The position numbers and the translations under genes were made by a program. The notes beneath the pieces were generated by a model that ran no database searches, was not told the DNA's origin, and was given only the letters and a program-made list of their open reading frames with translations. From the human T2T-CHM13v2.0 reference genome, Homo sapiens, in the NCBI GenBank assembly GCA_009914755.4, contig CP086569.2, positions 192,001 to 256,000 on the forward strand: a DNA stretch of 64,000 nt. The letters run 5' to 3'. Positions 1-64,000 of this stretch are shown here, piece by piece (positions within the stretch are counted from its first letter, which is position 1; each line of letters starts with the position of its first letter).

Positions 1-1689
1 TGTACCCTGTATACACAAATATTACTTGTACATTCAAAATAAAATTTAAAATAAAGATGCTGCCAGGAAGAAGTTAGAAACCACAGACAAAACGCTCCAA
101 GAGTCCTCATGTGAAATTCTAAGAGAGGCAAAGCTACAGCGACCGGAAGCACATCTGCAGCTGGCCCGGGCCAGGGAGAAAAGGGGAATGATGAGGCGCA
201 AAAGGAGGCACGTGGGACACCCACGGCAGGTGACAAACGGCCGGTCCTGCCTATGAGGATGGATACCCAGGTGTGTGCTTTACCAAAACGGATCAAATTG
301 TACACTTAAAATTGGTGAATCTTAGGGTGTGTAATTATATGACAATACAGCTGGCCAAACAAAAAACTATTCAATAAACTAAAAAAAATGACAGAAGGAA
401 GTGTATGTAAAAAAGATGACTGTAGAAATTCATGAGGGAAAGAACTGAAATAATCTGTAACACTGACAGCTGCTTTACTGAAAGAGATATACGTTAGTGT
501 GTAGCATGACGGATCAAGAAAGGAACCGGAAATAAATGATTCTGTCAAGAAAGTGTCTATGTATGATGCAGATACGATCAATATTTTGTAAATCGTACAA
601 GACAAGGAAAAGCTTTAGAGCAAGAAATTTCTAAGTTACGCAAAAAATTTTTAGAAAAAATGTAAATCATCAAAATAGTCTCCATAAATGAAAAGCCTGA
701 ATTAGCCAACAACGTTTGAAGGAAATTAACAAAGAGAAAAGTGTGTTTTCCTGTGGGGGCAGCTGAGGGGGTGGAGTTTGGTGGAGGTGAAGGAGCTGAT
801 GACTCTGTCTCAAACGGCTTCAGAGAAAACACAGAGGAGTGACAATGATGAAAGGGAGGAAATGATGTATGAGATCAGCCCTGACTCACACAGACAGGAA
901 GAACCGGGCCAGGAGAAGGCACACACGGACCTCGCTGCACGGCCACGGCTAAGATCCACGGGGGGACCCCCCTCATCAAACTCAAAGTCCCCTCAGACGT
1001 GAGTTCTCAAGCAGCCGCCGGCCAAAGTCCACCCGCCTGACAACACGCGTGTGGAGCTGTGACTCCAGGCCCTCACTCAGTCACTCACGCGACGGGGAGA
1101 ACTCGAAACGGCAGTGACACCCCTACTCGTTCGTCCCCTGGGCCGGGGACCCGGCTCACAGAAAACCGTCCCAAAGGCACACGATGGAGACGTGGACGGA
1201 CATCTGCAGGTAGCGGCGAGCTGGGCGCCACCGAGACAGGCTCAGCAGCCTTGGCGGGGAAGCTGAAGTTTGCCTGCGGCCCCCACACACGCGGGACGCT
1301 CACAGGGTTCTGCCGCCACAGCGCAGGTGGATTAAGTCGCGACAGCGCACACCCTGCTGGCCTCTGCCCACAGTCACGGTGGGGCCTGTGGAGGTGTCTC
1401 TCGGACTCCCAGCGGTGCAGACGCTGCAAGCGACACAACTTCAGTCTCAGAGCTCTCCCCTGCCCCGCTGGGTCACACCCAGGTCACCCTGCTTCTCTGG
1501 GGCATCGAAGACAACGACAAAACTTGCTTTTTACCACCAAACGTGACATCCAGCCAACGGACCAGGTTCTTTCAAGTCTTAAAGCCTCACTACCTTAGAC
1601 GGCCAAGGCCAGTGCCGCTGTGCGTGGAAGCGAGGTGACACCGAGAACTGAGTCCTGGAAGGAAAATGACATGAAGCGCGCACATGAGA

Positions 1690-1965
1690 ACCAGGCGCCG
1701 AGGCGGGGAAGCACCGCGGAGGGGAGGTGGCCGCTGTGGGGGGCGGCACCACGGGGGGGGGGAGGCGCCGTTGGGGAGAAGCACCGTGGGGATGAAGCAC
1801 CAAGTGGGGAGGGGCGCTGTGGCGGGGAAGCATCGTGGGGACGGGCGCCCTGGCGGGGAAGCACCGCGGCGGGGGTAGGGGAGGGCGGGGCGGCGCCCTG
1901 GCGGGGAAGCACCGCGGCCGGGGAGGGGCATCGTGGCGGGGAAGCACTGAGGGGAATACATGGGT
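1690..1965. repeat. GC-rich degenerate minisatellite (about 30-40 bp units, GGCGGGGAAGCACCGCGG-like)
   Basis: Repeated GGGGAAGCACCG(C/T)GG cores visible by eye; about 75 percent GC. Confidence 0.6.
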
Positions 1966-3163
1966 CCCATGCAGGAACCTCACTGGGCTGCGCGAGCGGC
2001 TTTGTAGGACCCGAAGCGGACGCAGCGCGTGAGCTGCAAAAGAGGTGACTGACCCAGCCCGAGGCGCGCAGAGACCCTGTGGGTGGGGCCGGGCGCACTC
2101 CGCGAGGGTGAGTTCTCCACACAACGGAGGCTGTACTGAAAAGGATGAAGGTGTCCCAGCAGACGGAATGCCAGCAAAGAGACCTCCCAGTGAAGGAACT
2201 CTCAGAGATACCCCACAACTTCAAGAGCACCAAGGATAAAACGCGGAAGCTGAGCAAGGCGTGTTAAGTCGAGTGAGTCTGCCAGGGCACGGAGCAGGTG
2301 CTCACTCCACACGGGACAAGGAGATGGCACTGCTGTAACTACTTTTGGCAAGTTTTTACTGAGAGATGAAACAATTCTTAATGCTTCTGGTGTTTTAAAT
2401 TACAGCACACTAGGTAAATATTAGTTCTTTTCATTCACTACATGTTTGCAACCGACTGTAAGAAAGTTTCTAATATTTCAACAAAAATGATTATAGAATG
2501 ATCCTAATTTTTACTGGAAGATGGTTTTGCATGGTTGTGACTTATCTGGTCCTTTCATGGCCCCACACTGCCGTACAAGACAGGGACACCTCTACAAATA
2601 CGGAGTGACTTAGCAAAAACAAATATGCAAGTGTACAACAGCATGCTAATTTTTCTCTAAGAAATGCAAGAAGTATGTATGTTCATACTCATACACATAT
2701 TTGTACATAATTGCTCATATTAAAAGCTAAAATAACAATAAGAGGATAAACCAAAGCTATGGAAACTATTACCTCCGGGGTAGAAACAGCACAGACAGGG
2801 ACAGAACCTGGACTTACCTGAATGTGTCTAGTTTGTTAGTGCTCACTTTGTAACCATGGAGGTTTTTACATATTTATAAAACAAAACTTTTTAAAATACT
2901 TTAAAAACACAATCCCTAATAGAAAAAGGGCGGGGACACTTCTTAATGTGTTCTTTCAGACCCGTATTGCCCTAAAACCAAAACCAGACAAAGGACTCAC
3001 AAGAAAACTACCAAGCACTGTCTTCTCTGTGAATCCAGTTGCAAAATTATTGGAATCCAGCAACATATAAAAAAGATGAGACACAGCGACCATGCGGAAT
3101 TTATGCCAGGAATGCAAGGTTGGTTTAACATCCCAAAACCAACTCATTTAATAGACTGTATTA

Positions 3164-3517
<354 letters not shown>

Positions 3518-4336
3518 TCACAGCTGCAGAGCTGGAGAGGGCTGGGGGGCAGGGGTCTCACCGTGAGGGGCTCACATGTACCGTGCACCGAGGCTCTGGG
3601 GCTCTGACTTGGAGGGGTGGGAGCATCCACTGGCCAGCGACTCCACCTGGAGGGTAGGAGGCTGGAGATGCGGGCACAGGTCCCTGGAAACACAACCACC
3701 CACCAGGGGTCTAGACACGCATCTCTGGTGTAGGCCTTGCCTTGGTAACGGACAGACACTAAACTGAGTGTGCTCCATCTGTGGGCGTCCAGGCGGTCAG
3801 CCTGGAGAGCATGCAGCTGAGAAGGAAAGCAGGCGGCGAATGATGCACGCCGCGCCGCAGCACTCAGGGTGAGTCTAGAAATGGGCCCATGGGGCTGCTG
3901 CCAGGAGACAGGGGTCCACAGCTGCCCAGCCTGGGATGGCCGCTCCTCGGGCAGAAAGGGGCAAGGCCAGGAGGGTGCAGAACGGCCTCTGAGAGCCACA
4001 AGAGCTGGCACCACTGGCCCCGGAGGGGAGAGAAGGGGAGGGTGGCACAGGGCGGGCCTGCGCTCTTCACAGCCTCAGGATGAGAATGCAGACGGAATTC
4101 CCACTCGCGTTTCAGATGCTTAAGAATTCACACAGCAGCAACCAGACAGCAAACCTCAGACCACAACTATAACCTCAGAGAAAACCTGGGCCGCTCCCGC
4201 ACACGTGTGAAACGCACCCTCCTCGGCCGTGCCGCCTCACGCTCGTGTGACACGCACCCACCTCGGCCGCTCCGCCTCACCCTCACATGCCCGCAGTACC
4301 ACCTCGGCTGCTCCACGTCCCACGCGTGACACGTAC

Positions 4337-4522
4337 CTTGGCCACCAGGCCCATGTCGTCCATGGTGGCCCTCTCGTGGGGGAACCGGGCGAAGGTGCTC
4401 TCGATCTTGCTGATGACGGCATCCACGTTGACGGAGTCCTGCGGGCGTCCTCTGGGGAAGTAGAAGGTCGGAATGCTTTGGCTCGTGGCCGGGGGCAGAG
4501 GCTCTTCTTTCCGTGTCTGAAC
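4337..4522 (-). CDS. PPP2R3B: Internal coding exon of PP2A B'' regulatory subunit: VQTRKEEPLPPATSQSIPTFYFPRGRPQDSVNVDAVISKIESTFARFPHERATMDDMGLVAK (62 codons, phase 0/0)
   Basis: On the minus strand: pyrimidine tract plus CTAAC branch-point-like motif plus AG acceptor (4524-4523), GTACGT donor (4336-4331). IPxFYFPxGxP...ISKIE...ERATxDDMGxVAK is the conserved B''-family motif as recalled. In frame with both upstream first exons. Confidence 0.7.
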
Positions 4523-5294
4523 CTGAAGAGTCGACAGACAGCGCTCAGTTAGAACCTGGGAGCATCGAACGCCTTCTTCACCCGGACAACACACGGGGCC
4601 TCTCTAGGGCCGACAGTGCTGAGGCCACCTGATCCCAGCCGGGAGAGGACACACTGCAATCCCTGCGGGGGACCACACACGTACTCCACTGCAGGGCCCA
4701 CCTTCACCCAGGAGGCCACACCATGCTGCCATGGACCCCACTCTGGGTGGCGGCTCTGCGCCACTGAGCCCCCATCACACCGAGCAGGGCCCTGGGGACA
4801 AGGGCAGCTACGTGCCCCAGGCACCTGAGAGCCCAGCCAGGACCCACTCCCGATTCCCATGAGCCACACCACTGACCCCACCACACCTGGCAGGGACCTG
4901 GGGAAAAGGGCAGCCACGCACCCCAGACGCCTGAGAGCTCAGACGTGGAGAGGCACAGGTGCCGTCCACAGGCAACCCTGTCCCTGGAGCCCGGAAGACT
5001 CACATTCTGAGAGGCAGAGGCAGGGCAGGCAACCACACAGCCAGGAGAAGGGGTCGACCACCAGGTACTGCTGCGGACACGCCTCAGCCCCTCACCCGGT
5101 GCACAGCCCACGCCCACGGGCTCTTGGCCCCACTCAGCACCAGCACTCCCCTCACCCAGTATATCTGCAGGCCCCAGAACACTCACTCAAGAGTCTCCTG
5201 CTTGCATCTCTACACAACCTGCGAGGTGGACATTTGATCTCATCCCGTGATGTTAAAACACCATCTGAAACAGTTAACAGCATCAGCAACCGTA

Positions 5295-5600
5295 CTGCGT
5301 CCTCCTCCATCAACTGCCCAAGGGACGGTGCTGCGTCCTCCCCCACCATCAACTACTGAAGGGACGGGGCTGCGTCCTCCTCCTCCTCCAACTACCCAGG
5401 GAACGGGGCTGTGTCCTTCCCCATCAACTACTCGGGACGAGGCTTCGTCCTCCCCCATCAACTACTCAGGGGACAGGGCTGTGTCCTCCTTGACCAACTA
5501 CCTAGGGAATGGGGCTGCGTCCTCCTCCTCCTCCATCAACTACTCAGGGGACGGGGCTGTGTCCTCCTCAACCAACTGCCATGGAGGAGGGGTCCAGGGA
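5295..5600. repeat. Degenerate 36-42 bp minisatellite (TCCTCC(TCC)nATCAACTAC..GGGACGGGGCTGCG), about 8 copies
   Basis: Visible tandem periodicity; produces repetitive low-complexity ORFs on the plus strand. Confidence 0.6.
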
Positions 5601-5699
5601 GGAAGTCCGCACACCAGTGGACCACAGCTCAGGGCCTTTGCACCCACAATCCTGACTGCCTGGATCAATCCAGGACTGGGTCCAAGCTCCAGTGTCCAC

Positions 5700-5945
5700 A
5701 CAGAGAAAACAGCCCGCCCTGCTACTCCCACAGGACCCTCACCGCAGGTCACAAGGGTCCCACAGACAGCACCCCAACTGTCCCCACCCTGCTACTGCCA
5801 CAGTATCCTCACCGCAGGTCACAAGGGTCCCACAGCGCCCCAACTGTCCCCACCCTGCTACTCCCACAGGACCCTCACCCCAGGTCACAAGGGTCCCACT
5901 GACAGCGCCCCAACTGTGCCCACCCTGCTGTCCCTGCAGGACCCT
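5700..5945. repeat. About 62-70 bp tandem repeat x3.5 (CCCTGCTACTCCCACAGGACCCTCACCGCAGGTCACAAGGGTCCCAC...)
   Basis: Near-identical copies at about 5716, 5786 and 5851. Confidence 0.6.
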
Positions 5946-6141
5946 CACCCACGGTGAGACTCAGTTGTTTTTCTCTGATCCCCATGTAGGAGGAACAGAG
6001 GCCGCCTCCGTGACCTGGGGCAGAGCAGGCTTCCCGCAGTAGCTGCCAACTGAGTGCTCCTTCAGCACAGCTTTACCTAAGGGCACACCCCTTCCCTGTG
6101 ATTCAGAACGTGACCTCTGTGTCCTGGGGCAGGAGGTCCCT

Positions 6142-9100
6142 GCATCTCCCCGAGCCCGCGATCCCACAGTGCATCTCCCCGAGCCCACGATCCCGCAGTG
6201 CATCTCCCCGAGCCCACGATCCCGCAGTGCATCTCCCCAAGCCCACCATCCCACAGTGCATCTCCCCGAGCCCACCGTCCCACAGTGCATCTCCCCGAGC
6301 CCACCATCCCACAGTGCATCTCCCCGAGCCCGCAATCCCACAATGCATCTCCCCGAGCCCGCGATCCCACAATGCATCTCCCCGAGCCCAGCATCCCACA
6401 ATGCATCTCCCCGAGCCCAGCATCCCACAATGCATCTCCCCAAGCCCGCGATCCCGCAGTGCATCTCCCCGAGCCCGCGATCCCGCAGTGCATCTCCATG
6501 AGTCCACGATCCCACAATGCATCTCCCCGTGCCCGCAATCCCACAATGCATCCCCCCGAGCCCACCATCCCACAGTCATCTCCCTGTGCCCACCATCCCA
6601 CAATGCATCTCCCCAAGCCCGCGATCCCACAGTGCATCTCCCCGAGCCCACGATCCCACAGTGCATCTCCCCGAGCCCACCATCCCACAATGCATCTCCC
6701 CGAGCCCACCATCCCACAATGCATCTCCCCGAGCCCACCATCCCACAATGCATCTCCCCGAGCCCACCATCCCACAATGCATCTCCCCGAGCCCACCATC
6801 CCACAGTGCATCTCCCCGAGCCCGCGATCCCACAGTGCATCTCCCCGAGCCCGCGATCCCACAGTGCATCTCCCCGAGCCCACCAACCCACAGTGCATCT
6901 CCCCGAGCCCACCATCCCACAGTGCATCTCCCCGAGCCCACCATCCCACAGTGCATCTCCCCGAGCCCACGATCCCACAGTGCATCTCCCCGTGCCCACG
7001 ATCCCACAGTGCATCTCCCCGAGCCCACCATCCCACAGTGCATCTCCCCGTGCCCACCATCCCACAGTGCATCTCCCCGAGCCCACGATCCCACAATGCA
7101 TCTCCCCGTGCCCACGATCCCACAATGCATCTCCCTGAGCCCACGATCCCACAATGCATCTCCCTGTGCCCACGATCCCACAGTGCATCTCTCTGAGCCC
7201 ACCATCCCACAATGCATCTCCCCGTGCCCGCAATCCCACAGTGCATCTCTCGAAGCCCACGATCCCACAATGCATCTCCCCGAGCCCACCATCCCACAAT
7301 GCATCTCCCCGTGCCCGCAATCCCACAGTGCATCTCTCCAAGCCCACGATCCCACAGTGCATCTCCGCGTGCCCACGATCCCACAGTGCATCTCCCCGAG
7401 CCCACGATCCCACAGTGCATCTCCCCGAGCCCACGATCCCACAGTGCATCTCCCCGTGCCCACGATCCCACAGTGCATCTCCCCGAGCCCACGATCCCAC
7501 AATGCATCTCCCCGAGCCCGCGATCCCACAGTGCATCTCCCCGAGCCCGCGATCCCACAGTGCATCTCCATGAGTCCACGATCCCACAGTGCATCTCCCC
7601 GTGCCCACGATCCCACAGTGCATCTCCCCGAGCCCACCATCCCACAGTGCATCTCCCCGTGCCCACCATCCCACAGTGCATCTCCCCGAGCCCACGATCC
7701 CACAATGCATCTCCCCGTGCCCACGATCCCACAATGCATCTCCCTGAGCCCACGATCCCACAATGCATCTCCCTGTGCCCACGATCCCACAGTGCATCTC
7801 TCCGAGCCCACCATCCCACAATGCATCTCCCCGTGCCCGCAATCCCACAGTGCATCTCTCGAAGCCCACGATCCCACAATGCATCTCCCCGAGCCCACCA
7901 TCCCACAATGCATCTCCCCGTGCCCGCAATCCCACAGTGCATCTCTCCAAGCCCACGATCCCACAGTGCATCTCCGCGTGCCCACGATCCCACAGTGCAT
8001 CTCCCCGAGCCCACGATCCCACAGTGCATCTCCCCGAGCCCACCATCCCACAGTGCATCTCCCCGAGCCCACCATCCCACAATGCATCTCCCCGAGCCCA
8101 CCATCCCACAATGCATCTCCCCGAGCCCACCATCCCACAATGCATCTCCCCGAGCCCACCATCCCACAATGCATCTCCCCGAGCCCGCGATCCCACAGTG
8201 CATCTCCCCGAGCCCGCGATCCCACAGTGCATCTCCCCGAGCCCACCAACCCACAGTGCATCTCCCCGAGCCCACCATCCCACAGTGCATCTCCCCGAGC
8301 CCACCATCCCACAGTGCATCTCCCCGAGCCCACGATCCCACAGTGCATCTCCCCGTGCCCACGATCCCACAGTGCATCTCCCCGAGCCCACCATCCCACA
8401 GTGCATCTCCCCGAGCCCACGATCCCACAGTGCATCTCCCCGTGCCCACGATCCCACAATGCATCTCCCTGAGCCCACGATCCCACAATGCATCTCCCTG
8501 TGCCCACGATCCCACAGTGCATCTCTCTGAGCCCACCATCCCACAATGCATCTCCCCGTGCCCGCAATCCCACAGTGCATCTCTCGAAGCCCACGATCCC
8601 ACAATGCATCTCCCCGAGCCCACCATCCCACAATGCATCTCCCCGTGCCCGCAATCCCACAGTGCATCTCTCCAAGCCCACGATCCCACAGTGCATCTCC
8701 GCGTGCCCACGATCCCACAGTGCATCTCCCCGAGCCCACGATCCCACAGTGCATCTCCCCGAGCCCACGATCCCACAGTGCATCTCCCCGTGCCCACGAT
8801 CCCACAGTGCATCTCCCCGTGCCCACGATCCCACAGTGCATCTCCCCGAGCCCACGATCCCACAATGCATCTCCCCGAGCCCGCGATCCCACAGTGCATC
8901 TCCCCGAGCCCGCGATCCCACAGTGCATCTCCATGAGTCCACGATCCCACAGTGCATCTCCCCGTGCCCACGATCCCACAGTGCATCTCCCCGAGCCCAC
9001 CATCCCACAGTGCATCTCCCCGTGCCCACCATCCCACAAAGCATCTCCCCGAGCCCACGATCCCACAATGCATCTCCCCGTGCCCACGATCCCACAATGC

Positions 9101-10515
9101 ATCTCCCTGAGCCCACGATCCCACAATGCATCTCCCTGTGCCCACGATCCCACAGTGCATCTCCCCGTGCCCGCAATCCCACAGTGCATCTCCCCGTGCC
9201 CGCAATCCCACAGTGCATCTCTCGAAGCCCACGATCCCACAATGCATCTCCCCGAGCCCACCATCCCACAATGCATCTCCCCGTGCCCGCAATCCCACAG
9301 TGCATCTCTCCAAGCCCACGATCCCACAGTGCATCTCCGCGTGCCCACGATCCCACAGTGCATCTCCCCGAGCCCACGATCCCACAGTGCATCTCCCCGA
9401 GCCCACGATCCCACAGTGCATCTCCCCGTGCCCACGATCCCACAGTGCATCTCCCCGAGCCCACGATCCCACAATGCATCTCCCCGAGCCCGCGATCCCA
9501 CAGTGCATCTCCCCGAGCCCGCGATCCCACAGTGCATCTCCATGAGTCCACGATCCCACAGTGCATCTCCCCGTGCCCACGATCCCACAGTGCATCTCCC
9601 CGAGCCCACCATCCCACAGTGCATCTCCCCGTGCCCACCATCCCACAGTGCATCTCCCCGTGCCCACCATCCCACAAAGCATCTCCCCGAGCCCACGATC
9701 CCACAATGCATCTCCCCGTGCCCACGATCCCACAATGCATCTCCCTGAGCCCACGATCCCACAATGCATCTCCCTGTGCCCACGATCCCACAGTGCATCT
9801 CTCCGAGCCCACCATCCCACAATGCATCTCCCCGTGCCCGCAATCCCACAGTGCATCTCTCGAAGCCCACGATCCCACAATGCATCTCCCCGAGCCCACC
9901 ATCCCACAATGCATCTCCCCGTGCCCGCAATCCCACAGTGCATCTCTCCAAGCCCACGATCCCACAGTGCATCTCCGCGTGCCCACGATCCCACAGTGCA
10001 TCTCCCCGAGCCCACGATCCCACAGTGCATCTCCCCGAGCCCACGATCCCACAGTGCATCTCCCCGTGCCCACGATCCCACAGTGCATCTCCCCGAGCCC
10101 ACGATCCCACAATGCATCTCCCCGAGCCCGCGATCCCACAGTGCATCTCCCCGAGCCCGCGATCCCACAGTGCATCTCCATGAGTCCACGATCCCACAGT
10201 GCATCTCCCCGTGCCCACGATCCCACAGTGCATATCCACGAGTCCACGATCCCACAATGCATCTTCCCATGCCCACGATCCCACAATGCATCTTCCCATG
10301 CCCACGATCCCACAGTCCATCTCCCCGTGCCCACAATCCCACAGTGCATCTCCCCAAGCCCACGATCCCACAGTGCATCTCCCCGTGCCCACGATCCCAC
10401 AGTGCATCTCCCCGAGCCCACGATCCCACAGTGCATCTCCCCGAGCCCGGGATCCCGCAGTGCATCTCCCCGAGCCCGGGATCCCACAGTGCATCTTCCC
10501 GAGCCCACAACGCAT
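6142..10515. repeat. 29-bp minisatellite (GCATCTCCCCGAGCCCACGATCCCACAGT)n, about 150 copies, about 4.4 kb, C-rich on plus strand and G-rich on minus
   Basis: Perfect 29-bp periodicity with variant units (GAG/GTG, ACG/ACC/GCG/GCA, CAGT/CAAT). Higher-order blocks recur every 21-25 units, for example identical 420-bp stretches starting at 7154, 9126 and 9764. Confidence 0.95.
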
Positions 10516-11180
10516 TCCCGCAGCGGCGCCTTCCCGTCTCTCGCTGTGGGGGTCCCACTGTGGAGCCTGCGGCTCTTCCTCCATCATCACGCTGGGTTCA
10601 CACAGCTCTGCTATTTGGGGTACGGAACTGACCCCGCGAATATTCTGCAGTGAGCTCTCGGGCTCCTGTGTTTGGCAATATAGCAATGACCTGGGTACAC
10701 AAACCAACCTTCCTGCTGAAAACTGCCAAGAACCCTGGACAGAATAGTTGACAAACGTCTTCTAGACGGCGCCCACAGGCTGGCAGGAAAGGAGGACACC
10801 TCAGGCCACAGCTGCCTGGAAGGAAGAACCCGGGGAAGCCCGTGGAGCCTGAACAGGCTCTGCCTTCAGAAGCGTGGGCCGAGCGGGCTCACCCGAAATC
10901 TCTCACAGCCTTGCAGAGCTCTGGGGAAGAGGAGGCAAAACGCAGGGTCCTCCGGGGAAGCTCCCAGAACGCGTCACCTTCAGTGGGAAGAATGAGCTCC
11001 AAGTAAATCCCCAGCGCGCCTCCGGCCCCAGGAATGAAAGTAGCAGCCTTCACCTGGAGCTGCTGGTACGAGCTGGGCAGGGGGGAGTTCTCCCCCGAGA
11101 ACTGACGGCTACAGCCGACTCTCCTGCAGGTTTGCAAACCAAACTCACGGTCACCAGGATGCTGCGAAAACCCTCAAACC

Positions 11181-13061
<1,881 letters not shown>

Positions 13062-13231
13062 TCAATTTAAAAAACATAAATCAGTGAAAACAACGTATGT
13101 TCAATTAAAAAAAAAAAGTCAATACAACAGCCTGTCAGTGACATGCTGACTGGATGAGTGTGAGACGGTTTGTGAGTTGGAGGAAAAGATACTGATTAAT
13201 ATTGGGCTTTGAAAAATTTAGTCGACGTTCC

Positions 13232-13364
13232 TTTTTTTTTTCTTTATAGAGACGGGGTCTCGCTATGTTGTGCTGGCTGGTCTTGAACTCCTGGCCTCCA
13301 GCGATTCTCCTGCCTCAGCCTCCCAAGGCGCTGGGATCACAGGTGTGAGGCCCCGTGCCCGGCC
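13232..13364 (-). mobile_element. Partial Alu (about 135 bp)
   Basis: T-run followed by AGAGACGGGGTCTCGCTATGTTG...CCTCAGCCTCCCAAGGCGCTGGGATCACAGGTGTGAGGCCCCGTGCCCGGCC. Confidence 0.8.
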
Positions 13365-13879
13365 AGCCATTGACATTTGTAGGATAAACAGTGAGCTAGT
13401 AGGAAGCGTGTACTCCAAACGAGAGAAAAGGCGACCAAGCTGAAAAAGAGCAGGAGACAGAGGTGCAGGATGAGACGGTCACAGTCCATCACACGGATGA
13501 GCAGGCAACATCGACCTCAATGCACCGAGTGCTCTAGTTACAAGACAAAGGTCTGACTGCAGAAAGAAAACAGCATTCACGTACATGGGAGACACAGAGG
13601 ACAGAAAGACAGGAGATATATGTGACTTAAGGACCCAGAGGCTACACATTTTTTTTTGAGATGGAAAAAGAGCAGGCAGACAGTAGAGAAAGCTGGTGTC
13701 GCTGTATTAACATCCATGAAGTGACACAAGGTGATGGACAGACCTGGAGACAGACAGGCCACCAAGGAACGCTGAAGAGGTCAGTCAGGGGAAGACAGGC
13801 TGATGCTAACTTTATCCATGCCTGACAACGCAGCCTCGGCACTGATCAAGTAAACACCACTGGACACAAACTGAGCCCG

Positions 13880-14762
13880 CTAGGCAAGGCGGAGCCCACC
13901 CACCCCGGGCACAGACACAGGGAAGGCCGGGACCACCCACCCTGGGCACAGACACGGGGAAGGCCGGGACCACCCACCTTGGGCACTGACGGGGGGAAGG
14001 CCGGGATCACCCACCCCGGGCACTGACGGGGGGAAGGCCGGGACCACCCACCCCGGGCACAGACACGGGGAAGGCCGGGACCACCCACCTTGGGCACCGA
14101 CGGGGGGAAGGCCGGGACCACCCACCTTGGGCACCGACACGGGGAAGGCCGGGACCACCCACCCCGGGCACCGACGGGGGGAAGGCCGGGACCACCCACC
14201 TTGGGCACCGACACGGGGAAGGCCGGGACCACCCACCCCGGGCACTGACGGGGGGGAAGGCCGGGACCACCCACCCCGGGCACCGACGGGGGGAAGGCCG
14301 GGACCACCCACCTTGGGCACCGACGGGGGGAAGGACGGGACCACCCACCCCGGGCACCGACGGGGGGAAGGCCGGGACCACCCACCCCGGGCACCGACCG
14401 GGGGAAGGCCGGGACCACCCACCCTGGGCACCGACGGGGGGAAGGCCGGGACCACCCACCCTGGGCACCGACCGGGGGAAGGCCGGGACCACCCACCCTG
14501 GGCACCGACGGGGGGAAGGCCGGGACCACCCACCTTGGGCACCGACGGGGGGAAGGCCGGGACCACCCACCTTGGGCACCGACGGGGGGAAGGCCGGGAC
14601 CACCCACCTTGGGCACCGACACGGGGAAGGCCGGGACCACCCACCCCGGGCACTGACGGGGGGAAGGCCGGGACCACCCACCTTGGGCACCGACCGGGGG
14701 AAGGCCAGGACCACCCACCCTGGGCACCGACGGGGGGAAAGCCGGGACCACCCACCATGGGC
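13880..14762. repeat. 37-bp minisatellite (GGGCACCGACGGGGGGAAGGCCGGGACCACCCACCYY)n, about 24 copies
   Basis: Regular 37-bp periodicity with variants (ACAGACAC vs ACCGAC, CCTT vs CCCC/CCCT). Generates Pro/Gly-rich pseudo-ORFs on both strands. Confidence 0.9.
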
Positions 14763-17700
14763 ACTAATAGACGAGAGATGGAACAAACAACACAACCACC
14801 CCATGCGGGCACAGAAGATTTACAAGCTTAATCTCATGGACAGAAATAGACTCGGCCCCAGCACAGCTGCAGAGCACACATTCTTTTCAACACACACAGC
14901 TCACTTGGGAACTGGCCACCTCTCGGGCTGAGCTGCAGGTCTCAGGGGGTTCTGAAGGAATCACAGGGACTGCTGCCCTGCCCCAAACGTAGCCGGTGAG
15001 GCCAGGCATCTACGGTAAACACAGAAGGAGCAAAAACAGCTGCATGTATGTGGAAGAAGAATTCTAAAGCCAGCCGCCTGTTCATTAAAAAGTTCAGACA
15101 AACCAGAGGGGCCTGTGGCGGCCAGGTCATCCACTTTAAATCCTCCTCAGTACGTGTACTTTAAAAAGAACTTCGTAAAGAGCCCGTCACCCAAAGCGCA
15201 CTGATAAAGGCGACACCCTGACTCCCAACAAGCTATTTCTGTTGAGGGCACTGAGAAGGCAGCTCCCTGACTCATCACAATTCCAGAAGTCACAGATACA
15301 TGTGTCGCCCTTCCAGAGTACACCCACAGTTTTGCAAAACACGTCCATATACGACCAAAAACAAAGGCTGAGCCTAACACTGAGGCTGCCTGTTTTTGCG
15401 TAGAAGTGCGTGCGCTTGATGGGTGCAGGTGAGTGTACCCCGAGAACACAGGCCACGTGCACCGTGACACATCCTCTCGCGACACCAGCCTCGGGCAGAC
15501 CCCCGCATGTGCAGAGGGTGCGCACAGCAGGCAGGGCGCGGTGACCAGCAGAAATGACCCTCGCCCCCACGGCAGCAGGACCGGACACCACGATCAAAGC
15601 CACAGAGGAGGTGCCGGAGCAGCAGGGGGCCGGCGGAAGGGACGCTCAGTACGGGCTGCAACGCACAGCCGTGCCCCCAGGAGCCCCCGCTCTGCAGCGG
15701 CCCCCACTCTGCAGCGGGAGGCGGAAGCACGGGAGGCTGTGGTATGGAATCAGGGACGGGGGGTTTGGCCGGGACGCACACTCATGGATTCCAGCTGAGC
15801 CCCTCGCCCACCCAGATGACGGCCACCCCCTGGAAGGCAGGGCCTGCTGCAAGCTCTGAGCATTCTTCTCGGCCCAGCACTTGACTCCCAGGGACCCTCT
15901 GAGAGGGCTGGTAGAGGGCTGCCAGCTACACCTGCAAACCGCACGCTGGACGGCTAAACACAGGAGTCAAAAAGGTCGGTGTTTACACAGAGGAGCCGAA
16001 CACGGAGATGAGAGGCCCCACGTGTGGGTTTAAAAATCCCCTCTCTAGCAAAGAGGGAGAACTGGTGTGGAGGGGTCAACACAGAAACGCAGCAGGTGCA
16101 GGTGTCTGAGTAGGCCAGAGCTCACGTGGGCTAACAGTCACTCAGACACATGACTGCAGCCGAGCAACCGGGCCTCAACGGACGCTGAGAGACGTCGGCT
16201 GGGGCCTGCACCCACACCTGCAGCCCAGGCACTGGCGCCTGCAGCCACGGCTGCAGCGAGGCGTGAGTCTCCACAGAGCTCGGAAGGCTGGGCTGGGGGA
16301 CGTGGGGATCATTCTGTCCACCAGCCAAGGGGTGACGGTGGATGCCGCGCAACACAGCGAGGGGAGGATCCGGCACCCTCCCTGCGTCCACAAGCCCCTG
16401 GCGGATGCTCCTGAGCTTGGTCTTCTGTGTGGACGTTCCCACCCGGGCTTCTGTTTCCCGTTAACCCCCCTTGCTGCAGCTCCCTGCCAGGTGGGGAACC
16501 CAAGCCCTGCCTTCTCCCTGCCACTGCCCAGGGAGTGGCATCCTGGGCAGCGTCCTGGCCAAACCAAAGGCTGCAAGGGTTTTGGTGACCACTGGCCTTG
16601 GGAGGGGAACGGCACGTGCCCTGGCGGTGAGAGCAGGAGGTGCGTCAGGGACGCCCAGAGCCCAGGCTGTCACCACGCTGAAGTCAGTTCCAAGTACAGC
16701 GGGGCTGCCGCGTAGGGGACGGCGCTTTCAGCCATGCGTGGTGCTGTGTAGGGTCTGTGCGTCCACCCGAAGGACCCCGTGGGGACGCCGGACAGTGTCT
16801 GTGTGACCAGGACAGGTGAAGAGGGGCGTCTGTGTGCTGAGTCAGTGTGTGGGGAGCGGGAGAGTCACTCCCCAGGCGGGGAGGGCCAGGCTAGGCAGCA
16901 CAGCTGTCCTGGGCTGGGAACAAGGTCTGAGCTGTCCTGCTGTTGCCCGGGGACAGAAGGCCCGAGAATCCCTGGGCAGGAGGCGCAGGCAGTGGCTCCG
17001 GCAAGAAGAGCTCAGCCAAGCAGCTGCACGGCCCCACTCCAGGTACATGCTGGGTCCTACAGTGAGAGCATGAGCCGTGTAACACGCCATCGTCACACGG
17101 GAGCCTCCCCGGACCCACGGTGAGAGTACGTGTAACACGCCATCGTCACACGGGAGCCTCCCCGGACCCACGGCGTGAACGCATGCTGTTCCGTTCCCAA
17201 GGCCGGCGGTCGCTGAACGCCCCCACCCCCCGAGTTTGGTTTGTCAAGGATGCCGGTGACAGGGAAGTGGGCAGTGGCAGGGAGGAGGAGGAGCTTGGGT
17301 TCACCATCGGGGCAGGCAGCACCCGCCAGGGGGTTAGTGGGAACAGAAGCCCAGGTGGGACGTCGCACAGTCAGAAGATCAAGCTCAGGAGCACCCGCCA
17401 GGGGCTCGTGGGTGCGGCCAACGTTGGCCGTGGAAGGCTGTGCCCGTCAGAGGACCCCTGAAAACAGTACCGTGCTGCCCGGCCGGGAGCGTCCGAAGGC
17501 GGAGGTGCGGCACCCCAACACGTCCAGTGGCTCCAACACGGGTGCTCCCTGACAACCCTGAGGGTGTGTCCAAGTGGGGTGGACCCAACAGACAGAGCCC
17601 ACACTCATGCGCGGAGTGAAAGCAGCCAGGAAACGTCCCCTTCTCCCCCAACACCACCCCCACAAATACCCCCAAATATGCCTGTAATTCCTCCACCACC

Positions 17701-18508
17701 CCTCAGACAACATGCATTTCACACGTCTGTCCTCACTCCCTAAAAACGTGGAAACCTATTTTCTGTAAAATGAAGCAAACTTCTGTAAACGGAATTCATG
17801 ATTTCCCAGAAACTGACTTTTTAAAAATAAACAGTCCTCACAGGTGCATCGTCACCACAGCCCCCCACAGAAGAGCCAGGGCCCCACTGCAGGGCTGAAG
17901 GGCTTCCTCATCCAGCCACGTGCGAGCTAATCACCTCATTGACTCTGCGACCAGCGAGCCCGCACCGCCCAGCACCTCCCACCATCTAGAGCAAATCCCG
18001 CACGAGGCTGATCTCGCTCTTCGCAGGTTAAGAGGATTTTAAAGACACCAGCCTCGCCCTTACCCACTTACAGGCAAAATGTCAAAACCTGGAAGACAGA
18101 GGTCAAAAACTCCGAAGGAGTGCAAAAGTTGATGTGAGATCTTACAGAAAAAATTTCAATTAAAATATCAACAGAAAGAAGTGGGTCTTCCTCCCCCTTC
18201 AAGCAGGATGCCTTGGTTCACCTTGATGTTAGGCCACTAGTTCCAGACTCCTGGAACTGAGTTTGAAAAGCGCGTCTGATGTGCCACGTGGGTGTGAGGC
18301 GCCCGCCACGCACACCCTGTCTGGATGAAATTCGGATCAGATTCGGCCGCAGCCAAACCCTAAATTCTCAAATTATACTGGGATTGTCACAGGAAGACTC
18401 TTACACGTTTAAATCACATGGTACTCGTAAAACTAACTCATACAATATACACGGGGTACAGACACAAATTTTACTTCCCTGAGCACTTATGAGAACTGAG
18501 ATTAAATT

Positions 18509-18790
<282 letters not shown>

Positions 18791-19370
18791 TTCAAAGCCA
18801 CTGAGTTACTGAATAAAACCACGCTGCATAAATAGTCCGGTATGTGAGTGATATCTCAACCGACTCTTAAGTTAGCCAGTGGGAAGGAATGCTGGGTATT
18901 GCAATAACGCCGGGAAAGTTTCACCCACCCGACGCCTTTACGAAGGGTGAAGGAGTTTCCCGATGTTTATTACCAGCAATGCAAGGTATATTTAAATTAA
19001 AAATCTGTCTGCAGCGAACACTCCCAGGCGCTGACGGCTCTCACCCGCCTTGGTTGATCACAGCAAGGCGCGCACTCACAGCCAAAACTCCCGGGAAAGG
19101 AGCGAGTGCTCTTTTCAAAGCCCGGTTTTCCTAACAAGCTTGGCACCGCTTCCCACAGAGCAGCACCCGGTTTTCGGCGGCGTGCGGCCCGAGCGGGTCC
19201 CCTGCGCCCACAACTGGCCCTGTAAATCTGGCGTTTGGGCCCCGCCACGCAACAACGGGTGCACGGCCAGCAGCGGCGAGCGGGGGCCCACGCGGGGCCG
19301 GGAGGGCAGGGCTCGCCGGGCCGGGAGGCCTCGCCCGGTGTCGGGCAGCCGCGGGGCGCGCGGGGCTGAC

Positions 19371-19496
19371 CTGCTGGAAGGCCTTCAGCCGCTTCTTGAA
19401 CCGAGAGGGCAGCACGAAGTCGCAGCCGCGGGCCAGTGAGGCCAGCTCCTGGCGCAGGTCGGGGTCCTGGCGCAGCGAGCGCTCGCGGAGTCGCAT
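19371..19496 (-). CDS. PPP2R3B: Alternative first coding exon (PR48/PR72-type N-terminus): MRLRERSLRQDPDLRQELASLARGCDFVLPSRFKKRLKAFQQ (42 codons)
   Basis: ATG at 19496-19494 (GGCGGCATGC context), GT donor (GTCAGC) at 19370-19369, phase 0. Joins in frame to the exon at 4522. Close match to the recalled PPP2R3A PR72 N-terminus (..SLRRDPDLRGELAFLARGCDFVLPSRFKKRLKSFQQ). An in-frame upstream ATG at 19610 is an alternative start. Confidence 0.65.
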
Positions 19497-19900
19497 GCCG
19501 CCGGCGCGCAGGGCTCTCCGCGGGCCGGGCCGGGCGCCGCGCTCTCGGGGCAGGGCCGGGCCGGGGCCGGCGGGGCGCTGCAGGCGTGGCCCGGGCTCAG
19601 CGCGCTCCATGCGTCGCCCGCCAGGCGCTCTGGGGCCGGGGCCCGCGCCGCGCGCATTCCTCAGGCTGAGGAGGGCGCATGGCGCCGGGGGTGGGGGCGG
19701 CCGCCTCTCCCGACCCGCGACTGTGCAGACCCGGCTGCTCCCGGCGCTGCTCTCCTCTCCTCCTTCTCCGCTCCCTGCACTGCCCTCCGCTCCCTCCGGT
19801 CCTCTTCTCTCCTCTCCCCGTTCGCTCCGGGCTGGGCCGTCCGGCCGGGCAAGGGGGCGCTTTCTGCACCGCGGCAGCCGTCACGTGGCTCGCCCTGGAG

Positions 19901-20020
19901 CGCGCATCAACAGGTCCCCGAGAGGAGAGCCTGGGCGGAACGCGCATCAACAGGTCCCCGAGAGGAGAGCCTGGGCGGAACGCGCATCAACAGGTCCCCG
20001 AGAAGAGAGCCTGGGGACGG
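19901..20020. repeat. 40-bp tandem repeat x3 (CGCGCATCAACAGGTCCCCGAGAGGAGAGCCTGGGCGGAA)
   Basis: Three consecutive near-identical 40-mers at 19901, 19941 and 19981. Confidence 0.9.
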
Positions 20021-21134
20021 CCTCGGGGACCCAGGCGAAGGCGCTCCCCGCGAGAAGTGAGGTCCCCCCCCTCCACGACAACACCAGAGCTGGCTGCAGG
20101 CTCGGTGCCGGCTCCGGCTTGCCCCTCCAGAGCACAGGGCACGCCAGGTGCAGCTGCGCCTCCACAAACACGCACGGCAGCCCAGACATCCCGGCAGCCC
20201 GGCATCAAAGCGCGCCGGCATCTCCGCCCCTCCCCAAACTTCAGGAGTTTCTAGAATACAGCTAAGCTGCAGTGGGCATCCAGGATCTCGTCTTCTCTGC
20301 CACTGCTCACTGTGATAACTGCGCTTGTTTGCAATCGTATTTAGAACAAGAAAAGAGGGGCGGTGGAAAAGGGGGACGGGCAACTTTAAATGAGGGTGAG
20401 CTGACATTCCGGGGGCCTGCACCTCGATCCCACCGGGAAGGAGACAGGATACCTTCGGGCTGAGGGTCAGAAACTGGCCACATCCCTGCCAGGCTGAACG
20501 CTGTCAGCAGAAAGCCTCCCGGGTCCCCGATCAGGAAGGTCCTGCGTGACCGCCTGCATCTGTTACAGTCAATAAACCTCCTTGGACGGGTCACTATCAC
20601 CCCGAGTCAACAGCGTGCACTGGGCTCTCCCGCTGCCGCACGCTCTGTTGAGTCTGGAAAAACGCAGGATGACACGGATCTACCACTGTGGGGTCACGCA
20701 GAGGAGTTTCCCTGCCCTGAAAAACGTCTGTGTGGCACTGACGCACCCAACCCCCGCAAGCCCCGATCTGTTTCCTGTCTCCATCGTTTTCCTTTTTCCG
20801 AGTGTCCTAGACTTGGAACCAGAAGTCTGCAGCCATCTCAGACTGGCCTTTTCTTCTCCTGCAACCTTCCACACCACCTCTGACGCCCACCACAGCCCCC
20901 CACCCGCAAGGCCCCTTCCAACTCTTCTTAGGGGTACGCCCCTCTCCACTTCCTTCTCTTCCACCTCCTTCCCTTCTCCAGCCATCCTCGGATCCCTCCA
21001 TCCTTCTCACTTCCTTACTGTCCTTGAGGATTCAGAAGTCGGCCTCTGACCCCCGGTAAGTCTCCAAAGGGAAGCTTTAAGACAGCACCAGAGGGAATGT
21101 GCTCAAACCACCAGGAGACGATTTAAACAAGTGC

Positions 21135-21478
21135 ACCCAGTAACCCACGATGCGGGGCGCAAACTCACAGGGCAGAGGTGCCGCCCAGTCACCCACGATG
21201 CGGGGCGCAAACTCACAGGGCAGAGGTGCTGCCCAGTCACCCACGATGCAGGATGCAAACTCACAGGGCAGAGGTGCCGCCCAGTCACCCACGATGCAGG
21301 ATGCAAACTCACAGGGCAGAGGTGCGGCCCAGTAACCCATGATGTGGGGCACAAACTCACAGGGCAGAGGTGCCGTCCCGTCACCCACGATGCGGGGCGC
21401 AAACTCACAGGACAGAGGTGCCGCCCAGTCACCCACGATGTGGGGCGCAAACTCACAGGGCAGAGGTGCCGCCCCTTC
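21135..21478. repeat. 48-bp tandem repeat x7 (AGTCACCCACGATGCGGGGCGCAAACTCACAGGGCAGAGGTGCCGCCC)
   Basis: Visible 48-bp periodicity with GCGGGGCGC / GCAGGATGC / GTGGGGCAC variants. Confidence 0.85.
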
Positions 21479-21751
21479 AGTTCATATCAGCACTACACAC
21501 GGACGGCCTCCCAAACGCAGCTAGGGGAACCAGATTGGGAGCCAACCTCCTGTGATCTCCCTCCGAAAGTCAAAGATCAAACCCAAAATGCGGGGGAAGC
21601 GAGCCAACGGGCGCGATCCTCACACTCAGGCAACATGCCCTGTCCTGCCACGCCAGGTGACACACGCCCTGTCCTGCCACGGCGGGTGACACACACCCCT
21701 GTGGACTTTACTGCCAGGTTTCCTCTTTCCGTACAAGACTTTTGGAACACA

Positions 21752-22071
<320 letters not shown>

Positions 22072-22276
22072 TCAAAATCCTGAAGTGCACACATAGGCAG
22101 AGATTTAGACTCTGACCTGGAGCCCTCGAACCACCTCTGGATGCAGTCCCACTGCCCCCCTGGAGCCCTTGCGTCCTGTCCCGATGCAGAACCCGCACCA
22201 CCCGCCCCCAGTGCAGCCACAGGGCTGTCTACACCGGATGGGGGAGGGACAGGGCTGTCCACACTCGACAGAGCCC

Positions 22277-23985
22277 CCATGGGGCCATCCACTACCGTGT
22301 ACAGGGACGGGCCGTCCACAGTGGGGCCGCCATGGGGCTGTCTATACACTACTGTATGCAGGGACGGGCCGTCCACACCCAGTGGGGCCGCCATGGGGCT
22401 GTCTATACACTACTGTGTACAGGGACGGGCCGTCCACAGTGGGGCCGCCATGGGGCTGTCTATACACTACTGTATACAGGGACGGGCCGTCCACAGTGGG
22501 GCCGCCATGGGGCTGTCTATACACTACTGTATGCAGGGACGGGCCGTCCACACCCAGTGGGGCCGCCATGGGGCTGTCTATACACTACTGTATGCAGGGA
22601 CGGGCCGTCCACACCCAGTGGGGCCGCCATGGGGCTGTCTATACACTACTGTATGCAGGGACGGGCCATCCACACCCAGTGGGGCCACCATGGGGCTGTC
22701 TATACACTACTGTGTACAGGGACGGGCCGTCCACACCCAGTGGGGCCACCATGGGGCTGTCTATACACTACTGTGTACAGGGACGGGCCGTCCACAGTGG
22801 GGCCGCCATGGGGCTGTCTATACACTACTGTATACAGGGACGGGCCGTCCACAGTGGGGCCGCCATGGGGCTGTCTATACACTACTGTATGCAGGGACGG
22901 GCCGTCCACACCCAGTGGGGCCGCCATGGGGCTGTCTATACACTACTGTATGCAGGGACGGGCCGTCCACACCCAGTGGGGCCGCCATGGGGCTGTCTAT
23001 ACACTACTGTATGCAGGGACGGGCCGTCCACACCCAGTGGGGCCGCCATGGGGCTGTCTATACACTACTGTGTACAGGGACGGGCCGTCCACACCCAGTG
23101 GGGCCACCATGGGGCTGTCTATACACTACTGTATGCAGGGACGGGCCGTCCACAGTGGGGCCGCCATGGGGCTGTCTATACACTACTGTGTACAGGGACG
23201 GGCCGTCCACACCCAGTGGGGCCGCCATGGGGCTGTCTATACACTACTGTATGCAGGGACGGGCCGTCCACAGTGGGGCCGCCATGGGGCTGTCTATACA
23301 CTACTGTGTACAGGGACGGGCCGTCCACACCCAGTGGGGCCGCCATGGGGCTGTCTATACACTACTGTGTACAGGGACGGGCCGTCCACAGTGGGGCCGC
23401 CATGGGGCTGTCTATACACTACTGTGTACAGGGACGGGCCGTCCACACCCAGTGGGGCCACCATGGGGCTGTCTATACACTACTGTGTACAGGGACGGGC
23501 CGTCTACAGTGGGGCCGCCATGGGGCTGTCTATACACTACTGTATGCAGGGACGGGCCGTCCACACCCAGTGGGGCCGCCATGGGGCTGTCTATACACTA
23601 CTGTGTACAGGGACGGGCCGTCCACACCCAGTGGGGCCACCATGGGGCTGTCTATACACTACTGTGTACAGGGACGGGCCGTCCACACCCAGTGGGGCCA
23701 CCATGGGGCTGTCTATACACTACTGTATGCAGGGACGGGCCGTCCACACCCAGTGGGGCCGCCATGGGGCTGTCTATACACTACTGTGTACAGGGACGGG
23801 CCATCCACACCCAGTGGGGCCACCATGGGGCTGTCTATACACTACTGTATGCAGGGACGGGCCGTCTACAGTGGGGCCGCCATGGGGCTGTCTATACACT
23901 ACTGTGTACAGGGACGGGCCGTCCACACTTGACAGGACCACCACAGGGCTGTCTATACACTACTGTGTACAGGGACGGGGCCGTC
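22277..23985. repeat. 57/61-bp minisatellite (CCATGGGGCTGTCTATACACTACTGT(A/G)T(G/A)CAGGGACGGGCCGTCCAC(ACCC)AGTGGGGCCG)n, about 29 copies
   Basis: Two interspersed unit lengths that differ by an ACCC insertion. The 57-bp (3x19) unit keeps the reading frame, which explains the 587-651 aa plus-strand pseudo-ORFs. Confidence 0.95.
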
Positions 23986-24909
23986 ATAGCATTGTTTTTG
24001 CACCACAGGCCAGCACGGAATCTGCGAGGCCTGTTTTCAGCCTGTTCCCCCCAAATTCCTACTCTGAAGAGACAACATTGCCATCTGGGCCGATGAAGCC
24101 CCTCACGGCACCCGAATCTCCACCGTCCCTCTGCTGTCGGGACACAATCTTACCATCAACCTCTAAAGGCTCCTAAAATGCCCAGAAGACCTTTATGCAA
24201 AATTTTCATAAAAATCTCTTCACTTTTCATTCTCACTAAACATACATTTGTTCAGACGGCTTGTTTTAGGATAAAAATGTGTCTTCCATGAGCAAACATA
24301 ATGGCTTTTCTGAAATCCCAGATTTGAAAGGCTTACGAAGGCGACCTGCCCTTTGTGAGAAAAAGTTTTTCTGAACATCCAAAGCTAAAAGCATAGCTAG
24401 TAACAGGCAAGCCTATGAGACAGGAAGATGGCCCAGAATCCTGTCCTCACCCTGCAGGTGCCGTCTGCAGAGCACGGCTTCCTCCCTGTTTCAAAGGCCC
24501 TGAGAGGACAGGCTCCAGCGGATTCAAAACCCGTCCACCTCATCTCAGGAAACGGCATGGTTCTCTCTGTCAACAGAAGGGGAGGGAGGGATGAAGCTCT
24601 TTACACAGTTTCCATGGTTGCAGATTCTCGGAGGTTGCAAGAAGGGTTTTCGACACCTTCCTTCCTCCTCACAACGAGACTCTCATCGGTGCCCACTATG
24701 AAAACGTGAATAGGTCGTTGTTACGAAGGCAGTGAGAACTGAACGCAGACAGGCACGCACCTGTACAAAAGCTACAGTCCCTGGGCAAGCTCAAGGCTCC
24801 CGCACGAAACCTTCAGAAACCCTGAGCTCCTGCCCTGAGGGTTCTAGGTGCTTTTGTCTTACAACATGTTTGTTAAGAACTTCTAATGAAACGTTAAGAT
24901 AACCACACC

Positions 24910-25395
24910 TGTATGTACATGCACCTGTGTGTGTGTATGCACCTGTGTGTTTGTGTGTATGCACCTGTGTGTGTGTATGCACCTACGTGTGTGTGTATGC
25001 ACCTGTGTGTGCACCTGTGTGTATGCACCTATGTGTGTGTATGCACCTATGTGTGCATGTACCTGTGTGTATGGACCTATGTATGTGTGTATGCGTGTGT
25101 ATGCACCTGTGTATGCACCTGTGTGTATGCACCTATGTGTGTGTGTGTGTATGGACCTATGTATGTGTATGCACCTGTGTGTATGTATCTGTGTGTATGG
25201 ACCTATGTATGTGTGTATGCGTGTGTATGCACCTGTTATGCACCTGTGTGTATGCACCTATGTGTGTATGTACCTGTGTATGCACCTATGTGTGTATGCA
25301 CCTATGTGTGTATGCACCTGTGTTTGTGCATATGCACCTGTGTGTGTGTATGCACCTGTGTGTTTGTGTGTATGCACCTGTGTGTGTGATGCACA
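24910..25395. repeat. TG-rich complex repeat (GTGTGTATGCACCTGTGT-like about 18-bp units), alternating purine-pyrimidine
   Basis: Repeated TGTGTGTATGCACCT / TGTATGGACCTATGTATG motifs over about 490 bp. Confidence 0.85.
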
Positions 25396-25489
25396 CGCAC
25401 GCCCGTGTTTATCTCCAAATACCCTGTTCTAATGTTCTAGAATGCTGGCACCCGGTCTGATAAAAATCACAGGTTAGGTGGACACCAAA

Positions 25490-26397
25490 ACTGAGTAGCT
25501 TCCAGAAATTAGAGAAGAACTAAATAAACAGATAGAAACTTAATCAAGGAGGTGCAAGAGGTGTACCCGGGGAAGTACACAACGTTGCTGAACAAAACCT
25601 AAATGAATGGAAAGTCCTTTGTTTGTGGATTGGAAAATACTGTTAAGGTATCAATTATCCTAAATTGATCCACAGATTCAAAGCAATCCCAATCAAAATT
25701 CCAACAGGCTTTTCTTGCTGGAAAGCAATTTTTAAAGAACAGGCTTGGACTCACAGTATCTGCTTTCAAAATTTGCTAGAAAGTTACACTAATCTGGAAA
25801 GTGCCATGAAGGTGAGGGGATGCACATACAGCAATGGGATGGAAATAATAATAAAACAGACGTACGTACTCAACTGACTTTCAACAACACAATTCCACGG
25901 GGGGAGAAAAGACTGTTCAATATACGGTGCTGGGGTCATCCAGATACCTCACCTCATACCACGCAGAAAAACTGACCTGAACTGGATCACAGGCCGAAAC
26001 GCAAACCTAAAACCACACTGCTTTCTCAAGATAAATAGGAGAAAATATTTGACACCTTGTGGTATGCAAACATTTTGTAATAAGACACAAAAAATAAGAG
26101 TCATAAAAGAAAAAAGTTGAAAAACTAAACACTTTTGCTCTTTGAGACACTGAAGAAAACAAAAAGCAAGCCAGACTCAAGAGACATATGCACACACCAC
26201 ATTGTCTTACCAAGGACTTGCCAACAGTTGTATGTAAAGAGCTCTCGCAACTCAGTGATAACATAACCCAATTTAAAAAGCAAACACACGACCTGAACAG
26301 ACGCTCGACAGTGGGAACCACATGAATGGCAAATAAGCACCTGAAAATTCCTCGGCGTCACCAGGCCGCAGGGAAATGCAATCAAAATCGTGCAGTA
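25490..26397 (+). mobile_element. Ancient L1 LINE fragment (3' part of ORF2), truncated by Alu insertion
   Basis: Recognisable L1 ORF2 strings: ATTCAAAGCAATCCCAATCAAAATTCCAACAGGCTTTT, ..ATGGCAAATAAGCACCTGAAAA.., ..AGGGAAATGCAATCAAAATCGTGCAGTACT. Highly diverged. Confidence 0.7.
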
Positions 26398-26710
26398 CTG
26401 GCCGGGTGTGGTTGCCCTCGTCTGTCATCCCAGCACTCTGGGAGGCTGGGGCGGGTGGATCACCTGAGGTCAGGAGTTCAAGACCAGCCTGACCAACATA
26501 GTGAAACCCCATCTCTACTAAAAATACAAAACTAGCCGGGCGTGGTGGCGGGTGCCTGTAATCCCAGCTACTCGGGAGGCTGAGGCAGGAGACTCACTTG
26601 AACTGCAGGAGGTGGAGGTTGTAGTGAGCCGAAATTGCGTCATTGCACTGCAGCCTGGGCAACAAGAGTGAAACTCCATCTCAAAAAAAAAAAAAAAAAA
26701 AAAAAAAGCA
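26398..26710 (+). mobile_element. Alu SINE inserted into the L1 fragment
   Basis: GGCCGGGTGTGGTTGCCCTCGTCTGTCATCCCAGCACTCTGGGAGGCTGGGGCGGGTGGATCACCTGAGG... long poly-A. Confidence 0.9.
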
Positions 26711-26822
26711 GCTCATCCACATGAGGTTCTTAATTCCCCTTGTAAGAACTTACTTTAAAGATGCATTTAGGGTCCCCCCTAGCAGAAGCACCCTGGCTTG
26801 CAGCATCAGCCCATCGATACTG

Positions 26823-27131
<309 letters not shown>

Positions 27132-50336: not shown

Positions 50337-51003
50337 TAAGTCCTCTTTGAGATAAACGGGAATGGTTCGTGTCTTGACAGTGAGCATTTGCAGTAGAAAT
50401 CACGCACACTCAGCAGAGGGCTGCACAAGGCCAGCCGTGCTCCACCTGCCCCCCTCAAAAATCGGCCTCCGCACCTGCTGCGGCCATTTCATTACATCTC
50501 AAAACAACGTCAACTTATTTAATAAATAGGAGAATTTTTAAATCAAGTCCCGAGGCAGGATGTATAAACTTTAGTATTGATTATGCGTCCCTAAAAGCGC
50601 TCTCAGTAAAGGGACTTTGCTTCCTTTTCCTCAGGTTCCTATGAAGTCGTTTAATCCGTCTAACTCTTATTTTATGTTGTTTTCCCCGTTTTTATTACTT
50701 TATATGACAGTACATCTTTGTAGCCACAAACTCAATAGCATAATTGTGTGTTTTTTTTTCCCTGAGACAACAATGTGCTTTTTGTTCGAGGAGGTAATAA
50801 TTCTTGACAAAATCTGTTTTAATGTCGTACCGAAAAAAAAAACAAACCCCACAAAACCCTTAACGGACATTTGTAGTCCCCATTGGATCTAAAACACTGT
50901 GATATTGTTTGTGTAATCTGCTTTTAAAGTCACCAAAAGTGCTTTGTTGTAAATACTCTGTGATAACATTTGCTTTGTTAACGTATTTTAAATGAAATAT
51001 AGT

Positions 51004-51060
51004 TATAATTTCCCTCATGACATTTTCATTTAAATTTAAATGTCATGAGGGAAATTATAA
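51004..51060. repeat. Perfect AT-rich inverted repeat: 22-bp arms (TTATAATTTCCCTCATGACATT) with 13-bp spacer
   Basis: Arms at 51004-51025 and 51039-51060 are exact reverse complements. Confidence 0.9.
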
Positions 51061-51289
51061 TTTAATTTAAAAAACGATTTAAATTTATTTAATAAATTTA
51101 ATTAATAAATAATAATATATAATAAATATATAATAATAAATAAATAATCAAATTTGTTTAAATTTAAATTTATTTAAATTTATTCATTTATTTATTTATG
51201 TATTCATTTAGATAGTTATTTAAATTTATTTAAATTTATTATTATTTATTTTTATTTTATTTCATTTTATTTATTTTATTTTATTTTAT

Positions 51290-51290
<1 letters not shown>
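51060..51290. repeat. AT-rich low-complexity tract, (AAATTTATTT)-like
   Basis: Reiterated TTAAATTTATTTA / TTTATTTTA motifs. Confidence 0.85.
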
Positions 51291-51788
<498 letters not shown>

Positions 51789-52439
51789 TGACGCGCATCG
51801 TGTAGATGGAAGAGAAATCAAACGGCACCGTCTGCCGGGGCGGGATTGCAGCCCGTTCCAATGTCTCATTTATTCCCCGGGTGCTGGGAGAGTCTCTGGG
51901 ATGACAAGACTGATGGTTCCTAACCCAGGCCGGGGCAACGCATGACTTTTGACGCCTCGGAGAAGCCCTTCCTTCCTGGACTGTATTCTGACAGGGAGTG
52001 CGTCTCACGCTTTACCCGACGGCGCCCAGAGCGACCTTCATCGCGGCCCACCGGCCAGGGCCGTCTTCTGGATCTTCAGCGGCTTGAGGAACTTTCTGTC
52101 CCCTTCTGGGTTGACTGAATTTTTATCGCGAAAAGGCACTGCCTTTGCTCAAATGCTTTTCCTGCATTTCTGCAAATGGTCATGTGAGTTTGGCCCCTTA
52201 GCCATGAATACGGTGCGTCACATTCACTGGTTTTCCAGAAAAGAGCTGTATAGAGAGAGAATTTACACAGCTGACAATGTGTCCGTTTAAACTCTTCCAA
52301 CCCGTGGCTTTCTGTATGCAGAGACTTGTGCCACCATCACCACAGTCTATTTTATTGCTTTACTTATATTTGTTTTTTTTTTTTTTTTTGAGACAGGGTC
52401 TCGCTCCTGTAGCCTTGGACTCTCAGGCTCAAGGGATCC

Positions 52440-54800
52440 TCCCTCCTCAGCTCCCCAAGTAGCCGGGCAACGTGGCTTCTCCCGAGTAGCTGGGTGACGC
52501 TGTTTCTCCAGAGTAGCTGGGTGACGCGGTTCCTCCCGAGTATCTGGGTGACGCGGCTTCTCCAGAGTTTCTGGGTGACGCGGCTTCTCCAGAGTAGCTG
52601 GAGGATGCTGTTTCTCCCGAGTAGCTGGGTGACGCTGTTTCTCCAGAGTAGCTGGGTGACGCGGTTTCTCCCGAGTATCTGGGTGAGGCGGCTTCTCCAG
52701 AGTTTCTGGGTGACGTGGCTTCTCCAGAGTAGCTGGAGGATGCTGTTTCTCCCGAGTAGCTGGGTGACGCCGTTTCTCCCGAGTAGCTGGGTGACGCTGT
52801 TTCTCCCGAGTAGCTGGGTGACGCTGTTTCTCCCGAGTAGCTGGGTGATGTTGTTTCTCCGGAGTAGCTGGTGACGCCGTTTCTCCCGAGTAGCTGGGTG
52901 ACGCCGTTTCTCCCGAGTAGCTGGGTGACGCTGTTTCTCCCGAGTAGCTGGGTGATGTTGTTTCTCCGGAGTAGCTGGTGACGCTGTTTCTCCGGAGTAG
53001 CTGGTGATGCCGTTTCTCCAGAGTAGCTGGTGATGCCGTTTCTCCCGAGTAGCTGGGTGATGCTGTTTCTCCAGAGTAGCTGGTGACGCTGTTTCTCCAG
53101 AGTAGCTGGTGACGCTGTTTCTCCCGAGTAGCTGGGTGAAGCCGTTTCTCCAGAGTAGCTGGTGACGCCGTTTCTCCCGAGTAGCTGGTGACGCCGTTTC
53201 TCCCGAGTAGCTGGTGACGCCGTTTCTCCCGAGTAGCTGGTGACGCCGTTTCTCCCGAGTAGCTGGTGACGCCGTTTCTCCAGAGTAGCTGAGTGACGCC
53301 GTTTCTCCCGAGTAGCTGGTGACGCCGTTTCTCCCGAGTAGCTGGTGACGCTGTTTCTCCCGAGTAGCTGAGTGACGCCGTTTCTCCCGAGTAGCTGGTG
53401 ACGCCGTTTCTCCCGAGTAGCTGGTGATGCTGTTTCTCCCGAGTAGCTGGTGATGCTGTTTCTCCCGAGTAGCTGGGTGACGCCGTTTCTCCCGAGTAGC
53501 TGAGTGACGCCGTTTCTCCCGAGTAGCTGAGTGACGCCGTTTCTCCCGAGTAGCTGGTGACGCCATTTCTCCTGAGTAGCTGAGTGACGCCGTTTCTCCC
53601 GAGTAGCTGGTGACGCCGTTTCTCCCGAGTAGCTGGTGACGCCGTTTCTCCCGAGTAGCTGGGTGACGCCGTTTCTCCCGAGTAGCTGGTGACGCCGTTT
53701 CTCCCGAGTAGCTGGTGACGCTGTTTCTCCAGAGTAGCTGGTGACGCTGTTTCTCCCGAGTAGCTGAGTGACGCCGTTTCTCCCGAGTAGCTGGTGACGC
53801 CGTTTCTCCCGAGTAGCTGGTGACGCCGTTTCTCCCGAGTAGCTGGTGACGCTGTTTCTCCAGAGTAGCTGGTGACGCCGTTTCTCCCGAGTAGCTGGGT
53901 GAAGCCGTTTCTCCAGAGTAGCTGGTGACGCCGTTTCTCCCGAGTAGCTGGTGACGCCGTTTCTCCCGAGTAGCTGGTGACGCCGTTTCTCCCGAGTAGC
54001 TGGTGACGCCGTTTCTCCCGAGTAGCTGGTGACGCCGTTTCTCCCGAGTAGCTGGTGACGCCGTTTCTCCAGAGTAGCTGAGTGACGCCGTTTCTCCAGA
54101 GTAGCTGGTGACGCCGTTTCTCCCGAGTAGCTGGTGACGCCGTTTCTCCCGAGTAGCTGGTGACGCCGTTTCTCCCGAGTAGCTGGTGACGCCGTTTCTC
54201 CCGAGTAGCTGGTGACGCCGTTTCTCCAGAGTAGCTGGTGACGCTGTTTCTCCAGAGTAGCTGGTGACGCCGTTTCTCCCGAGTAGCTGGGTGATGTTGT
54301 TTCTCCGGAGTAGCTGGTGACGCCGTTTCTCCCGAGTAGCTGGTGACGCCGTTTCTCCCGAGTAGCTGAGTGACGCCGTTTCTCCAGAGTAGCTGAGTGA
54401 CGCCGTTTCTCCCGAGTAGCTGAGTGACGCCGTTTCTCCCGAGTAGCTGGTGACGCCGTTTCTCCCGAGTAGCTGGTGACGCCGTTTCTCCCGAGTAGCT
54501 GGTGACGCCGTTTCTCCCGAGTAGCTGGTGACGCCGTTTCTCCAGAGTAGCTGGTGACGCCGTTTCTCCCGAGTAGCTGGGTGACGCCGTTTCTCCCGAG
54601 TAGCTGGTGACGCCGTTTCTCCGGAGTAGCTGGTGACGCCGTTTCTCCCGAGTAGCTGGGTGACGCGGCTTCTCCCGAGTAGCTGGGTGACGCGGCTTCT
54701 CCCGAGTAGCTGGGTGACGCGGTTTCTCCAGAGTAGCTGGGTGATGCGGTTTCTCCCGAGTAGCTGGGTGACGCGGTTTTTCCTGAGTAGCTGGGTGACA
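52440..54800. repeat. 26/27-bp minisatellite (GAGTAGCTGG(G)TGACGC(C/T)GTTTCTCC(C/A))n, about 90 copies, about 2.4 kb
   Basis: Strict 26/27-bp periodicity. The unit begins with the Alu-derived CCCGAGTAGCTGGG motif and the array starts inside an Alu-like fragment at about 52400. Stop-free, which yields 784-825 aa pseudo-ORFs. Confidence 0.95.
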
Positions 54801-54949
54801 TGGTTTGGCTATGTCCCCTCCCAAGGTTTACCTTGAACGGTTATCATCCCCACGTGTCAAGGGCAGGGCCAGGTGGAGAGAATTGAATCATAGGGTCAGT
54901 TTCCCCCAGACTGTTCTCGTGGTAGTGAATAGGTCTCATGAGATCTGAT

Positions 54950-55215
54950 TTTTTTTTTTTTTTTTTTTTTGAGACAGAGTCTCGCTCTTGTCACCCAGGC
55001 TGGAGTGCAATATCATGATCTCGGCTCACTGCAACCTCTGCCTCCCAAGTAGCTGGGATTACAAGCACCCGCCACCACACCTGGCTAATTTTTTGTATTT
55101 TTAATAGAAACGAGGTTTCACCATGTTGGCCACGTTGATCTCAAACTCCTCACCTCAGGTGATCTACCCTCCTCAGCCTCCCAAAGTGCTGGGATGACAG
55201 GCGTGAGCCACCGTG
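54950..55215 (-). mobile_element. Alu SINE
   Basis: (T)30 GAGACAGAGTCTCGCTCTTGTCACCCAGGCTGGAGTGCAATATCATGATCTCGGCTCACTGCAACC...GAGCCACCGTGCCCGGCC. Confidence 0.85.
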
Positions 55216-55433
55216 CCCGGCCAAGATCTGATGGTTTTATAAATGGGAGCACCCCTCTATACGCCCTTTTTTTGCCTGCCGCCATGTAAGATGTGACTTT
55301 GCTCCTTCTTCGTCTTCCGCCATGATTGTGAGGCCTCCCCAGCCATGCGGAAATGTGAGTCCATTAAACCTCTTTCCTTTATAAATTACCCCATCTTCGT
55401 TATGCCTTTATTAGCAGCCTGAGAACAGACTAG

Positions 55434-55945
<512 letters not shown>

Positions 55946-55965
55946 CTGGGGTGCAGCTAACTTGA

Positions 55966-56520
<555 letters not shown>

Positions 56521-56685
56521 TGACTGTGGGGTGCAAGGACCTGGTGGCCAGGTGGATCCCAGGCATTGCGATGGGCTCCACGGTGAGCTGTGGAAAAGAG
56601 CCTGGGTCCTGGATTTTATGTCTGGGAATCTGCTGACCACACTTGCCCAACTGCTTTACTCATAGTGGTAAAAGCAGCTACTTTT

Positions 56686-57120
<435 letters not shown>

Positions 57121-57170
57121 GAATGTTGTTGATGTCTGCCCCAAAGCAGCTTGCTTTAGTTATAGTGTTA

Positions 57171-57834
<664 letters not shown>

Positions 57835-57837
57835 TTA

Positions 57838-58175
57838 GCCAGCTGTGGTGGTGCACACCTATAGTCCCAGCTACTCAGGAGGCTGAGGCAGGAGAATGGG
57901 GTGAACCCGGGAGGCCGAGCTTGCAGTGAGCTGAGATGGCACCACTGCACTCCAGGCTGGGCGACAGAGCGAGACTCCGTCTCAAAAAAAAAAAACAAAC
58001 TTAAAAATTAGCCAGCTGTGGCGGTGCACACCTATAGTCCCAGCTACTCAGGAGGCTGAGGCAGGAGGATTGCCTGAGCCTAGGAGGTCGAGGCTGCAGT
58101 TAGCTGTGATCGCACCACTGCACTCCAGCCTGGGCAACAGACCAAAACCTCGTCTCCAAAAAAAAAGTAAATAAA
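57838..58175 (+). repeat. Two tandem copies of an Alu right arm (about 165-bp unit)
   Basis: CTTAAAAATTAGCCAGCTGTGG(T/C)GGTGCACACCTATAGTCCCAGCTACTCAGGAGGCTGAGGCAGGAG... begins at 57828 and again at 57997, each ending in an A-run. Confidence 0.85.
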
Positions 58176-58449
58176 TAAAGTTGCAATGACTCCCATTGCC
58201 GATTCAAAGAGCTTTTATGAATGTCTCAATATACTTGCCTAGCCTGTTTTTGGATTCAAACGCAAAGTTTTGTTCACCGTAGGTGGGAGATCAAGTTGGC
58301 AACAATAGTGTTCCAAGGTAATACACCCTGTATCTCAGAGAAATTGAAATATAACCATCTCAGAGGTTTTTTGTTTCTTTGGTTTTTTGAGACTGTCTCA
58401 AAGAAAAAAATTGAAACCCTGCTCCAGGGCTAGGAACCCACAAATTTGA

Positions 58450-58790
<341 letters not shown>

Positions 58791-58799
58791 ATTGTTTGT

Positions 58800-59095
58800 A
58801 GAGGCCAGGTGCAGTGGGTCTTGCCTGTAATCCCAGCACTTTGGGAGGCCGAGGCCGGTGGATTGCTTGAGCCCAGGAGTTCAAGACCAGCCTTGCCAGT
58901 ATGGCAAAACCTCATCTCTACTAAAAAAAAAAATACAAAAAAAAAATTAGCCAGGTGTGATGGTGTGTGCCTGTTATCCCAGCTACTCGGGAGAGTAAGG
59001 CAGGAGAATTGCTTGAACCTGGGAGGCGGACGTTGCAGTGAGCTGAGATCGTGGGTGACAGCGAAAGTCTGTCTCAAAAAGAAAAAAAAAAATCA
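58800..59095 (+). mobile_element. Alu SINE
   Basis: GAGGCCAGGTGCAGTGGGTCTTGCCTGTAATCCCAGCACTTTGGGAGGCCGAGGCCGGTGGATTGCTTGAGCCCAGGAGTTCAAGACCAGCC... Confidence 0.9.
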
Positions 59096-60096
59096 ATGGT
59101 TTGTGAAAATACAGCCGGTGACCATGGACCCCCCTAGGCACAGCCTCAAGCCACCCAGAAGAAGATGGAAAAGGATTTTCTTTTAAATCAGCGAGATTTA
59201 AATAAGCATGGCGAGCACAGCTGGGAGGCCCCGCCAGGAATTCCGAAGGTTGAAAGGGGCCCTGTCCGCTCCCCCATCCTGGAAATAGTGTCCATGGAGC
59301 TGCGGAGTCCGGGTGGGCGCCGGGGACGAGCTTTCAACAGCTCACCCGGCCCCAACATTCCGTCCACACATTCCACGGCCAAGACAGTCGCCCCCTGCCA
59401 GGGATTAACCGAGGGCCACGCTTAGTGGCAGGAATGCACGCGCCCGATTTAGACATCCCGCTTGGCATCGGCGGTCAGGGTGGCTTGCAAAGGCCCGGGG
59501 TGGGTGGATGCCGGAGACGCTGGAGCTCTGAGGTCTACAGGAGGAATTGCTTTTCCGATGGGCTGGTCAGGGAGGAAGGAAGCTGGGGAGAAGCCGGGAG
59601 TCCCAGCCTCCACAATGCCTGCCCTTCCAAGACGAGCCAGGCCCCCCGGACAGGATGGCAGCCCCCCTCCAGGCCAGCATGACTTCAGGCCTGGGGAATG
59701 TGCCACCTTCCGAATTAGAAGGGCACTGGTTCCCACCCGCGGGGAACCGTAACACAGCGTCTCCCTCCTTCCTCCAGGACCCACGGCTGAGCTCGGAGCT
59801 GCCCGAGAGCTCGGGATGTGGGGTGCAGAGCAGAGGAGAAACCTCCCCCGACCCCGGGTCCTTGGGGCATAGGGTCTTTTTCAGGGCCATCTGCGGAAAG
59901 AGGACCTGCGTCTTTACCACCCGGGGGCCCTTGTCTTTGCTGCTCAGCTGTGTTTAGGTCCCCGTTGCTGGGTGATACTGGGGAGACGTAAACAGACCTC
60001 GGTCAGCCGGGGCTGGGGCAGGAGCAGGTGCAGCTGGACTCCAGGGCAGGGGCCGACTGCTGTACACAGTCATGCTGAAAAGCATGTCAAAAATAA

Positions 60097-60459
<363 letters not shown>

Positions 60460-60467
60460 TAATATAT

Positions 60468-60751
<284 letters not shown>

Positions 60752-61289
60752 CTATTTTATTTTTATTTTTTGCAAGGAAGGAATGAAGGGATTTATTGAA
60801 AATGGAAGTACCCTCCACAGCGTGGGAGGAGACCGAGAAGAGGAGCTCAAAGACTAAAGGGACGGGCTTTTAAAGACATTTAATTAAAAGGAATTAAATT
60901 TCCCTTATGACATTTAGAAAAAAGTCAAGTCTAAATGGTACAAAACAGTCAGCTTGCTTTGTGCCTTGGCGGCCGCGTATGAAACATCATTAGAATAGAA
61001 CCGGAAGCATCTAGATTTTCACTTTTCACCCTGAAAGATGAAACAGAGATGAAAGCAGTCACCAATTTTCTCTAATTATTTTGCAATTAAGCGTCCGAGC
61101 ACCCCAGGTAGCGTGGACTCCCACAGCTCTTAAACCAAATACCTGACTTTCTGAAATTAATTATAAAAATGGATCAAGGGGTGGTTTTCACGTGGTGGCT
61201 GATGAATGCTTTCTGAGTCTTGTTTTCCTGTTTGTTTACCGTGGCACGTAAGACGTACAGAACATAAAATTCACCGTGTGAGCCATTTT

Positions 61290-61445
61290 TCGTTTGTTTG
61301 TTTTTGAGACGGAGTCTCGCTCTGTCACCCAGGCTGGAGTGCAGTGGTGTGATCTCGGCTCACTGCAACCTCCGCCTCCTGGTTCAAGCGATTCTCCTGC
61401 CTCAGCCTCTTGAGGAGCTGGGACTACAGACATACACCATCACAC
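61290..61445 (-). mobile_element. Partial Alu
   Basis: TTTGTTTGTTTTTGAGACGGAGTCTCGCTCTGTCACCCAGGCTGGAGTGCAGTGGTGTGATCTCGGCTCACTGCAACC... Confidence 0.85.
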
Positions 61446-61459
61446 CTGGCTAATATTTA

Positions 61460-62170
<711 letters not shown>

Positions 62171-62383
62171 TCTTGAACACCTGGGCTTGATGTATCTGCC
62201 CGCCCAAATCCCGCCTTTCATTTACACTGCCCCCACCCCTGCCCACCCCAGGGAAGGTCTTTATTCTTAAATCTGCCTTTCTGACCTCTCTTCCCAAATG
62301 TGTGTATTTCTAACAGATCTCCGAGTCCAGATCACGCACACCGTTTTCCATAATCCAGGGATTTGGAGCCGCCGGAGGGGTGA

Positions 62384-63310
<927 letters not shown>

Positions 63311-63535
63311 TGAGCTGTCCAGGAGGCTGACAGGGAGGACGTCCCTTCGGTATCCCCCTTTTGCCACAGAAGAGCCCGTGTGGACCCCTGAGTCCCGGAC
63401 CACCGGGCAGCCAAGGCCATCTTGGGGTCTCCGGATTGAGACCCCAAGAGAGGGTTCCTGGATCTCGTGCAAGAAAGAATTCACGGCAAGTTTGCAGTGC
63501 AAAATAAAAGCAAGTTTATTTAGAAAGTAAAATGG

Positions 63536-63924
<389 letters not shown>

Positions 63925-63943
63925 TCAGTATTATAGTTATTAT

Positions 63944-64000
63944 TTTTTGAGATGGAGTCTCGCTCTGTCGCCCAGGCTGGAGTGCGGTGGCGCGATCTCG
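63944..64000 (-). mobile_element. Alu SINE, truncated by the window end
   Basis: TTTTTTGAGATGGAGTCTCGCTCTGTCGCCCAGGCTGGAGTGCGGTGGCGCGATCTCG. Confidence 0.85.

What the first reader, a model, noticed from the sequence alone, without database searches (positions are those of the whole stretch)
52370..54800. 2.4-kb 26/27-bp minisatellite nucleated from an Alu internal segment
The unit GAGTAGCTGG(G)TGACGC(C/T)GTTTCTCC(C/A) begins with the Alu motif CCCGAGTAGCTGGG. The array starts inside an Alu-like fragment at 52395-52440 (..CCTCCTCAGCTCCCCAAGTAGCCGGGCAACGTGGCTTCTCCCGAGTAGCTGGGTGACGC..). This suggests a roughly 27-bp piece of an Alu was captured and amplified to about 90 copies. At the array edges (52440-52760 and 54640-54800) a GGGTGACGCGG(C/T)TTCTCC variant predominates, while the core uses GGTGACGCCGTTTCTCC. 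This points to expansion from the centre. The unit is stop-free on the minus strand, which gives the 784-825 aa pseudo-ORFs.
Basis: partly seen in the sequence, partly recalled or inferred. Interest (0 to 1): 0.55.

Follow-up and report, generated by a model that had tools for sequence, protein, structure and literature searches.

The report
Minisatellite born at an Alu–LTR junction
A real 2.3-kb array of about 88 copies of a 26/27-bp unit is an ordinary non-coding primate minisatellite, and its unit is a hybrid: 16 bp from an old Alu plus the first 11 bp of a retroviral-type LTR that had inserted into that Alu.

Summary
TRF finds one array at 52477-54799 with a 26-bp period, 87.8 copies and 93% matches. 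It has 27-bp units at both edges and a derived 26-bp core, and its minus strand has no stop codons.

The left flank is the 3' half of an antisense AluJ (Alu positions 165-289). The right flank, from 54796, is a complete MaLR-type solo LTR running from TG to CA. The 5' half of the same AluJ (positions 13-169) resumes directly after the LTR at 55438. Alu positions 165-169 are duplicated on both sides of the LTR (CTGGG | LTR | CTTGG), which is a 5-bp target-site duplication. The LTR therefore inserted into the Alu.

The repeat unit is the 27 bp spanning that junction. It consists of Alu 180→165 (CTCCCGAGTAGCTGGG, 16/16) plus LTR positions 1-11. That 11-mer is TGACATGGTTT in this copy and TGATATGGTTT in eight independent copies; the edge units read TGACGCGGTTT.

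The array then grew by multi-unit block duplication. A one-base-deleted 26-bp variant swept the centre. I found no evidence of coding, RNA or hairpin function.

It is a new member of a known kind, the TE-derived minisatellites, and sits in a window full of other such arrays. Orthologous primate sequence could not be obtained.

The parts
52373..52467 (-). 3' half of an AluJ-like element: A-tail (seen as 17 T at 52373-52389) and right arm, Alu positions 289→165, with a 40-bp internal deletion (Alu 226-265). Its last 16 bp (52452-52467) form the Alu part of repeat unit 1.
   Evidence: That consensus was validated by about 90 Alu matches in the window.
52452..54806 (.). Minisatellite of 89 copies of the 27/26-bp junction unit [CTCCCGAGTAGCTGGG][TGACGCGGTTT]. 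Copy 89 (54780-54806) is the native Alu/LTR junction itself. The sequence has 59% GC, 204 CpG and CpG observed/expected of 1.0.
   Evidence: TRF 52477-54799; unit tables; composition.
52479..52748 (.). Left-edge higher-order duplication: a 5-unit (135-bp) block present twice, 132/135 identical.
   Evidence: Unit map DQRSK/DTUVK; pairwise identity.
52857..54644 (.). Derived core (units 16-83). It contains all 48 of the 26-bp units (one G lost from GGG) and all 10 GAG variants, mostly with GCCG. One unit type occurs 26 times.
54791..54795 (.). Left copy of the 5-bp target-site duplication of the LTR insertion (CTGGG = Alu 165-169, antisense).
   Evidence: Alu coordinates of the two Alu pieces overlap by positions 165-169.
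54796..55437 (+). MaLR-type (THE1/MST-like; family name from memory) solo LTR running from TGACATGG to CTAGTACA. It is 359 bp without the nested Alu. Its first 11 bp (54796-54806) are the non-Alu part of the repeat unit.
   Evidence: Alignment with 8 independent copies (L001-L009 except L005) found in contaminated bacterial assemblies. Homology among them starts at TGATATGGTTTGG and ends at GACTAATACA. The window copy is 83% identical to their consensus.
54950..55232 (-). Younger antisense AluS-like element nested in the LTR, with its right-hand target-site duplication copy. AGATCTGAT occurs at 54941-54949 and again at 55224-55232. It is not part of the array.
   Evidence: blastn; sequence read.
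55438..55442 (.). Right copy of the 5-bp target-site duplication (CTTGG, 4/5 match to CTGGG).
   Evidence: and sequence.
55438..55612 (-). 5' half of the same AluJ. Alu positions 169→13 are aligned over 55438-55600; the extension to about 55612 was read by eye.
   Evidence: Local alignment score 128.5; blastn.

Best explanation
This is a non-coding minisatellite (VNTR) that arose in place at the boundary between two nested transposable elements. The steps are as follows.

1. An AluJ inserted in antisense orientation (shown).
2. A MaLR-type LTR element integrated into that Alu at Alu positions 165-169, duplicating CCCAG. It is now a solo LTR (shown).
3. The 27 bp spanning the left junction were duplicated in tandem. 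These are 16 bp of Alu (CTCCCGAGTAGCTGGG) plus the first 11 bp of the LTR (TGAYATGGTTT). This step is inferred from the register and sequence of the units.
4. The LTR-derived part changed stepwise from ACATGG to ACGTGG, then ACGCGG, then ACGCCG or ACGCTG. All of these states are still present, but the direction of change is inferred.
5. The array grew by unequal exchange or replication slippage of single units and multi-unit blocks. The duplicated blocks are shown; the mechanism is inferred.
6. A variant that had lost one G (26 bp) expanded in the middle and pushed the older 27-bp units to both edges (inferred).

The most likely present role is none beyond being an unstable, CpG-dense tandem array. 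The long minus-strand ORFs are a by-product of a unit without stop codons.
For: - **Array is real.**
- **Left flank.** AluJ positions 165-289.
- **Right flank.** The sequence from 54796 belongs to an LTR family. Eight independent copies begin to align exactly at TGATATGGTTTGGCTGTGTCCCC and stop at GACTAATACA. The window copy is full length and 83% identical to their consensus.
- **Alu continuity.** The Alu resumes at 55438 at Alu position 169. Positions 165-169 therefore flank the LTR on both sides, as CTGGG and CTTGG.
- **Unit versus predicted junction.** The edge unit matches the predicted 27-mer at 25/27 using this LTR copy and 24/27 using the external consensus, without gaps.
- **The 11-mer.**
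  - The non-Alu 11-mer matches LTR positions 1-11 at 8/11.
  - That is the single best site of 708 positions scanned in the LTR, and it is the only a priori predicted register.
  - The binomial P for at least 8/11 is 1.2e-3.
- **Position of ancestral-like units.** The units closest to the predicted junction (2 differences) sit next to the LTR (units 86, 88, 89).
- **Edges were once adjacent.** They share the derived GCGGCTT form, which is absent from the core.
- **Block duplication.** A 135-bp block is duplicated at 132/135 identity, and the unit string LBAAAA(A)I recurs in the core.
- **No coding signal.**
  - The ORF product has no homologue among 5.8 billion proteins.
  - Each 26-bp unit shifts the reading frame, and all three minus frames are open.
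- **Precedent.** TE-derived minisatellites make up 23% of human minisatellites (PMC3389668).
Against: - The unit's 11-mer also matches an Alu left-arm segment, AGACGGGGTTT, at 9/11 for AluS/Y consensus and 8/11 for AluJ. Two Alus elsewhere in the window match the 17-mer within 3 mismatches.
- Going from the LTR state ACATGG to the unit state ACGCGG needs two AT→GC transitions that create CpGs, which is against the usual mutational direction. The opposite reading, CpG decay in the terminal copy, is equally possible for those two bases.
- No short direct repeat flanks the reconstructed founder segment at 27-bp spacing, so how the first duplication arose is unexplained.
- No orthologous or allelic sequence covering the array was found, so the pre-duplication state has not been seen.
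- The family name THE1/MST and the Alu consensus sequences come from memory. Only their fit to sequences retrieved here was tested.
Confidence: 0.85

Rival explanations
1. Pure Alu origin. The whole unit derives from Alu sequence. The second half would come from the Alu left-arm segment GAGACGGGGTTTCACC, or from GGGTTCAAGCGATTCTCC, joined to GAGTAGCTGGG by internal deletion and then amplified.
For: - The 11-mer matches AGACGGGGTTT at 9/11 in AluS/Y consensus and 8/11 in AluJ consensus.
- The only two window matches to the 17-mer outside the array lie at that Alu site, at 45859 and 51653.
Against: - That match is the best of about 560 scanned Alu positions, so about 0.07 hits at 9/11 or better, and about 0.7 at 8/11 or better, are expected by chance. 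This is calculated from the binomial tails.
- The resident AluJ reaches only 7/11 anywhere, and its own copy of that segment (about 55497-55515) is no better than 6/11.
- That segment lies beyond the LTR, about 700 bp away, so extra rearrangements are needed.
- The model does not explain why the array is in exact register with LTR position 1.
Confidence: 0.07
2. The array existed inside the Alu before the LTR arrived. The LTR then happened to integrate into the CTGGG of the last unit.
For: The target-site duplication and Alu continuity are compatible with integration into any CTGGG that is followed by native Alu sequence.
Against: - The LTR's first 11 bp would have to resemble the unit's non-Alu 11-mer by chance (P about 1.2e-3).
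- The insertion would have to hit the one copy out of about 89 that is followed by native Alu sequence.
- No Alu-only source for the 11-mer is present in the resident element.
Confidence: 0.04
3. The repeat is a functional element: a coding repeat protein, a structured RNA, or a hairpin-forming expandable repeat.
For: - Minus-strand ORFs of 784-825 aa exist.
- The array has CpG observed/expected of 1.0 and 59% GC over 2.36 kb, which meets sequence criteria for a CpG island.
Against: - The ORF product has no protein homologue.
- The reading frame changes at each 26-bp unit, and all three frames are open simply because the unit lacks stop codons.
- There is no Rfam match in the window.
- Single-strand folding is no more stable than shuffled sequence, with z from -0.7 to +2.4.
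Confidence: 0.03
4. Assembly artefact: a much shorter array inflated by mis-assembly.
For: Nothing found here points to it. Long near-identical tandem arrays are error-prone in assemblies.
Against: - There are 30 distinct unit types arranged in an ordered edge/core pattern with nested block duplications, rather than a run of identical copies.
- The flanks are clean.
Confidence: 0.01

Closest known systems
Alu-derived / TE-derived minisatellites (Jurka & Gentles 2006, Gene 365:21; Ahmed & Liang 2012, PMC3389668)
   Same: - A segment of a resident transposable element is tandemly amplified in place.
- The units match each other better than anything else.
- Older elements such as AluJ carry longer arrays.
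- Initiation is mostly unexplained by flanking direct repeats, as it is here.
   Different: - The unit is not from one element. It spans the junction of an AluJ and an LTR nested in it.
- About 88 copies is far above the mean of about 2.4 copies reported for AluJ-derived arrays.
Classical human minisatellites that expanded from within a retroviral LTR-like sequence or from Alu ends (Armour et al. 1989, NAR 17:4925, as cited in PMC2820488)
   Same: A GC-rich array with a short unit, embedded in dispersed repeats, in a minisatellite-rich region.
   Different: - The original paper could not be read here, so the comparison rests on the secondary citation and on memory.
- Hypervariability of this array is untested.
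SVA / LAVA composite retrotransposons (Alu-like antisense region followed by a VNTR)
   Same: There is a superficial resemblance in layout: an antisense Alu fragment immediately followed by a GC-rich VNTR.
   Different: - There is no (CCCTCT)n hexamer.
- There is no SINE-R; the downstream element is a MaLR-type LTR.
- The Alu continues after the LTR, which shows simple nesting.
- The unit is 26/27 bp and unrelated to the SVA VNTR (the latter from memory).
- The array is not part of a mobile unit.

Membership tests
TE-derived minisatellite | Tandem array with a unit of roughly 10-100 bp and at least 2 copies | tested here: met
   26/27-bp unit, 87.8 copies, 93% matches.
TE-derived minisatellite | Unit homologous to a TE sequence, or array overlapping a resident TE by at least one period | tested here: met
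   16/16 bp match Alu 165-180 in register with the resident AluJ. The other 11 bp match LTR positions 1-11 at 8-9/11.
TE-derived minisatellite | In-place expansion at a single locus rather than spread by transposition | tested here: inconclusive
   - No other copy occurs in the window.
- There were no hits in viral contigs, in metagenome contigs, or in the protein database.
- No primate genome was available to search.
TE-derived minisatellite (Haber-Louis initiation model) | Founder segment flanked by short direct repeats of 5-20 bp | tested here: not met
   The reconstructed Alu|LTR junction shows no direct repeat at 26-28 bp spacing at the unit boundaries. This is a feature of one initiation model, not of the class.
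MaLR (THE1/MST-type) solo LTR | TG...CA termini, about 350-370 bp, and homology to family copies over the full length | tested here: met
   - The element runs from TGACATGG to CTAGTACA and is 359 bp without the nested Alu.
- It is 83% identical to the consensus of 8 independent copies, whose mutual homology starts and ends at the same points.
- The family name was not checked against Dfam or Repbase.
MaLR (THE1/MST-type) solo LTR | 5-bp target-site duplication (family property from memory) | tested here: met
   CTGGG (54791-54795) and CTTGG (55438-55442) both correspond to Alu 165-169.
SVA-type composite element | 5' (CCCTCT)n, Alu-like region, VNTR, SINE-R and poly-A, all within one target-site duplication | tested here: not met
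   - There is no hexamer repeat anywhere in the window.
- The array is followed by an LTR and then by the rest of the same Alu.
Protein-coding tandem repeat | One maintained reading frame and detectable homologues | tested here: not met
   26-bp units shift the frame; all three minus frames are open; there are no homologues.
CpG island | Sequence criteria (length over 200 bp, GC over 50%, CpG observed/expected over 0.6; criteria from memory) | tested here: met
   2355 bp, 59.2% GC, observed/expected 1.0.
CpG island | Germline hypomethylation or promoter activity | not testable with these tools
   No methylation or expression data were available.

The most novel reading that the evidence does not exclude
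Two readings remain possible. In the first, the dense CpG content (observed/expected 1.0 across 2.36 kb) is maintained because the array is unmethylated in the germline and acts as a recombination- or conversion-active, possibly regulatory, VNTR. The AT→GC steps from the LTR sequence to the unit would then reflect GC-biased gene conversion. In the second, the first duplication was a by-product of the LTR integration and repair event itself.
Probability: 0.07. Interest if true: 0.5.

Novelty: new member of a known kind. Interest (0 to 1): 0.2.

Why it matters
- It is a clean worked example of a minisatellite unit that can be traced base by base to the junction of two nested transposable elements. 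The ancestral single copy is still in place at the array's end.
- It cautions against naming a repeat 'Alu-derived' from a partial motif match.
- The array is probably length-polymorphic and CpG-dense, so it could matter as a VNTR marker or methylation target. Nothing here suggests a special function.

Tried and rejected
- **Protein homology.** The 784-aa ORF product had no hit at E ≤ 1e-3.
- **Rfam.** No match over the whole window.
- **Hairpin or slipped-strand stability.** Folding five-unit stretches of both strands, core and edge, gave energies no better than shuffles.
- **SVA-like composite.** No CCCTCT hexamer.
- **Array sequence in public collections.** Exact scans found nothing in viral contigs or metagenome contigs (two patterns).
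- **LTR pattern in viral contigs.** None.
- **Look-ups of six flank ORFs.**
  - Five were not on record.
  - One returned a 646-bp contig, L010, 99.5% identical to 55049-55695. It does not reach the array.
- **Flanking direct repeats.** None found as an initiation signal.
- **Full-text literature search.** The unit gave no hits and the LTR terminus gave nothing relevant.
- **Armour et al. 1989.** Not held in the library.
- **Other Alu sources for the 11-mer.** Alu 188-205 needs gaps, and Alu 150-164 is a poor match; both were judged by eye.
- **AluJ target-site duplication.** None recognisable, by inspection.
- **Locus and species.** Not identified. I ran no further search on this.

Full report
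**1. The observation**

Tandem Repeats Finder reports a single array at 52477-54799 with period 26, 87.8 copies, 93% matches and score 3621. Alternative periods of 79 and 105 reflect mixtures of 26- and 27-bp units. Splitting on the AGTAGCTG anchor gives 88 units plus a last copy that runs into the right flank.

A 17-mer from the unit, with up to 3 mismatches, occurs 85 times in the array and twice elsewhere. Shuffles give 0.17 expected matches in the whole window.

The minus-strand ORFs of 825 and 784 aa are present. Tandem 26-mers and 27-mers have no stop codon in any minus-strand frame. The coordinates, copy number, unit, edge/core contrast and pseudo-ORFs are therefore all confirmed.

**2. 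The flanks**

*Left flank.* Positions 52373-52467 align in antisense to an AluJo consensus. They cover Alu positions 165-289 with a 40-bp internal deletion and a 17-T tail.

*Right flank.* From 54796 the sequence reads TGACATGGTTTGGCTATGTCCCC. I recognised this from memory as the 5' end of a THE1/MST-type MaLR LTR. To test it without a repeat library, I scanned bacterial and archaeal genome contigs for a 21-mer from the middle of the element. This returned nine contaminant loci. Aligned with the window copy (nested Alu removed), eight of them show mutual homology that begins exactly at TGATATGGTTTGGCTGTGTCCCC and ends at GACTAATACA, with unrelated sequence outside.

The window copy runs from TGACATGG (54796) to CTAGTACA (55437). 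It is 359 bp without the nested Alu and 83% identical to the external consensus. A younger antisense Alu at 54950-55222 interrupts it and is flanked by AGATCTGAT duplications.

**3. The LTR sits inside the Alu**

Immediately after the LTR, 55438-55600 aligns in antisense to AluJo positions 13-169. The left Alu piece, and the Alu part of every repeat unit, ends at Alu position 165. Alu positions 165-169 (CCCAG) therefore occur on both sides of the LTR, as CTGGG at 54791-54795 and CTTGG at 55438-55442.

Three features together are the signature of an LTR-element integration into a pre-existing AluJ, now a solo LTR:
- a 5-bp target-site duplication;
- TG...CA termini;
- uninterrupted Alu coordinates across the insert.

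MaLR MST/THE1 elements are primate-specific and were last active more than 40 million years ago (PMC10735291). This gives an upper bound for the array's age only if the family assignment is right.

**4. What the unit is**

Phased at the junction, each unit is [CTCCCGAGTAGCTGGG][TGACGCGGTTT].
- The first 16 bp equal Alu 180→165 exactly.
- The remaining 11 bp occupy exactly the slot that LTR positions 1-11 fill in the last copy. Those positions read TGACATGGTTT in this LTR and TGATATGGTTT in the external consensus.

The edge unit matches the predicted junction 27-mer at 25/27 (this LTR copy) or 24/27 (external consensus), without gaps.

Scanning the 11-mer over the 364-bp external LTR consensus on both strands, the only site with at least 8/11 is position 1 on the plus strand, which is the one register predicted in advance. 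The binomial P for at least 8/11 at one site is 1.2e-3.

The units closest to the predicted junction (2 differences) are 86, 88 and 89, next to the LTR. The states ACATGG (LTR), ACGTGG (units 1 and 10), ACGCGG (edges) and ACGCCG/ACGCTG (core) form a chain of single steps. The direction of those changes is inferred.

**5. The main rival**

The 11-mer also matches the Alu left-arm segment AGACGGGGTTT, at 9/11 for AluS/Y consensus and 8/11 for AluJ consensus. The two extra window hits lie at that Alu site.

Four points count against this rival:
- It is the best of about 560 scanned Alu positions.
- The resident AluJ itself reaches only 7/11 anywhere, and no better than 6/11 at that segment.
- The segment lies on the far side of the LTR.
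- The model leaves the exact register with LTR position 1 to chance.

A second rival has the LTR inserting into the last unit of an older array. It needs the same 1e-3 coincidence and also needs the insertion to hit one copy out of about 89. I put the junction model at about 0.85.

**6. Growth of the array**

There are thirty unit types. Units 1-15 and 84-89 are all 27 bp, and all 48 of the 26-bp units lie in 16-83. The derived GCGGCTT form (column 25 = C, 7 units) occurs only at the two edges.

Multi-unit duplication is also visible:
- A 5-unit block is present twice at the left edge, 132/135 identical.
- The unit string LBAAAA(A)I recurs 29 units apart in the core.

The reconstructed founder segment has no flanking direct repeat. 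The first duplication therefore does not fit the Haber-Louis model, which is also true of most TE-derived arrays (PMC3389668).

**7. Function**

The evidence is negative:
- no protein homologues;
- no maintained reading frame;
- no Rfam family;
- no excess single-strand stability.

The array is CpG-dense, with 204 CpG, observed/expected 1.0 and 59% GC. This may reflect recent turnover or low germline methylation, and the sequence alone cannot tell which.

**8. Context and comparison**

The window holds many other arrays. Examples are 29 bp x150 at 6141-10508, 61 bp x28 at 22290-23985, 37 bp x23.5 at 13896-14764, and several Alu-internal arrays with 132-166 bp periods. It also has very dense Alus. 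This array is therefore one of many in a repeat-prone region.

TE-derived minisatellites are well documented:
- 23% of human minisatellites are TE-derived.
- AluJ-derived arrays average 2.42 units (PMC3389668).
- Minisatellites arising from LTR-like sequences and from Alu ends have been reported earlier (Armour 1989 and Jurka & Gentles 2006, as cited in PMC2820488).

The hybrid Alu/LTR unit and the copy number are unusual details within that class. The unit sequence was not found in the full-text library.

**9. Limits**

No orthologous or allelic sequence covering the array could be obtained. Neither the species nor the locus was identified. Family names and Alu consensus sequences come from memory and were tested only against sequences retrieved here.

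Noticed in passing
window 6141-10508: A very large minisatellite: 29-bp unit TGCATCTCCCCGAGCCCACGATCCCACAG, 150.7 copies, 91% matches, 4.4 kb, with strong C-over-G skew. It gives pseudo-ORFs of up to 1534 aa on both strands.
   Followed up: no
window 22290-23985; 13896-14764; 21136-21474; 24972-25323: Further GC-rich minisatellites: 61 bp x28 with 118- and 358-bp higher-order periods, 37 bp x23.5, 48 bp x7, and 44 bp x8. The window looks like a subtelomere-like, minisatellite-dense region. The locus was not identified.
   Followed up: no
window 11358-12836; 35434-36330; 42733-43059; 45261-45972; 56689-56991; 61297-62164; 62743-63086: Several tandem arrays made of partial Alu sequences with periods of 132-173 bp. 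The largest is 165 bp x9 at 98% matches. These are Alu-internal tandem duplications of the kind described by Ahmed & Liang.
   Followed up: partly
whole window: About 90 Alu segments in 64 kb, including AluY-like copies at 95-97% identity to consensus (for example 29455-29740 and 57511-57799). This implies a catarrhine primate source. Window GC is 54% and CpG observed/expected is 0.58.
   Followed up: partly
L001-L009 (bacterial/archaeal genome assemblies): Nine short contigs deposited under bacterial names (for example Mycobacterium ostraviense, Chromatium weissei, Streptomyces sp. DH5) carry primate MaLR LTR sequence. This is presumably host or human contamination of those assemblies.
   Followed up: partly
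L010 (ENA metagenome ERZ23491056 scaffold, 646 bp) = window 55049-55695: A metagenome contig 99.5% identical to the LTR / AluJ right-hand region of this locus, presumably host DNA from the same or a very close species.
   Followed up: yes
window 51900-52140: A CpG-rich, non-Alu stretch just upstream of the AluJ (for example CGACGGCGCCCAGAGCGACCTTCATCGCGGCCCACCGGCC). It has only short ORFs and no other copy in the window. Its nature is undetermined.
   Followed up: no
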